Assembly: GCA_050633305.1 (NCBI GenBank)
Contig: JBOEGF010000043.1
Span: forward strand, 128,001-192,000
Length of the DNA stretch: 64,000 nt
Direction: 5' to 3'
Source: Nannocystales bacterium
Lineage (GTDB): Bacteria > Myxococcota_A > Polyangia > Nannocystales > Nannocystaceae
Shown here: positions 1 to 64,000 of the stretch, piece by piece
Position numbering within the stretch: position 1 is the stretch's first letter
Layout: each line of letters opens with the position of its first letter
Translations under genes and position numbers: made by a program
Notes under the pieces: generated by a model
Told to the model about the DNA's origin: nothing
The model's database searches: none
Seen by the model: the letters and a program-made list of their open reading frames with translations, nothing else

Positions 1-1
1 C

Positions 2-1633
2 TACGAGAACGACGCGGGCGTGTTCACCGACGTATCCAACACCGCGATCGACAGTTTCGAGGGCCGCATCCGCCAAGTCGCGATCGGCGACGTCGACGGC
101 GACGGTGACCTCGACATCTTCGCGCCCGACGGTCAGGGCGCAGGCAGTGCGTTCTTCATGAACATGGGGGACATGGTGTTTGCGGATGAGTACGCCGAGC
201 GGATGCCGGAAGCTCAGCCGAACGTCGGAGCCACGCGGATGGGTGACTTCGACAATGATGGAGACCTCGATATCTTCAGTGCCGACGGCTACACGTCGAA
301 CCCAGCCGTTTTCGGGCACATCTATCTCAACGACGGTCTCGGGAACTTCGACGAGGTCGACGGAGCCATCCCGGACGTCTTCACCGGGCAGGATCCAGAC
401 GACGTCGATCTGTTGGACGCCGACGGCGACTTCGTCATCGACATCCTGCTCAACGCCCACAACGGAGACAACAGCCTCTGGTTGGGCAACGGCGATGGAA
501 CGTTCAGCGATGCCAGCGATCAGTTTCCGCCGCAGAACAGCCAAGGTCCGAACTACCACTACAACCCCACCGCATGCGACGTCGATGGTGACGGTGACCT
601 CGATGCTTGGGTGGACAACATGGGGCCGAACTACACCGAGCAGTTGCTGATCAACGATGGATCAGGCGTCTACACGGATGAGACTGCTGATCGTGTGACC
701 GGGAACCAGGTGAACGGCGACGACAACGGTGTCGTTTGTGCCGACATCGACAACGACGGCGACTTCGATGCCGTCGTCATCGCGCTTGGGAGCCGAGAGC
801 GCTACCTACAGAACGATGGCAGCGGGAACTTCACGTTCGTGGATGGTGCGTTCGGGGGAGTGCCGGATGCGTCGCTGTGGGGCGAGTTTGGGGACTTGAA
901 CGGCGATGGTCGTTTTGACCTCGTGACCGGGCAGGGGGAGTTCGGTGACATCGAGGACCACGTCTACTTCGCGACCAATGGCCTCGCGGCTGATGACCGC
1001 GCTCCGTCGTTCCGTGCGATCGAGACGGGTTCGTTCGAGGAAGACAGCCCGATTGTGGTGCACGCTGCGATCGCGGATCGTTCCGTCACGGACAACGGCC
1101 CTCGTTTGTCGGCGATGGCCGCGACGCTTTCCGGTGACGGCGTCGACGAGGCGACGGTCGTGACGTACATGGGAGGGGATTTGTTCCGCGCAGAGTTTCC
1201 AACGCAGCCGGTCGGGTCCTACTCCGTTCAGATCTGCGCCACGGACATGGCGGGCAACGAGGGGTGCGAGATGACCCAGGTCGCAGTCGGAGGCGGTGGC
1301 GGAGAGTCCGATACGGACACCGACGGGGCGGATGACACCGGAGACGCTTCTGAGAGCGACACGGACGGGTCGTCCGACTCCGACTCCGACTCTGATTCCG
1401 ACTCCGACTCCGCGTCCGCGAGTGACTCGGACAGCGATAGCGGCCCAGGTTCGAGCGCGAGCGACTCGGCATCGGCGAGCGATACGAACGCCGCCACCGA
1501 CACCGACACCGACACGGACTCCGCGGGTGGCAACGGGGGTGGTGGAGGCGGCTGCACGACAGGTGGTCCCGCTCCGCTGAGCCTGCTGTTGCTCGGACCC
1601 GCGTTGCTCGGGCTGCGTCGTCGTCGCGAGTAA
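2..1633 (+). CDS. FG-GAP/VCBS-repeat surface protein with Ser/Asp-rich stalk and MYXO-CTERM-type C-terminal anchor (5' truncated by window edge)
   Basis: Frame open from base 2; repeated D(V/F/I)D(G/N)DGDLD motifs; S/D/T-rich linker; ends GGGCTTGGPAPLSLLLLGPALLGLRRRRE (Cys, hydrophobic helix, Arg cluster). Confidence 0.85.
   Translation, partial: YENDAGVFTDVSNTAIDSFEGRIRQVAIGDVDGDGDLDIFAPDGQGAGSAFFMNMGDMVFADEYAERMPEAQPNVGATRMGDFDNDGDLDIFSADGYTSNPAVFGHIYLNDGLGNFDEVDGAIPDVFTGQDPDDVDLLDADGDFVIDILLNAHNGDNSLWLGNGDGTFSDASDQFPPQNSQGPNYHYNPTACDVDGDGDLDAWVDNMGPNYTEQLLINDGSGVYTDETADRVTGNQVNGDDNGVVCADIDNDGDFDAVVIALGSRERYLQNDGSGNFTFVDGAFGGVPDASLWGEFGDLNGDGRFDLVTGQGEFGDIEDHVYFATNGLAADDRAPSFRAIETGSFEEDSPIVVHAAIADRSVTDNGPRLSAMAATLSGDGVDEATVVTYMGGDLFRAEFPTQPVGSYSVQICATDMAGNEGCEMTQVAVGGGGGESDTDTDGADDTGDASESDTDGSSDSDSDSDSDSDSASASDSDSDSGPGSSASDSASASDTNAATDTDTDTDSAGGNGGGGGGCTTGGPAPLSLLLLGPALLGLRRRRE
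1303..1520 (+). repeat. Low-complexity coding repeat (SD/TD dipeptides)
   Basis: Tandem tccgac and accgac hexamers encoding SDSDSD and TDTDTD. Confidence 0.8.
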
Positions 1634-1654
1634 CCCCACGCTCTGTGTGAAACA

Positions 1655-1689
1655 GGGGCTGCCGGCACTGCCGGCGGCCCCTTCTTCTT
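1655..1689 (+). terminator. Intrinsic terminator
   Basis: GGGGCTGCCGGC-ACT-GCCGGCGGCCCC 12-bp stem (one G-U) then TTCTTCTT, 21 nt after the stop at 1633. Confidence 0.75.
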
Positions 1690-1948
1690 GGCGTCGCGGC
1701 TAGGGCTCGTCGACGCCCGGGTAACCTGGCGCGTCCTGAGGCCGAGGGTCGCCTTCGATGTCGAACAGCTCGACTTCGTGGCGATGGACGGGCTGGTATG
1801 CGCCCTTCTCACGACTGGGGAAGTCGAATGCGAAGGGTACAAAGTCGACTACGCGGTCAAGGAAGGCCGACCCCGTCCCCCGTTCGAGGGCAAGGCTCCC
1901 TGGGTCGAGGCGCCGTTGTACCGCTTGGCACCACGACCCGCGCAGTGA
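1688..1948 (+). pseudogene. Possible 3' remnant of an RCC1-like repeat protein gene
   Basis: VCALLTTGEVECEG resembles the bacterial RCC1-repeat motif CAL.xxGxVxCWG; no credible start (TTG lies in the terminator tail). Confidence 0.3.
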
Positions 1949-1954
1949 GGTTCG

Positions 1955-1980
1955 CAAATACGACAGCGCTGTCGTATTTG
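1955..1980. repeat. Perfect 26-bp palindrome
   Basis: CAAATACGACAGC|GCTGTCGTATTTG is its own reverse complement. Confidence 0.9.
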
Positions 1981-2027
1981 AGATTCGCCAATCCTGGCGC
2001 ATTGGGGACGCTGATGCGGGGCCTCGA

Positions 2028-2618
2028 TCAGCCGTCGGCTTGCGCCGCGTCCAACACCGGTTGCAGCAGCGCCCCGAGGCGCTGCGGGTCGTCTTCATAA
2101 ACTCCGATCAGGGTCACCATGAAGGCGACCTTTCCCTTGCGGGCGATGACAACGTGTCCCATGGGGGCACCATCGGCCACGATGACCTTGGAGGTGGAGT
2201 TCTCGCCCCAGTCGAAGAGGTCGTCTTGATCCCGGAGTTCGACGTCGGCCATCGTCTCCATCAGGGGCGCAGTGAGCAGAAGGCCGCTGTACACGCCCAA
2301 GGCGTCCGAGGCTCGACGTTCGACGGAGTAGAGCGAGGAGGTCACGACGACGTCGCCGACCTCGTAGTCGACGGCGATGTCGTAGGACCCGTCGAGGTAC
2401 CGAGTCCGGATGACTTCGAGCGTGCCGCCATCCAACCCGGGCTCTTCATAGTAGGCCGAGAGGTGCTCTCCGGTGATCCCCCGTTGGGCATCGCTGGCCT
2501 CGGTGTCGACGCTCCAGCCGATCAGCATTCCCCAACCGAGAGCGGCGGCCAGGCCGAACCCGAGCACGCTTGCCACGACGATCAGCAGGGTCTTCTTCGT
2601 ACTCGCCGGGCCACTCAT
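2028..2618 (-). CDS. Hypothetical protein with N-terminal membrane anchor
   Basis: 196 aa, one hydrophobic N-terminal helix; TACGCT 6 nt before the ATG. Confidence 0.75.
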   Translation of the reverse strand: MSGPASTKKTLLIVVASVLGFGLAAALGWGMLIGWSVDTEASDAQRGITGEHLSAYYEEPGLDGGTLEVIRTRYLDGSYDIAVDYEVGDVVVTSSLYSVERRASDALGVYSGLLLTAPLMETMADVELRDQDDLFDWGENSTSKVIVADGAPMGHVVIARKGKVAFMVTLIGVYEDDPQRLGALLQPVLDAAQADG

Positions 2619-2733
2619 GATGGCAGCGTATCAATCCTGCCAGGGGGCTCGCAGGCCGGTATCGGGCCCCCTGCAGTGAACGGCCCGATCGGCCGGCCCC
2701 CAAAAAAACCGGGGACGCGTGCCGCTGGTGCCC

Positions 2734-3459
2734 CTACTTCTTCGCCGCGGCGTCGGGTTTCTTGCCGCTCTTGCCGGCGCCACACCCACCGCACTCGGTG
2801 TGGTCGTGCTTGTTCATGTTGCCGCAGTACTGGCACTTCCAGTCCGCGACGGCCTGCTTGGCGTCCTTTTCGGCCTTGGTCTTGTCGTCTTTGTCGGCCT
2901 TGGCCTTGCTGTCCTTCTTCGACTGCACGCCGCTGACCTTGTCGAGCGCGCTCTGGGCGGTCTCGAGATCTCCGAGGACCTTCTTCACGATCGCATCGGC
3001 GTCGTTGGGATTCTTGGCACCTTTCTTGAGGGCCTCTTCGGCCCGAGACAAGGCCTTCTCGGCATCCGCGGCCGCAACCTTCGCCCCCTCGCGAATCGAG
3101 GCGTCGGAGGCCTTGGCGGTGACCTCGACCCGGGCCTCGCGGAGCTTCTTGCTGACGGTCTCGACCTTGTCGAGTTCGCGCACGAAGCCCTTCATCAGGG
3201 CGCTGTTTGCCGCGGACAGCTTCTCGATGGCGGCATCGCCCTCGAGCGAGCCCGCGGCCTCATGAATCGGTTTCGCTTCATCGATCCGGGCCTGGAGCGC
3301 GGGTTTGAATCCGGGGTACTTCGCCTGCAAAGACTCGACCTTCTTCAGATTGCTCTTCCAGGCGGCGGTTTGGTTTTCCACCGTCTGTTTGCAGCCCCCG
3401 AAGAAGGCGAACAGGGTGAGCAACAAGAACGGGAGCAGGACAGTCCGGACTGCGGTCAC
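2734..3459 (-). CDS. Lipoprotein with Ala/Lys-rich helical body and C-terminal RanBP2-type zinc finger
   Basis: Signal ending FFGG-C; WKCQYCGNMNKHDHTECGGC; start GTG 3459 (TATGCT 7 nt upstream) or ATG 3471. Confidence 0.8.
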   Translation of the reverse strand: MTAVRTVLLPFLLLTLFAFFGGCKQTVENQTAAWKSNLKKVESLQAKYPGFKPALQARIDEAKPIHEAAGSLEGDAAIEKLSAANSALMKGFVRELDKVETVSKKLREARVEVTAKASDASIREGAKVAAADAEKALSRAEEALKKGAKNPNDADAIVKKVLGDLETAQSALDKVSGVQSKKDSKAKADKDDKTKAEKDAKQAVADWKCQYCGNMNKHDHTECGGCGAGKSGKKPDAAAKK

Positions 3460-3539
3460 GGCGGCAAGCATACTGCGCGCGGCGGCTGCTCGTCATCCGG
3501 CCCTTTCCCCGGACGCGTAGGTGTGCGACCAACACGTAG

Positions 3540-6467
3540 ATGGTGCACGCGGTCGCGAGACGCTTCGCCTGTGAGGAACTCGTCCGCTTGCGGCGGGCGG
3601 ACGAACAGCGTCGGTACCTGGCCTCGCAGCGAAGCGCACGGATCGATCCCAACCCGCATCAGATCGAGGCGGTCATCTTCGCGCTTCAGAGGATCCCCAA
3701 GGGCGGTTGCATCCTTGCCGACGAGGTGGGGTTGGGGAAGACGATCGAGGCTGGCCTCACGCTGTCCCAGCTGCTGGCCGAGGGAGCCTCACGCATCCTG
3801 TTGCTGACACCCAAACCACTGCTTGGGCAATGGAGAGACGAACTGCTCGCGTTGTTCGGCATCACCGCTCGAGAGGGAGCCTCGGAGGAGACCGGCTTTG
3901 AGGGTCCAGGGGTGTTCATCGCTGGTCGGGAGTACGCGGGCTCCGAGGTGGGAGCCGCCGCGATCGGGGGGAGCGGTAAGTTCGACCTGTGCGTCATCGA
4001 TGAGGCGCATGAGATCTTCGCGGGGATCTATCGGCGCTACGATCGACAAGGCGGTCTTCGAGATGGGTCGCGCTACGCCCGAACCGCGGCCCGGGTGAAG
4101 CACGCGTTGCTCGGCACGCCCATGTTGCTGCTCACCGCGACACCCATCCAAAACACGCTCACCGAGATGTGGGGCCTGGTTCAATACGTCGAACCGACCG
4201 GCACCCTGCTGGGGGACCTGGGCACGTTTCGCTCGGTGTTTTGCGATGGGGATGATCGCCGGATTCGGCCCGGGCAGGATGACGAGCTGAAACGACGGCT
4301 CGCAACGGTCTGCCAGCGAACGCTACGCCGCCAAGCGCAGACGTTCATGGCCAAAGCGTTCACCCAGCGGACGGCGCGGTTGTTCGAGTACTCGATGTCT
4401 CCGGACGAGGCGCAGCTGTATGAGGACGTGACGCAGTATCTGCTCGATCCCAAGACGCTCGCGTTTCGTGGAACCCACCGCCGACTATTGCTGATCGGCT
4501 TTCATCGCCGCATGGGGAGCTCGGTGGTGGCGCTCGCCGACTCGCTTCAGGCGGTGGCCGATCGTTTGCGGCGGAAGCTCGAGGGGAGCGGCGACACGCT
4601 TCGGCTCTTCGAAGCCGATCTCGACGATGAGGATGCACCAGCGGCCCCCCGCGGTGATGACGAGGAGGTTCCCGAGCATCCGGAGCCCGAGCTCGTCGCC
4701 GAGATGAAGCGGGTTCAGGGGCTCGCGGACCTCGCCAGGAGTCTGCCGGTCGACAGTAAGGCGGAGCAGCTGAGGGTCGCGGTGGAACGCGCGCTGACTC
4801 GGTCCGACGGCAGTGGAAAGGTGGTCATCTTCACCGAAGCCCTCTCCACGCAGACGTACATCAAGCGGGTGCTGGTGGAGGGACGCATCGTCGCACCCGA
4901 TGCCGTGACGATGTTCCGAGGGCAGAACACCGGGCCCGAGGTGGCCGTCGCCCTCCAGCGGTGGGAGGGCGAGGTCGGCTCGCGAATGCCCAAGGACGCC
5001 CAGCCATCGCGTTCGGTGGCGGTCCGGCTGGCCCTGGTCCACGAGTTTGCGACGAAGACCGCGGTGTTCATTGCGACCGAAGCTGGGGCGAAAGGGCTGA
5101 ACCTGCAGTTCTGTGACACGGTGATCAACTACGACCTTCCGTGGAACCCGCAGCGCATCGAGCAGCGAATCGGTCGGTGCCATCGCTATGGCCAAACGCG
5201 CGACGTCACCGTCATCAACTTCATCAACCGCGACAACGAAGCGCAGCGGCTCACCTTCGACATCCTCTCCCGCAAGCTCGAGCTGTTTGGCACCGTTTTG
5301 GATGCCTCGGACGCGGTCCTTCATCAGGCGGTGGCGCCGACATCGACCGCGTTGGTCGGTGCGCTTGCCAGCGACTTCGAGGCCCAACTGGCGGACGTCT
5401 ACGACAAGGCTCGCTCGGCCGAAGAAATCGCCGCAGGCATGGCGGAGCTCGGAGCGCGCGTCGGAGATGCCAAGGACGACTATGAGCAGACACACGCACG
5501 AACGGCGGGGCTGATCGAGACCCGGTTCGACGCGACGGTGCGGGCGGCGTTCAAGGACATCGAAGAGGAACTCCCCGAGGCATTGGCGGCCTTGGATGCA
5601 GAGCTGGAGGGCGTCCTCGTCCGGTTCCTGGACGCGGTTGGGATCCCGTACACGACCGATCGGGATGACGCTGGTCTGACGGTTGAGGTCTCCGCGCATC
5701 CGAAGCTTCCTCCTGCACTGCGGGAGGGCGTCCGGATCCGCGTGGGCGACGGGGTGCCCGAGCAGGGGGAGCCGTTGCACGTCGGCCATGCCCTCATCCG
5801 AGCAGCGCTCGAGGAATCACGGGCAGCCACTGTCGGGCGTCAACGGGTGTCGATCCGTGCTTCGAACCTCGAGGGGGATGTGGCGGCAAAACGAGGGACG
5901 ACGGGCCGGATCAGTGTGGTGCGGATGCAGGCGCTTGGCTTCGAACCGGTGACCGAGCTGCTGCCCGTGGTTGTGCTCGACGACGGGCCGCAGCCGTTCA
6001 TGGGTGCTCGGGCGCGTGGCTGGGTGCTCGCGGCGATCGCCGAGGCAGACCCCCACGTCGGCCTTTCGCTCGACACGCTCGAGGATGCGGCTCAGGAAGC
6101 GATCTTCGTTGCGGGGGGAGATCTCGAGGCTCGGGAGCACCTGCGCTTCGAAGAGACGATGGCGCAGATTGAGCGCTCGGTCGACGACCGTGTCTTGGCA
6201 CTGCGCCGGATCCGTCACGAGGTCCAGGGTCGTCACGCCGAGGCTCTGGGTCGTCGCGACGCGGCAGTGGGGCCAGGCCCACGGACCCGGGCCGAGCAGG
6301 AGCTGGCCGCGATCGAAACGGAACTCGAGGGGCTCGACGCACAGGCCCTGCGCCTGCTCACACGCGACGACGACGAGTACCGGTCGTGGCGATCACGCGC
6401 CTACGTCCGGCGTTACACTCCGCCCTCCTACGAACGCATCCTCGATGTGGAGTTCGTGCTCGTATGA
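3540..6467 (+). CDS. SNF2-family (RapA-like) SF2 helicase/ATPase
   Basis: PNPHQ, ADEVGLGKT (I), DEAH (II), TATPIQN (III), TEAGAKGLNLQ (V), QRIGRCHRYGQ (VI); helical C-terminus. Confidence 0.95.
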   Translation: MVHAVARRFACEELVRLRRADEQRRYLASQRSARIDPNPHQIEAVIFALQRIPKGGCILADEVGLGKTIEAGLTLSQLLAEGASRILLLTPKPLLGQWRDELLALFGITAREGASEETGFEGPGVFIAGREYAGSEVGAAAIGGSGKFDLCVIDEAHEIFAGIYRRYDRQGGLRDGSRYARTAARVKHALLGTPMLLLTATPIQNTLTEMWGLVQYVEPTGTLLGDLGTFRSVFCDGDDRRIRPGQDDELKRRLATVCQRTLRRQAQTFMAKAFTQRTARLFEYSMSPDEAQLYEDVTQYLLDPKTLAFRGTHRRLLLIGFHRRMGSSVVALADSLQAVADRLRRKLEGSGDTLRLFEADLDDEDAPAAPRGDDEEVPEHPEPELVAEMKRVQGLADLARSLPVDSKAEQLRVAVERALTRSDGSGKVVIFTEALSTQTYIKRVLVEGRIVAPDAVTMFRGQNTGPEVAVALQRWEGEVGSRMPKDAQPSRSVAVRLALVHEFATKTAVFIATEAGAKGLNLQFCDTVINYDLPWNPQRIEQRIGRCHRYGQTRDVTVINFINRDNEAQRLTFDILSRKLELFGTVLDASDAVLHQAVAPTSTALVGALASDFEAQLADVYDKARSAEEIAAGMAELGARVGDAKDDYEQTHARTAGLIETRFDATVRAAFKDIEEELPEALAALDAELEGVLVRFLDAVGIPYTTDRDDAGLTVEVSAHPKLPPALREGVRIRVGDGVPEQGEPLHVGHALIRAALEESRAATVGRQRVSIRASNLEGDVAAKRGTTGRISVVRMQALGFEPVTELLPVVVLDDGPQPFMGARARGWVLAAIAEADPHVGLSLDTLEDAAQEAIFVAGGDLEAREHLRFEETMAQIERSVDDRVLALRRIRHEVQGRHAEALGRRDAAVGPGPRTRAEQELAAIETELEGLDAQALRLLTRDDDEYRSWRSRAYVRRYTPPSYERILDVEFVLV

Positions 6468-7624
6468 GCCAAGGTGATCCCGACGTGGCGCTCAAGCTCC
6501 TGCATACCGCCGACTGGCACCTGGGAATGCGCTTCCCCAGCTTCTCTGAGGAGCATCAACGAACTCTGATGCGGGCGCGGATGGACGTGCTCGATAGCGT
6601 GTTTGGGGCGGCCGAATCCGCGGGAGTCGACGCTGTCTTGTGCGCGGGCGACCTGTTCGATGATCCGCTTCCCGCGGACCCATGGTGGCAGGGCTTGCTC
6701 GAGCGACTCCACGCTCGGGACTGGTCCGGGCGCCCGGTGTTCTTGTTGCCCGGCAACCACGACCCGCTGACAAACAAGAGCGTGTGGTCCGAAGACCATC
6801 CGTTCCGGCGCGGTCTGCCCGATGGGGTCCACGTCGTCGACCGGGATGACTTCGAGGCTCCACTGTCCGACTGTGGGGTGCTGCTCGCGGCACCGTGTCG
6901 CACCCGGGCCGGCCAGAGCGGCCTGTGGAAGAACCTGCCGCGCCGCGCAGCGGATGACGAGCGCATCCGCGTGGGCATGATTCACGGGCAGACCACCGAT
7001 ATCGAGGGGTTCCAAAACACCTTCCCGATTCCGGCCGAGGCCGCTGAAGATCGCGGTCTCGACTACCTCGCGATTGGCGACACGCACGCGTTTCGCGAGG
7101 TGCCTCCGGGGGCTGCGGTGCCGACGGTCTACCCGAGCGCACCCGAGCCCACGAAGTTCGGGGAGCAGGATGCCGGCTATGTGGCGCTGGTGTTTTTCCC
7201 GCGGGATGGGAGGCGGGCGCTGCTTCGTAAGGAGCGAGTCGGACGTTGGCGTTGGGTCGAGCGGACGGTCAAGTCCGTGGCCGATCTTCGGGCCCTCGCA
7301 GCCGAGGGCGACCTGGCCACCAAGGTGATGCGGCTTCACGTGCAACTCGATGCGACACCGCCGGAGTACGAAGCCGTCGAGGCTTTGCTGCGGACGCTGG
7401 GGGGCACCGATGCGACACATGGCCGGGTTGGGGTGCTTCAGGTCGATCGCTCGCGGCTGCGGCTGCGGACCGACGACCTCGAGGCGGCCTTCGATGGACT
7501 GCCAGATGAACTCGGGCAGGTCGTCTCGCGGCTTCAGGCTCGGGCGGAGTCCGGCGGAGAGGACGCGGAAGCAGCGAAGCGGGCACTGTACCACCTGTAT
7601 CGCTCGGTCCGGGGGAACGACTGA
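6464..7624 (+). CDS. Mre11/SbcD/YhaO-type metallophosphoesterase nuclease
   Basis: HTADWHLG, AGDLFD, PGNHD, IHG, GDTH, PEP motifs; ATGA overlap with the helicase stop. Confidence 0.92.
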   Translation: MSQGDPDVALKLLHTADWHLGMRFPSFSEEHQRTLMRARMDVLDSVFGAAESAGVDAVLCAGDLFDDPLPADPWWQGLLERLHARDWSGRPVFLLPGNHDPLTNKSVWSEDHPFRRGLPDGVHVVDRDDFEAPLSDCGVLLAAPCRTRAGQSGLWKNLPRRAADDERIRVGMIHGQTTDIEGFQNTFPIPAEAAEDRGLDYLAIGDTHAFREVPPGAAVPTVYPSAPEPTKFGEQDAGYVALVFFPRDGRRALLRKERVGRWRWVERTVKSVADLRALAAEGDLATKVMRLHVQLDATPPEYEAVEALLRTLGGTDATHGRVGVLQVDRSRLRLRTDDLEAAFDGLPDELGQVVSRLQARAESGGEDAEAAKRALYHLYRSVRGND

Positions 7625-10600
7625 TGCGTTTGCGAACCCTCGAGGTCTCGGACTTCGGCGCGGTGGAGCAGGCCAAGGTGTCCTTTGAGGATGGGCTCAA
7701 CGTCCTGCACGGGCCCAACGACCTGGGTAAGTCGACACTCGCGGCTGCAATCCGGGCCGCGCTCCTGTTGCAACATGGGTCGAGTGCCGCGCGGCCGTAC
7801 ATCCCGTGGGGAACGACCCGTAAGCCCACCGTCACGCTCGTCTTGGAGATCAAGGGGAGGTGGTGGCGGGTGCACAAAGCCTTCGGCACCAGCTCGGGGG
7901 GGAAGTCCGTGTTGGAGTGGTCGAACGACGGCATGACCTACAGCCTCGAAGAGGAGGGCCGCGGTGTCGACGGCCGCCTGCGCGAGCTGTTGGAGTGGGG
8001 CCTCGCCGCGCCGGGTGGACGGGGTGGATCGCACGGGTTTCCCAAGTCCTTCCTTGCGACGGTGTTGTTGGGCGAGCAGGCGGTGCCGTATCGGTTGCTG
8101 GAGCAGAGCCTCGACAGCGATGCGGAGGACAGCGGCAAGGCGCGACTCGTCGAGGCGCTGCAGGCGATGGCGACTGACCCGCTGTACCAGCAGGTGCTCG
8201 AGCATGCCCAGACTCGGGTGGACGAGGCGTTCACCGCGAAGGGCAAGCGAAGCACCCGGAAAGGGAGTCCATTCGAACGCGTCGGCACCGAGATCAAGCA
8301 GCGGCGAGAGGCGAGCGAAGAGCTGATCTCCGCGGTCGCCGAGAGCGACGCCGTTGTATCGAGGTTGGCCGAGCTTTCGGTGCGTCGAGACACGGCGCTG
8401 GCCGAGCGCGCCCGGATCGCGCAGACGGTCGAGGGCATCGAGGTGGCGCTCGAGGAGGTCCGCATTCGTGTGGGCTTGCAGGCCGAGGTGGATGCTGCGC
8501 GTGGAGCCTTGGCCGAGATCGAGCGTAACGGACAGGAGATTGCGCGTCTGCATGGCGAGCTTCAGTCCGCGAAGGCAGCCGTGCCCAAGGCCGAGGCCGC
8601 GTTGGAAGCGGAGCGGGGCGCGGTGCGAGACGCGGAGGTGGAGTTCGAGCGGGCACGCGCAGCCGCGCAGGCGCTGAGTTCGGGTGAGGACCCGGAGCTT
8701 CGGGCCCAAGCCCAAGCTCGGGCGGAGACGCTGCGGGAGCTGGATGCCGAAGCGGCGACGTTGCAAGCCCGTGAGACGCAGCTGATGCAGTGGCGAGCGG
8801 CGTGTGAGGAGCGGGACCAGACGCTTGCGAAGCAGCAGAAGGCGCTCGATGTGCACACCGCGGCTGTGGAGGCCCAAGCCAAGGCAAGCGCTGCCGCGTC
8901 GGAAGCGGCGGCGGTGCACCGCCGCCGTGCGGACGCCTTGCTGTGGATGCGTGCCGAGGGCCTTCGGCGACGGGTGGAAGGGCTGGTGGGGCGCGAGGCC
9001 GCGGCGAACCAAGCTCGCGAAGAGGCGGACGCCAAACGTGCCGAGGCGGCCGCTCTCGCTGCCAAGCTGGGGACGGACTTTCCCGACAGCGAGACCCGCG
9101 AAACGATGGAAGCCTCGTGGCGAGCGCTGCAGATGCGAGAGGCGGCCCTGCGTGGTGGGGTCCGGGTGGCGTTGGCGTTGTCGCAAGACATCAAGGCGAC
9201 GACGGATGGTGCCGGCCCGAATGCGGTGGCCGCGGATGCCACCATCGATGCGGAACGCGAAGTCGTGCTCGAACTCGGCGCGCTGGGGGAGATGACGGTT
9301 CGCCCGGGTGATCCGAGCGCTCACGCAGCGCTGGAAGAGGCGAGGTCCGCGTGGAGTGTGCACGCGGCACGGCTCGACGCGTTGGGCATTGCATCGGTCG
9401 ATGCGCTCCGGGTGGCCGCCACCGCTCGCGCAGAGGTGCAGCGCGAGCGAGATGCCCGAGCCCAAGAGGCTCAGATGCTGGAGGCGCGCGCGACTCCGGT
9501 GGAGGCCTCCGAGTTGCAGTCGGCGAAGGCCGACCTCGAAGCGGCCGAGCGCGGCCTCGAGAACGTGGAGGATTCGGGATGCAAGGCCGAGGCTGAGGCG
9601 CACGGGGACGACCTCGATGCAGCCGTACGCGAGTCTGAGGCGGATGCCGAGCGTCTGGCTCGGCTCGCAGTGGTCGCTGCAGCCACCGCATCGGAGGCGC
9701 AGACGGAGCGACGCTTGGCCGAAGAGCGGGCCGACGCCGCATCGAAGCTCGAGGCCGCCGCGCGGCTCGATGGAGACGATCCCGTGCGCGCTGCCGAGGC
9801 ACTCCGCACTGCCCTCGATGGCATCGCGCAGCGGCGGTCTGAACTCGATGCGCAGGCGAAGGCGGAGGTCGACGGGATGGCGCAACGGACCGAGGCCGCC
9901 CAGCGGGCGGTGACCGAGGCGGAGTCCGCCCGCCTGGGCGCCACCGAACGCGAAGCGGCCCTCCGACAAACGCTCGACCAGGCTCGAGCGACGCAGACGG
10001 CCGCCGATGCGGCGTTGGCGGTGCGACGAGAGCAGGCGCAACACCACGACGCATTTGCGGCGGCCGAACGAGTCGCGCAAGCGCAGGATGCCCTGGCAGG
10101 GGCTCCGGAGCCGCAGGTGGACACCTCGCAGGAGACGGTCGACGCAGCGCGGACAGCGTTGGTGGTCGCCGAGGAGGCGCTCGAAGACGCGGAGCGGGCC
10201 GTACGCCAGCAGGAAGGTGCGCTACAGCAGGTTGGCGGTCAGGTCGTGCGCGAGAGGTCCCAGATGGCCCGGGAGGCCCTCGAGGATGCGCGGCGTCAGG
10301 AGGCCGAGATCGAGCTCGACTACGACGGGTGGCGGCTGCTGCTCAGCACCCTTCGCGAGGTCGAGAACGAAACGGGCGCCCATCTTGGGCGTTCCCTGGG
10401 CACCGAGGTCGCGACCCGCATGGAGTCCCTCTCCCAGGGCCGCTATCGGGGGGCATCTCTGGGCGCGGACCTGGAGACCGAAGGGGTGGTGACCGAGCAG
10501 GGCGTGCAAGCCCTCGACCGGTTCTCCGAGGGGGTCAAAGAGCAGGTCGCGACGTTGCTGCGGGTGAGCGTCGCCGAGCATCTCGGGACGACGCTGGTGC

Positions 10601-10788
10601 TCGATGACCACCTCGCGCAAACCGACCCCGAGCGCTCGGAGTGGTTTCGCAGACTGCTGCAGGAGAGCGCGGAGTCGATTCAGGTGGTGGTGTTGACGTG
10701 CCGGCCCGAGGACTACGCGGCGGCGGGCGCAGGGGAGGGTGCGGCGACCCATGTCGTGGACCTCTCAACCAGCGTCGTGCGGCGCTAG
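7624..10788 (+). CDS. Rad50/SbcC/YhaN-type ABC ATPase with long coiled coil
   Basis: N-terminal Walker [10 protein letters not shown]; long Ala/Glu/Arg coiled coil; C-terminal [28 protein letters not shown] overlap with the nuclease stop. Confidence 0.92.
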
Positions 10789-10866
10789 CAGTCCGTGGTG
10801 AAGCCCGGCGCGGCGGATCACGAAGACGAGTGAAGCGTCGTGTCGGGTTTCACCACGGGCTGCTAG
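10785..10866. mobile_element. MITE-like 74-bp inverted-repeat element flanked by CTAG duplication
   Basis: CTAG at 10785-10788 and 10863-10866; 10785-10815 pairs with 10836-10866 (26 Watson-Crick + 5 G-T on the + strand). Confidence 0.6.
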
Positions 10867-10996
10867 GCGTACGCGGTCTCAGCGGCGCGGACACGTCTCA
10901 TGCGTCGTGCCTATCTCAAGGATTGGCAGACGCTATCGACGGATGATGGATCCGTGTCCACCGGCGTCGCGGCCTCCACTACACTTTGAGTCGGCC

Positions 10997-11218
10997 ATGG
11001 ACGAGACACCCAACTCCCCCGAGTCTGACCGACATCCAGCGTTCGGTTCTGTCGTCGCCGGTGGCGGCCTCATCGTGTTCTTGCTGTCAGGGACGGCGTA
11101 CGTAGCCGCGACCATGCTGGGCATTGATGCGCTGCTGATGCCGGCGATGATCGGCATGGGCACCGGCGTCGCATGGTTCGTGGTCTCGCGGCTGGCTCGT
11201 GTCGGCCACCAGTTGTAG
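10997..11218 (+). CDS. Small two-helix membrane protein
   Basis: 73 aa with two hydrophobic segments. Confidence 0.65.
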   Translation: MDETPNSPESDRHPAFGSVVAGGGLIVFLLSGTAYVAATMLGIDALLMPAMIGMGTGVAWFVVSRLARVGHQL

Positions 11219-11223
11219 CGCCC

Positions 11224-13053
11224 TCACGAGCGCGAGCTGATCTCTGCGACGCACAGTGCCCGAGCGGCGCGGCGGTCCGCGCTGACACCCTTCTTCATCT
11301 CGCCACTTGGCAGCGCGAACGTGGTGACGTTGCCGCGCCAACGGGCACTGGTCCAGTAGGTCCCGCGGGGACCCCTGCCGCTTTGCGAGATCCGTTTGAC
11401 GACTCCGGGGAAGACCAGCTTCCACCCTGAGAATCCCAGGTGTCCCGTCCTCCCGAGGGCGTCGCAGAAACTTCGCGCGTTGCCGTGGTCGCTCCGCTTG
11501 CCGCGACGGACCGAGAAAACGTAGCCGTTGCCCAGGTCGACGACGCCAGGAGGGAGTGCTTCGGGTTCGGGGGGCGGCGATGGCTTGGGCACCGGGGGCG
11601 GCGCTTCGAAGGCGCCCTCTGCAGGCGGTGGAGGCACGTCGGTGGCCGGGGGTGCTGTTCTTGTCCCCACGTCCGGCGTCGGTACATCTTCCAGGATGAC
11701 CACGTCGGCCTCCGGGTTCCCGACGTCGAGTTTGGGGACGACGGCGGCTGCTTCGACGGTCGGCGAGGCTGCTGGGGGAGCGGCCCGGGGGGTTGCCTCG
11801 GGAGATTGTGGCGCGGCCGGAACGGGCTCAGCCGCAGGCGGGGTGTCGGACGGCCACAGCGCCACGGCGACCGCCAATGCGACCGCGGCCAGGCCCCCCA
11901 CGAGCCAGAGTCGACGGGACGGGGAAGTTGATGCGGCGAACGGTTCTGTGGGCCGCCTCTCGATCGCGCTCTGGGCCACAGGCGGCTCTTCGGCGGGGAC
12001 ATCGCTTGTCTCGTCGGTGGGCAGGGGAATCGCGGGGCTGACCCTGGGCAGGCTTGGAGCGGTCGGACCTTCGTCGTCGGGGTCGTCGGCGTCCGGGTCA
12101 AGTTCGAGGGCCTGGCTGAGCGCTTCCTGCAACTGCGCAACGCTCCCGTAGCGGTCGTCGATGTCCTTCGACAGACATCGGTTGACAACGTCCACCAACG
12201 CCTGCGGTACGCCGGGCTTGAGCGTTTGAATTGGGACCGGATCCTCGTGGCTGACGAGCAGCAACGTTGCGGCCACAGTTGCCCCCTTGAAGGCGTGTTT
12301 CCCGGTGAGCGCCCGGAAGATGATGGCACCCACCGCCCACAGGTCGGTGCGGATCTCGGCTTGGTCGGCGCCCTTGAACTGCTCGGGCGCCATGTACTCG
12401 GGCGTCCCGAGCAGCGCGCCGTGTTCGGTGGTGATCTCCGAGCTTCCGTCGGTGAACTTCGCCACCCCGAAGTCCATCAGTTTGACGATCGGCGGCCCAA
12501 CCTTGGGCTCGTGCAGGTAGACGTTCTCCGGCTTGAGATCGCGGTGCACGATGCCTTCGGCGTGGGCGGCCTGCAGCCCGAGCAGTGCCTGTTGCACGAG
12601 GTCGACGGTTTCCTCGGGCGATAACGAACCGCGTTCGCGGATCAGCTGCGCGAGGTTTTTCCCCTTCAGCCGCTCCATCACGATGTAGGGCCCGATGGGA
12701 CCTACACCGAAGTCCAGGATCTCGCAGACGTGGGGGTGCGCGATGCGGCCGGCGGCCTTCGCTTCGCTACGAAAGCGCGCGACGAGGTCCTCGTTCTTGA
12801 GGACCTCCGGACGAATGACCTTGATGGCGACCTCTCGATCGACGGCGGTGTTGATGGCCAGCCACACCGAAGCCATCCCGCCCTTGCCCAGCTTGCGAAC
12901 GAACCGAAACTTCCCTGACAGCACCCGCCCCAGCAGCGGGAGAGCCATGTCGGTCTCCGGGCACTTGAGACGATCAGGCGGATGCGACCCAGCGCAGTAC
13001 GGGCAAGCCGGCAGGTCGTCGGATCCCGCCGCAGGTGGGGCGTGCTCGTCCAA
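11224..13053 (-). CDS. Hanks-type Ser/Thr protein kinase with TM helix and DUF1566-like C-terminal domain
   Basis: LGKGGMASV, VAIK, HRDLKPEN, DFG, GTPEYMAPE, DLWAVG; TM helix; Pro-rich linker; start uncertain (13053, 13062 or 12948). Confidence 0.93.
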   Translation of the reverse strand: MDEHAPPAAGSDDLPACPYCAGSHPPDRLKCPETDMALPLLGRVLSGKFRFVRKLGKGGMASVWLAINTAVDREVAIKVIRPEVLKNEDLVARFRSEAKAAGRIAHPHVCEILDFGVGPIGPYIVMERLKGKNLAQLIRERGSLSPEETVDLVQQALLGLQAAHAEGIVHRDLKPENVYLHEPKVGPPIVKLMDFGVAKFTDGSSEITTEHGALLGTPEYMAPEQFKGADQAEIRTDLWAVGAIIFRALTGKHAFKGATVAATLLLVSHEDPVPIQTLKPGVPQALVDVVNRCLSKDIDDRYGSVAQLQEALSQALELDPDADDPDDEGPTAPSLPRVSPAIPLPTDETSDVPAEEPPVAQSAIERRPTEPFAASTSPSRRLWLVGGLAAVALAVAVALWPSDTPPAAEPVPAAPQSPEATPRAAPPAASPTVEAAAVVPKLDVGNPEADVVILEDVPTPDVGTRTAPPATDVPPPPAEGAFEAPPPVPKPSPPPEPEALPPGVVDLGNGYVFSVRRGKRSDHGNARSFCDALGRTGHLGFSGWKLVFPGVVKRISQSGRGPRGTYWTSARWRGNVTTFALPSGEMKKGVSADRRAARALCVAEISSRS

Positions 13054-13139
13054 CGTACGCACAGTAACACCGCGGCCCGAACGCAGGTCCTGCCTCAAAG
13101 CCGGCTGAAGCTCGAAGGCTGGCGGCCGATGACGGGACT

Positions 13140-13991
13140 ATGGCGAAGGCGATTCGACCCTGTTCGGTCCTCGCGGTGGGCGCGATGCTCACGCTGGGCT
13201 GCGCTCCCCAGGTGGAGACCGTGACCGCGGATGCGGCGCAGGTCCGGGCCGCGGCTGTGCAATCCGAACTCGACGAAGCCGTGTTCGCCTATCACGAGGG
13301 CGGAGATCTCGATGCGCTGAAGTCGTGGGTGGACGCACACCCTGATCACCCGGAGTTGGACACCTGGCGTGAGGTGGTCGCGCTCCGGACGTACGAGTCG
13401 GTCGTGATCGGGGATCCCTGGACCACGGAGGCGGCCAAGGATGGGGAGGACGTCGCCGTGGCGCCGTTGCCCGAGCCCTCGACCGCCGCGCTACTCGCCC
13501 TGGTCGAGCACTACCCCGGCACGCTCGGGGCTGAGACGGCACAGGCGCTGCTCGAGACGCATGGACTTCAGCGGCTGAGCGTTCCGACGTTCAACGACTC
13601 GGTCGTCGCCTTCCTCGAGGGGCGCGACGACTGGGTTCGAGACGACCTTGGTCGAAACCTGATGCCCAACGTCGATCTCGACGCGTTTCGGGAGCGCCAC
13701 GAAACCAAGCTTCGGACCCGATTCGGGGAGCGCCTCGCCGAAGACGCATGCGTCGACTCGATGGGGTACTGCACCTGGTACGTGAAGGCCTACCCCGAGG
13801 ACCCCCGGGTCTCGGAGCTCCAGGTGGCGATGAAAGACGAGTGGTACCGCCGCGGACATCCGCGCTGGCGCGGGTCCAAGTTCGCGAACTGTGCGTACCG
13901 GTGTGCGAAGACCTGCCGGACCGACGCGGAGCCGCTGGACGACGCCTGTTATGCGCCGTGCTTCGCTGGCTGTGAAGCGGCTGCAGGCTGA
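13140..13991 (+). CDS. Hypothetical lipoprotein with Cys-rich C-terminus
   Basis: Lipobox-like LTLG-C; CAYRCAKTC...CYAPCFAGC. Confidence 0.75.
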   Translation: MAKAIRPCSVLAVGAMLTLGCAPQVETVTADAAQVRAAAVQSELDEAVFAYHEGGDLDALKSWVDAHPDHPELDTWREVVALRTYESVVIGDPWTTEAAKDGEDVAVAPLPEPSTAALLALVEHYPGTLGAETAQALLETHGLQRLSVPTFNDSVVAFLEGRDDWVRDDLGRNLMPNVDLDAFRERHETKLRTRFGERLAEDACVDSMGYCTWYVKAYPEDPRVSELQVAMKDEWYRRGHPRWRGSKFANCAYRCAKTCRTDAEPLDDACYAPCFAGCEAAAG

Positions 13992-15424
13992 GGCTTCGCT
14001 GCGTCTTTGTTGGCTCTGCGTCCGGCGAGAAGCTCTTGGAATCGAAGATCGACCCCGATCGTGAGCAGGTCGTAGCCGGTCTTGAACGCGCCGGCGTTGC
14101 CGGGCACGCCGGAGAGTCCGTCGCAGCCTGAGGGGCACGGGCGAAGCGGGCGCTGGCCGAAGACCTTGCCGAACTCTTCACTGACCGTGCGGTCTTCTTG
14201 GAAGACGTGCATGTAGCCGACGGTGAGGTACGCGCCCTTGGCCCCCGCCGTGAAGCCGCCGCCGACCCCGAACCGCCGGAAGCTGGGAAAGTCGATGCTG
14301 GAGAAGTTTTCCGGGGCAGCGGCAGTCTCGAAGAACGCGCCGGTTCGCAAGGTGAGGTAGGGCGGCAGGGGGTGCACATCTCCGCCCAGGCGAACAGACA
14401 CGGTGTCCTTCCAGTTCTTTGCGAGGGTGAGCTCCTGAAGCTCCTGGCCATTGAGCTGACCTTGCACGTCGAGGTCGAAGCTCTTGAGCATCGACCAGGA
14501 CTCGTAGACCGCGTCGAGCTCGATGTCGAACCACTCTCTCGTGCCCGTGTCGTGGATGTAGCGCAGGCCGCCGCGAACGATCACCGGCAAGGTCAGATCC
14601 ATGCTGACCTTGATCTCCTCGGTCACCAGGGTTTCTTTGTCGACCGATACGCCGCCCTTGGGCTTGAAGTAGACGGGGACGAAGCGGCTGGAGACCCCGA
14701 GTTCGAGCCGCTGGTGAGGCCGATACCAGGCTCCGATCTGCGCGGTGGCAGCCGTACGATCTTTGAGTTCGATGCTGGTGACGAGCTGTGTGCTCTCGGG
14801 GTCGGCGACTGGGCTGAGGCCCGTGGTCACGACCGAGTCCGACAGGACGGCGTAGTCCAGCTTCATGAGGTCGGCGTATTGCACCACCGCGCCGATGCCG
14901 AAGACGTCGCGCCACTTCCACGCGGCGCCCACGGTGTAGTACGCGAGCAGCACGTCCAGCTCGGTCATCATGAAGGCCTGGGGCCCGTAGCTGGGGTAGC
15001 TCTGCTTGCCGAATCCGTTGGGCCCATAGACGCCTGCGGCGAACGTCCAGTTGTCGAGCCCAAAGTCGCTGGTCACCACCAACGTCCCGAGGATCGGGAA
15101 CAAGTTGTTCTTTGCGGTGACGGGGTCGAAGGTCGTGCCCGCGTCATCGCCCCAGGCCTCGCTGAGCGTGGCCCGCGAGAACTGGGTGTGCTGCCACATC
15201 AACCCGTGGTTGTACATGACGGTGGTCCCCCGCATCTTGGCGAGCGAGCCGGGGTTGTAGTGGATGGCAGTGCCATCCTCCACGCCCACCACGTTGGCCG
15301 CACCGCGGCCGAGCGCACGGGCACCCATGTCGGGGACCTCGAACCCTCCGGCGCGTGCCTCCTGGGCGAGCCCGAGGGTAGCAACAGACGCAAGGACCCA
15401 CGGGGCCAGCCATCGGCGCAACAT
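13949..15424 (-). CDS. FadL/OmpP1 (Toluene_X) family outer-membrane transporter
   Basis: Signal peptide ARA|GGFEV, ARALGRG, AIHYNPG; beta-strand pattern; WKDT motif. Confidence 0.85.
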   Translation of the reverse strand: MLRRWLAPWVLASVATLGLAQEARAGGFEVPDMGARALGRGAANVVGVEDGTAIHYNPGSLAKMRGTTVMYNHGLMWQHTQFSRATLSEAWGDDAGTTFDPVTAKNNLFPILGTLVVTSDFGLDNWTFAAGVYGPNGFGKQSYPSYGPQAFMMTELDVLLAYYTVGAAWKWRDVFGIGAVVQYADLMKLDYAVLSDSVVTTGLSPVADPESTQLVTSIELKDRTAATAQIGAWYRPHQRLELGVSSRFVPVYFKPKGGVSVDKETLVTEEIKVSMDLTLPVIVRGGLRYIHDTGTREWFDIELDAVYESWSMLKSFDLDVQGQLNGQELQELTLAKNWKDTVSVRLGGDVHPLPPYLTLRTGAFFETAAAPENFSSIDFPSFRRFGVGGGFTAGAKGAYLTVGYMHVFQEDRTVSEEFGKVFGQRPLRPCPSGCDGLSGVPGNAGAFKTGYDLLTIGVDLRFQELLAGRRANKDAAKPQPAAASQPAKHGA

Positions 15425-15432
15425 CGTCGAGC

Positions 15433-15463
15433 AACCTACCACGCCCGCGCTGCGTGGTAGATT
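15433..15463. promoter_or_regulatory. Symmetric divergent promoter or operator
   Basis: CTACCACGC-N7-GCGTGGTAG inverted repeat; each arm supplies a TG-n-TAG(G/A)TT extended -10 facing one of the two divergent ATGs. Confidence 0.55.
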
Positions 15464-15472
15464 CACACAACG

Positions 15473-16465
15473 ATGATCGACAGAGCCTTCTTGGCAGGCG
15501 TGTCCGTAGCCTGGACCCTCAGCGCTGTCGCGTGCACCAACGGCGAGGGCAACGAGCCCAACGTTTTGCCCGACCCAACGGGGGGGAGCTCGAGCACGGG
15601 CACGAGCACCGTCGACCCCCCTACGACCACGCAGAACCCAACCTTGCCGGTGACCGGCTCCGGATCGGGCTCGTCGGGTTCCGCCGGCGGTGACCCCACT
15701 CCGGTGACCTATCGGTTCGACTGCATCGACATCCAGACGATCGGCGATGCCGACAGCACGGTCATTCAGGCGCAGCTGCTGGAGAACACGTGGGGATCGG
15801 ACATCGACCAACTCAAGCTCAACATCATGCTGGAGGCGGCTTCGCGGGACGCCGAGGCCGGGGAAGCGCTGTTGGGCATTCGGTCCGGTGTTGGTGCTGA
15901 GGCTTCGGGATTGTGCTCACAGGCCGAGACGATCAGCGACCTGATCCCAGTCGCGTTCGCTGCCGACGACACCCGCTGGGGTCCGGCATCGGCGGTCGGA
16001 GAGTGCAGCGTGCCCGCGACCGGCACGGACGGAAGCTCCTACACGATGGAGCTGCCCCCGGAACGCGTGGTCTACATTTACTCCGAGGACGACGACGTGA
16101 CGCCGTTCAACTGCACGCCGGACGCCGCTGTGCCGGACGCGGTACCGATCCGAGCGGTGCAAGCCGAGGTCTCGACCGACGCGAGTGAGGGCACCGTCTG
16201 GGGGACGCTCAACGGGTGTCTGTTGGAATCCGAAGCTCAGAGTCTGTGCTCGTGTTTGGGGTCGTGTACGGGCGAGGGGCCCGACGACCTGCAGACCGAG
16301 GGCGAATGCGCGGGCTGCCCAACGGGGGGGACGCCGCTGGCGGTTCTCCTGGGCGGTGTCAACACGTCCGAGAACTGTACGTCGATCATGGGGGCGCCCG
16401 CGTTCGACTTGCGTCTGGGCTTCAGTGGCGTGGCTCTCCCCCACGTGCCGACCGCGTGCGGCTGA
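15473..16465 (+). CDS. Cys-rich hypothetical lipoprotein
   Basis: SAVA-C lipobox, T/S/G-rich linker, many Cys. Confidence 0.8.
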   Translation: MIDRAFLAGVSVAWTLSAVACTNGEGNEPNVLPDPTGGSSSTGTSTVDPPTTTQNPTLPVTGSGSGSSGSAGGDPTPVTYRFDCIDIQTIGDADSTVIQAQLLENTWGSDIDQLKLNIMLEAASRDAEAGEALLGIRSGVGAEASGLCSQAETISDLIPVAFAADDTRWGPASAVGECSVPATGTDGSSYTMELPPERVVYIYSEDDDVTPFNCTPDAAVPDAVPIRAVQAEVSTDASEGTVWGTLNGCLLESEAQSLCSCLGSCTGEGPDDLQTEGECAGCPTGGTPLAVLLGGVNTSENCTSIMGAPAFDLRLGFSGVALPHVPTACG

Positions 16466-16481
16466 CTTTCCCACGGGAACG

Positions 16482-18131
16482 ATGACGCGCAGGTCTCGTA
16501 CGCGGCGGATCCTGGCGCTTGTCCTGCTCGGGCCGGCTCTGTTGTTCCTCTTGGCGGGTGCCTACATCATGGCGATGGGGCAGCTCGAGGGGGAGACGCG
16601 CTCCATGTCCGACGCCGTTCAATGGGCCGCCGAGACGATCACGACGACCGGGTACGGCCGCGACAACCACTGGACGCACCCGCTGATGATCGCGTTCGTT
16701 GTGGTCACGCAGTTCGTCGGGTTGGCGCTCACCTTCGTCGTGTTCTCGTTGGTCGTCGTGCCCTTCTTCGAAGAGCGGTTCGAGGCGCGACTCCCCCGAA
16801 CCGTGCCCAAGACGCGTGACTACGTCCTCGTGTTTCGCTACGGCCCCGCCGTGCTCCCACTGCTGGAGGAACTCGGCCGTGCCTCGGTGCCGACCGTGGT
16901 GCTCGAACGGGATGAGGCCGTCGCGAGGCGCCTGTTCGACCGTGGACAAGCGATCGTTTACGCGCCCGACGAGGAAGACGAACTCGATGTCACGCTGTTC
17001 GAGCGAGCCCGCGCGGTGGTGCTGGCCGGGTCGGACCAGCAGAACGCCGAAATGCTCCTCAACGCCCGGCACCTGGGTTACGAAGGTGAGTTGCTCGCCC
17101 TCGCCGACCATCCGCTTCACCGACGACCCATGATGTTGGCAGGGGCGGACGCGGTCTACACCCCGCTGCACATCCTCGCGGCTGCGATGGCGTCCCTGGC
17201 ACGCGACCGGGTGCGACCTCGTATGGAGGGCTTGGGCGGGGTCGGAGCCCTACTGCGGACCATCGAGGTGCGGGTCGCCGAGGGCAGCTCGCTCGCAGGA
17301 TCGACCCTGGCCAAATCACAGGTGCGGACCCAGACCGGTGCGACGATCGTTGGACGGTGGGTCGACGGTGCGTTTCGGCCGTTTGCCCGACCGACCGAAC
17401 CGATCGACCCCGGCACGATTCTGATGGCGGTGGGCAGCGCCGAGGCAGTCGAAGCCCTGGGAAAACTCGCGACGCCGCTGGGCCGCCGCGGACCGTTTCT
17501 CATCGCTGGCGCAGGAGAGGTGGGGCGCAAGGTCGGCGAGCTGCTGCGAGACGCCGGAGAGTCGGTGGTCGTGTTCGACAAGAACGCTCGGGATGGCTGC
17601 GACCAGGTTGGGGACGTGCTGGACCGGGATGTCCTGGTGAAGCTTAACGTCCTCGACGCGGCATGCGTCATCTTGGCGCTCAGTGACGACAGCACGACGC
17701 TTTTCGCCGCGTCGGTCGTACGAGATTGCGCTCCAGACGTTCCGATCGTGGCTCGGGTGCAACGCAGCAACAGCGTCGCTCGCATCCACCGAGCAGGGGC
17801 CGACTTTGCACTCTCGCTGGGGCAGGTCGCCGCCGAACTCCTCGCTCAGAAGATGCTCGGTGACGCGTGGATCAGCCTCGATGCACGCGTCAAGCTCCAC
17901 GAGGTGGGCAGCACCGGCTTGGAAGGACGAAGCCCGCTGCAGGCCCAAGTGGGAGCGTCGACGGGGTGTTCGATCGTCGCGGTCCGGCGCGACGAAGAGG
18001 TGACCGTGTCTTTCCCCGACGGGTTTCGGATCGAGGCCGGCGACCGGTTGTTCCTCGCCGCACCCCAAGAGGGCCTCACGCGTTTTCGCGAGCAGTTCCC
18101 GCTGGCGGAGCGCGAGGCCAAGCGGGCCTGA
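16482..18131 (+). CDS. TrkA-domain potassium channel protein (two RCK N/C pairs)
   Basis: TTTGYG selectivity filter between two TM helices; GAGEVG Rossmann motif; TrkA-C signatures. Confidence 0.9.
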   Translation: MTRRSRTRRILALVLLGPALLFLLAGAYIMAMGQLEGETRSMSDAVQWAAETITTTGYGRDNHWTHPLMIAFVVVTQFVGLALTFVVFSLVVVPFFEERFEARLPRTVPKTRDYVLVFRYGPAVLPLLEELGRASVPTVVLERDEAVARRLFDRGQAIVYAPDEEDELDVTLFERARAVVLAGSDQQNAEMLLNARHLGYEGELLALADHPLHRRPMMLAGADAVYTPLHILAAAMASLARDRVRPRMEGLGGVGALLRTIEVRVAEGSSLAGSTLAKSQVRTQTGATIVGRWVDGAFRPFARPTEPIDPGTILMAVGSAEAVEALGKLATPLGRRGPFLIAGAGEVGRKVGELLRDAGESVVVFDKNARDGCDQVGDVLDRDVLVKLNVLDAACVILALSDDSTTLFAASVVRDCAPDVPIVARVQRSNSVARIHRAGADFALSLGQVAAELLAQKMLGDAWISLDARVKLHEVGSTGLEGRSPLQAQVGASTGCSIVAVRRDEEVTVSFPDGFRIEAGDRLFLAAPQEGLTRFREQFPLAEREAKRA

Positions 18132-18161
18132 GGCGAACGCGGCCCCCAAGGACGTTCCGGG

Positions 18162-18878
18162 CTACCGCTCCAGCAGTGACTTCAGCAGCTCCGCCGACAG
18201 TCCACCGCTCGCGCCGAGGTCCATGAGTCGGCGCAGAGCGTCTTCTCGACGCGAGGTCTGGCTGGGCAGGGTCGCCAGCATCTTGATCACCCACTGGCGG
18301 CGGCGTTTGGGGATGCCGCGGAGCCGACGCCCGACCTCCTCGGCCCGCTTCGGAATCGCGGTTGCCCCTACGAGTTCTTCGCGATGGGCGTCGGTGGTCA
18401 GCACGGTCTGCGTGAACTCCCGGATGACCTTGCGAGCGTCGGAATCCAGCGGCGCATCGCCGGCCAAGACCACACACGCGGCATCGGTGAGCAGCTCTGC
18501 GAGGTTCGTCTGTCCTTCGGTCCAGGCTTCCCGCCAGAACTCGAGTTGGACACCTTCAACGCCCAGCTGGGCCGCGATGCGCTCCAGAGCGTCGCGCTCT
18601 GCGTCGGTCCGCTCGCCATCTGCGACGGCCACGGTCCATGCGTTCTCGAGGATCTCTCGGTGCGCGGACTCGGCGGGCGGTGGCAGCTGGAGGAGCATCT
18701 CCTCGAGGCGAGCGCGGTCCGAGATCGTGCTCAGCCACGCGCTGTACTCCTCCGCGTTGGCCTCGCCCTCCACCATGGCGAGCAGGAGGTCGCACTCCTG
18801 CCCGTCAAGGACTCCGTCGGCATGTGCCATCACGCCGCACGCGACGACCGTCCACTGACTCTCGAGGCTCAGTGCCAT
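18162..18878 (-). CDS. TerB-like domain protein
   Basis: MAHADGVLDGQE and AVADGERTDAE repeats; TACCAT 5 nt before the ATG. Confidence 0.8.
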   Translation of the reverse strand: MALSLESQWTVVACGVMAHADGVLDGQECDLLLAMVEGEANAEEYSAWLSTISDRARLEEMLLQLPPPAESAHREILENAWTVAVADGERTDAERDALERIAAQLGVEGVQLEFWREAWTEGQTNLAELLTDAACVVLAGDAPLDSDARKVIREFTQTVLTTDAHREELVGATAIPKRAEEVGRRLRGIPKRRRQWVIKMLATLPSQTSRREDALRRLMDLGASGGLSAELLKSLLER

Positions 18879-18921
18879 GGGGCATGGTATCGCGGACGCC
18901 GGTCGTGGGAAGCTCTGCTCG

Positions 18922-19794
18922 ATGCAGGCGCCGCGCATGTGGCTGGGTTGCCCGATCTGGGGCCGCAAGGACTGGGTCGGCGAGCTGCTGGCACCGGGCA
19001 CCAAGTCGTCCGAGTTCCTCCGTGGGTACGCGGAGGTGTTCGACGCGGTCGAGGGGAACACGACCTTCTACGCGACCCCGCCTGAGGACATCGTCCGACG
19101 CTGGGTCGATGCCACCGCAGAGTCGTTTCGCTTCTGCTTCAAACTACCCAAGACGGTGACGCATGAGCGAGGGCTGATCGCCGCCGCGGGGCTGACCGAA
19201 CGATTTCTCGAGCGGATGCGCCCCCTGGGTCCCCGGTTGGGCCCGTTCATGATCCAGCTTCCCCCCAGCTTCGGGCCTCCGCGCCTCTCGGTCCTACACG
19301 CGTTCCTGCGCGGCCTCCCACGTGATCTTCGCTTCACCTTGGAGGTTCGCCACCGTGGGTTCTTCTCCGAAACTCCCGCGGAGAAGCGTCTGACTGCGAT
19401 GCTGATCGAACACGACATCGAGCGGGTGGTCCTGGACACCAAGGCGATCTACGCCGACATCCCGGTCGATGAGGAGCTTCGTGTCGCGCGAGAGAAGAAG
19501 CCCCGCATCCCGATCCCGACGGTCGTCGAGGGGAAGAACCCGGTGTTGCGTCTCATCGTGCCGCCGAGCCCCCAGGTGGCCGTACCGCGTATCGACGCCT
19601 GGATCTCCCGCGTCGCGGCGTGGCTCGCCCAGGGACGCTCTCCGTACGTGTTCCTGCATTGCCCCGACGACTTTCACGCGCCTCGACTGGCACGTACGTT
19701 TCACGACCGCCTCGCGGAGCGCTTGGGGACGGAGTCGATGGCACCGTGGCCCGCCGAGCGCGCCCCCGCGAAGGCCCAGACGAGTCTGTTCTAG
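18922..19794 (+). CDS. DUF72 (YecE-like) protein
   Basis: LGCPIW, VEGNTTFYATP, FRFCFKLPK, QLPPSF, EVRH, FLHCPD. Confidence 0.9.
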   Translation: MQAPRMWLGCPIWGRKDWVGELLAPGTKSSEFLRGYAEVFDAVEGNTTFYATPPEDIVRRWVDATAESFRFCFKLPKTVTHERGLIAAAGLTERFLERMRPLGPRLGPFMIQLPPSFGPPRLSVLHAFLRGLPRDLRFTLEVRHRGFFSETPAEKRLTAMLIEHDIERVVLDTKAIYADIPVDEELRVAREKKPRIPIPTVVEGKNPVLRLIVPPSPQVAVPRIDAWISRVAAWLAQGRSPYVFLHCPDDFHAPRLARTFHDRLAERLGTESMAPWPAERAPAKAQTSLF

Positions 19795-19861
19795 AGCCCC
19801 GAACCGGCAGCCCTCTTGCGGAGTTCGGCAGTGAGAATCCGGGACGGGTATTGTGGCGGTC

Positions 19862-20458
19862 GTGTCTGATCCGTCGGATGAACCAGAGGCTGGCCCGCAC
19901 CCCGCTGTAGCGATCCTCGCGCTGGGGTGGTTCGTCGGAGTGGTCGTTTGGTCATTCTGGGATGGTGGCCTGTGGGACATGGTCAGCCATGCTCAGGCAT
20001 CGCTTCTGTCGGGGCGGTACTACATCGTGGTCTCGCTGCTCGTCTGCGCCCTCGTTGCGGTCGCGCCGGGATTCGTCCTCGTAGGCCTCTCACCGAACGC
20101 ACCGCAGAAACCTCAGCCGAACCCCCCGGGGGTCATTCTCGCGACCGGGCCGCAGAGGCATCATCCGCTCAACTGGCCGGAGCCGCGGATTCTCGTCTTC
20201 GAGGAGGGCTCCGTTCAGCTGAGACGGGGTCAGCACGAGCTGCGAGTGCCGGTCGCGGCGTTCCGAGCGACTGGAAGCCCCGTGATCAGCGACACCGGCC
20301 GGGTCGTATGGAGGAGCGACGAAGAAACGTGCGCGCAGGTTCGCGGGCTTGATCCGGACTCGCACTTCTTCAAGCACCTCGAGGACCACAGACTTCGTGT
20401 CGAACTCGGTGCTGGTGCGTCGCAGACCTGGCAAGCGATCCAAAGCTGCGATGCCTGA
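19862..20458 (+). CDS. Hypothetical membrane protein
   Basis: Two N-terminal hydrophobic helices; TATTGT 7 nt before GTG 19862. Confidence 0.65.
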   Translation: MSDPSDEPEAGPHPAVAILALGWFVGVVVWSFWDGGLWDMVSHAQASLLSGRYYIVVSLLVCALVAVAPGFVLVGLSPNAPQKPQPNPPGVILATGPQRHHPLNWPEPRILVFEEGSVQLRRGQHELRVPVAAFRATGSPVISDTGRVVWRSDEETCAQVRGLDPDSHFFKHLEDHRLRVELGAGASQTWQAIQSCDA

Positions 20459-20957
20459 GCTGTCGATTCACGATGTCGGTCCCTCGGGGCGGTGCTGTTC
20501 CTGTGACTCCCCGACCGACAGAACGGGGCAACAGTCGGTGTCGGTTGTCGGGGTGCCCGGGATCGTGGACAAGTACCTCACGCTTGAGTTTTCCGAGTGC
20601 CCGAGCTGTGACGCCAGGCGCCGCCGTGCGACGACGACAGGCTTCAAGTACGCGGGACTCGGTTTTGCCGCTGGGATCGGGTTGGCAGTTGCGAGCGTCG
20701 TCGCCATCGATGCTCTCGCACCTGGCTGGCCTACCTCGAAGACAGCAACTCGCGGCTGCACGATGAGCCTTGCGCTGCTCCCATTCTTGCTTGCAGTCGT
20801 CGCCCCTCTCGCCCGCCGCCGTCGATCCCGCGAGCGACACCCGCGGGTCAGAATCGTGCGTTACACCGAGGAAACGGGGGTTGTCGAGTTCGAGAGCCCG
20901 CACCCCGAGAACCTGCGTGCGAGCAGCTCGCCACAACCGGCCCCAGACGCACCCTGA
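20451..20957 (+). CDS. Hypothetical membrane protein with two CxxC pairs
   Basis: CCSC and CPSC then two TM helices; 8-nt overlap with the upstream gene. Confidence 0.6.
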   Translation: MPELSIHDVGPSGRCCSCDSPTDRTGQQSVSVVGVPGIVDKYLTLEFSECPSCDARRRRATTTGFKYAGLGFAAGIGLAVASVVAIDALAPGWPTSKTATRGCTMSLALLPFLLAVVAPLARRRRSRERHPRVRIVRYTEETGVVEFESPHPENLRASSSPQPAPDAP

Positions 20958-21010
20958 GATGCGTGCTCTGGCGGTTCGCCTCTCTTGCTGTCTTTGAGGT
21001 GGCGAAGGAC

Positions 21011-21730
21011 TCAGTGTTCTTGGACGAGGTCCAGCTCCGCCTCGACAATCTGCTCCCACTGCTCGAGGTTCGGGCTCCCCTGGTAGTGATGACCGTTCAC
21101 GAGAAATGCTGGCGTGCCAGTGATGCCAAGCGCACTTGCAGTTCGCATGTCATCCTCCACCGCCACGATCGCTGCCTCGCTGTTTCGGTCGCTGTTGAAG
21201 CGAGCGACGTCGAGGTCGTGACGCGCCGCGAGCTTGTTGAGATCACCGGCGTCGAGGAAGAGGGACGCGTGTACTTCCCAGAAGGCCCCCTGCTGCGCTG
21301 CTGCCCACGCTGCAGTTGCGCCGTTCGTCCCGGAAAGAGGCTTGTGCTTGTGTATCAGCCGGACTTGCCCCTCGTAACGCTGTAGCGCTTGGAGCAATGG
21401 CTGTGCCCCTGTCTTGCAATAACGACAGCCGTAGTCCGTGAACTCGACGATCGTCACCAGCGCTTCATCGGGGCCCAGTTGCGGTTCATCCCCTCGTAGC
21501 GGGACGCTTACGCGAGGTCCGGCTTGGATGGCCGCGAACGGATTGTCTTGTGAAATCGTTTGCGCCGCGTAGAAACTGCCGAACAATGCGAGAAGAAAGA
21601 CGGTGAAACTGAGCAGTGCTCCGGGTCGCGCAAATGTCCTGTTCGCGATGTCGGGACTCGTGCCGTCGTGGGTGTCATCGACGGGGGCCGTGCGGCGCGT
21701 GGTATTGTTTTTGTTGGTAGGTTTCCTCAT
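21011..21730 (-). CDS. DsbA/thioredoxin-fold oxidoreductase
   Basis: VTIVEFTDYGCRYC and GITGTPAFLVNG; N-terminal TM helix. Confidence 0.88.
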   Translation of the reverse strand: MRKPTNKNNTTRRTAPVDDTHDGTSPDIANRTFARPGALLSFTVFLLALFGSFYAAQTISQDNPFAAIQAGPRVSVPLRGDEPQLGPDEALVTIVEFTDYGCRYCKTGAQPLLQALQRYEGQVRLIHKHKPLSGTNGATAAWAAAQQGAFWEVHASLFLDAGDLNKLAARHDLDVARFNSDRNSEAAIVAVEDDMRTASALGITGTPAFLVNGHHYQGSPNLEQWEQIVEAELDLVQEH

Positions 21731-21822
21731 CGGTTCGCCCTTGTTGTCAATGGTCACTCGTCTGCAAGTGCGAGGCATGGGCCACCAGCCTGTCCATGTG
21801 ACCCCGCCTCTCCCTCACTGCG

Positions 21823-22533
21823 CTACAGCCCGACGAGTTGGAAGAGCTCGTCGACGGCAGCAGGACCTTCGCAGCCCTGCTGGAGCCCCATCTCACACGC
21901 TTGCATGAACAGTATCCCGGCCGCTTCATCGTCCTGCGACACTCCCATCCCAGTGTGGTATGCGGCTCCCAGGAAGAAACAGCCCTCGGAGTTCCCGAGT
22001 TCGCACCCCCGTTGGGCGGCTTGTGCCGCTTCGGAGAGCTGATCTACGCCGGTGTTGGCGTGCAACACCGCGAGGCCTACACAGGCTTCGGATACGTCCT
22101 GGTCGCACCACTCAGTGAACAAGTCGATCGATTCCGGCGACCCGTCCAGGGGGAAGTCGGCGCTGCCCACAGCATTTAGATAGCCTTCGAGCCCACCGCC
22201 CGGGCCGCCACCGTTACCGTCCCCAGGCTCGGTGATCTCCATGGAGGAGTCGCAGTAGCAGTTGTCTCTAAGAATCGCGCCCGTCATCATGCACGTACCA
22301 TCCTGGCCAGTTGGCGTGCGGCACTTCTTGCCGCCTTGGCACTGGTTGTCGACACAGCACCCTCCGTCCGCGAAGTCCGGCGTGCAGCTGAACAATCCCT
22401 CAAGATCTCCGCCCGGTTGGCACCCGGCGCTCAGCAACAGCCCAAAGATGCTACCGCCCGCCATGTAGGCCGCAAGGCGCCCCAGACGGCGTGCAAGTGA
22501 TGTGGGAGCCGTTGTGTATTTTGACGCACTCAT
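21823..22533 (-). CDS. Cys-rich lipoprotein with Sel1-like repeats
   Basis: LSAG-C; GCELGNSEGCFFLGAAYHTGMGVSQD...ACEMG. Confidence 0.78.
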   Translation of the reverse strand: MSASKYTTAPTSLARRLGRLAAYMAGGSIFGLLLSAGCQPGGDLEGLFSCTPDFADGGCCVDNQCQGGKKCRTPTGQDGTCMMTGAILRDNCYCDSSMEITEPGDGNGGGPGGGLEGYLNAVGSADFPLDGSPESIDLFTEWCDQDVSEACVGLAVLHANTGVDQLSEAAQAAQRGCELGNSEGCFFLGAAYHTGMGVSQDDEAAGILFMQACEMGLQQGCEGPAAVDELFQLVGL

Positions 22534-22700
22534 TGCCCCCGGTAGAGCCGGGACGCGCGTTTTGGATCACGGAAAAATGGAATGAGTGACCGCCGAGGTC
22601 CGGGGGGCCAGTGGATGGCGAGGAGGCCTCCACGTGGCAAGTGTCTGCAGGTACGAGCCACAACCCCCGGGGCATCCCGGTGCCGACCGCGCCTCGCGGG

Positions 22701-23366
22701 TCACCACAGCCCGAGGGCTCGCGCATCCCGAGGGTCGATGCCGTGTCGCTCCAGAATGCCTCGCATGTCCGCGGAGAGGTCGTCGAGACCATCCTTCATG
22801 CGGTCACACTCCCGTCGAGCTGCACCCGCATTCGCGTCTCGGACGTTGCGTCGGACGTCGGCGTCCGAGCACTGGAGTCGGACGAGGTCGCGCTGGCGCT
22901 TCCACGCCTCGACAGTGGCCTGGTACTCCGGGTCTGCTTTGACTTGGGGGACTCGGTCTTGGACCTCTGATTGCCGGCTCTCCGCTTCGGCGTCGTAGGC
23001 GGACTTGCGAGCCTCCAGCTGCGATAGACAGGTGTCGAGCTCCGCGATCGCGGCTTGGCCGGCGGGGTCTGAGCAGGAGACGGCCAGAGACGCACGCTGC
23101 TGAGGAAGCACTTGTGTCAGACCCTCGAGTGCGGCGTCACTTGCCGATTCGCACTGCTGTCGCAGATTCGCGATCGTCTGCACGCACGCGGGGCTCATCT
23201 GGGCCGAGGCATCCGCGGTCGCGGCGTCCAGCCTCTTCGTCACACAAGCCAAGGGGAGTGTGCCGACGAGGATGGCCAGCGCCACTCTCAGAGGGGTCGC
23301 TGTGGGAAGGCGTGGCTCGGGCTTGGCCGCGGCGGTGAGGTGCCGGACCTGTTGTTTCGTGTTCAT
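22701..23366 (-). CDS. Hypothetical lipoprotein (helical, paired Cys)
   Basis: LPLA-C lipobox-like motif; GGGAG upstream of the ATG. Confidence 0.68.
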   Translation of the reverse strand: MNTKQQVRHLTAAAKPEPRLPTATPLRVALAILVGTLPLACVTKRLDAATADASAQMSPACVQTIANLRQQCESASDAALEGLTQVLPQQRASLAVSCSDPAGQAAIAELDTCLSQLEARKSAYDAEAESRQSEVQDRVPQVKADPEYQATVEAWKRQRDLVRLQCSDADVRRNVRDANAGAARRECDRMKDGLDDLSADMRGILERHGIDPRDARALGLW

Positions 23367-23523
23367 GGTTGGGCTCCCGCGTAGCAAGCTCCGTTCCAAC
23401 CCGGTCCAAGCGAGTCAACGCGGTCTTCTCGAACTCGACCGGCGCTGATCGGGTCGCGGTTCGCAGACACGGTTCCCAGATTGGGAAGGCGCGCTTGTCT
23501 GCCGCTGAGAGGCGTTATTGCGT

Positions 23524-23919
23524 CTACGACTTGCAGTAATGGTTGATCTCATCCACGAGCGCCGTGTTGCTCTCAGAGAGCTGCGTCAACCTCGTTTGGG
23601 CGTAGTGTTCACGACCTTCAACGAGCGCCGCGGCGGCGTCCCTGTGTTGTTCGAGAAGTGCGATGTAGCGGCGCCGGTAGGATTGGAGTTGTTCGTCACG
23701 AACATCCATGGTCTCTAGGACAGCGCGCCGGTCGGGGTAGCTCGAGACCACGGCTGCCCCCCCTTGATTGCTCGCGTAGGCGGTGTCGAGCGCGACCTTC
23801 TCGGTCGCTTTCGCGAACGCATCGCATTGCCCCCCGCGCCCTCGAAGAAGGAAGAACGTGGCCCCACCCACGAGCGCGACTGCGACCAGGGAAGCTTGTG
23901 CGATGGACTTGAACCCCAC
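23524..23919 (-). CDS. Hypothetical protein with N-terminal membrane anchor
   Basis: 131 aa; hydrophobic N-terminus; helical body. Confidence 0.62.
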   Translation of the reverse strand: MGFKSIAQASLVAVALVGGATFFLLRGRGGQCDAFAKATEKVALDTAYASNQGGAAVVSSYPDRRAVLETMDVRDEQLQSYRRRYIALLEQHRDAAAALVEGREHYAQTRLTQLSESNTALVDEINHYCKS

Positions 23920-24089
23920 GGCTCTTCGACGCGGTCCACTGGTCCTCGTTGCACGTTCGGCCGAGGAAAAACCGCAAGGTCAGCTCCCAGCCGTCTTCGA
24001 GACGTCTGCATGCCGCTGCCGACACACCGGCGGAACCATCGTCATTGAGGCCGACAGGAGTACGCTCGGAGACCCCGGTCGTAGATGTC

Positions 24090-24875
24090 CTACCGTTGGG
24101 CTTTGCCTGTCATCTCCGATGTACCCCATCCCCAGAACTTCTTGATCCGCGGACTGGCACGGCGCAGTTCTTCGACTCGGCGAAACCCGTCGCCGTAGCC
24201 CGGGAAGATATCGATCAACGCCACGTTTGCGGTCAGCTTGGGAATGACCTCGTACGCATCGCCGATGATGACGTCGACCTTCTTGCGAAGATGCGGACGA
24301 ATCACTGGCATGATCCAGTCGACGAGTTCACGGTCGAGCTCGACGACGGTGACCCGCTTCACCGGTAGCCGCTTCGAGACCTCGATGAGCTGGTGCCCCA
24401 GACCGAGCCCTGCGATCACGGTGTGCCCCTTGGCCAGACGGGTCCCAGGCCTGAGGGTCATGAGCTCGGAAGGGGTGAGCGACATCCACGGCGCTTCGTT
24501 CCAGGGTCGCTCGTCGTGGGGGTCTTCGGGGGTCTGGTACAGCGCTGGGATCGGCACGTCGCCGTCGAAGACAACCGTCCCCACCTGGTCCCCCCACCAG
24601 GTGAGCAGGGGTTTGCCGCGCTGTTGCAAGCGCACGCAGTACCGAAAGCGGCCGCCGGGCGAGTCGACGAACTGACCCGGCTGGAGTTGGTCGACCGGTG
24701 CGTCTGAAGCCGCAAGGCCCGGCCACAGCTCACGGACCTTGTAGGTGCTGGCCTGTAGGCTCAGCTCGGGCGTCCATGGCATGGCGGAACTCCATGGGAC
24801 GCAGTTGCGGAGGCGGTGGGCGTAGCTCGCACTCAGAGCACGCGCCTGCTCCTCGGACATGGGGACACCGGCCAT
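24090..24875 (-). CDS. Class I SAM-dependent methyltransferase / spermidine-synthase-like protein
   Basis: TVIAGLGLG, VTVVELD, IIGDAY, LIDIF; TACCAT 7 nt before the ATG. Confidence 0.75.
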   Translation of the reverse strand: MAGVPMSEEQARALSASYAHRLRNCVPWSSAMPWTPELSLQASTYKVRELWPGLAASDAPVDQLQPGQFVDSPGGRFRYCVRLQQRGKPLLTWWGDQVGTVVFDGDVPIPALYQTPEDPHDERPWNEAPWMSLTPSELMTLRPGTRLAKGHTVIAGLGLGHQLIEVSKRLPVKRVTVVELDRELVDWIMPVIRPHLRKKVDVIIGDAYEVIPKLTANVALIDIFPGYGDGFRRVEELRRASPRIKKFWGWGTSEMTGKAQR

Positions 24876-24947
24876 GACTGCGATGGTACACGCGGCTGCG
24901 GCATTCCTGCCGCTTGCCGCGGCCGGACCGCGTCGTACGCTTTGAGT

Positions 24948-25697
24948 GTGGAGCGCAAGCTCGCGTTCGACGAAGACTATTGCGAGGACGTCACGCTGTC
25001 GTCCGGGATGCGAATTCGGCTCAAGCTGATTCAGCCCGAAGACAAGCGCCGACTCCAAGAGGGATTGGCGAACATGTCGTCCGAGTCCCGCTACCTGCGC
25101 TTCTTCACGGACAAGCCCAAGCTGTCGAAGGGGGAGCTCGCGTATCTCACCGAGCTCGACCAGTACTCGCATTTTGCCATCGGGGCGGTCGAGCTTGATG
25201 CGTCCGGTCAAGAAGGCGAAGGCTTGGGCGTCGCCCGGTTCATCCGGCTTCCCGAGGACGATCGCTTGGCCGAGCCCGCGATCGCCGTGGTCGACCGCGC
25301 GCAAGGGCAGGGACTGGGAGGCCTGATGATGGACAGGTTGTCCGACGCAGCTCGCGAACGGGACGTGCAGGCGTTTCGGAGCGAGTTCCTGGCTTGGAAC
25401 GACGGGGCTCGGGAGATGTTCCGCTCGATGAGTGATGTCGTCAGCTTCTCCGCCGATGGGACCGTCGCGGTCGCGGAGCTCCCACTCACCCGCCAGCTTC
25501 CCGCGCTGCAGGACAACGGCGAGCCTCGAGCGCCGCACCGAGACCGAATGGACGACCTCTTCCGTCTGGCCGCGTCGCGGATGCTCCGCGTCCGTCGTCG
25601 ATTCGCCACGCTCCTGCAAGGCGAAGATGTCTGGGGCACGCTCAAAAAGCTCGCCGAGGACTTCGCGGACGAGTTCTCCGGTCGCTCTCACCCCTGA
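24948..25697 (+). CDS. GNAT family N-acetyltransferase
   Basis: IRLKLIQPED, SRYLRFF, AVVDRAQGQGLG acetyl-CoA motif. Confidence 0.88.
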   Translation: MERKLAFDEDYCEDVTLSSGMRIRLKLIQPEDKRRLQEGLANMSSESRYLRFFTDKPKLSKGELAYLTELDQYSHFAIGAVELDASGQEGEGLGVARFIRLPEDDRLAEPAIAVVDRAQGQGLGGLMMDRLSDAARERDVQAFRSEFLAWNDGAREMFRSMSDVVSFSADGTVAVAELPLTRQLPALQDNGEPRAPHRDRMDDLFRLAASRMLRVRRRFATLLQGEDVWGTLKKLAEDFADEFSGRSHP

Positions 25698-25840
25698 GCG
25701 CCGGACCCCGAGGCGGTCAGCCAGCTCTCACGGGCCCCGGACCCCGCGCGTTGCGGGGGCAAGACTGTCGACGTGGAGTGACGAGGCGTCGTCGGCTCGT
25801 TCTCCCTGACCACATGAAGCCCGAGCTCCCTCTGACAGCC

Positions 25841-25894
25841 GAGTACATCGAAGTCTTCTACAACAATCAGCGCCTGAACTCGTCGCTCGGCTAC
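25841..25894 (+). pseudogene. IS3-family transposase C-terminal vestige
   Basis: EYIEVFYNNQRLNSSLGY matches the IS3 orfB end motif YIExFYNxxRxHSxLGY. Confidence 0.7.
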
Positions 25895-26125
25895 GAAGGC
25901 CGGCGGGTCCGAGGCCTCAAACTCTCAAGCGGCGAGAGCCGCGGCCAGAGAAGCGTCCTCTTCTTCGGGGCAATTCCAGTGCTCGAAAGGGTTTGTCTCG
26001 AGAACCGCTGTCCCGACTCACCCTATCGTCTTGTACGCCGCGTGCTCCGGCCACTGGGTCGATCGGCGAGACAACCTGTCCCTTTGGCGCTCTGAGTTTT
26101 GACGGTTGTACCGGGCAATCGCTCA

Positions 26126-27880
26126 ATGGCGCAGACGATGCGTCAAGCGTTCGCGAGACACCTGATTTTCGTGTTGGCCATGGTGATGTCGGCCTGCCTG
26201 ATGCTCGATCATCTCGAGGAGAAATCACCGACCGAGGACGAGTGGGCGCACCTCGTCCGCGGATTGCAGTACTGGCACGGCGATGACCATCGGCTGCAAT
26301 ACGCACACCCTCCGCTGGCCAATGCATGGGCTGCGGCCCCGCTTGCGTTGGACGAAGCTGTTCCGGACTTCTCGACTCTCGACGGCTGGGAATCGGCCAC
26401 CGTCGGCCGGGTCGCCTACGCATACCTGCAGCTCGACTACGACGCGGCTCGTGCCTCTCTCATGCGGGCACGACGAGCCTGCATTGCGTTCTCGCTCGTC
26501 GGAGTCATCTACGCTTACTTCTGGGGGATGAGTGTACTCGGCCGCCGAGAGGGGCTCCTGCTCGCGGTCATCCTCGCGCTGCATCCGGCTTTGCTCGGCC
26601 AGGCGCGCTACGTCTCGTCCGACGTCGCGTGTGGTGTTGCGTGTTTCGTCGCGGTGGGGGAACTCTGCCGACACCTCCGCGGCAACGCCCCCGGGGCCAC
26701 TTGGGTTGGCGTTCCTCTCGGCCTCTCAATGGCAGTCCTGTCCAAGCACTCGGCGCTGCTGCTGGTGCCTGTGTTCCTCGGCGTAACATCGCTCCATGCG
26801 TTCCTCGGCCGAGGTTCCTACGCCGGGTGCAGCGTCCGGCTGCGCGTCGGCTGCTGGGGTACGCATGCCCTGTTCAGCGCGTTCGTTGTCGTCCTCTCGC
26901 TGAACCTCGCATACGGGTTTCAGGCCTCGGGGCTGACGGTCTTGGAGGTCCTGCAGCGCCCCGAACCTCAATACTGGATCAGCTCTCCGTACGAGGGAAC
27001 CATGCTCGAGCGCTGCTCCCCGCTCACTTTGCTTCCCGCCAACTTCCGGCTCCCACTCCCCTATTCCTGGTTGTTCGGTGTCTCTTCGGTTCGGGTGCAG
27101 AGCGCTCAGGGCTACCCGTGGGCGTCATTCTTTGGAGCGGCGACGCCGCGTGGGACCCCGGCGTTCTTTCCTACGCTGTGCCTGCTGAAGATGCCGCTCG
27201 TTTGCCTCGTCGGCGGTCTCGGAGCTGTACTCGAAGGATGGCGGCAGCGGTCGGTACCGCGCAGCGTTGTCATCATGGCAGGCGCTGCCGCGGTCTTTCT
27301 CGGTGTTGCGATGACGTCCCGCCTCAATATGGGGATTCGACACGTGTTGCCCGTCCTCTACCTTGGGGCTGTTCCCGTGGCGTTTGGTCTCGGTGCGCTG
27401 CTCGAACGGGCACGAACCCGCGGTCGCTGGGCGCTCCCCGTGATTGCGGTGGTCGCCCTCAGCATGCCGGCGGTCGTCCACCGCGACGACTATCTGGGCT
27501 ATTTCAACGTCGGCCGTGAGCTCGGCCACCAGGTGTCCGTCGTCGGGGAAGATGTGGGCCAAGACCGCCTCCGATTCGCCAAGTGGGTGGAGGCGCAGGA
27601 ACTCGGCTTGCTCTACTACGACACGCAAACGCAGACGCGGTCCCTCGAAGCGCGATGGACCGGTCTACGGTTTCACGAGTTGAACTGTGGCACGTTCATC
27701 CGACCTGGCGCGCACGTGGCGCTCCACGCCAGTCGTCGAATCGCGGTGAGCCCGAAGTGTTTTCCACAGCTCGTTGGGCTGGAGCCGGAGGTCACGTTCA
27801 ACGACCACATCGATGTCTACCGCGTCCCACACCAGGGGCGAGGCCGGCCGACCCACGCGGCGGTTCTCAGCCGGCCTTGA
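26126..27880 (+). CDS. GT-C (PMT/ArnT, GT39-like) polytopic glycosyltransferase
   Basis: SPTEDEWAHL.G, HPPL, SKHS, GIRHVLP, YFN motifs; many TM helices. Confidence 0.82.
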   Translation: MAQTMRQAFARHLIFVLAMVMSACLMLDHLEEKSPTEDEWAHLVRGLQYWHGDDHRLQYAHPPLANAWAAAPLALDEAVPDFSTLDGWESATVGRVAYAYLQLDYDAARASLMRARRACIAFSLVGVIYAYFWGMSVLGRREGLLLAVILALHPALLGQARYVSSDVACGVACFVAVGELCRHLRGNAPGATWVGVPLGLSMAVLSKHSALLLVPVFLGVTSLHAFLGRGSYAGCSVRLRVGCWGTHALFSAFVVVLSLNLAYGFQASGLTVLEVLQRPEPQYWISSPYEGTMLERCSPLTLLPANFRLPLPYSWLFGVSSVRVQSAQGYPWASFFGAATPRGTPAFFPTLCLLKMPLVCLVGGLGAVLEGWRQRSVPRSVVIMAGAAAVFLGVAMTSRLNMGIRHVLPVLYLGAVPVAFGLGALLERARTRGRWALPVIAVVALSMPAVVHRDDYLGYFNVGRELGHQVSVVGEDVGQDRLRFAKWVEAQELGLLYYDTQTQTRSLEARWTGLRFHELNCGTFIRPGAHVALHASRRIAVSPKCFPQLVGLEPEVTFNDHIDVYRVPHQGRGRPTHAAVLSRP

Positions 27881-27977
27881 TCGGCTTGGGGGCGTCGGCT
27901 GCGGCGTCGAGGCCCTCGGCCCCTTCGACTGCCGCCGCTACAGCTGTACGTCTTGCCGCCGTTCCTGTGGCGGACTT

Positions 27978-28125
27978 CGAGTGGACCGCCTCGGCTCCTC
28001 CGGGACTTCAAAGGGGAAACACTCGAGGACATGGCCGGGGACTCCAGACGAAGAGGCGGCCGGGCCTGACGACCCTCGTCGAGCGGAAGTTCGAAGCGAC
28101 GCCACCCAACGCTTTGTGGGTCGCC
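27978..28125 (+). pseudogene. IS3-family transposase internal vestige
   Basis: RVDRL..GL.G (frameshifted) then LVERKFEATPPNALWVA, matching LVxRxFxAxxPNxLWVAD. Confidence 0.62.
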
Positions 28126-28318
28126 GTCCACTCGTGGTTGAGCGGCCCAGTCCGTCGATGCGCATCGACGTGGTGCTTCACCCGCTCGAGCGCGCCCGGA
28201 CGCTCCCTCCCGACCGATACGCTCGATGAAGGCAGCGCGACCCATTGTCCGTGCTGCAGCGTCGGCCGATCTGTCCATGACTGCAAGGGGACCCCGGCGC
28301 AGCGGTACACTCTGCGCG

Positions 28319-29368
28319 ATGACGGAAACTCGGGTCGCACTCGACGTGATGGGAGGGGACCACGGAGCCGCGGTCACGATGGAGGCCGCCGCTGCTGTCT
28401 CCAAAGACACTTCCATCGATCTGCTTCTCGTCGGTGACCCCGATGCGATCGCGCGCGGGCTCGACAGCCATGAGCACAACCCCAAGCGCATCGAGGTGCT
28501 CCCCGCGATGGAAGTCATCGGCCAGACCGAGAAGCCTCGTCAGGGGCTCGACACCAAGCCCGACGCATCGTTGTCCCGGGCGGTTCAAGCGGCGGCGAGC
28601 GGGGATGCGTCGGCGTTTGTCTCGGCGGGGTCGACCGGGGCGATTGTGTTGGCGGCGGCGCGCTGGGTCCCGAAGATCGAAGGCGTGAAACGAGCGGCGC
28701 TCGCGGCCGTGTATCCGACCAGGGAACGTCGCGGCAATCCGGACCGGTTCGCGCTCATGCTGGACGTCGGCGCGACCGTCCGGTGTAGCGCGACCGACTT
28801 GCTCTTCTTCGCCTATATGGGCAACGCCTACGCGGGCCGGATCAGCAAGGTGAGCTCGCCTTCGATCGGCTTGCTCAACATGGGCCGGGAAGAGACGAAG
28901 GGCGGGGAGGTGCTGGCCACCGCCCATCGCTTGATCCGCGAAGACGACTCCTTGAACTTCATCGGCAACATCGAGGGCAACGACATACCGATGGGCGTCT
29001 GCGACGTCGTGGTCTGCGAGGGATTGGTGGGGAACGTCGCGCTCAAGATGGGGGAGGGCGTCGGCGAGGTGCTCAAGAGCGTCAGCAAGTGGGCGTTCAA
29101 GCAGAACCTCGTTTGGAAGGCCGGCCTCACCTTGCTCGCCCGGGGTCTGCGGCAGCTCAAGGACATCACCGACTACTCCGAGTACGGTGGTGCGCCGCTG
29201 CTGGGCTTCAGCCGCCCGGTCCTCAAGGCACACGGACGCAGTGAGGCGAGGGCGATCGCCAACGCGATCAAGGTGGCCGCGAAAGCCCATCGCGACGATG
29301 TGTGTGGTGAGATCGAGCGCGCCGTCGCGGACTTCCGCTCCCGCTCTGGAGACGATGGTGCCGCGTGA
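28319..29368 (+). CDS. plsX: Phosphate acyltransferase PlsX
   Basis: ALDVMGGDHG, VSAGSTGA, LDVGA, GLLNMG.EE.KG, FIGNIEG, YGGAPLLG, KAHG. Confidence 0.96.
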   Translation: MTETRVALDVMGGDHGAAVTMEAAAAVSKDTSIDLLLVGDPDAIARGLDSHEHNPKRIEVLPAMEVIGQTEKPRQGLDTKPDASLSRAVQAAASGDASAFVSAGSTGAIVLAAARWVPKIEGVKRAALAAVYPTRERRGNPDRFALMLDVGATVRCSATDLLFFAYMGNAYAGRISKVSSPSIGLLNMGREETKGGEVLATAHRLIREDDSLNFIGNIEGNDIPMGVCDVVVCEGLVGNVALKMGEGVGEVLKSVSKWAFKQNLVWKAGLTLLARGLRQLKDITDYSEYGGAPLLGFSRPVLKAHGRSEARAIANAIKVAAKAHRDDVCGEIERAVADFRSRSGDDGAA

Positions 29369-30161
29369 GCCCGAGCTGCTCTCGGACCTGACCGACCCCC
29401 GGCTGTCCCCGTTCTCCGGGGTCGTCGGACGTGCGAGGGACGGGTTGGCGGTCGTGGAGGGAGCAATCCCGGCGATGCGTGCGTGCAGCTCGGGTCTTCG
29501 GGTCGACACGCTCGTTTGCACGCCCAGTCACGTCGACCGCCTTCGCCCCCAGGTCCCTGAGTCCACCCGGTGGTGGTGTGCCAGCAAGGACGTGCTCTCG
29601 TCGCTGCTGGGGTTCTCGTTCCACCGTGGTGTTCTGGCGTCGGTGCAGGTTCCCGGGCCCGCTCCCATTGATTCGGCCCGGCTACGGACGTGCGAAGCGC
29701 CGCTGGTCGCGGTCGCGGTCGGCTTCAGCGATCCCGCAAACGTGGGCGCGCTTTTGCGGGCTGCGCGGGCGCTTGGTGTGGACCACGTGCTGCTCGACGC
29801 TGGCGCCGCGGACCCGTTTGCACGCAAGGCGATCCGGGCGTCCGCGGGACACGTCTTCGGCGTGCCCCTGACGCTGTGTGACCGCGTGTTCGAGCAAACG
29901 ATGGCGCTGCGGGATGAACTCGACGCGGATCTGCTGGCGTTGACCCCAGGAGGGGGCACGTCTTTGCGCACGGTTCAGGGGCGGCGTGCTCGCATCGTGG
30001 CGTTTGGCTCGGAGGGTCCCGGTCTGCCCGAGCGTTGGCTGCAAGCCTCGACCGCGCGGGTTCGAATCCCGCTGGCGGAGGATGTCGACTCGCTCAACGT
30101 CGCCTCCGCGGCCGCGGTCACGTTTTATGCGTTGGACGGCGCGCGGGCTGTGGACTGCTGA
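29355..30161 (+). CDS. TrmH/SpoU family RNA methyltransferase
   Basis: FHRGVLA, DPANVGALLR, IRASAG, FGSEGPGL, IPL..VDSLNV. Confidence 0.92.
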   Translation: MVPREPELLSDLTDPRLSPFSGVVGRARDGLAVVEGAIPAMRACSSGLRVDTLVCTPSHVDRLRPQVPESTRWWCASKDVLSSLLGFSFHRGVLASVQVPGPAPIDSARLRTCEAPLVAVAVGFSDPANVGALLRAARALGVDHVLLDAGAADPFARKAIRASAGHVFGVPLTLCDRVFEQTMALRDELDADLLALTPGGGTSLRTVQGRRARIVAFGSEGPGLPERWLQASTARVRIPLAEDVDSLNVASAAAVTFYALDGARAVDC

Positions 30162-30312
30162 GCATCCGCCCCCACGTCCGTTCCCAGTCGGCCTCGGAGG
30201 CGGACTCCAGCAGGGTCGGAAGCTCGTTGCCGCGCCACGTGTTCCACATGTCGACGAGTCGACCGATGACGACGAAAGGCGCCAGGAACGGCAAGAGAAG
30301 AACGAGCTCCAC
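30118..30312 (-). CDS. Small hypothetical membrane protein
   Basis: 64 aa; hydrophobic N-terminus; TAGACT 8 nt before the GTG. Confidence 0.45.
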   Translation of the reverse strand: MELVLLLPFLAPFVVIGRLVDMWNTWRGNELPTLLESASEADWERTWGRMLSSPQPARRPTHKT

Positions 30313-30351
30313 GCTCGTTGAGTCTATCGCCAGTCCGCGTGGGTGCCAGCG

Positions 30352-31164
30352 CTACGGCCACGCTTGCAGCTCGATGAACTCGTAGACGAACGAACCGGAC
30401 CCCGTCGCGTCGCTGACCTCGGTGAGGAAGACCCCTGAGGATCCGGCGAACGGGTGGCCTACACCGGGGTCGGCGTCGCCCTCGCCGGCGGTTGTCCAAG
30501 ACCCTGCGGCCGATGCGTCGGTCCGGGCCACCGTCTGGCCGCTTGCCATGGCTGGGGTTGGGCCGTCGACCACGGTGTCCGACGCGTCACGAATCGAGAA
30601 CGTCTCATCGCCGTTGATCGCGGGAAAGCTGTCCTCGCTGTCGAGGTACACGACGTCGGCCTCGAGCGCGCCCCAATGCTGTTCGAACGCACCACGCGTT
30701 GCATCGCGGCCCACCACGAGGATGGCGCCCGCGGGGATGATCGTGCCTGCGGGGAGGGTGAACACTCGGTCGGAGCCGGTCTGCACCAGCGTCCAGCCGG
30801 AGAGGTCGACGGAGTCTTCGGACGGGTCGACATCGGTGGTGCTTGATCCGGTTTCGTCGCCGGTCTCGTCGCCGGTCTCAGCTCCGGTGCCTGAACTCTC
30901 CGCCTCGCCCCCGGTTGTGTCTTCGGCCTGATCGGAGTCGGTCCCCACCTCGGAACTCGGCGGAGCCGTTGTGCTGGGCTCGGTCGCAGGACTCCCTCCG
31001 TCGCTGAGACTGGTCAGGCCCGTGGTCACCGGATTCGACCCGCCCGTGGTGGTGCCCGTGACGTCTTCGGCCAGCGAGCTCCCCTCGCCATCAGCACGCA
31101 TCAGATCTCCGCCCGCGCAGCCGGCGGCAAGGAGGACGAGGAGTGTGGCGAGCCGATGAGACAT
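30352..31164 (-). CDS. Lipoprotein with lamin-tail-like domain
   Basis: LAAG-C; T/G/S/E linker; VDLSGWTL...FTLPAGTIIPAGAILVVG; C-terminal VFLTEV...YEFIEL. Confidence 0.8.
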   Translation of the reverse strand: MSHRLATLLVLLAAGCAGGDLMRADGEGSSLAEDVTGTTTGGSNPVTTGLTSLSDGGSPATEPSTTAPPSSEVGTDSDQAEDTTGGEAESSGTGAETGDETGDETGSSTTDVDPSEDSVDLSGWTLVQTGSDRVFTLPAGTIIPAGAILVVGRDATRGAFEQHWGALEADVVYLDSEDSFPAINGDETFSIRDASDTVVDGPTPAMASGQTVARTDASAAGSWTTAGEGDADPGVGHPFAGSSGVFLTEVSDATGSGSFVYEFIELQAWP

Positions 31165-31237
31165 GGGTTCATGCACCGTGACGGCGCACATCGACGCCAG
31201 TTGCACACCCCGGTGACATTTGTGCGATACGAACACC

Positions 31238-31978
31238 ATGCGGGTCGCCGCAATCTCGGATCTGCACATCGGTCTCGACGAGCGGACCGACGCGTTTGGG
31301 CATGAGCCCAAGACGTTTGCGGCTTTTCTGGACGAGCTGCTCGCGACCCACGACCGCGTGGTGCTGCTCGGTGACGTGTTTACCGCCGACCACGCCGCCG
31401 TCTGGGGTGGAGCGCATGCCCGCGTCCACCTACGACGGATCCTCACCCGAGTTCCTTGGTTGGCCGACCGCATCGCCGACCCTCGGGTGCACTACGTGCG
31501 GGGCAACCACGACGTGGTCGCAGGCGATGTCCTCGGTGCCGCCGACCGGGTGGTGTTGACCCGAGGTTCGGTGCGGGTGCTGTTCGTTCACGGCCACCAG
31601 TTCGACCCTGTTGCCCGTCGCGCCTTGCGTCTCGCGCAAGCGGGGACCTGGGCGACTGGTCGAATCCGCGCCGCCGGGATTCCCGCGCTGGCGCAATGGT
31701 TCGAAGACCGCGACGTCGCCATCAAGGATGCGCGATTTCGCGGCGTCGAAGGTCCGTACGCGCAAGCGGCCAATGCGTTGTGTAGAGACGTCGGTGTGTC
31801 CGCGGTGGTCATGGGCCACACCCACGCCGCCCGTGTCGATCATGTAGAGCACGGCGTGTCGCTCAACACCGGGACCTGCTCGGGTGGCCGGTTCGAGATG
31901 CTCAGCCTCGATCTCGCGGCCGGGTCCGGCATCCTGACCCGCGGGTTTGAGCGGGTCCCCATCTCATTCTTGAAATAG
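31238..31978 (+). CDS. Calcineurin-like metallophosphoesterase (LpxH-like)
   Basis: ISDLHIG, LLGD, RGNHD, HGHQFD, MGHTH, NTG. Confidence 0.85.
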   Translation: MRVAAISDLHIGLDERTDAFGHEPKTFAAFLDELLATHDRVVLLGDVFTADHAAVWGGAHARVHLRRILTRVPWLADRIADPRVHYVRGNHDVVAGDVLGAADRVVLTRGSVRVLFVHGHQFDPVARRALRLAQAGTWATGRIRAAGIPALAQWFEDRDVAIKDARFRGVEGPYAQAANALCRDVGVSAVVMGHTHAARVDHVEHGVSLNTGTCSGGRFEMLSLDLAAGSGILTRGFERVPISFLK

Positions 31979-31998
31979 TGGTCGTGTGACCCTATATT
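31970..31998 (+). promoter_or_regulatory. Sigma70-type promoter with candidate NrtR operator
   Basis: TTGAAA-17 nt-TATATT; imperfect palindrome ATAGTGGTCGTGTGACCCTAT (31975-31995) spans the spacer. Confidence 0.7.
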
Positions 31999-32004
31999 GG
32001 AGGC

Positions 32005-33486
32005 GTGCTCCCTTGGCAGTCCCCTTCGTCGCTCGCGACCGACGCGTACAAGTTTTCGATGGCGCAGGCGGGCTTCCCTCTGCGGCGAGAGACCTTCTAC
32101 TTCTCGTTCCGGCGAGGCGGGCCGCAGTTCGTGCCGTTCGACCTGGCCGCGATCGTACGCGAGATGCTCGCGGAAATCGCCCCGACGCTCGAAGATCTGG
32201 AGTTCGCGCGGGCCAGCGGCTACGCGATGTCGGACGCGATGGAACACGCGCTTCGGGCTGGCTCTGCGGCGGTCGAGATTTGCGCAGTCCCGCAGGGGGT
32301 CTGGGTGCTCGAACGCGAGCCCATTCTGAGCGTCACCGGCCCCAGCTTTCTCGTCTCGTGGCTGGAGCCGATGCTGCTGTGGCTCAACTACCCGATCCAA
32401 CTCGCGACCGCGTTCAAGTTGGATGAGGTCGACGATGCGATACGGACCGCGACCTGTGCGGAGCATGAGCAGATCATTCTCGCGGTCGCGCAAGCGGTGC
32501 AGTGCGACCCCGGGACGATCACGCGCGAAGACGATGCCTACCGGACTCGGGTGAAGGAGGGGGTCACGGCGCTCGTCGATGCGGTCGGAAGCCCCGACCG
32601 GGTGTTCGAGGTTGGTATGCGCTCCGCGGTCTGCATGCAACAGCACGAACTCGCACTGTCGGCCTGCGCCGAGGCGGGGGTGATGCGGACCAGCAACATG
32701 CACCTCGCACGCTCGTTGGGGATGAAGGCGGTGGGCACGATGGGGCATGAGCACGTGCAGCGTTGGGGTGATGACCTCGCCGCGTTCGAGGCGATGCGAG
32801 ACATGCGGTCCTCGCCGCCGAGCTATCTGCTCGACACCTTCGATACGATGGGATCGGGCATCGTCGCCGCGGTCGCCGTCATGCGGTCACGGGAGCACGC
32901 ATGTTCGATTCGCTACGACTCGGGCAACAAGTTCGTCCAGTACCTCCATGCCTGTGAGCTGCTCTCGGCCGCCGGTCTCGAGCCGTCTCATGTACTCGAA
33001 GACAGCCTCGACCTGATGGCGACCGTGCACTTCGAGAAGCTTCGCGAGTTCACGCAGTGGCCCCGGGAGAAGCAGCTGTACGGCTATGGAGGCAGCATCG
33101 TCGCCAAGCCCGCGACGAACCCGCTGACTCGAGACCGGGTCAGCGCGGTGTTCAAGCTCACCCGAACCGGTAGCCAGCCCCGCATGAAGTTTGGCAACGA
33201 GCGCGGTCTGGGCAAGCAGTCGGTGCCCGGGCTTCCGGTGGTGTGGCGCCGGCTTCGTGGAGATGGGCCGTTGGGGGTCATTGCGCAAGCCGGAGAGACC
33301 CCTCCCGAGGACTACGCCGTACTCAGCGGCAACGCAGACTTGGTCGAGACCCTGCGGCTGTGCAACGCCCACGAGTTGCCTCGCATGCTCACCGCCGAGG
33401 GTCTCAGCGCGACGTCGTCGCCAAGTCCGGAGACCGAGGCGCTGACCGAGCAGGTCTCCGCGGCCCGAGTCGGAGTGGCACCGTGA
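32005..33486 (+). CDS. pncB: Nicotinate phosphoribosyltransferase (NAPRTase family)
   Basis: TDAYKFSM, EVGMR, TSN, GTMGHE, LLDTFD, IRYDSG. Confidence 0.82.
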   Translation: MLPWQSPSSLATDAYKFSMAQAGFPLRRETFYFSFRRGGPQFVPFDLAAIVREMLAEIAPTLEDLEFARASGYAMSDAMEHALRAGSAAVEICAVPQGVWVLEREPILSVTGPSFLVSWLEPMLLWLNYPIQLATAFKLDEVDDAIRTATCAEHEQIILAVAQAVQCDPGTITREDDAYRTRVKEGVTALVDAVGSPDRVFEVGMRSAVCMQQHELALSACAEAGVMRTSNMHLARSLGMKAVGTMGHEHVQRWGDDLAAFEAMRDMRSSPPSYLLDTFDTMGSGIVAAVAVMRSREHACSIRYDSGNKFVQYLHACELLSAAGLEPSHVLEDSLDLMATVHFEKLREFTQWPREKQLYGYGGSIVAKPATNPLTRDRVSAVFKLTRTGSQPRMKFGNERGLGKQSVPGLPVVWRRLRGDGPLGVIAQAGETPPEDYAVLSGNADLVETLRLCNAHELPRMLTAEGLSATSSPSPETEALTEQVSAARVGVAP

Positions 33487-34166
33487 GCGCCCGCGCACGC
33501 ATTCTGGTCGACGTCGACACCCAGCACGACTTCGTGGACCCGTCGGGGGCGTTGCACGTTCCAGCGGAGGAGGGCGTCCCGGATGCCATCGCGATGCTGC
33601 TGCAAGAGGCTGAAGTCGAAGGCATCCCGATCCTGGGCTCGGTGGATTCGCATGCCTACGACGCGTGGGAGTTCGAAGCCAACGGCGGCCCGTTTCCCGC
33701 CCACTGCATCAAGGGGACGCCCGGATGGCTCCGCGTACACCCGCAGCTTCCCGCACGGACGCGCTTTGTGCCGATGCAGGTGCTCGCGCCGAGGGTTCGC
33801 AACCTGGTGGGGGAGTCGGTCCAGGGGGAAGGCGCCCGAGAGCTGAGCGCGGCTACGCTTGCAGCCGAGGCCCGCAGCGGCGTGGCGCTGTACTTCGAGA
33901 AGGAGGTGTACTCGTTGTTCGACAACCCTGCGGCGACCTCGGTCGTGGCGGCGCTGGTCGAGGCCATGGGGGGCACCGACGCGGTGGTCTTCGATGTGTT
34001 CGGGTATTGCACCGGTGGGTACTGTGTCGACGCTGCCGCTCGTGGTCTCGCGGAGCGCGGCTACTCGGTGCGCGTGCTGTCCGCAGCGACCGCGCCGATC
34101 GGCGGAGCGCAGGGCGCAGAGGCATCTCGGGTCGCGCTCACCGAAGCGGGGGTCCAGTGGGTGTGA
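33483..34166 (+). CDS. pncA: Nicotinamidase (isochorismatase family)
   Basis: VDTQHDF, DSH, FPAHCIKGTPG, FEK, YCV; GTGA overlap. Confidence 0.85.
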   Translation: MSARARILVDVDTQHDFVDPSGALHVPAEEGVPDAIAMLLQEAEVEGIPILGSVDSHAYDAWEFEANGGPFPAHCIKGTPGWLRVHPQLPARTRFVPMQVLAPRVRNLVGESVQGEGARELSAATLAAEARSGVALYFEKEVYSLFDNPAATSVVAALVEAMGGTDAVVFDVFGYCTGGYCVDAAARGLAERGYSVRVLSAATAPIGGAQGAEASRVALTEAGVQWV

Positions 34167-34918
34167 GTGGCGGGCGGGCGAAGCCGAAGAAGGCGTCCCG
34201 AAAGTCCGGGTTCCGCTACGACCATGCTCGACCGTCGGTCACCGTGGACATGGTCGTGTTCACCGTCGTCGACCTCGACCTCAAGGTCCTGCTGATCGAG
34301 CGTGGCGTCGCGCCATTTGAAGGCGAGTGGGCACTCCCGGGAGGGTTCGTGCGGGTGGGCAACGGGGTGGACGATCCGGGAGAGGACGTCGACGACGCCG
34401 CGGTTCGGGAGCTGCAGGAGGAGACCAGCTTGACCCCGAAGGACGTGTTTCTCGAGCAGCTCTACACCTTTGGTCGTGCGGATCGGGACCCCCGCGGCCG
34501 GGTGATTTCGGTCGCCTACTACGCGCTCGTTCCTGCCGACCGTGTGCCGCGCGTGAAGGCTGGGGACGATGCGGCCGATGCGACCTGGGTCTCCGTCTCA
34601 CGCCTCGACCGGGTCGAGCTCGCCTTCGACCACCGGGAGATCGTCGACGTCGCGGTGGAGCGGATCGCGGGGAAGATCGAGTACGACCTTCGTTTGGCGA
34701 TGAGTCTCGTGCCGCGGTCCTTCACCAAGGCAGAGCTCCGCAGGGTGTTCGAAGTTGTGACGGGTAACGACTACGACAAGAGCAACTTCAACAAGCGCTT
34801 CAATCGGATGAGTGAGGACGGTGTGATCATCGACGCGCCGGGAAAGCGCGCGGCGGCGGGACCGGGGCGGCCCGCGCACCTGTACGCGTTCGCCCAGACC
34901 CGTCATGCGGGCCTGTAG
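34163..34918 (+). CDS. nrtR: NrtR-type regulator (Nudix + winged helix)
   Basis: PSVTVD, WALPGGF, RELQEET, LEQLYTF, RDPR, LAFDH, FT..EL...E, NF.KR, GRPA.LY; GTGA overlap. Confidence 0.9.
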   Translation: MSGGRAKPKKASRKSGFRYDHARPSVTVDMVVFTVVDLDLKVLLIERGVAPFEGEWALPGGFVRVGNGVDDPGEDVDDAAVRELQEETSLTPKDVFLEQLYTFGRADRDPRGRVISVAYYALVPADRVPRVKAGDDAADATWVSVSRLDRVELAFDHREIVDVAVERIAGKIEYDLRLAMSLVPRSFTKAELRRVFEVVTGNDYDKSNFNKRFNRMSEDGVIIDAPGKRAAAGPGRPAHLYAFAQTRHAGL

Positions 34919-34921
34919 CCG

Positions 34922-35632
34922 TCAGGACTCGTCGAACTCGAGCCGGTAGCCGACGCCGCGGACGGCCCGGAACGCGAACTTGCGGTCCTTGGTCCAGCCG
35001 AGCTTTTTCTTGAGGTTGGAGACGAAGTTATCGACCGTGCGTGGGTCCACGCGGACGTTGCCCCAGACCTTGTCGAGGATGACCTCGCGGGCCATCGCTT
35101 CGCCGCGATGGGCGACCATGAACACGAGCAGGTCGAACTCGGTCCGGGTGAGGTCGACCGGCTCTCCCTGTGTGTCGAGCACGGTGCGGGCGCTGCGGTC
35201 GATCATGACACCGTCGAGGTCGAAGACCGTCTCGGACGCCTTTGTGGCCACCTCCGTGGAGCCTCCGCCGCGTCGGCGCAGCAAGGCTCGGACCCGCGCG
35301 AGCAGCTCTCGCAAGCGGTACGGCTTGGTGAGGTAGTCGTCCGCCCCGGCATCGAAGCCGGTGACGACGTCGTCTTCGAGGCTTCGGGCCGTGAGCATCA
35401 AGACGCCTGCGGTGGAGCCCTGGGCCCGAAGCGCTTTACACACCTCATAGCCGCTGATGCCGGGCAACATGATGTCGAGCACGATCACGTCGAACGTCTT
35501 GGTGCGGGCGAGCTCGATGGCAATCTCTCCGCTCGAGGCGTGCGCGACCTCGAACCCCTCATCCTCGAGGTTGTCGACCAGGGGCAGACGGAGGTTCTCG
35601 TCGTCTTCGACGACCAGGATGCTTTCGATCAT
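34922..35632 (-). CDS. OmpR-family response regulator
   Basis: VVEDD, LDIMLP, GADDYLTKPY, LTRTEFDLL, VRGVGY. Confidence 0.95.
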   Translation of the reverse strand: MIESILVVEDDENLRLPLVDNLEDEGFEVAHASSGEIAIELARTKTFDVIVLDIMLPGISGYEVCKALRAQGSTAGVLMLTARSLEDDVVTGFDAGADDYLTKPYRLRELLARVRALLRRRGGGSTEVATKASETVFDLDGVMIDRSARTVLDTQGEPVDLTRTEFDLLVFMVAHRGEAMAREVILDKVWGNVRVDPRTVDNFVSNLKKKLGWTKDRKFAFRAVRGVGYRLEFDES

Positions 35633-37470
35633 GACGGCTCCGGTTGGAGGATAGACGCTGGGAAACGAAGTCGGAAGGTTGTTCCGGTGTCGTCGGAACG
35701 AGCGATCTCGAGGTCCCCACCGTGGGCTTGCATGATCTGCCGACAGATCGACAGTCCCAACCCGCTGCCGCGAGCCCGTGTTCCACGACCGCGGTAGAAG
35801 TCGGTGAACACCTTGTTGCGCTCCGCGAACGGAATCCCTACGCCGTTGTCGGTGAAGGTCATGACCCAGCCGTCGCCAGCCAGTTCGGCATGCACTGCGA
35901 GTTCGATGGGGTCCCGCTCGCAGTAGTTGCACGCGTTCTTGGCGAGGTTTCGCAGCAGGAGCCGGAGCAGCTCAGGGTCGGCCCACAACCGAACCTCGGT
36001 CAGTCCTTCGCTTCGGAAGTCGACCGGGCCCGATGCCAGACCCGCCAGGTCGTCGTCGAGCTGTGCAACGAGGTCCCGCCCGTCGACTTCTTCGCACCGA
36101 GGCTGCCACCGCCCCTTGTCGAGTCGGTTGAATGACAGGAGGTTGTCGACGAGGAACGCCAAATCATCGCTCTCCCGCACGATTCGCGAGGGGTAGTCCC
36201 GGGCGCCTGGTAGACCCTTCGTTCGCCGCTCGAGCGTTTCTGCCATCAGCCGAATCGATGCCAGCGGTGTCCGGAGTTCGTGACTCACCGCGGCGACGAA
36301 GTTGCTCTTGAGCTCGACGAATCGTAGACGGCGCGACTGCAACACTCCGGCGAGTGCCATGAGGACCGAAGCCAGGACGGCGCACAGGACGACGAACGAC
36401 GTCTTGAGCCAAAAGCGCTGATCAGCTTGGTCGGCGGCACGCTCGAGCCGGGGCGCGATGACCGGGATGCGCAGGCTGGAGAGCTCCAGGCTCTCGGTCG
36501 TGACCTGTGGAGACAGGAGCCCGTCTTCGGGTTCCAGCAGACCTTTGGTCCGCATCTCCTCTTCGACCCCGAGCACCGCTTCATCGAGGTCGACTTCTGT
36601 GCCGAGCAAGACCTCGGTTGTCCGAGGGCGCACGAACACGCGGCCGTGGTCGAGCAGCATGGGACCTGTGGCCCGCGCGGGCACGAACATGTCTCGTGGG
36701 CGCTCGGCACGGCGCATCAAGAAGTCGTCGACCCGGACGCCAGAGAGCCGGCTGAGGGCGATGACGCGGTCCGAGAGAAATGTGAAGTCGGCCCCCGAGA
36801 ATCTGGAGCGTCGCTCGAGCAGAGCGCGCTGGAGGCCCTCGATCGCGAGTGCTCCACGGCCATCTCTGAGGCCTCGGCGAAGCGCGTCTTCCATCAGCAC
36901 GGGGTCCGGCTGGCTGCGTGTGAGGAGATCGAGCGCAGCGACGCGCGCGACGAGGTCGAGCCGGGAGTCGATCACGTGCAATGTGCGGTGGCGCAGAATC
37001 TCGCGAAACGAGCGCTCGATCGGGCTGGGGTCGCCCTCCTCGATTGCATCCCGAAAGTCGGTAAAGAGCACCAGCCGGTCAGCCCAGGGGGTCTGGGGCT
37101 CAGCCTCGATGGGGGCGCCGCTACGCAGGGCTTGGTAAAGCTCTTGGGCAGGGGTGTCGGCCCCATCGCGAGGGCTTGGCCGCGGCAGGCCCAAGGTGCC
37201 GCGCTCGACGAACACCAAACCGGCGGCAGGCAGAAGGGGGTCACGCCGCGCGGCCTCGAGTTGGGGGCCGGCTTCTCGCAGGACTTCCTCGAGTTGGAGC
37301 TGCAGAGCTCGCAGCGCGAACTCTTCGAGCGCCGAGATCTGGTCGTCGATGCGGGCCCGGGTGTCGCGACGTTCGGTGAGCATCATGCTTTGTAGGGTCG
37401 CAAGGCCCCACAACAACATCGCCAGACCCAAGCCCAGCGCGACCAGCCATGGACGGAGACGTTTGAGCAT
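35629..37470 (-). CDS. Sensor histidine kinase
   Basis: Two TM helices; VSHELRTPL, NLAKNA, DNGVG, GSGLGL. Confidence 0.93.
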   Translation of the reverse strand: MLKRLRPWLVALGLGLAMLLWGLATLQSMMLTERRDTRARIDDQISALEEFALRALQLQLEEVLREAGPQLEAARRDPLLPAAGLVFVERGTLGLPRPSPRDGADTPAQELYQALRSGAPIEAEPQTPWADRLVLFTDFRDAIEEGDPSPIERSFREILRHRTLHVIDSRLDLVARVAALDLLTRSQPDPVLMEDALRRGLRDGRGALAIEGLQRALLERRSRFSGADFTFLSDRVIALSRLSGVRVDDFLMRRAERPRDMFVPARATGPMLLDHGRVFVRPRTTEVLLGTEVDLDEAVLGVEEEMRTKGLLEPEDGLLSPQVTTESLELSSLRIPVIAPRLERAADQADQRFWLKTSFVVLCAVLASVLMALAGVLQSRRLRFVELKSNFVAAVSHELRTPLASIRLMAETLERRTKGLPGARDYPSRIVRESDDLAFLVDNLLSFNRLDKGRWQPRCEEVDGRDLVAQLDDDLAGLASGPVDFRSEGLTEVRLWADPELLRLLLRNLAKNACNYCERDPIELAVHAELAGDGWVMTFTDNGVGIPFAERNKVFTDFYRGRGTRARGSGLGLSICRQIMQAHGGDLEIARSDDTGTTFRLRFPASILQPEPS

Positions 37471-37497
37471 CTTGGCGAACGACTTAACGACGACTGG

Positions 37498-39075
37498 TTA
37501 GCGTACGACCGGCATCCGCTCGAAGGGCCGCGCTGTCGATCGGCTGCCGGAGCTCTTGGGCTTGGCCCGTAACTTGGCTGCGGCGTCGATCATCGCGCCC
37601 AGCCGGGCGGCGTCGGGGTCGTTTCGGAGGTCTTCGGGGAGCGCCGCGAATCGGTCCTGCAGTTCGGCCCAGGTGATGCGCCGGGCCCAGTAGGAGGCTC
37701 GCAGTTTCTCAGCGACGGCGGCGGCGAGGACGACGAGTTGCGTGCGCTCCGGCGCGTCGGCGGTTGCGACACCGCTGGTGAGCCCTTCCATCGGTTGGCG
37801 AACCGCGCGGATCTTCCCCGTCTTCGGATCGGTGTAGCGCAGACTCGCTTGGCCCCAGACCGCCGGGGCATCGTCACGAAGCTTGACCTCGTACAGGGCG
37901 GTGACGGCATCACCGGCACGCAGGGCTCCGCTGGTCGGTTGTTCGCGGCGAGGGGCGGGCTCGATGCGGCCCTCGAAGCCGAGCAAACGGTATCGGGTCA
38001 CCGCTTGCGGATCGAACTCCACATCCAGGACCGGGTCGGCGGCGGCGATGGGCCGACGCATCACCTGCGCCAGGCGTCGTGCGGTATCCGAGGGTTCATG
38101 GGCGAACAGGTATGCGCCTTGGCCCGCGCTGGCGAGTCCGCCGAGCAGGACGTCGTCATAGGTGTCGCGGCCGATACCGACCGCGTACGTCGCCACACCC
38201 CGGCGTGCGGCGTCTCGTGCGGTGGCCCAAACCCGTCGTCGCGCCTGTGCGCGGGAGCGTTCGGCGGATGGGGGTAAGGAGCCCGGGCCGAGGACGACCA
38301 CGACACGATCGCGGCCGGCCTTCTTGCGCCCGACGGCTCCGAAGGCTGCGGCGAGCGTCGTCTCGGACATCGAGGGAGCCTCGGCCGGCCCCAGTCGCTT
38401 GGCCTCGGCCTCGAGATCGATGATCGAAGGGGGCGGGCCCAGGGGGAGCAGAACTTCCGCCGGGGAGTTGAGCTCGACGAGCGCGATGCGATCGTCGCGG
38501 GAGAGTGCCGCGCCGAGCGTTTGTACGAGCTCGCGCGCTTCGTCGAGGTCCGGTGGGGTCGCCATCGCGGGTGAGACGTCGACCGCAACGACGACGTCGA
38601 CGGGGCGCTGGGGCTGCGGGGTCGCGTAGGCGGTGACTCGAACCACTTGGTAGCCACGACGGTGCGAGGAGGCGACGGCATCGACCTCGATTCCGAGCCG
38701 CGTCTTGGCGTCGGCGACCAACTCGGGCGGGACGGAGAAGACCTTGACGAACTCCTCGACGCGGACCTCGGCCGGTTGCGGCGCTTCTCCACGCGCCAAC
38801 GCTGCCCGTGCGAGGTCGAAGCTCGCGGTGTCGTGGTCCAGGGTGAACGCACCGCGAGGTCGTTCGGCGGTGTCGATGGTCGGCCCGACACCGTGGTCCC
38901 GGAAGGTCCTCGGCGGGCGGTCTGCCGACTTTCGCGAATCCGGGTCGGCCAGGATCGGACGGTCCCACGCAGGCGCGCTCGTATCGGCCGCGCGCGCCAA
39001 TGGAGGCGCTGCGGCTGCGACGGGACCGGGGGCGATCGCCAGCAGCACGAGGGTGGGAATTGCGCGACGGAACAT
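37498..39075 (-). CDS. Secreted YfbK-like vWA-domain protein
   Basis: DHDTASF, VRVEEF, AVDVS, VEFDP..V..YRLLGFE, VTALYEV, AEKLR.S. Confidence 0.85.
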   Translation of the reverse strand: MFRRAIPTLVLLAIAPGPVAAAAPPLARAADTSAPAWDRPILADPDSRKSADRPPRTFRDHGVGPTIDTAERPRGAFTLDHDTASFDLARAALARGEAPQPAEVRVEEFVKVFSVPPELVADAKTRLGIEVDAVASSHRRGYQVVRVTAYATPQPQRPVDVVVAVDVSPAMATPPDLDEARELVQTLGAALSRDDRIALVELNSPAEVLLPLGPPPSIIDLEAEAKRLGPAEAPSMSETTLAAAFGAVGRKKAGRDRVVVVLGPGSLPPSAERSRAQARRRVWATARDAARRGVATYAVGIGRDTYDDVLLGGLASAGQGAYLFAHEPSDTARRLAQVMRRPIAAADPVLDVEFDPQAVTRYRLLGFEGRIEPAPRREQPTSGALRAGDAVTALYEVKLRDDAPAVWGQASLRYTDPKTGKIRAVRQPMEGLTSGVATADAPERTQLVVLAAAVAEKLRASYWARRITWAELQDRFAALPEDLRNDPDAARLGAMIDAAAKLRAKPKSSGSRSTARPFERMPVVR

Positions 39076-39218
39076 GCCGACACCGCAACGATGCCTCAGC
39101 GTGGCGCCAAACGCTCGTATTCTCCCAAAGCCGGACTCACCTCAGGGAAAACGCTCCGGAATCGATCCGGCTCAAGGGCCGGGTGCAAGCAAGGACCGGT
39201 ACGCGGCGTTCGGGAGTC

Positions 39219-39542
39219 ATGCACGCGCTCGCGCTCGTCCTCGTGTCCGCCTTCTTGGCTCCAACCACGGCCAAGGACCCAGAATCCGTACGGATTCTCT
39301 CGATCGAGTTGTCTGCGGATGGAGTCGGTGGGGCGATTCGCACCGAGGCGATCCGCCTCGCCGACCGAGACCGAGAGTTCAGGTTTGGCGAGGGCGCGTG
39401 TCGAAAACACACGCTGGCCGATCGCGTTCTCGCGCAGCTCTTCGACGCGATGCAGACGCAGCGAGAGGTGGTCTTCGAGACCGAACGGGTCGGGGAGAGC
39501 GACTGCGTGCGACGCGTGCGGTTCTCGGGCCCTCGGGCATAG
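39219..39542 (+). CDS. Small secreted hypothetical protein
   Basis: GGGAG before the ATG; signal-like N-terminus; two Cys. Confidence 0.55.
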   Translation: MHALALVLVSAFLAPTTAKDPESVRILSIELSADGVGGAIRTEAIRLADRDREFRFGEGACRKHTLADRVLAQLFDAMQTQREVVFETERVGESDCVRRVRFSGPRA

Positions 39543-39551
39543 TGGATCGCG

Positions 39552-40463
39552 TCAGGCGTCGCGATACGCACGCACCGTCGTGTCTTCGTCAAACTCCGGC
39601 TTGAACCCGGTCGCCTCCCGAAACTCGCTGGCATCGATCACGACTGGATATTTCACGTGTTCCAGTGCTCCTCGGGGAAGCAGGGGAAGTCCAAAGCGTC
39701 CGAGGGCAGCGCGAAACAGCAGCTCGGGGATCGGAAGGTTGATTCGTCCGGCCTCTCGAATGACGACCGACAGTGGCACAGGAGGAGGTCCCGCAACGTT
39801 GTAGACGCCGCGTAGCTTCTTGGTGAGCGCCAGCACGATGGCCCTCGCCGCGTCGCGTTCGTGGAGGAACTGGAAGAGCGGGTCGAAGCCCAGCACGGTC
39901 GGTACCCGGGGTCCCTTGATGAACGCGGCCAGCGTCCCCTGCTTGAGAGGGCCGAGCGTGTAGCAGCATCGAAGGACCGCGGTGTCGATCTCGGGGTGTC
40001 TCCACAACGTGGCCCCTGCGTACAGGTCGGCCGCGACGAGGTCGGACAGCTCAGGGAACGTGTGCACCGCCATCGGGGGCTCGGCCTCGGTGTGGTACAG
40101 CGGTGAGTCTGGAGCCGCCCCGTAGTAGGTGTGGCGCCCGACAAAAATCGCGTGTTTGACCCCGTACCGGTGGCAGTGTTCGAAGAACGACTGGGTCCCT
40201 TTGAGGTTGATCCGATACCGGTCCTCACTGCGGTGCGTGAGGTGGGTGACCGTGGCCATGTGAATCACGGCCTCGGGTCGCAAGGTCCGGAACAGGTCTT
40301 CGGCCGGACGTTTGCGGATGTCGGCTTGGTAGACTTGGATCCCCTCCGGCGGGTGGTACCAGGCCCGGCGATCGACCCCGATCACCTCGTAGCCTTGCTC
40401 GTGCAGAAGTTGTGCGACCAAGCGCCCCATGTGTCCGGCGACGCCGGTGACCATGACTTTCAT
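39552..40463 (-). CDS. NAD-dependent epimerase/dehydratase (extended SDR)
   Basis: [35 protein letters not shown]. Confidence 0.9.
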
Positions 40464-41308
40464 GAAAGCTTGACCTCTGCGGCGGTGAGCTTGCCCTCTC
40501 GCAAGGCCCGGCCCTGCGAGATGAGTTCGGCGATCTTGCCTTTGACCAACGCGACATGCCCGGCGATGACCTCGTCGGTATCCCTCGCGTCGCCGTCGAG
40601 CATCACGGGCTCTCCGTAGATGATCTTCAGCCTCACCGGAAGAGGGACCGCCACGCCGTAGGGCGTGACGGGGACGTACGGAATTCCGAAGCGCTTGCCC
40701 AAACCGTACAGGTTGGCGACGGTGGGGATGGCCTCGCCTCCGCCGACGAACGCGACCGGGACGATGGGCGTGGCGGTCTGCAGGGCCAAGCGCACGAAGC
40801 CGGTTCCGAACGAAACCAGGGAGTCGCGCTCTCGGAACAGCTTTGCGGTCCCGCGGGCGCCCTCGGGGAAGACCATGAGCAAGCGGTCGTCCTGCAGGAG
40901 TCGGATGCAGTGCTCCGGAAGGCCCGCGAATTGTCCGAGCCGGTTGGAGAAGTTCGCCACGAACGGCATCTTCTGGATGAACTTCTCCGCCATCCCCTGC
41001 GCAAGCCGTGGGGTCTCCATCTCGAGAAAGGCCGAGGCGATGACCATCAAGGCATCGATGGCCCAGCCGCCCGAGTGGTTGCCGACGAGCATCGCGCGTC
41101 CTCGAGGCGGGACGTTGTGGATACCCACGCACTCGATGTCGAAGTAGCGCTGATAGAGGAAACGCAGCAGCGTGAAGAACTTGGCCAGCTCCTTCTTGTC
41201 CACGCCGTACGGGTCGACCCCGTGACGCGAGAAGGGGAGCTCCAGCGCATCCACGCGCTGCGCGACGTCGGGGGCGGTCGGCAGCGGGATCAGGCTCGGT
41301 GGAATCAT
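40460..41308 (-). CDS. Lysophospholipid acyltransferase family protein
   Basis: [25 protein letters not shown] overlap with the SDR gene. Confidence 0.9.
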
Positions 41309-41377
41309 GAGGGAGGCAGGATCAGGTTCTCAGGGATCGGCGCCTGTGCAAAGCCGAGCCGTGGTAACAAACGGGAC

Positions 41378-41860
41378 ATGCGTCGTGCTTTGCTGCTCCT
41401 GGGTCTTGTCGGTGCCCCTCTCGCGCTCGGCTGTGGTGCGCTTCGGCAGAACCTCCGCAACCAGTTCCTCTCTTACCGCGGCGCGTGGCAGTGCCAAGGT
41501 GGCAACTGCAAGGTCGCCAAGATGGAGCGGTCGCTGAAACAACACCGGGAGGGGGAGACGAACATCACCCACGTCACGATGCACAACCAGGTCGCGATGG
41601 TGTTCAACGCCGGTGCGGTTCCCGACACGTTCAGCGCCCGAGTTTCCTGTGGCAGCGATGGCGCCGACGTCCCGGCCGAGCGCATCAAGGCGCCGGGGGA
41701 ACACGGCATCACCGCCCAGAAGGACTCCTACGTGGTCCTCATTCGGCCCAAGGACTACGCGTTCTCCGATGGCTGCAAGACCTACCGCGTCCGTGCTCAC
41801 GCGACGTGGGAGGGCGGCAAGAAGACCTACGACGCCGACGCCGGTCTCGAGCCGCAGTAG
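41378..41860 (+). CDS. Hypothetical lipoprotein
   Basis: MRRALLLLGLVGAPLALG-C. Confidence 0.72.
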   Translation: MRRALLLLGLVGAPLALGCGALRQNLRNQFLSYRGAWQCQGGNCKVAKMERSLKQHREGETNITHVTMHNQVAMVFNAGAVPDTFSARVSCGSDGADVPAERIKAPGEHGITAQKDSYVVLIRPKDYAFSDGCKTYRVRAHATWEGGKKTYDADAGLEPQ

Positions 41861-41958
41861 GCGGCGACCGAGCCGGTTCCATCGCTCCTCGCGCCTCGGT
41901 TTGAGCGTGTGAACCGACGTGGGGTTCGCCCACGCTGCGCACGAAAAACGTGACTATG

Positions 41959-43170
41959 ATGCGCGGGCCGATGTCTCGGAGGTTGGCCTTCCTGTTCGCG
42001 CTGTACGTCTGCCAAGGGCTCCCCGGGGGGTTCCTGGCCGTCGTCTTGCCCGTGGTGCTGCGCGAACAGGGCCTCGACCTCAAGACCATCGGCCTCGCAT
42101 CGTTCCTCTCCGCCCCTTGGATTCTGAAGTTCTTGTGGGCGCCGCTGGTCGATCGCTACGGGTCGTCGAGACTCGGCCGACACCGGAGCTGGCTGATCCC
42201 CGCGCAGCTCGGGATGCTGGCCGTGACCCTGGCGCTGTCCGCAGTGCGGCCCCAGGACGACCTCACTGTCGTTGTCCTGCTGTTTCTAGTGCTCAACGTG
42301 TTCGCCGCGACCCAAGACATCGCGGTCGACGGATGGGCGGTGCGTCTGCTCAAGGGCGAGGAACTCGGACCGGCCAACAGTGCCCAGGTCGGTGGGTTCA
42401 AGGTGGGCAACTTGCTCGGTGGTGGGGTGCTGGTCGGACTGCTCGGCACGATCGGCTGGGCGGGCGACTTCTGGCTGATGTCAGCCCTCATCGGCTGCGT
42501 CCTGATGTTCGTCCTCCTCACTCCCGAGCCTCAGAGCCCCAAACCGCCGCCGCGGCGCGTGCTTCCGCTGCTGTGGGCGTCGTTGCGTCGACAGGGCCTC
42601 GGGTTCTGGGGCTTCATCATGTTCGCGAAGTTCGGCGAGACGTTCGGCGGGGCGCTGACCAAGCCGATGCTGGTCGACCACGGCTACACCAAGGAGATGA
42701 TCGCGTGGCTCGATGGACTGCTGGGCGCGAGCGCGGTGATCGCCGGTGCTGTACTCGCGGGGGCCTTGGTGCGGCGCCGCGGCTGGGCCTGGACCTTGGC
42801 CGGGTGCAGCGTCGTGCAAGGCCTCGCGTTGGTCGGACTCGGCCTCCTGGCACCGGGCTCCCTTCCGGTCGCGGTGTTCGCCCCGTTGAACATGCTCGAG
42901 GCCGCCTCAGGCGGTGGCGTTGCGGTCTGCATCTTTGCGCTCGCGATGAGTCGCGCCGATGCCTCGATCGGGGCGACCGACTTCACTGCGATGCAGGTGA
43001 TGTACATGGCGGGGGCCTTTCTCGCGGCGCCGCTGGGCGGGGCGCTGGGGGACGCAGCCGGCTATCTCCCCGTGTTCTGTCTTTCGGGGACCATGGCGGT
43101 GACTCTTGGGTTGATCGCGCCAAGCGTCGGCCGGCGGTTTGAGAGGCGAAGCGATACACTGAAGATGTGA
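41959..43170 (+). CDS. AmpG/RhtX/FptX-type MFS transporter
   Basis: LY.CQGLP, PWILKFLWAPLVD, ATQDIAVDG, GATDFT; about 12 TM helices; start 41956-41971. Confidence 0.9.
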   Translation: MRGPMSRRLAFLFALYVCQGLPGGFLAVVLPVVLREQGLDLKTIGLASFLSAPWILKFLWAPLVDRYGSSRLGRHRSWLIPAQLGMLAVTLALSAVRPQDDLTVVVLLFLVLNVFAATQDIAVDGWAVRLLKGEELGPANSAQVGGFKVGNLLGGGVLVGLLGTIGWAGDFWLMSALIGCVLMFVLLTPEPQSPKPPPRRVLPLLWASLRRQGLGFWGFIMFAKFGETFGGALTKPMLVDHGYTKEMIAWLDGLLGASAVIAGAVLAGALVRRRGWAWTLAGCSVVQGLALVGLGLLAPGSLPVAVFAPLNMLEAASGGGVAVCIFALAMSRADASIGATDFTAMQVMYMAGAFLAAPLGGALGDAAGYLPVFCLSGTMAVTLGLIAPSVGRRFERRSDTLKM

Positions 43171-44330
43171 CGCACGCGATGGAGCCCGCCCGATTCGAGC
43201 AAGCGGACCCGCGCGCGCGCGGCCAGGCCCACGGGGAAATGTGGCGTGACCCGATCACGGCGCTCACGGACATTCGTCTGGGCTTGACCGTTCGCAGGAG
43301 CCGGTTCGCATCGGCACACGACGTGCGTATCGCCGCGGGGGCTCACCTACCAGTGTTGGAGAAACATCTCCCGCATCTGCATCAGGAGCTGCTGGGGATC
43401 GCCGATGGGTCCGGGTTGACCCCCGAGGACATCGTCGTGCTCAATCAGTACACGGACTTGCGCGATGTGCCGCCCGAGCGGGTCGGGTGTGCCTCGACCG
43501 AGCCGGAGATCGGAGACCCCGGCGGCTGTACGGCAGTCTACTTCACCGGGGCGGAGGGCCCCGTTCTTGGGCAGACCTGGGACATGCACGCTTCGGCGGA
43601 GCCGTTCGTTCGCATGATGTCCATCGAGCCGAAGGGAAGTGAGCAGCAGGTGCTGTGTTTCACGCTCACGGGGTGTTTGGGCATGGCAGGCCTGGGACAG
43701 GATGCGGTGGGGGTGACGATCAACAACCTCTCGAGTACCGACGGTGGACTCGGCGTCGTGTGGCCCGCGGTTGTACGCGCGATGTTGGAGGCGCCGTCGG
43801 CACGGGCGGCGCGCGACCGCCTCCTCGCGCTCCCGTTGAGCAGCGGCCACTACTACACGCTGGCGGACGGGCGAGACTTCTTCGGATACGAGACCAGCGG
43901 CGAGCTGAAGGTCTTGACGCAGTGCGGGCCTCGGGCTGCGCACCTGCACACCAACCACTGCTTCGATCCCGTGCTTCGCCAACGGGAGGCCGTCCCTCGG
44001 GGGAGCACGTCCTTCGGACGCCTCAACATGGCGACGACGCTCTACGCACAGCAGCGACCTTCGACGCTGGACGAACTCTGGTCGCTCCTGGGCAGCCACG
44101 AGGGGCAGCCTGGCACGCAGTTGTGCACCCACCAGGACGAGGTGCACGACGACGACTCGTACTCACGGACGTGCGGTCGCATCGCGATGCGGCTGCGTAG
44201 CGGAGAGGTTCGCGCCGCTCGGGGTTGCTCGCGAAGCGACCCGGGCCTCGATGTTCGCCTCGGGCGGTACAACGCACCGCCCCAGCTGCCTCCCGGCGAG
44301 ATGTCTCGCTTCGCGACGGTCAAAGGCTGA
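43167..44330 (+). CDS. C45-family autoproteolytic acyltransferase/hydrolase
   Basis: RGQAHG, ELLGIADG, GGCTA nucleophile site, GQTWD, HTNH. Confidence 0.88.
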   Translation: MTHAMEPARFEQADPRARGQAHGEMWRDPITALTDIRLGLTVRRSRFASAHDVRIAAGAHLPVLEKHLPHLHQELLGIADGSGLTPEDIVVLNQYTDLRDVPPERVGCASTEPEIGDPGGCTAVYFTGAEGPVLGQTWDMHASAEPFVRMMSIEPKGSEQQVLCFTLTGCLGMAGLGQDAVGVTINNLSSTDGGLGVVWPAVVRAMLEAPSARAARDRLLALPLSSGHYYTLADGRDFFGYETSGELKVLTQCGPRAAHLHTNHCFDPVLRQREAVPRGSTSFGRLNMATTLYAQQRPSTLDELWSLLGSHEGQPGTQLCTHQDEVHDDDSYSRTCGRIAMRLRSGEVRAARGCSRSDPGLDVRLGRYNAPPQLPPGEMSRFATVKG

Positions 44331-44341
44331 CCGCCGGGTCT

Positions 44342-45403
44342 TCACCCCACCGCGATGGCGATGCCGCCCATCAGGACGAGGTAGATCACGAAACCAGTCA
44401 TGCGGCCCTTGCCCACGAGGTAGAGCAGGCCGCGTAGCGACAGCAGACCCACGACGAGACTCGCTACGAAGCCCGCGGCAAAGGGGACGACCGCGATGCT
44501 CTCACCCGATGCGCTGTCTCCGAGAATGTCGAGGACCTCCTTGGCCGTCGCTCCGCCCACGGCGATGAGGCTGATCAGGAACGAGAAGCGCGCGGCTCGT
44601 GGCCGGTCGAGACCCACGGCCAGGCCTGCCGCGATGGTGCTGCCGCTGCGCGAGATACCCGGGAGGACCGCGAAGACTTGGGCGATGCCGATGAGAATCG
44701 CTTGCTTGGCGGTTGGCGGCTCGTCGCTGAGCTCGCCTTCGCCTCGTCCCGGTCGAAATGCGGCGAACAGGATCGCGGCCGTCACGAGCAGCGCGACGCC
44801 GACCCATCGCACCTCGCTCTCCATCGAGACCACCAGGTCTTCGACCGCAGGAACGAGTGCGATGCCCAGGGGCAACGATGCGAGCAGCATGCGAAGCAGC
44901 CGACGACGATCGGGGGTGTCGTTCGCCGGTTGCACGAGGACCCCGAACAGCTTGCGAACGTCCTGCCGGTACACCCAAAGGACCGCGATCAAGGTGCCGG
45001 CATGCAGCACGATGTTGAATCGGTGTCCGGCGGATTCGGGATCGATGCCGAGCCAGGCTTGGCCCAGCGAGAGGTGCCCGGAGGAGCTTACGGGAAGGAA
45101 CTCGGTGGCGCCCTGAATCGCGCCGAGCAGGATCGCGAACCACACGGTGAGCTCGTTGCTCCCCGAGGGGCTCGACGAGGCCCACGCGCTGCTCGAAGCG
45201 AACCCGGCCACCACCAAGAGGGCGAGCGCGATACCCTTGCCACGGTGAGCGTGGCGGGGATTCTTGGAGCCGTCTTGGGTGGGGTGGCCGCGGTGCAAGG
45301 GACGGCTTGGCTCGGTGGCACCCGTGTCGGGACCCGGCGGCGTCGACAGGGGGCCGTGCTCGCGCCCAGTGGTCTCGCGTTGGTGCTGGTGTCCCTGCTT
45401 CAC
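44342..45403 (-). CDS. uppP: Undecaprenyl-diphosphate phosphatase with N-terminal extension
   Basis: QGATEFLPVSSSGH, HAGT, PGISRSG, AARFSFL; start uncertain. Confidence 0.92.
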   Translation of the reverse strand: MKQGHQHQRETTGREHGPLSTPPGPDTGATEPSRPLHRGHPTQDGSKNPRHAHRGKGIALALLVVAGFASSSAWASSSPSGSNELTVWFAILLGAIQGATEFLPVSSSGHLSLGQAWLGIDPESAGHRFNIVLHAGTLIAVLWVYRQDVRKLFGVLVQPANDTPDRRRLLRMLLASLPLGIALVPAVEDLVVSMESEVRWVGVALLVTAAILFAAFRPGRGEGELSDEPPTAKQAILIGIAQVFAVLPGISRSGSTIAAGLAVGLDRPRAARFSFLISLIAVGGATAKEVLDILGDSASGESIAVVPFAAGFVASLVVGLLSLRGLLYLVGKGRMTGFVIYLVLMGGIAIAVG

Positions 45404-45449
45404 GTGCTCGTCCCCGGTTTCTTGGGGCCTTGACCCCGCAGCCCTCTAC

Positions 45450-47219
45450 CTACGCGTTCTCGTCGGGTGGGCGCAAGGGCACGACCTCAGCCAGCTCACC
45501 CTCGATGGGGTCGCTGGGTGGTTCGAGCGTCCGGCCCCGGGCCCACAGGTGGTGCTCGATGGCCCCGAGCAGTTCTCTGGTCGAGGCGCGCTCCAGCGCG
45601 CTGATGAAGAACGCGCGCGTGATCTCCAGTCGCACGCCACGACGCCGCCGTTCGAGGATCTCGATGTCCTCGGGCAGCACGCCATCGCACTTGTTGTAGA
45701 CGATGAATCTCGGAATGGAGCCCGCATCGAGTTCTCCGAGGATCGACTCCACGGTCTCGATCTGTTGCTCCTTGTCGGGGTCGGTCGCGTCGACGACATG
45801 CAGCAGCAAGTCGGCGCCAGCGACTTCCTCAAGTGTGGCCGAGAACGCCTGCATGAGGGCAGGGGGCAGGTCGCGGATGAACCCCACGGTGTCGAGCATC
45901 ACGATCTCCCGCTCGTTCGGGAATCGAATGCGGCGGACGGTGGGATCGAGGGTTGCGAACAGCTTGTCCTGCGCGTCGACCTTGCTCTGGGTCACGGTGT
46001 TGAGGAGCGTGCTCTTGCCCGCGTTCGTGTAGCCAACGATCGCGACGACCGGCACGTTGTTGCGTTGCCGGCGAGCCCGTTTCTGATCGCGCTGCGTCTT
46101 GAGTCGTTTGAGTCGGCGCTCGAGGTCGCTGATGCGGTCGTTGGCGCGCCGTCTGTCGATCTCGAGCTTGCTCTCACCGGGCCCCTGTCCTCCGATGCCG
46201 CCTGCGAGGCGCGACATCATCGAGCCCTTTCCCATCATCTTGGGCAGGTTGTAGCGTAGCTGCGCCAGCTCGACCTGAAGCTTGCCGTCGGCACTGGTGG
46301 CGTGCTTGGCGAAGATGTCCAGGATGAGCATCGTGCGATCGATGACCTTGAGGTCTGTGAGATCGGCGATGGTGCGGGCCTGGGACGCGCTGAGCTCGGG
46401 GTCACAGATCAGGACCTCGACGTCTTGCTCGAGCGCGTGCACGAGCACCTCGCGGAGCTTGCCCGAGCCCAAGAACGTTCGTGGGTCGGGGTGAGGGCGC
46501 CGCTGCTTGACCAAGTCGATCAGCGCGACGCCTGCGGTCTGGCACAACTCGCGCAGCTCGTTGATGCGTGCGTCGAGGTGTGGCCCGCCTTTGTGCACGA
46601 CCATGGCCATCGCACGGGTGCCGTCGGTCTCGGCTCGGGCGCGTGCGGTGGAGGCGACGAGCTCGGCCTCGCGTTCGCGCAGGAATGCGTCGAACGGGAC
46701 CGGAAGCTCTCCGCTGGCCGGGGGTCCGTTGTCGGGGTCGAGGAGCGCGAGCGGGACCCGCGGGAGCACGGAGATGGTGAAGGCTTCCTTGGCGCCGGGC
46801 GCGGGAGGGGCCAACATCGCGACGTCGGCCATGATGCCGGCGGGGCCGCGGTGCACCGACGTCACCAGGTCGAGCCGCAGCTTGGCGAGGTCGGCGAGCT
46901 CTTCGCGATCGAGCCCTTGGGCCACGAGGTGGCTGGCCACGAGCCGGACGCCGCGCAGACGCCCGGCGACGCCGCGCACCCGGTCGAACTCGGGCAGCTG
47001 CATGCTGTGTGCATCCCCCAAAATGACGGATGTGACCCGGCCGCGGCGGTCGAGGAACAAGCCCACCCGACGGTTGAGTTCGAGGGCGACCTCGAGGAGG
47101 TCGCGGGCGAGGGCGGGTCCGACGACCCGATCGGGCAGAACCGTACGCTCGCCCAGTCGCTGAAGGAGCCGGACGTGGCTGGGCTTCAGGCTGGACGTAT
47201 CACCGTGGAGCTTGGTCAA
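45450..47219 (-). CDS. hflX: GTPase HflX (long form)
   Basis: DRTMLILDIF, GKLQVELAQL, GPGESKLE.DRR, GYTNAGKST, LFATLD, DTVGFI, NKCD. Confidence 0.96.
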   Translation of the reverse strand: MTKLHGDTSSLKPSHVRLLQRLGERTVLPDRVVGPALARDLLEVALELNRRVGLFLDRRGRVTSVILGDAHSMQLPEFDRVRGVAGRLRGVRLVASHLVAQGLDREELADLAKLRLDLVTSVHRGPAGIMADVAMLAPPAPGAKEAFTISVLPRVPLALLDPDNGPPASGELPVPFDAFLREREAELVASTARARAETDGTRAMAMVVHKGGPHLDARINELRELCQTAGVALIDLVKQRRPHPDPRTFLGSGKLREVLVHALEQDVEVLICDPELSASQARTIADLTDLKVIDRTMLILDIFAKHATSADGKLQVELAQLRYNLPKMMGKGSMMSRLAGGIGGQGPGESKLEIDRRRANDRISDLERRLKRLKTQRDQKRARRQRNNVPVVAIVGYTNAGKSTLLNTVTQSKVDAQDKLFATLDPTVRRIRFPNEREIVMLDTVGFIRDLPPALMQAFSATLEEVAGADLLLHVVDATDPDKEQQIETVESILGELDAGSIPRFIVYNKCDGVLPEDIEILERRRRGVRLEITRAFFISALERASTRELLGAIEHHLWARGRTLEPPSDPIEGELAEVVPLRPPDENA

Positions 47220-47316
47220 GGCGTGGTGTTCCTGTCTTCTGAGCCGACAGGCCTAGCACAAGCATGGTGCCGACGGTACCGGCGGGCGCCGTCGGAGCGT
47301 GCGCTGACGATCCCGC

Positions 47317-49185
47317 TCAGCCGTGGCCGTCGAGGACCTTGAGCGCCACGGCGAGAGCCTGAGACGCGCGGCGTTCGGCATCGCGACGGGTCGAGAGTGT
47401 GGTCGTGATCGCGTCGAGCTTGGTGCGCAGTTCGTCGGACTGAGCGCTGAGCGACTCGAGCTCGGCCTGCTGTGCATCGAGCTTGCTCTGCATGCCGCTG
47501 ACCGCCTCGGCGCTTTGGCTCTTCTCGTCTTCCAGCTCTTTCTTCAGCGCATCGCGCTCGGTCTGCGCGGAGACCTCGGCGGAGGTCAGCTCGGCGCGGA
47601 GCTTTTCGACCTCGGCTCGGGCGTTGCGCTGCGTCTCTTCCGCGTCCGCCGTGACTTTCTCCAAGGCGGTGCGGTGTTGAGCCTCCGCGAACTCGATCTC
47701 CGCCTGATGCTCGGCCGCCTGCGAGGCGATCGACTTGGCGACCTGCTCGTTGGTCGACTGCTTCGCAGCTTCTTCCTTCGCGGCGATGTCGGCTTCTGCC
47801 TGTGCCTTCACCGACTCGACGTCGGCCTTGGCGGTCTCCAGCTCCGTCTTGGTGCCTTCGAGTTCGGAACGCACCGTCTCGGCGGTGGCCCGGGACTCGG
47901 TCAGGTCCGACTCGAGGCTTGCGGCGCGGCCCTTGAGTTCCTCGAGCTGCTCGCCCAACTGGGCGGAGGCGTTCTCGGCCGAGGTCAGCTCGTTGCGGAC
48001 TGCCTCGAGCTGTCCGTTGGCGGAGGCTGCGTTCGCCGTCGCCTCGTCGCGAGCGGCCACGGCGGTGGAGAGTTGTTCCTCGACCTCCTTCAGCTTCTTC
48101 TGGGTGTGGTCGAAGCGGGTCTTGAGGCCCTCCTCGCGCTTGAGGATGGTGTTCTTGTCCCGGACGGCGGCCTTGGACTGCTCCTGCGAGGTGAGCTTGC
48201 TGTCTTCGAGCAACAGCAGCTTCTCCTCGAGGTCGCCGATCTGTGAGAGCAGCTCGCGGTTCTTGTGCTTGGCGTCGAGGACGCCACGTTCCTGGGACTC
48301 GAGTTCGTCCTTGAGCGAGAGAATCTCTCGGTTCTTCGCGTTGACCTGGGACTTGAGCGTGAGGACTTCGCGCTGCGCCTTGAACTCAGTGGCGGCGTCG
48401 CCATCGCTGGGGTCGGTTGCCACGGGCTCGGGCTCAGCCTCCGGAATGACCTCGGGCTCGGGGTCGGGCTCGGGCTCGGGCTCGGGGTCGGGCTCGACGG
48501 CGATTTCAGGCTCGGGGTCGGGCTCAAGTTCGATCTCGGGCTCAACGGCGATTTCAGGCTCGGGCTCGGCTGCGACCGCGGGCTCGGGCTCGGGGGCGCT
48601 CGCGTCCTCACTGCCGCCGCCCATGAGCGCGTCAAAGGCCGCGTCGGTTTCTTCGCCCAGTTCCTCGTCCATCTCTGCAAACTCCTCGTCGAACTCCGGC
48701 ATGTCGAGGCCGCTGCTGGCCGCGGCTGCTCCATCCGCATCGTCATCAAGGTCCTCGAGGTCGACGTCGAGACCGGACTCAGCTTCGACTTCGACTTCGA
48801 CTTCAGCTCCTTCGGCAAGCGTGATGTGCTCTCGAACCGCATCGACCAGTGTGTCGCCGGCGAAGGGGAACTTGAGGTACGCGTCGGCATGCGTCTTCAA
48901 CGTCCGGTGCTGGTTGAAGACGTCGTCCGAGACACCCGATGCGTACATCACCAAAGGGATGTCCTTGATGTCGTCGGAACGTCGAAGCTTGTTGCAAACC
49001 GAGAAGCCGGACGCGTTCGGAAGCTCGACCCGCAAGAAGATGATGGCGGGCGTCGCATCACGGGCGATCGACATCGCCTCTTCTTTGTCTTGCGTCGAGG
49101 TGATCTCGAAGCCGTAGGGCTTGAGCGTCGTCTCGATGTTCGTGGTGGCATCCTGATCGGCGTCGATGATCAGCGCTGAAGGCAC
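47317..49185 (-). CDS. frzS: FrzS/AglZ-type pseudo-receiver + acidic linker + coiled-coil protein
   Basis: Receiver lacks the phosphoacceptor Asp (FLRVELP); [14 protein letters not shown] resembles the FrzS motif as I recall it; about 350-aa coiled coil; follows an ECF sigma/anti-sigma pair. Confidence 0.72.
48424..48595 (-). repeat. PE-rich coding repeat ([11 protein letters not shown])
   Basis: Tandem ggctcg/gggtcg hexamers on the + strand. Confidence 0.75.
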
Positions 49186-49223
49186 GGAGGCGAGACTATC
49201 CCGCTGTCTGCGCCGGGCCAACC

Positions 49224-49265
49224 AAAAACGCGCCCCGAACCCCATTTAGAAGGGGTCGGGCGCGT
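49224..49265 (-). terminator. Intrinsic terminator after the anti-sigma gene
   Basis: Minus strand ACGCGCCCGACCCC-TTCTAAAT-GGGGTTCGGGGCGCGT then TTTT. Confidence 0.65.
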
Positions 49266-49290
49266 GTTCAGGTATGTGCGTCGGGCGAGG

Positions 49291-50310
49291 CTACCGACTC
49301 GCGGCGCGGCGGACGGACGGCTCACGTGCCAGCTGATGCGCCATGTCGAGCAGCACGGAGAAGTCTGGAGAGTCGACCTTGACCGTGCCGGACCGGGCCG
49401 CGCTGCCCTCGAGGGTCAGTTGATGGGACACACCGCCGTGCTCAAAGTGAAGAGTGGGGCCGCCCGGGTCGTGGCTCACCGTATAGGGCTGACCGCGGAA
49501 CACCACCGTTGTGCCACTTGGCTGCGGGCCTCCGATCGGCCGCTGGCGGTCGACGATGTGCTGGATGTGGTCGCCGGAGATTCGGTATCGCAGCCTCGCA
49601 CCGAGGCTCGACGCGCCCGCATGGGGATCCAGCCGCGCGCCCACGAGCTGTACCCGCTCTTCAGGTCTCGACGGGGCGACCTGCAGCGGGAAGTCGAGCT
49701 GGGGTCGGATCTCATCGAGCTCGGACAAGCCGGGCCGGTTGGCGGCGGTTTTCGAGCGGTCGCCCGACGAATCCGTCGGCGGTTCCGCGACGGGCGCGCG
49801 GCTCATCGCGGCAGAGAGGCCTGGCCCTGGGAGTTGCTGAACAGGTTCCAGGCCCCCTTGCGCGACGAAGAACAGGCCGGCGGCGACTGCGGCGGCCGGG
49901 ATCATCACCATGCCGCCCCGGATCAGGTCACGCACTCGACCGCCGCGACGAGACCCCATCGAGACGACGTTGGTGTCTTCCTCGGACGGAGGAGGGCCGG
50001 GATCGGCCAGTGGCGTGCCGCCCATCGCATCGAGTCCGGCCTGGCCGAAGTCGGTTTGCTCAGCCTGCTCGGCGTTGTCGAGGGCGGCGAGCACATTCGC
50101 CCTCAACCCGGCGGGGGCGGTCTCTTTTTCGATCGAGCGAAGTGTGGCGCGCACCCACATCTGCTCCGAAACGGCCGACCTGCACGCGGCGCATCGCTCG
50201 AGGTGGTCGGAGACCGTGTGCTGCTCTTCGTCGGCGAGCTCACCGTCGACATAGGGTTGGAGCAGCGCAGCGAACTCGCTGCATTCGGAACGGATATTTT
50301 CAAGGCTCAT
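49291..50310 (-). CDS. Zinc-finger (ZAS, zf-HC2) anti-sigma factor
   Basis: YVDGEL...[10 protein letters not shown] helix; ATGA overlap with the sigma gene. Confidence 0.88.
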
Positions 50311-51002
50311 GCGTTGCCCCGCTTGCGGTAGGCGGACATGGAGACGGTTTTGCCGTCGATTGATTCGTCAGAACTCGGGGAACTCGGTGAGTCGCTGGCC
50401 GACGCTCCTGCATCCGGAGCTGCCTTGGGCGCCTCAGGCTCGACGAGCCCGAGTTCGGTGGCGTGGTCGCGCAACAGCTTGTGGAGCAGCCGACGTCCTC
50501 GGTAAATCCGGGACATCACCGTACCGATCGGGCAGTCCATGACCTCGGCGATCTCCTTGTAGGCCAGGCCTTCGAGATCCGCGAGCATGACGGCGGTACG
50601 GTAGTCCTCGGGAATGGTGTCGAGCGCGGCCATGATGCGCTCGCGAGTGAACCGTTGCGCGGTCGCAGCTTCGGGTCCCGGGACCTTGGCGGTGGGGTGC
50701 CCGACGGCGGCCTCGGACCCCAGCGAGCTCAGCTGGGCCTCGAGATCGTGTTGTGCGCTACGGCGTCGGTTGCTGCGGTGGTAGCGGTTGATGAACGTGT
50801 TCCGCAGGATGGTGAACATCCACGCTTTGATGCTCGTGCCGGTCTTGAACGTGTGCCAGAACCGGTAGGCGCGGACGTAGGCGTCCTGAACCAGATCCTC
50901 GGCCTCGGCGGGATTGCGAGTCAAGCGAAGCGCGGCGCCGTACATGGCGTCGAGCTGGGGGAGAGCTGTCTTTTCGAAATCCTGCCTGGCGTTTGGGTTC
51001 AT
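50307..51002 (-). CDS. ECF RNA polymerase sigma factor
   Basis: [53 protein letters not shown]. Confidence 0.95.
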
Positions 51003-51109
51003 TAGGGTGCTCCCGAGTACCAGCGCGCCTCCGGGGGTATTCCCGGGGGGTTGAGGAAAATCGCCCCGCGGTGTTCGCGCGGCTCCTGACCGTTATTCTT
51101 CGCGCCCTC

Positions 51110-52546
51110 ATGAGCGCCTCCGAAGTCTACCGTAGCCCGCTAGGGACCCGTTACGCCACCTCCGCCATGGTCGGCAACTTCGGTGACCGTCGGCGGGTTC
51201 GGCTGTGGCGAGAGCTGTGGATCGCGTTGGCCCAGGCCGAGAAGGAATTGGGGCTGCCGATCCCGGATGAGGCGGTCGCGGCCATGCGCGCCCACATCGA
51301 CGAGGTCGATTTCGATCGTGTCGCGGAGCTCGAGGCGAAGTTCCGGCACGACGTGATGGCCCATGTCCACCACTTCGGGGAGACGGCGGGTGAGGCGGCC
51401 GAGAAGGTGATCCACCTCGGGGCGACGAGTTGCTTTGTCGCCGACAACGCGGAGTTGGTGATGATTCGGGACGGCATTACGTTGCTTCTCGATCGCCTTC
51501 ACTGCGTCATGGGGCAGCTCAAGGCATTCGCGCTCGAGCATCGCGAGCTGGCGACGCTCGCATACACCCACTTTCAGCCCGCCCAGCTGACGACGGTCGG
51601 CAAGCGGGCCACGCTTTGGATGCAGGATCTCGCCTACGACATGGAGTCGCTGCAAGCGTTGGTCGATCGGCTTCCGCTGCGGGGTGTGAAGGGGACCACC
51701 GGGACGCAGGCTTCATTCCTCGCCTTGTTCGAAGGCGACCACGAGAAGGTCCGGCTGCTCGACGACAAGGTGGCCGCCGCGATGGGCTTCGCCAACACGG
51801 TGCCAGTCAGTGGGCAAACCTACCCACGCAAGTTCGACACTTGGGTGATCTCGGTGCTCGCCGACCTCGCGAGCTCGGCCGCCAAGTTTGGTTCGGACCT
51901 TCGGTTGCTGTGCCACAAGCGAGAGGTCGAGGAGCCCTTCGGCAAGAACCAGATCGGCAGCAGCGCGATGGCCTACAAGCGCAACCCAATGAAGAGCGAG
52001 CGGATCTGTTCGCTCGCGCGGTTTGTGCAGTCTCTCGCCGCAAACCCGATGGGGACGCATGCCAACCAGTGGTTCGAGCGGACCCTTGACGACAGCGCCA
52101 ACCGTCGCCTCGTGATCACCGAGGCGTTCTTGGCCACGGACGGGATCATGAACCTGCTCGCCGACGTGACGGAGGCCATGGTGGTCTACCCCGCGGTGAT
52201 CGAGGCCAACCTCAAGGAGGAGCTCCCGTTCATGGCCACCGAGAACGTGATCATGCGGGGCGCGAAGGCCGGGCTGAGTCGGCAAGACCTCCATGAGCGG
52301 GTTCGAGTGCACTCCCATGCGGCCGCAAAGGTGATGAAGGAAGAGGGGCGACCCAACGACCTGCTCACGCGGATGCGTGCCGACGATGCTCTGGGTGCCC
52401 ATGTCACCGATGCGGTGATCGACCCCCGCATGTACGTGGGACGGGCGCCGCAACAGGTTGACGAGTTCATCGAAGGCGTTGTCGATCCGTTGCTCGATCG
52501 GTTCTCGAAGCACGCGGGTCGGTTCGCGCCACGCGTTCGCGTCTGA
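51110..52546 (+). CDS. purB: Adenylosuccinate lyase
   Basis: RHDVMAH, IHLGATS, THFQPAQ.TT.GKR, GSSAMAYKRNP, ERTLDDSA. Confidence 0.97.
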   Translation: MSASEVYRSPLGTRYATSAMVGNFGDRRRVRLWRELWIALAQAEKELGLPIPDEAVAAMRAHIDEVDFDRVAELEAKFRHDVMAHVHHFGETAGEAAEKVIHLGATSCFVADNAELVMIRDGITLLLDRLHCVMGQLKAFALEHRELATLAYTHFQPAQLTTVGKRATLWMQDLAYDMESLQALVDRLPLRGVKGTTGTQASFLALFEGDHEKVRLLDDKVAAAMGFANTVPVSGQTYPRKFDTWVISVLADLASSAAKFGSDLRLLCHKREVEEPFGKNQIGSSAMAYKRNPMKSERICSLARFVQSLAANPMGTHANQWFERTLDDSANRRLVITEAFLATDGIMNLLADVTEAMVVYPAVIEANLKEELPFMATENVIMRGAKAGLSRQDLHERVRVHSHAAAKVMKEEGRPNDLLTRMRADDALGAHVTDAVIDPRMYVGRAPQQVDEFIEGVVDPLLDRFSKHAGRFAPRVRV

Positions 52547-52615
52547 CGCCCACCCGGCCCGGAACGGGAGCGCCCTGCGCCGAAAGGTCGGGGGCGGCCC
52601 GGCCGATGGCAGCGC

Positions 52616-53716
52616 ATGTCGTCCGCTCGTCGGGTTTGCCTGATTTCACTGTTGGCTTTGGGTCCTGGATGCATCCCAGCACCGAGTTTTGAGCTCCCAA
52701 GCGTCACGACCGACGATCCCTTTGAGACCGACGGTCCCTATGACCCGACGGTCGAGCTCCCGGAGGACGACGATGCCGGGACCGACGGAGAGACGGACGG
52801 CGACGGCAAGACCGACACGACGGGCGGCGAGGACCCCAGTGGACCGTGGGATCCCTCGGCCCCCGTGACAAGCGGGACCGACGCGACCGACGGCGTGAGT
52901 GAGACCAGCGGCTGGAGCACCGACGGCAGCGACAGCGGAAGCGGCACCGACGGGTCCGAGACGACCGGCATCCCGCAAGCCGCCTTCCCACCCGCCGAAG
53001 CCTTCGGCGATGACGCGGCCGAGGCGGCTCTGGTCGGAACCTGGACGGTCGACTGGAACCCGGACGGCACGCCCCACTGGTCGCTGGACATCGCCGCAGA
53101 CGGCTCGTTCACGTGGACGGAGGCCGCCGCGGCTTGCAACGACACCGCATCCGCGACGGGCGTGTTGTGGGTCGAGGAGGACTCGCTGGTGATGCACATC
53201 GAGACCTGGAACAAGCGCGACCCTTGGCCGGTCCAGTCGGTCGTGGGGGAGCCGCTCGAGCTTCCGTTCCGGCTTCACCTCGGCTACGCGATGGCGTTGG
53301 GCATGCTGAGCATGAACGGCCCCTGGGAGTTGACCTCGATGCTCGGCTGGGAGGGTCGGGTCTACACCCGCGACGCAGCCTCGGGCCCGGCAGGGGTTTG
53401 GACCGGTACCGCGGCGCTCGAGGCGATTCTCGCCGGGGCGAGCGAGCCGAGGATGATCGTTCGCGACACCTATTCGATGGAGACCGGTGGTGGTGCACAG
53501 GCGACGAGCACCACCCAGCGCACGTGGCTGCACGCGGAGGCGCCGATCGAGCAGCCCGCGGTGGAGGAGACGGGGACCTGGTTCAACCAGACGCCGGGGC
53601 AGCCGCAGGGGATGATCTGGGTGGCCGGCACGGTCCACCTCTACGACAGTGTTCGCTTGGTCGGCTTTGAAGAAAACCGGGTGTTCTACGAAGAAGCGCC
53701 TGCTTCCTGCGACTAG
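52616..53716 (+). CDS. Hypothetical lipoprotein with T/D/G-rich stalk
   Basis: LGPG-C; low-complexity linker; beta-rich C-terminal part. Confidence 0.75.
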   Translation: MSSARRVCLISLLALGPGCIPAPSFELPSVTTDDPFETDGPYDPTVELPEDDDAGTDGETDGDGKTDTTGGEDPSGPWDPSAPVTSGTDATDGVSETSGWSTDGSDSGSGTDGSETTGIPQAAFPPAEAFGDDAAEAALVGTWTVDWNPDGTPHWSLDIAADGSFTWTEAAAACNDTASATGVLWVEEDSLVMHIETWNKRDPWPVQSVVGEPLELPFRLHLGYAMALGMLSMNGPWELTSMLGWEGRVYTRDAASGPAGVWTGTAALEAILAGASEPRMIVRDTYSMETGGGAQATSTTQRTWLHAEAPIEQPAVEETGTWFNQTPGQPQGMIWVAGTVHLYDSVRLVGFEENRVFYEEAPASCD

Positions 53717-53749
53717 AGCATTTCCGGTAGTCTTTGCTCTCGAAGGCCT

Positions 53750-54634
53750 CTAGCGTAGGGCGGCACTCAACGCCGCGCCGAGGTCTGGGTGCCCGAACTC
53801 GAAGCCAGTCTCGAGCAGGCGCTTGGGGAGGACTCGCTGTCCACTGAGAAGCAGGTGCTCGGCCATCTCGCCAAACGCAGCTCTCAACGCAAACTTGGGG
53901 ACGGGCAGGAACGTGGGGCGACGCAGCGCCTTGCCCAGCGCGGCCGTGAAGGCGGCGTTGGTGGCCGGTTCGGGGGCGGTGAGGTTGAATGCGCCCTCGC
54001 ACTCGTCGTGGGTGAGGACGTGGACGATGGCGCGAACCACGTCGTCGAGGTGGATCCACGACATGTACTGGTCTCCGGATCCGAGTCGGCCTCCGACGCC
54101 CATCTTGAACGCCGGCAGCATCTTTGCGAGCGCACCACCGTCGCCCAGCACCGTGCCCAGACGCAGTCGCACAACCCGGAGGCCTTCGAGCGAGGCGGCC
54201 GCTTTGGCCTCGGCCTCCCATGCTCCGCAAACGTCGGCGAGAAACCCTTCGCCAGGCTCGGAGTTCTCGTCGAGCTGTGACGATCCGCGGGCGCCGTAGT
54301 AGCCCACCGCGGACATGGAGATGAACACGGTGGGGCGCGGGTCGGCGAGGCGCAGTGCATCCGCGACGCGCCGGGTGCCCTCAACCCGGGAGGAGCGAAT
54401 GGTCTGCTTGCGAGCGTCGGTCCAACGGCCACCGGCGATGTTTTCCCCCGCGAGGTGGATCACCGCGTCGTAGCCCGTGAGCGCTTCGGGCGGATCGAAG
54501 CCCCGCTCGATGGACCATTGAAGCTCGCCGCTTGCGTCGCGCCGGACAGCGACCGGTGTGTGGCTCGCCTCCTTCAACACTCGCGACAAAGCTCGTCCGA
54601 CGAATCCGCTGGCACCGGTGATGGCGACACGCAC
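53750..54634 (-). CDS. TIGR01777 (YfcH-like) oxidoreductase
   Basis: ITGASGFVG, HLAGENI, SAVGYYG, GFLADVC..WE, SWIHLDD, GQRVLP. Confidence 0.93.
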   Translation of the reverse strand: MRVAITGASGFVGRALSRVLKEASHTPVAVRRDASGELQWSIERGFDPPEALTGYDAVIHLAGENIAGGRWTDARKQTIRSSRVEGTRRVADALRLADPRPTVFISMSAVGYYGARGSSQLDENSEPGEGFLADVCGAWEAEAKAAASLEGLRVVRLRLGTVLGDGGALAKMLPAFKMGVGGRLGSGDQYMSWIHLDDVVRAIVHVLTHDECEGAFNLTAPEPATNAAFTAALGKALRRPTFLPVPKFALRAAFGEMAEHLLLSGQRVLPKRLLETGFEFGHPDLGAALSAALR

Positions 54635-54747
54635 GGTCGTTTCTTAGCATTGCTGGACCCTACGACCCGTGGATGCGGCCTGGTGTGCGGAAAACGGGGG
54701 CGGGGCCGGGTCATGCGGGCCCGTCCGTGGACAGCCCCGGCGGCGCC

Positions 54748-55511
<764 letters not shown>

Positions 55512-55515
<4 letters not shown>

Positions 55516-56504
55516 GCCACCTCCGCACGCATCCGCGAGAGGATCAGCAGGAACACGGGGGTTCCCAACAGGATGGTGATGACGCCCGGAGGAAGCGCGA
55601 GCGCCCCGATGCTGCGGGTGAGGAGGTCGACCAGCAGCATCAAGGTCGCGCCGATCAGCGCGGTCGCGGGGAGCAACCGACTGTGCCCGGTGCCGACGAG
55701 CCCGCGTGCAATGTGAGGCACGACCAGCCCCACGAAACCGATGACGCCGGTCAGCGCGGTGCAGATCCCCGCGAGCAGGCCAACCGTCGTGATGCCGACG
55801 CGCCAGGTCCGGCGCAGGTCCACACCCAGGGACGACGCGGTGGCCGGCCCGAGTTGCAACGCATCGAGGTCTTGTCGAAGCCACGCTGCGAGGCCGCCGC
55901 CCAGTCCGAGCGCGGTGGCACCCACAGCCAGGTGCGTCCACGACCGGCCGTCGAAGCTGCCCATCAACCAGCGGACGACCTTCATGCCGATCTCCCAGCG
56001 TTCGATTCCAACCGAGAGCACCAGCGTGGTGATCGCACCGCAGACGGATGCCAGGGCGACGCCGCAGAGGATCAACGTGGAGAGCCGTGCATCGGCCCGC
56101 GCCCATAACATCAGCACCAGCAGGACGCCGATTGCGCCCACGCAGGCGAGCCCCGCGATGACCCACGTCCCGCTCGCGTCCAGGCCCAGCGCCAGACCGA
56201 TTGCACCCGCCATGGCTGCTCCGGCGGACACGCCCAGCACGCCCGGTTCGGCGAGCGGGTTGCGAAACAGCCCCTGCGTGATGGCGCCGGCGAGGCCCAG
56301 CGAAGCGCCGATGGTGATCGCGAGCAGAGACCGCGGCAGCCGGAGGTCCCAGACGAGGGCCCGGGCCAGCGGAGCGACGTCTCGCCCTACGAAAACGGCG
56401 GCGACATCTGCATGCGCGACGTCGCCGGGGCCCAAGACGAGCGAGCACCACAGCGCAACACCGAGCACGAGTGCAACGGCCAGCAGGGTGCTCGGGTGCT
56501 TCAC
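55512..56504 (-). CDS. ABC permease (BtuC/FecCD family)
   Basis: LRLPR, QGLFRNPLAEP, WLMGS, GVIGFVGLVVPH, G.P.FL. Confidence 0.93.
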
Positions 56505-57355
56505 GGAGACGCCTCTTCGATGCGTTGGGCCAGCGCGCGGGTGACCTCGACCATCCGGGGCCCCGTCGCGAACAACAGCGGGCCTTCGAGCGCGATGATG
56601 CGACCCTGCTTCGCGGCAGGGGTGGCATCGACGCCGGGCTGCTTCGCGAACGCAGCCTCGGTCTGCGCGCAGTCGTCCTCGCACGGGATCACGATCGCCG
56701 CCGGCTGCCACGCTACGAGCTGTTCGAGGCTGACGCTGGGGTGTCCGTTCAGCCCTTCGCGGGAGGGCAGGTTCACAAAACCGGCGGCCTCCGCCTCGTC
56801 GGCGAATGTCGTCCCCGCCGCTGCGACGTTGCCACTGGCGTAGGAGACGATGCTCAGGCCGTTTCCAGCATCGGAGCGAGCGGCTTGCAGAGCCTCGTTG
56901 AATGCCTTGATGACGGCGTCACCGCGAGGGGTTGCATCGACCGCAGCGGCGATGGTTCGGACTCGGGCGCGGTAGTCCTCGAAACCGCCGTATCCCGACA
57001 GCACGACGACCTCGATGTTGGACTGCTCGAGCAGGGTGCGTCCGGCGGGGTCGCTCCATTCTGCCAGGAACGCCACCGAAGGTCGCAGCGCGAGCAGGGA
57101 CTCTGAGGTGCCCTTCACACGTGGGACTTCGGCCGGCCAGGTGTTGGTGATCGGGCTGTATCGGGCGTCGTCGACCAATGCGCTGACCGCCACGACCTTG
57201 CCGCGGACGTCCTCCCCCAGTGCCCACAGCGTTGCGTCGCTGTCGATCGTGACGGAGGCGATGCGAACCGTGCTCGGTGCTTCGGCGCTTGGGCGTGGGC
57301 ATCCTGCGAGGCACAGGAAACCCACGGCGAGGCAAGCGAGATGCGCGAGCTTCAT
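56501..57355 (-). CDS. ABC substrate-binding lipoprotein (BtuF-like)
   Basis: LAG-C; RIASV, ESLLALRP, SLEQL...P, GPR. Confidence 0.88.
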   Translation of the reverse strand: MKLAHLACLAVGFLCLAGCPRPSAEAPSTVRIASVTIDSDATLWALGEDVRGKVVAVSALVDDARYSPITNTWPAEVPRVKGTSESLLALRPSVAFLAEWSDPAGRTLLEQSNIEVVVLSGYGGFEDYRARVRTIAAAVDATPRGDAVIKAFNEALQAARSDAGNGLSIVSYASGNVAAAGTTFADEAEAAGFVNLPSREGLNGHPSVSLEQLVAWQPAAIVIPCEDDCAQTEAAFAKQPGVDATPAAKQGRIIALEGPLLFATGPRMVEVTRALAQRIEEASP

Positions 57356-58062
57356 CCTGGCACCGCCTCCACAGCGTCGAGGTCGAACCCTCCAGGACCT
57401 CCGGTGCACCACATCTCGGTTCCGTAGTACGCAGCCGAAACGTCGACGAGACGAACGTAGCGAGCATGCCCGAGCCCGACGTCGGCCAGGTCGAAGGCAT
57501 CCCCGCCGAGGATGGTGTCGCCCTCGAGCCTGACGGGGGTGACCCCGGCGCAGCCCTGGGGCGGCCAGTCGCCAGCACCGGTCAGCTCGCACCCGAATGC
57601 GCGCCACACCTCGCCGTCTTCGCTGACCTGGACCCGGGCGGGCTCGGCGAAGGTCGTGTCTCCGGTGGGGAAGGGGTTCTCATAGATGATGAGGTCGTCG
57701 CCTGGTCCGTCCACGACGCCCGGTGGATCGAAGGCGAGTGTGATCGAGCCGCCACAACCCAGGCTGGCCACATCCAGCGAACCGCCGGACACCTCCGGCA
57801 TCGGCGGCCCCAACACGACGTCGGGCAAGGCATCGTGGCCGTAGACGGCGTCGGGCCCGGGCTCGAACGACTCGATGCAGTCCGCCCACGGGTCGTCCTG
57901 CGTTCCCAGAGCACAGCGCCCCTCGATCGGTGTATCGACGACGCCCGCGGTGTCCACGGGGTCTACGGTGCTCTCGGTCTCGAGAGCATCGGTGTCTTCG
58001 GTCCCGTGCGCGTCGCAGGCGGAAAGTACGAGGAAGAGGATGACGGCGCGTGAGGAGGTCAT
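57352..58062 (-). CDS. Surface lipoprotein, possibly a BtuH-like cobalamin-binding domain
   Basis: LSA-C; SLGCGGSITLAF, DGPGDDLIIYENPF, EPARVQVSEDG, GGDAFDL, GFDLDAV. Confidence 0.7.
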   Translation of the reverse strand: MTSSRAVILFLVLSACDAHGTEDTDALETESTVDPVDTAGVVDTPIEGRCALGTQDDPWADCIESFEPGPDAVYGHDALPDVVLGPPMPEVSGGSLDVASLGCGGSITLAFDPPGVVDGPGDDLIIYENPFPTGDTTFAEPARVQVSEDGEVWRAFGCELTGAGDWPPQGCAGVTPVRLEGDTILGGDAFDLADVGLGHARYVRLVDVSAAYYGTEMWCTGGPGGFDLDAVEAVPG

Positions 58063-59291
58063 GGGTCCAGGCCGATCAGGCTGTACGGAGGCAACCCGGT
58101 GGAGATCGGGCCGGCGGTCAGAGACGGTGGGTGCGAGGTGAGGTCGTAAGCGTACAGGCCCGGCGCCTCGGTCTCACGCGAGCCGACCCAGAGCGTTTCG
58201 CCGATACGCTGGACGGTTCGGTCGACGGCTTGAAAGGGCGCTCCGAACGGGACGAGGGTGGGGGGCTCCGCCAGGAGGTCAACCTCGAAGAGCCTCGCGT
58301 GGTCGAAGCAGGGCTGCGGGTTGCTCGAGCAGTCGGGCGTGGTGCCCTCCGCGGGCAGATAGAGTGCGAGCCAGGCCCATTGCCCCGAGGCGTCCACGTC
58401 GAAGGCCAGCGGCTGGTCGTGGTGGCTGGCGCCTACGGCAGCGAGTGCGTCGGGGGAGACCGCCCATGTGCTCTCGAAGGTCCCCAGGTCGATGCGCTCG
58501 ATGCCTGTGGTGAGGCCGAAGACCGTGCTCGGATCGGCGTGGTTGGGCCGAAGCTGGCGCAGCCATGTCCCCTGCAACGAGACGCCTTGACCACCGGCAG
58601 TGTCGGCATCGAAATCCCAGGGGACTCTGCTCGGCAGGTCGACCGCGATGAGCATGTCCTCGTCGACATGGGTGTAGCCGCCCGGCACGTCGAGCCGCTG
58701 TACGCCGACCCACAGCGTGTCTCCGCAGCGCACCGCAGTGCTGGCTTCGGGGCGCCCGTCTTCGTCGGCGAACGGGGAGAGGTCGATGGTGTCGACGACC
58801 GATTCGCCCGCGGCTTCGCTGGCGTCGAACACGAGCAGATCCGAGCTGCCGAACAGGGTGACATAGCCCAGCCCTTCGTCATCGAATGCGATGGCGTGGG
58901 GGTTGGGGGAGACGGCGTCCGCGGCATCCAACGCGTGCTGGCCACGGGACCTCCATGCTCCCGCGTCGAGCATGTCGACGAAGTCGTAGCCGTGGCGGTG
59001 CACGATCGCGGCGCCCTGCGGGGAGGCGTAGGGGACCGCGTCGGGGGATCCGACCGCGACGTCGGCCCGCACGGTGCCATCGGCGTCGACCACCGTGACC
59101 GCGCCGGTCGCGAAGTCCGTGGTGGTGACCACGAGGGTGGTGGGATTGGCGGGCCCGACAACACACGGCGCGGGCTCGGGCATACCGGCTTGTAGAGGGG
59201 CGAGCGGGGACGGATCGCTGGTGTCCTCTGGCGCCAGGAGTGGATCTGCGCATGCGCAGACGCCGAGGAACAGGAGCAGATGGGACTTCAT
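58059..59291 (-). CDS. Beta-propeller (YncE/BtuG-like) lipoprotein
   Basis: GVCA-C; NPHAIAF..GYVT, IDLS.FAD.DG.PE, LWVG.QRLD repeats; ATGA overlaps on both sides. Confidence 0.75.
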   Translation of the reverse strand: MKSHLLLFLGVCACADPLLAPEDTSDPSPLAPLQAGMPEPAPCVVGPANPTTLVVTTTDFATGAVTVVDADGTVRADVAVGSPDAVPYASPQGAAIVHRHGYDFVDMLDAGAWRSRGQHALDAADAVSPNPHAIAFDDEGLGYVTLFGSSDLLVFDASEAAGESVVDTIDLSPFADEDGRPEASTAVRCGDTLWVGVQRLDVPGGYTHVDEDMLIAVDLPSRVPWDFDADTAGGQGVSLQGTWLRQLRPNHADPSTVFGLTTGIERIDLGTFESTWAVSPDALAAVGASHHDQPLAFDVDASGQWAWLALYLPAEGTTPDCSSNPQPCFDHARLFEVDLLAEPPTLVPFGAPFQAVDRTVQRIGETLWVGSRETEAPGLYAYDLTSHPPSLTAGPISTGLPPYSLIGLDP

Positions 59292-61402
59292 GACGATGGG
59301 CCTCCGAATTCGAGAGACAACGTGGTCCACAGCGAGCGGCCGGGGAGTGGATAGCCGAGGTAGTCGCCGATCGGGGCGGGGGTGGGCCTGCGAGCCCCGA
59401 CGGGCAGGGTGACGGGACCGGTCCGTTGGTCGAGCAGGTTGCGAACCTCCAGGGCCCAGTGCACCCGGCGCGCCGCATGCAACTCGATGCCAATGCTCTG
59501 CAAGACCCGCGTGGGGACCTCGTAGCGGCCGGCGGTGTCGAGGCGGGTGCCGCTGAGCACTTCGAGTCCGCTCCGAATGCGTGGGACCAGCTCGACCCCT
59601 CCGGTCACGAACCGACGCCCGATGCTGGCGTGGGTGGCCGCATCGTGCTTTGGCCGTCCTGGAAGCGGTTGGTTTCGAGTGGTCGGGTCGGGACCGCGGG
59701 CGACGGCGTCGGTGAACGTGTAGCTGGCGTCGAGTTCGAGCCGTTCGCCCAACGCGAGGACTCGCCCGAACACCTCGACGCCGCGGACGCGCGCGGCCGC
59801 CAGGTTGACCGCCCGGGACACGCGGCCGGCCGAGACCCAGGTGATGAGGTCCTCGCTCCAGGTTCCGAAGCCCGCGAGCTGTCCGTGCACAGCGAGCGCG
59901 TCGCCGATGTGGTCGAGTACGAACCCGCCATCCACGGACGTGCCGCGCTCCGGAGAGAGGCCCTCGTTGCCTACCGCATAGCCGCGGTCCCCAAACAGCT
60001 CGAGCAGCGTGGGCGCACGGAAGTAGCGACCTACGGAGCCCCGGGCCTCGAGCGGACCGAACAGTCGGACCCGGGCTCCCATGCGTGGTGATGCGCCGAA
60101 CTGCGAGGCGTTGCGGCCCTGGTCGGTGAGCTCCCCCTCGCCGTCTTGCACCGCGAAGCGGTTGGACAACGCATCGAGTCGGACCGCGGGGACGATGCGG
60201 ATCCGTCGTTGGGCGAGGAACTGTTCGGCTTGCACGCCGACACCGACGCCCAGACGGGACCGGGTTGCGTCGCCCGAGGAGCCGCTGAGCGCCGCCGACT
60301 CGTCCACAGCCACCCACTGCGGTCGGACGTCGGCGGTGACCTCGGCGAACGCCATCTTCCACAGGGGGGTGCGCCACCGCGGGCTCGCGTAGACGTCGAG
60401 GCTTCGTACGCGTTGGTCGTTGACGCCCGGTCCGAGTTCCGCGTCGGGGTCGACGAAACGTTGCTGACGTAGGCCGACGCCCAATCGCGCGCCGAGGCGT
60501 CCGCCGGGTCGACCGAACGCCGTGTGCTCGATGCCCGCGACCGTTTGCAGTCCCAGGGTGTCGAGCCGGGCGGCTTCGGCGGGTGCGCCCACGGGTCCCG
60601 CGATCCCGCTTTGGCGGCCGACAAACCACTGTTGCACGTGGCCACGTAGATGCCCCCGCTCCAGGTCGAGTCTGATCCGGGCGAGGGCGCGGTCGTAGTC
60701 GTTGTTGGTGCGCCGAAGCGTCTGGTCGTCGCCTGTGAACGTCGGTGTCGACGCGTCGTCGTAGTAGCGAAAGTCTCCGCGGGCGCCCGCGTAGCTGGCG
60801 TGGGTGGAGAGTGTGAGCCGGGAGGAGAGAGGGACCGCGGCATCGAGCGCGAGTTGACGTCCGCCGAAGCTGCCCAGGCCCGTGGCAAGGTAGACGACTG
60901 GGTCGTCGACCTGCGGGGCTCCGTGGACGTCGAGGGCACCGCCAAGGGTTGCCCCCCCGTAGCGCACGGGAACGAACCCTCTATAGATGTCGACCCGGCT
61001 CATGCCCCGCAAGGGCAGCTCGGAGAGATCGAACTGGCCCCCGAAGGCGTCGCCGAGCGGAACACCGTCGACGAAGATGCCGACCTGTTGAGCTGAGCTC
61101 CCGCGCAGGGAGATCGCGGAGAACTGACCCAAGCCGCCCACGGATCGGACATGCGCGCCTGGAGTTCGGGCGAGGACCTCGGCGAGTCCGTCGTCGGGCG
61201 TCGCACCTCCGGGTTGCTCGAGGTCGACCGCCGTTCCAAAGCCGGGGGTATCTCGGCCGAGCGCGCGCTGATCCTCGAGTTCGTCTTCGGGACGTGTCTC
61301 GACGACAGTTCGAAATGGCGCGGCCTCGGACGGATCTCCGGAGGGATCTGTCGTAGCGAGGGCGACATCGGCAGTCGCTGCAATTGTTGCGGCGCAGAAC
61401 AT
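59288..61402 (-). CDS. TonB-dependent receptor, probably BtuB-like
   Basis: Plug motifs ISLRGS..QQV.IFVDGVP and GG.L; FRAPTL.EL, GN..L.PE, NLLD, YPLPGR; directly downstream of a cobalamin riboswitch. Confidence 0.9.
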   Translation of the reverse strand: MFCAATIAATADVALATTDPSGDPSEAAPFRTVVETRPEDELEDQRALGRDTPGFGTAVDLEQPGGATPDDGLAEVLARTPGAHVRSVGGLGQFSAISLRGSSAQQVGIFVDGVPLGDAFGGQFDLSELPLRGMSRVDIYRGFVPVRYGGATLGGALDVHGAPQVDDPVVYLATGLGSFGGRQLALDAAVPLSSRLTLSTHASYAGARGDFRYYDDASTPTFTGDDQTLRRTNNDYDRALARIRLDLERGHLRGHVQQWFVGRQSGIAGPVGAPAEAARLDTLGLQTVAGIEHTAFGRPGGRLGARLGVGLRQQRFVDPDAELGPGVNDQRVRSLDVYASPRWRTPLWKMAFAEVTADVRPQWVAVDESAALSGSSGDATRSRLGVGVGVQAEQFLAQRRIRIVPAVRLDALSNRFAVQDGEGELTDQGRNASQFGASPRMGARVRLFGPLEARGSVGRYFRAPTLLELFGDRGYAVGNEGLSPERGTSVDGGFVLDHIGDALAVHGQLAGFGTWSEDLITWVSAGRVSRAVNLAAARVRGVEVFGRVLALGERLELDASYTFTDAVARGPDPTTRNQPLPGRPKHDAATHASIGRRFVTGGVELVPRIRSGLEVLSGTRLDTAGRYEVPTRVLQSIGIELHAARRVHWALEVRNLLDQRTGPVTLPVGARRPTPAPIGDYLGYPLPGRSLWTTLSLEFGGPSS

Positions 61403-61463
61403 GGCGAGTTGACTCCCGTCTCACCACGAGGAAAGCAGGCCCGAGCGTTGTCGGGTGCGCGCA

Positions 61464-61672
61464 CGCGGTGGTGTCCTGGCTTTCGGGTCATCCTCGGGCG
61501 GAGTCCTTCCCAGGCCGGAGCCCAGTGGAGAAGGCGGGTGCCTTCCCGCGCAAATGCGCGTCTACGCCGTCGTCGCCGATTACAGTGGCGGGAGCCGCAT
61601 CGGTCTTTCACCGATTTCCCTCACACAGCCTGGCCAGATGGCCGGGCGTCGTGTGGGCACGAGGCCTCCGCG
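61464..61672 (-). ncRNA. Cobalamin riboswitch
   Basis: Minus strand: AGGGAA-ATCGGTGAAAGACCGAT-GCGGCTCCCGCCACTGTA...CCACTG...GGGAAGG...AGCCAGGA; CGCGG/CCGCG closing stem; upstream of a TonB/ABC operon. Confidence 0.92.
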
Positions 61673-61815
61673 AGCGAGCTTGCTTGTCAGGGAACGTCGG
61701 CTGAATGCCGCGGCCCGGAGCGACTGTCAACCGATCACAGTTCGGCCCGCGATGCGCGGTCTAGGACTTCCCTCCCGGGGGCACATTGCGTTAGGCTGCA
61801 GCCAGAGACCCGCAC

Positions 61816-62247
61816 ATGCTCGATTTCCCCATCGGAGAGCTCATCACACCGGAAGAGCAGGTCGCCGTGGCGCGCGCCGTCGCAGTCATGGCATCGCGAG
61901 ACGACGACGTGTCGGACAGCGAGCGTCACTTCGTAGAGGAGCTGATGGGACAGATGATGCTGCTCCCCGAGGAGCGCGATCTCGTCCGAAAAGAGTTCTC
62001 GTCGCCCGGAGACTTGCTCCAGATCGCAAAAGCGGTGAAGCACCGCGAGGCGCGGATCTTCCTCTATTACCAGGCAGTCTGCGCCGCGATGGCCGACAAC
62101 GTTCTGGTCGACGGAGAGCGAGAAGCCCTTGGAAAGCTCGCGACCTCGTTCGAGTTCGACACCGAGGTCGCCGAGCGGTTCGTGAAGTGGGTCCAAGACA
62201 GCCTCGAGCTGCGCGAGCGCGGTCAGCAAGTCCTCGTCGAGATGTAG
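61816..62247 (+). CDS. TerB-like domain protein
   Basis: MASRDDDVSDSE and MADNVLVDGE repeats. Confidence 0.8.
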   Translation: MLDFPIGELITPEEQVAVARAVAVMASRDDDVSDSERHFVEELMGQMMLLPEERDLVRKEFSSPGDLLQIAKAVKHREARIFLYYQAVCAAMADNVLVDGEREALGKLATSFEFDTEVAERFVKWVQDSLELRERGQQVLVEM

Positions 62248-62372
62248 GCGTCGCCCGCCCTGGCCTTTGCCAACGCCGGCCGGGGTCGACCCTCCGAAAT
62301 GCGAACTTCGCGCCGCCCTTGAGGCGGCGTTGATCGTTGTACAGCCGAGTGCGGTGGCGCGATGTCTAGCGC

Positions 62373-62401
62373 TTGCCAGGGGCTGGCCACTCACCCATAC
62401 T
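62373..62401 (+). promoter_or_regulatory. Candidate sigma70 promoter of rpoZ
   Basis: TTGCCA-17 nt-CATACT, 9 nt before the ATG. Confidence 0.55.
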
Positions 62402-62410
62402 CCGCGGCCC

Positions 62411-62968
62411 ATGGCTCGGGTCACGGTTGAAGATTGTCTCGCTCGCGTTCCCAACCGGTTCGCGCTCACGGTCCTCGGTTCTCGTCGCGCTCGCGCGATC
62501 AGTGAGGGTCGCGGTCGCGCCCTTGTTGAGTGCGAGAACAAAGAGGGCGTCACCGCACTCCGCGAGATCAGCGCCGATCGCGTCCGGTACAAGGAAGTCG
62601 TCTCCGAGACGGTCACCGAGTTCATCGAGGAGCAACGCCGCCAGCTTCGAGTCACGACCGGAGAGCATACCTTCCTCGAGGCAGCGTCTCTTCGTGCGCT
62701 CGAAGATGATGATGACGAGGATGGCGTCGAAGAGCCCGACGTCGAGGAGCTGCAGACCGACCCCGAGAAGCTGAACAAGCAGGCTCAGGGCGACAGCACG
62801 CAGAGCGACGACGATGAGGACGGGGACAGCGACGGGGACAGCGAGTCCTCCTCCGAGAACGCGGACACCCCGGCTGCGGACGCTGATGACCTCGACACGG
62901 AGGCGCTCGGTGACGACGTCGACGGCGAGGACGACGGCGAAGATGGCGATGCCGCCAAGGGCAGCTGA
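62411..62968 (+). CDS. rpoZ: RNA polymerase omega subunit with long acidic tail
   Basis: MARVTVEDCL..VPNRF.L....RRAR, NK..V.ALREI. Confidence 0.95.
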   Translation: MARVTVEDCLARVPNRFALTVLGSRRARAISEGRGRALVECENKEGVTALREISADRVRYKEVVSETVTEFIEEQRRQLRVTTGEHTFLEAASLRALEDDDDEDGVEEPDVEELQTDPEKLNKQAQGDSTQSDDDEDGDSDGDSESSSENADTPAADADDLDTEALGDDVDGEDDGEDGDAAKGS

Positions 62969-63224
62969 AGCTCTCGTCCGATTGGCTGCTGGAGCCGCGG
63001 TTGCGCAAGCGATCGCGGCTTCCGCGTGTGCGGACCGATCGCCCCCCCCGGCTTGGCCCGACCCGCCTCCGCCGGTGTTGGCGGAGCCCTTGCCCGAGGC
63101 GGGCCCGCGTCCCGAGGGGGATGTGGCGCCCGACGCAGATGCGGTGCCCGACGCGAAGCAGGCCGAGGCCGATGGCGCGCCGAAGAGCGAACCGGGGCTG
63201 ACGTCGCCGGCTCCCCCGAAGTAG
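62949..63224 (+). CDS. Small Pro-rich lipoprotein
   Basis: ASA-C then [11 protein letters not shown]; fills the gap between rpoZ and the carboxylase. Confidence 0.55.
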
Positions 63225-63234
63225 GGTGCGGGCC

Positions 63235-64000
63235 ATGACGATCCGGAAGGTGCTGGTCGCCAACCGCGGGGAGATTGCCCGGCGTGTGTTTCGAACCTGC
63301 CGCGAGCACGGCATTGCCACGGTGGCCGTGTTCAGCGACGCGGACGCCGACGCTGTCCACGTCGCGGAGGCCGACGAGGCTGTTCACATCGGTGGATCCG
63401 CGGCAGCGGAGAGCTACCTGCGGATGGAGGTCGTGCTCGAAGCTGCGAAACGGACCGGCGCCGACGCGATTCACCCCGGCTACGGCTTCCTGAGCGAGCG
63501 CGCGGAGTTTGCTGAGGCTTGCGAGGCAGCCGGCATCATCTTCATCGGCCCGCCGGGCTCGGCCATGATCGACATGGGCGACAAGGAGCGCGCTCGCGCG
63601 AAGATGATCGAGGCTGGCGTTCCCGTGGTTCCCGGCCGCGACGGAATTCGGAACACGGCGGAGGCGATCGAAGCCGCGGAGGCGATCGGGTTTCCGGTGA
63701 TGATCAAAGCCTCGGCCGGTGGCGGCGGCAAGGGCATGCGCATCGTCCACGAACCCGAGCGTGTCGCCGCCGGTTTCGAGGGCGCCCAGCGAGAGGCGAA
63801 GGCCTCGTTTGGCGATGACCGCATCTTCCTCGAACGCGCTGTCTTGGGCGCGCGCCACGTCGAGATTCAGGTTCTCGCCGACGCTCACGGCAATGTTGTT
63901 CATCTTGGTGAGCGCGACTGTTCGGTCCAGCGGCGTCACCAGAAGGTCATCGAAGAGGCGCCGTCGCCGAGCCCGCAAATGACCGAGGAGGTCCGGGCGG
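63235..64000 (+). CDS. Biotin carboxylase subunit of an acyl-CoA carboxylase (3' truncated by window edge)
   Basis: My translation, absent from the ORF track: [55 protein letters not shown]. Confidence 0.95.

Follow-up and report, generated by a model that had tools for sequence, protein, structure and literature searches.

We report a three-gene cassette from a Nannocystales bacterium that probably encodes an unnamed machine attacking or processing DNA ends. The genes for a SNF2-family motor, an Mre11-like nuclease, and a Rad50-like ATPase (975, 386, and 1054 residues, respectively) are inherited as one unit. They lie in the window, a 64,000-nucleotide stretch of contig C43 (JBOEGF010000043.1), where the co-orientation and the two stop/start overlaps described in an earlier, sequence-only reading were confirmed:

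3540..6467, + strand: SNF2-family ATPase, RapA/DrmD-like, without the N-terminal Tudor region (Pfam SNF2-rel_dom, Helicase_C)
6464..7624, + strand: Mre11/SbcD/SbcF-like metallophosphoesterase nuclease (Pfam Metallophos)
7624..10788, + strand: Rad50/SbcC/SbcE-like ABC ATPase (Pfam AAA_27/AAA_23 at the N-terminus)
9160..9300, + strand: ATPase apex domain, residues 513-559 (DSSP of the AF2 model; alignment)
6464..6467, + strand: ATGA stop/start overlap, SNF2 to nuclease
7622..7626, + strand: TGATG stop/start overlap, nuclease to ATPase
3472..3539, no strand: 68-bp spacer common to the SNF2 gene and the divergently oriented gene at 2734-3471, presumed to hold the promoter

The catalytic motifs recognized earlier were located in all three proteins. 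The SNF2 protein carries G64-T68 (GLGKT), D154-H157 (DEAH), T199-T201, and motif VI (Q542-Y550), and its motor core (approximately residues 16-630) is followed by a helical linker, two α/β domains, and a C-terminal helical hairpin. The nuclease retains all five metal motifs (D17, H19, D63, G97-D100 as GNHD, H174, and D206/H208), the fifth reading GDTH, and the Mre11-type ligands D17, H19, D63, N98, H99, H174, D206, and H208 are conserved as invariant residues. It scores 55.4 bits against TIGR00619, below the cut-off of 77.65, and its best PDB profile matches, Mre11/SbcD, cover the first ~100 positions only. A C-terminal helical segment resembles the Rad50-binding domain and presumably serves in binding.

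The ATPase is built as a split head (G30-S37, Q152, signature S968-Q974, and Walker B L993-D995) with a long coiled coil and no CxxC zinc hook, a motif found in 0/14 aligned trio ATPases; it is thus hookless and SbcE-like, as the earlier label "Rad50/YhaN-like" had allowed. The Walker B motif has DD, and R occupies the switch position, as is mostly the case among relatives. AAA_27 matches residues 1-46 only (28.8 bits, cut-off 22), and the PADLOC model LmuB residues 1-91 only (E=1.5e-8). The AF2 model (pLDDT 78, pTM 0.41) matches SMC and Rad50 structures in a whole-model Foldseek search dominated by the heads, and six short β-strands are predicted at the position of the Rad50 hook. This modeled apex, a probable dimerization site, retrieved only unnamed clusters at 0.95 in the ESM Atlas. 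It shows no hydrophobic peak in the window copy; hydrophobic, membrane-like apex peaks occur in a subclade (L143, L159, L163, L167, and L312). Judged by sequence, the nuclease and ATPase make up an SbcEF/SbcCD-like pair that lacks the hook but keeps the metal ligands of the nuclease.

Linkage of the helicase to the pair in other genomes, a check proposed in the sequence-only reading, was borne out. From 75 metagenome loci of the nuclease clade, 8 were excluded for flanks shorter than 150 bp, and the SNF2 gene lies directly upstream in 64 of the remaining 67, a count that includes L161, which holds only a deleted SNF2 remnant. By comparison, a trio SNF2 was upstream of 0/24 more distant nuclease–ATPase pairs. 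The linkage is far beyond chance; it was complete in the host-phylum sample (7/7) and in an even Acidobacteriota sample (7/7), and it is kept at ~50% identity across phyla, with trio members also present in Spirochaetota and Melainabacteria. Occurrence is rare and patchy (7/401 and 8/401 genomes in two phylum samples, ~2%). The nuclease–ATPase junction measured -4 to +1 bp in 20 of 25 intact loci. A conserved fourth gene was dropped as a candidate after the neighbors of 44 loci yielded none, the commonest family reaching 7 loci. Nor was a shared operator or promoter seen: the upstream regions of 30 loci, inspected by eye, had no common motif, and no sigma-70 consensus was found in the spacer at 3472..3539.

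Could the SNF2 gene and an SbcEF-like pair simply have become neighbors once and been co-carried, each acting alone? Inserted genes lie between SNF2 and nuclease in L004 and L304 and between nuclease and ATPase in L305, 3/67 clade nucleases lack SNF2, a broken SNF2 gene stands beside an intact pair in L081 and L161, and similar pairs exist without SNF2. Such a history nonetheless appears very unlikely to us, given that the linkage persists across phyla and that the three genes remain intact and in unchanged order even at loci with inserts. Pairwise distances of the three proteins also correlate (Spearman 0.56-0.74, 0/2000 permutations), although shared ancestry alone suffices for that. The inserts do split the operon, and the "stoichiometric" machine of the sequence-only reading stays hypothetical.

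On sequence grounds, the motor falls in a family in which the remaining members stand first in type III restriction operons. The trio SNF2s, 39 rows, are set apart by a branch with SH-aLRT 93 (core of 37 rows, 100) from the adjoining SNF2s linked to restriction–modification (RM). In 56/64 loci of this sister clade, a type III Mod/Res cluster lies downstream of the SNF2 gene, with the Mod/Res identity established by Pfam in 6 loci and by PADLOC in 2. The two groups share 28-38% identity, and both stand first in their operons. This sister relationship, newly found here, makes the trio a restriction-linked motor in which a hookless SbcEF/SbcCD-like pair replaces methylase and endonuclease. The DrmD-type SNF2 motor of DISARM is entered as untested in a table of PMC11232893, and a DrmD-like SNF2 is described as required in ietHAS (PMC13069673).

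With modest confidence, we favor the view that the trio is a three-gene, methylation-independent defense cassette recognizing DNA structure (ends) instead of sequence. By analogy with Mre11–Rad50 biology, the ATPase dimer would clamp the free ends or hairpins of double-stranded DNA and license the nuclease. The motor, as SNF2 biology suggests, would track along the duplex and either clear end-shielding proteins or supply the nuclease with DNA. Linear phage genomes, replication intermediates, and incoming plasmid DNA would be degraded, and because the circular chromosome offers no ends, a methylase would not be needed. The absence of a nearby methyltransferase, remarked on earlier, holds for three Pfam families of DNA methyltransferase across contig C43, in a genome that is 92% complete.

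Trio copies flank defense systems, among them Zorya I (L132), Gabija (L141, L165, and L181), type 2 BREX (L270), Avs2 (L081), Cmr/Csm6 (L005), type I and ISP RM (L015, L008), and GmrSD (L009 and L164), with helicase–REase neighbors at 8 trio loci. Mobility genes (relaxases, an integrase, and resolvases) neighbor L008, L142, L309, and L311, and a second trio copy in the window's genome, on contig C36 and frameshifted through either decay or an assembly error, adjoins Avs2. An assignment of the L270 neighbors to Shango was discarded in favor of the PADLOC call, type 2 BREX. The overall enrichment is weak and not significant: 25/56 trio loci have a defense neighbor versus 5/23 SNF2-less pairs (Fisher p=0.075), counted over loci that are not independent and with neighbor labels assigned within this analysis. 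One tight subclade has a defense neighbor in 11/15 loci, with systems varying from locus to locus; outside it, the counts are 11/35 versus 3/17 (p=0.34). Two origins were rejected. For a phage-borne origin, 54 viral loci contain no member of the nuclease clade (best match, 39% over 91 residues); for plasmids, the best match is ~31%, and two records inspected there hold pairs without SNF2.

The window copy behaves like a core locus at a non-defense site, with synteny conserved in 3/3 same-genus genomes checked and no defense gene among 17 neighbors scanned. It bears no sign of recent acquisition, since the GC3 of the trio genes (0.78-0.81) resembles that of the neighbors (0.78-0.86). Codon differences from L114, a same-genus-like copy, number 126/79/456 at positions 1/2/3 for SNF2, 38/28/180 for the nuclease, and 276/239/578 for the ATPase, and this mainly third-position distribution reads as a purifying pattern. 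Within the host family, the clade nuclease is core-like in three genera (6/7, 11/11, and 5/6 genomes), and three Acidobacteriota genomes hold the trio at a fixed housekeeping site between two tRNA-synthetase genes. These features would suit a housekeeping repair role, in which an SbcEF-like pair recruited SNF2 to strip proteins (stalled RNA polymerase or covalent adducts) off breaks or hairpins ahead of resection, parallel to RecBCD, with a passive presence in defense islands. Such a role would also fit the 13/19 trio genomes with no canonical sbcD over the cut-off, the break sensitivity that PMC2811018 describes for B. subtilis upon SbcE deletion, and the predicted motor model (pLDDT 80), which resembles RapA (4s20_K) over its full length (residues 1-972, 703 aligned, Z 16.4, rmsd 9.6). 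We nevertheless rate it as possible at best, given the ancestry of the motor among type III RM operons, a presence in only ~2% of genomes in two phyla, and repeated placement next to unrelated defense systems. Furthermore, 47/71 family relatives have no clade nuclease or only a distant one (48 if scored as no hit below 1e-80), and no common upstream motif was seen.

Other repair genes place the trio as accessory, because RecBCD (RecC) is present in 23/23 other trio genomes of the family and canonical sbcD in 6/19. The window's assembly contains no canonical sbcCD over the cut-offs (TIGR00619/TIGR00618), settling another proposed check, and no sbcC match at the locus. The same assembly gave no RecB/AddB or RecC match, and the trio genera lack strong PF12705 hits. 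Replacement of RecBCD/AddAB by the trio, one form of the repair idea, was discarded in light of the RecC count, the recCBD genes of a same-genus genome, and a gap in the host assembly, where the recD end coincides with the final bases of contig C24. The trio is probably confined to RecC-bearing genera through shared ancestry. Between the defense and break-resection roles that the sequence-only reading had offered, defense is the likelier, tempered by the nonsignificant enrichment and the core-like window copy. In some lineages, including the genus of the host, a defense cassette held at a fixed chromosomal site may now also process breaks.

A bolder formulation, which we consider doubtful, is a bacterial SNF2–Mre11–Rad50 complex whose restriction-system motor swapped sequence/methylation recognition for DNA-end recognition. 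It would be a direct-acting, end-destroying immune nuclease with an SbcD-type active site, and SNF2 would supply the movement lost by the degenerate ABC site. If so, break repair would have given rise to immunity along a second path, in addition to Lamassu, and bacteria would have a three-gene counterpart to the cooperation of Mre11–Rad50 with SNF2 remodelers in eukaryotes. A defense role more generally would mean that a restriction-linked motor moved from methylation-based to DNA-structure-based self/non-self discrimination, and the function of DrmD-type SNF2 motors could then be studied in a system that is compact and clonable; a repair role would reveal a bacterial Mre11–Rad50 relative with its own SNF2 motor. 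Being both mobile island cargo and a fixed core locus, the cassette also offers a case for studying domestication.

In agreement with the earlier statement that no named system with this exact trio is known, neither PADLOC nor NCBIfam has a model for it, and no such operon was described in a literature search that had supplements and Krishnan et al. 2020 outside its reach. PMC12839542 attributes an earlier description of ABC-ATPase conflict operons to Krishnan et al. 2020, and the trio might already have been published under a different name, perhaps in that year's classification of conflict-system ABC ATPases or in a supplementary candidate-operon table. We give this a slim chance in view of the literature result and of PADLOC 2.0, in which no model matches the nuclease. 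Class 1 DISARM differs in its methylase and DrmA/B/C, which are lacking at the trio, and the best NCBIfam model for the trio SNF2, DISARM_DrmD_b (NF038318), gives 390.5 bits against a cut-off of 950 (NF038317, 206.8 against 610). Type III RM systems with SNF2 have Mod and Res downstream, where the window has the nuclease–ATPase pair instead. BREX, Hma, Zorya, and Dpd gave only partial matches to the window's SNF2; their cognate partners are lacking beside it, and the window neighbors are unrelated. Archaeal HerA–NurA loci co-encode Mre11–Rad50 with a DNA motor, whereas the trio motor is a SNF2 protein rather than a HerA ring and no second nuclease accompanies it. E. coli SbcCD and Mre11–Rad50 share with the trio the five metal motifs, split ABC head, long coiled coil, and nuclease-then-ATPase order; the trio departs from them in its sub-cut-off family scores, missing zinc hook, Walker B DD, mostly R switch, and dedicated SNF2 gene.

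The closest characterized pair is B. subtilis SbcF–SbcE (YhaO–YhaN), which acts in break repair according to PMC2811018. Compared by that description, it likewise has a nuclease gene before a hookless SMC-like ATPase and a central domain in place of the hook, to which the hydrophobic apex of one trio subclade may correspond. It differs in that yhaM follows and no SNF2 gene is described before it, whereas the window apex is a small β domain. Lamassu is reported to have arisen from SbcCD and to sense DNA ends (PMC12663957). Its LmuA/LmuC components have no counterpart in the trio, where LmuB matches part of the ATPase and the nuclease has no PADLOC match. If the defense reading holds, the trio and Lamassu (DdmABC) would both turn an SbcC-derived sensor against foreign DNA ends. 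In the account of PMC12663957, however, the SbcD nuclease domain has been lost from Lamassu, which triggers a separate effector, whereas the trio keeps its nuclease intact and adds a motor.

The three open reading frames and both stop/start overlaps claimed by the sequence-only reading are present exactly as described, encoding on the + strand a SNF2 ATPase (3540-6467), a nuclease (6464-7624) and an ABC ATPase (7624-10788). For gene 1 the best family model is short-form DISARM DrmD, at 390 bits far under the cut-off of 950, and its predicted structure matches RapA from end to end with few gaps in coverage (Z 16.4 and rmsd 9.6 over 703 aligned residues). Gene 2 encodes a metallophosphoesterase of the Mre11/SbcD type that conserves the metal ligands; at the fifth motif, 32 of 37 trio members have GDTH, and 21 of 24 SNF2-less relatives have GDWH. 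Gene 3 combines a split ABC head with a long coiled coil that bears a small beta domain at its apex, where the zinc hook is absent. Trio ATPases have DD at Walker B and mostly R (27/35) or H (4) at the switch position, a combination (DD with an R/H-type switch) also found in some SNF2-less relatives. In one ATPase subclade (L143, L159, L163, L167, L312) the apex of the coiled coil contains a strongly hydrophobic stretch, or two of them, which may anchor the protein in a membrane; the L159 and L163 proteins are ~1785 aa long.

A genome scan with the SNF2 query returned 80 loci. Among the 14 at ≥41% identity, 10 have both partners, two end inside SNF2 and two (L013, L072) are partnerless fragments; two distant loci, L015 and L024, also have the nuclease-ATPase pair. 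In the reverse direction, 75 metagenome loci of the nuclease clade, less 8 with short flanks, gave SNF2 directly upstream in 64 of 67 (one a remnant), confirming that the helicase is linked to the pair in other genomes. Even samples of two phyla contained the clade nuclease in 7/401 and 8/401 genomes, with the trio complete at every checked locus (7/7 each), and SNF2 was found within ~9 kb of none of 24 more distant pairs. The SNF2 and nuclease trees recover the same subclades and pairwise distances of the trio proteins correlate, which indicates co-inheritance, not contact. Loose linkage, with SNF2 and the pair each working alone, is judged very unlikely; inserts that split the operon in three genomes speak for it. 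These unrelated insertions (L004:12974-15572, L304:10460-15398, L305:10463-18389) leave all three genes in place; that of L304 is a HepT-MNT toxin-antitoxin pair and that of L305 an unannotated 1909-aa ORF.

In a quick-search tree, a branch with SH-aLRT 93 sets the trio SNF2s (39 rows, two of them long; core of 37 rows, support 100) apart from 60 other rows. Among sister SNF2 loci, 56 of 64 have a methylase/restriction cluster within the next five ORFs, confirmed as type III Mod plus Res on six loci by Pfam and two by PADLOC. In the nuclease tree, 35 trio members group together (support 99), and L015 and L024 are weakly placed (support 67). With no reliable root to the tree, the simplest account would be that the trio motor came out of a type of operon used for restriction. 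In the sister family (L016-L080), SNF2 heads type III operons of the order SNF2, cargo, Mod, Res, with cargo varying among PHP-ATPase, SIR2, AIPR, AAA_21 with DUF4276, AlbA-2 and DUF6119. The cargo slot resembles a hotspot for insertions. No role for SNF2 in these operons was found in the accessible parts of the literature searched.

The window copy has these neighbors:

2-1633, + strand: FG-GAP repeat protein with a Ser/Asp-rich stalk, ordinary neighbor
2734-3471, - strand: probable lipoprotein of 245 aa with C-terminal CxxC...CxxC, divergent from the trio
11224-13098, - strand: Ser/Thr kinase, ordinary neighbor
13949-15811, - strand: FadL-type porin, ordinary neighbor
16482-18131, + strand: TrkA-domain channel, ordinary neighbor
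18162-19061: unannotated ORF, presumably TerB-like, ordinary neighbor
18877-19794: DUF72 protein, ordinary neighbor
21011-21778: DsbA-like protein, ordinary neighbor

The putative lipoprotein has no Pfam match and is kept beside the trio across the genus. With no defense gene among its 17 scanned neighbors, conserved synteny in the genus and near-fixed presence in three genera, the window copy looks native; presence was counted by nuclease match, found in 24/72 genomes of the family, and the partner genes were looked up in 14 of these. Together with copies in islands, it shows the cassette living in two ways, as cargo of mobile elements and as part of the core genome. In three Acidobacteriota genomes (L313-L315) the trio has a fixed place, flanked by the genes for glutamyl- and glutaminyl-tRNA synthetase.

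A defense or toxin-antitoxin gene lay within the fetched flank of 25/56 trio loci versus 5/23 SNF2-less control loci (p=0.075), counted with genes called by our own codon-bias picker, hand labels from Pfam and PADLOC, varied thresholds, six controls represented by larger ORFs only, L003 and L159 scored negative, three toxin-antitoxin-only loci scored positive, L312 without flank and L262 unscanned. Of the neighborhood pattern proposed earlier, co-occurrence held and defense enrichment did not reach significance. Most of the signal came from one tight subclade (11/15 loci; L181 assigned by profile score), in which near-identical cassettes adjoin different defense systems; outside it, 11/35 loci had a defense neighbor (p=0.34 against the control set at an earlier stage). 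The host's second copy (contig C36, ~78,400-85,760; L081:8411-15764, - strand) is 46-59% identical and adjoins an Avs2 gene (PADLOC 862 bits); a frameshift, from either decay or an assembly error, breaks its SNF2 in two. Relaxase-bearing elements at L008:1957-8960 and L142:146-7011 carry a Zorya-like three-gene unit (~540-aa unknown, 245-aa OmpA-like protein, 1520-aa helicase-REase) that matches no Zorya model at 1e-30. Plain pairs also turn up in defense settings: on a Sphingomonas plasmid, one that lacks SNF2 (L274:8001-17080) has AbiE on one side and a VWA/PP2C cluster on the other.

By the name that an 87% identical protein carries, the host is a Nannocystaceae-like myxobacterium. Its assembly contains no RecBCD, AddAB or canonical SbcCD, so the earlier check for a separate sbcCD turned up no copy over cut-off. 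A repair reading in which the trio replaces RecBCD or AddAB was ruled out: host recBCD falls in an assembly gap (end of contig C24), and each of the family's 23 other trio genomes has RecBCD. Canonical sbcD co-occurs in 6/19 trio genomes. Within the family, genera differ in carrying RecBCD or AddAB-like genes: 34 genomes from four genera lack any RecC match, and most of them score strongly with PF12705. Among related systems, as far as the consulted sections report, hookless SbcEF (B. subtilis YhaO-YhaN) acts in break repair (PMC2811018), Lamassu derives from SbcCD (PMC12663957), an insertion in sbcD lifted a barrier to conjugation (10.64898/2026.07.06.735840) and ARMADA has no SbcCD (10.1101/2025.09.15.676423). 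We consider a repair module rather unlikely and lean slightly toward a defense cassette.

The operon does not occur in the consulted sections of 10.1101/2025.09.30.679545, nor is it described in those of PMC10586767, PMC12839542, PMC11090510, PMC2292703, PMC13069673 or PMC11232893. No description was found in the main-text sections consulted; a previous description is very unlikely, and the sequence-only view that no named system has this trio stands to that extent. The cassette is real and conserved, assembled from known parts, and apparently unnamed.

In Mre11-Rad50, the nuclease is switched on by an ATPase that holds DNA ends or hairpins in a clamp. By analogy, the trio ATPase would most likely clamp such DNA and activate its nuclease, while SNF2 may track duplex DNA, clearing shielding proteins or feeding the nuclease. 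If DNA structure is what the cassette senses, this would account for its lack of a methylase. HerA-NurA and eukaryotic remodelers offer parallels to the trio, and the cassette is best described as an SbcCD/SbcEF kind of pair equipped with a restriction-family SNF2 motor.
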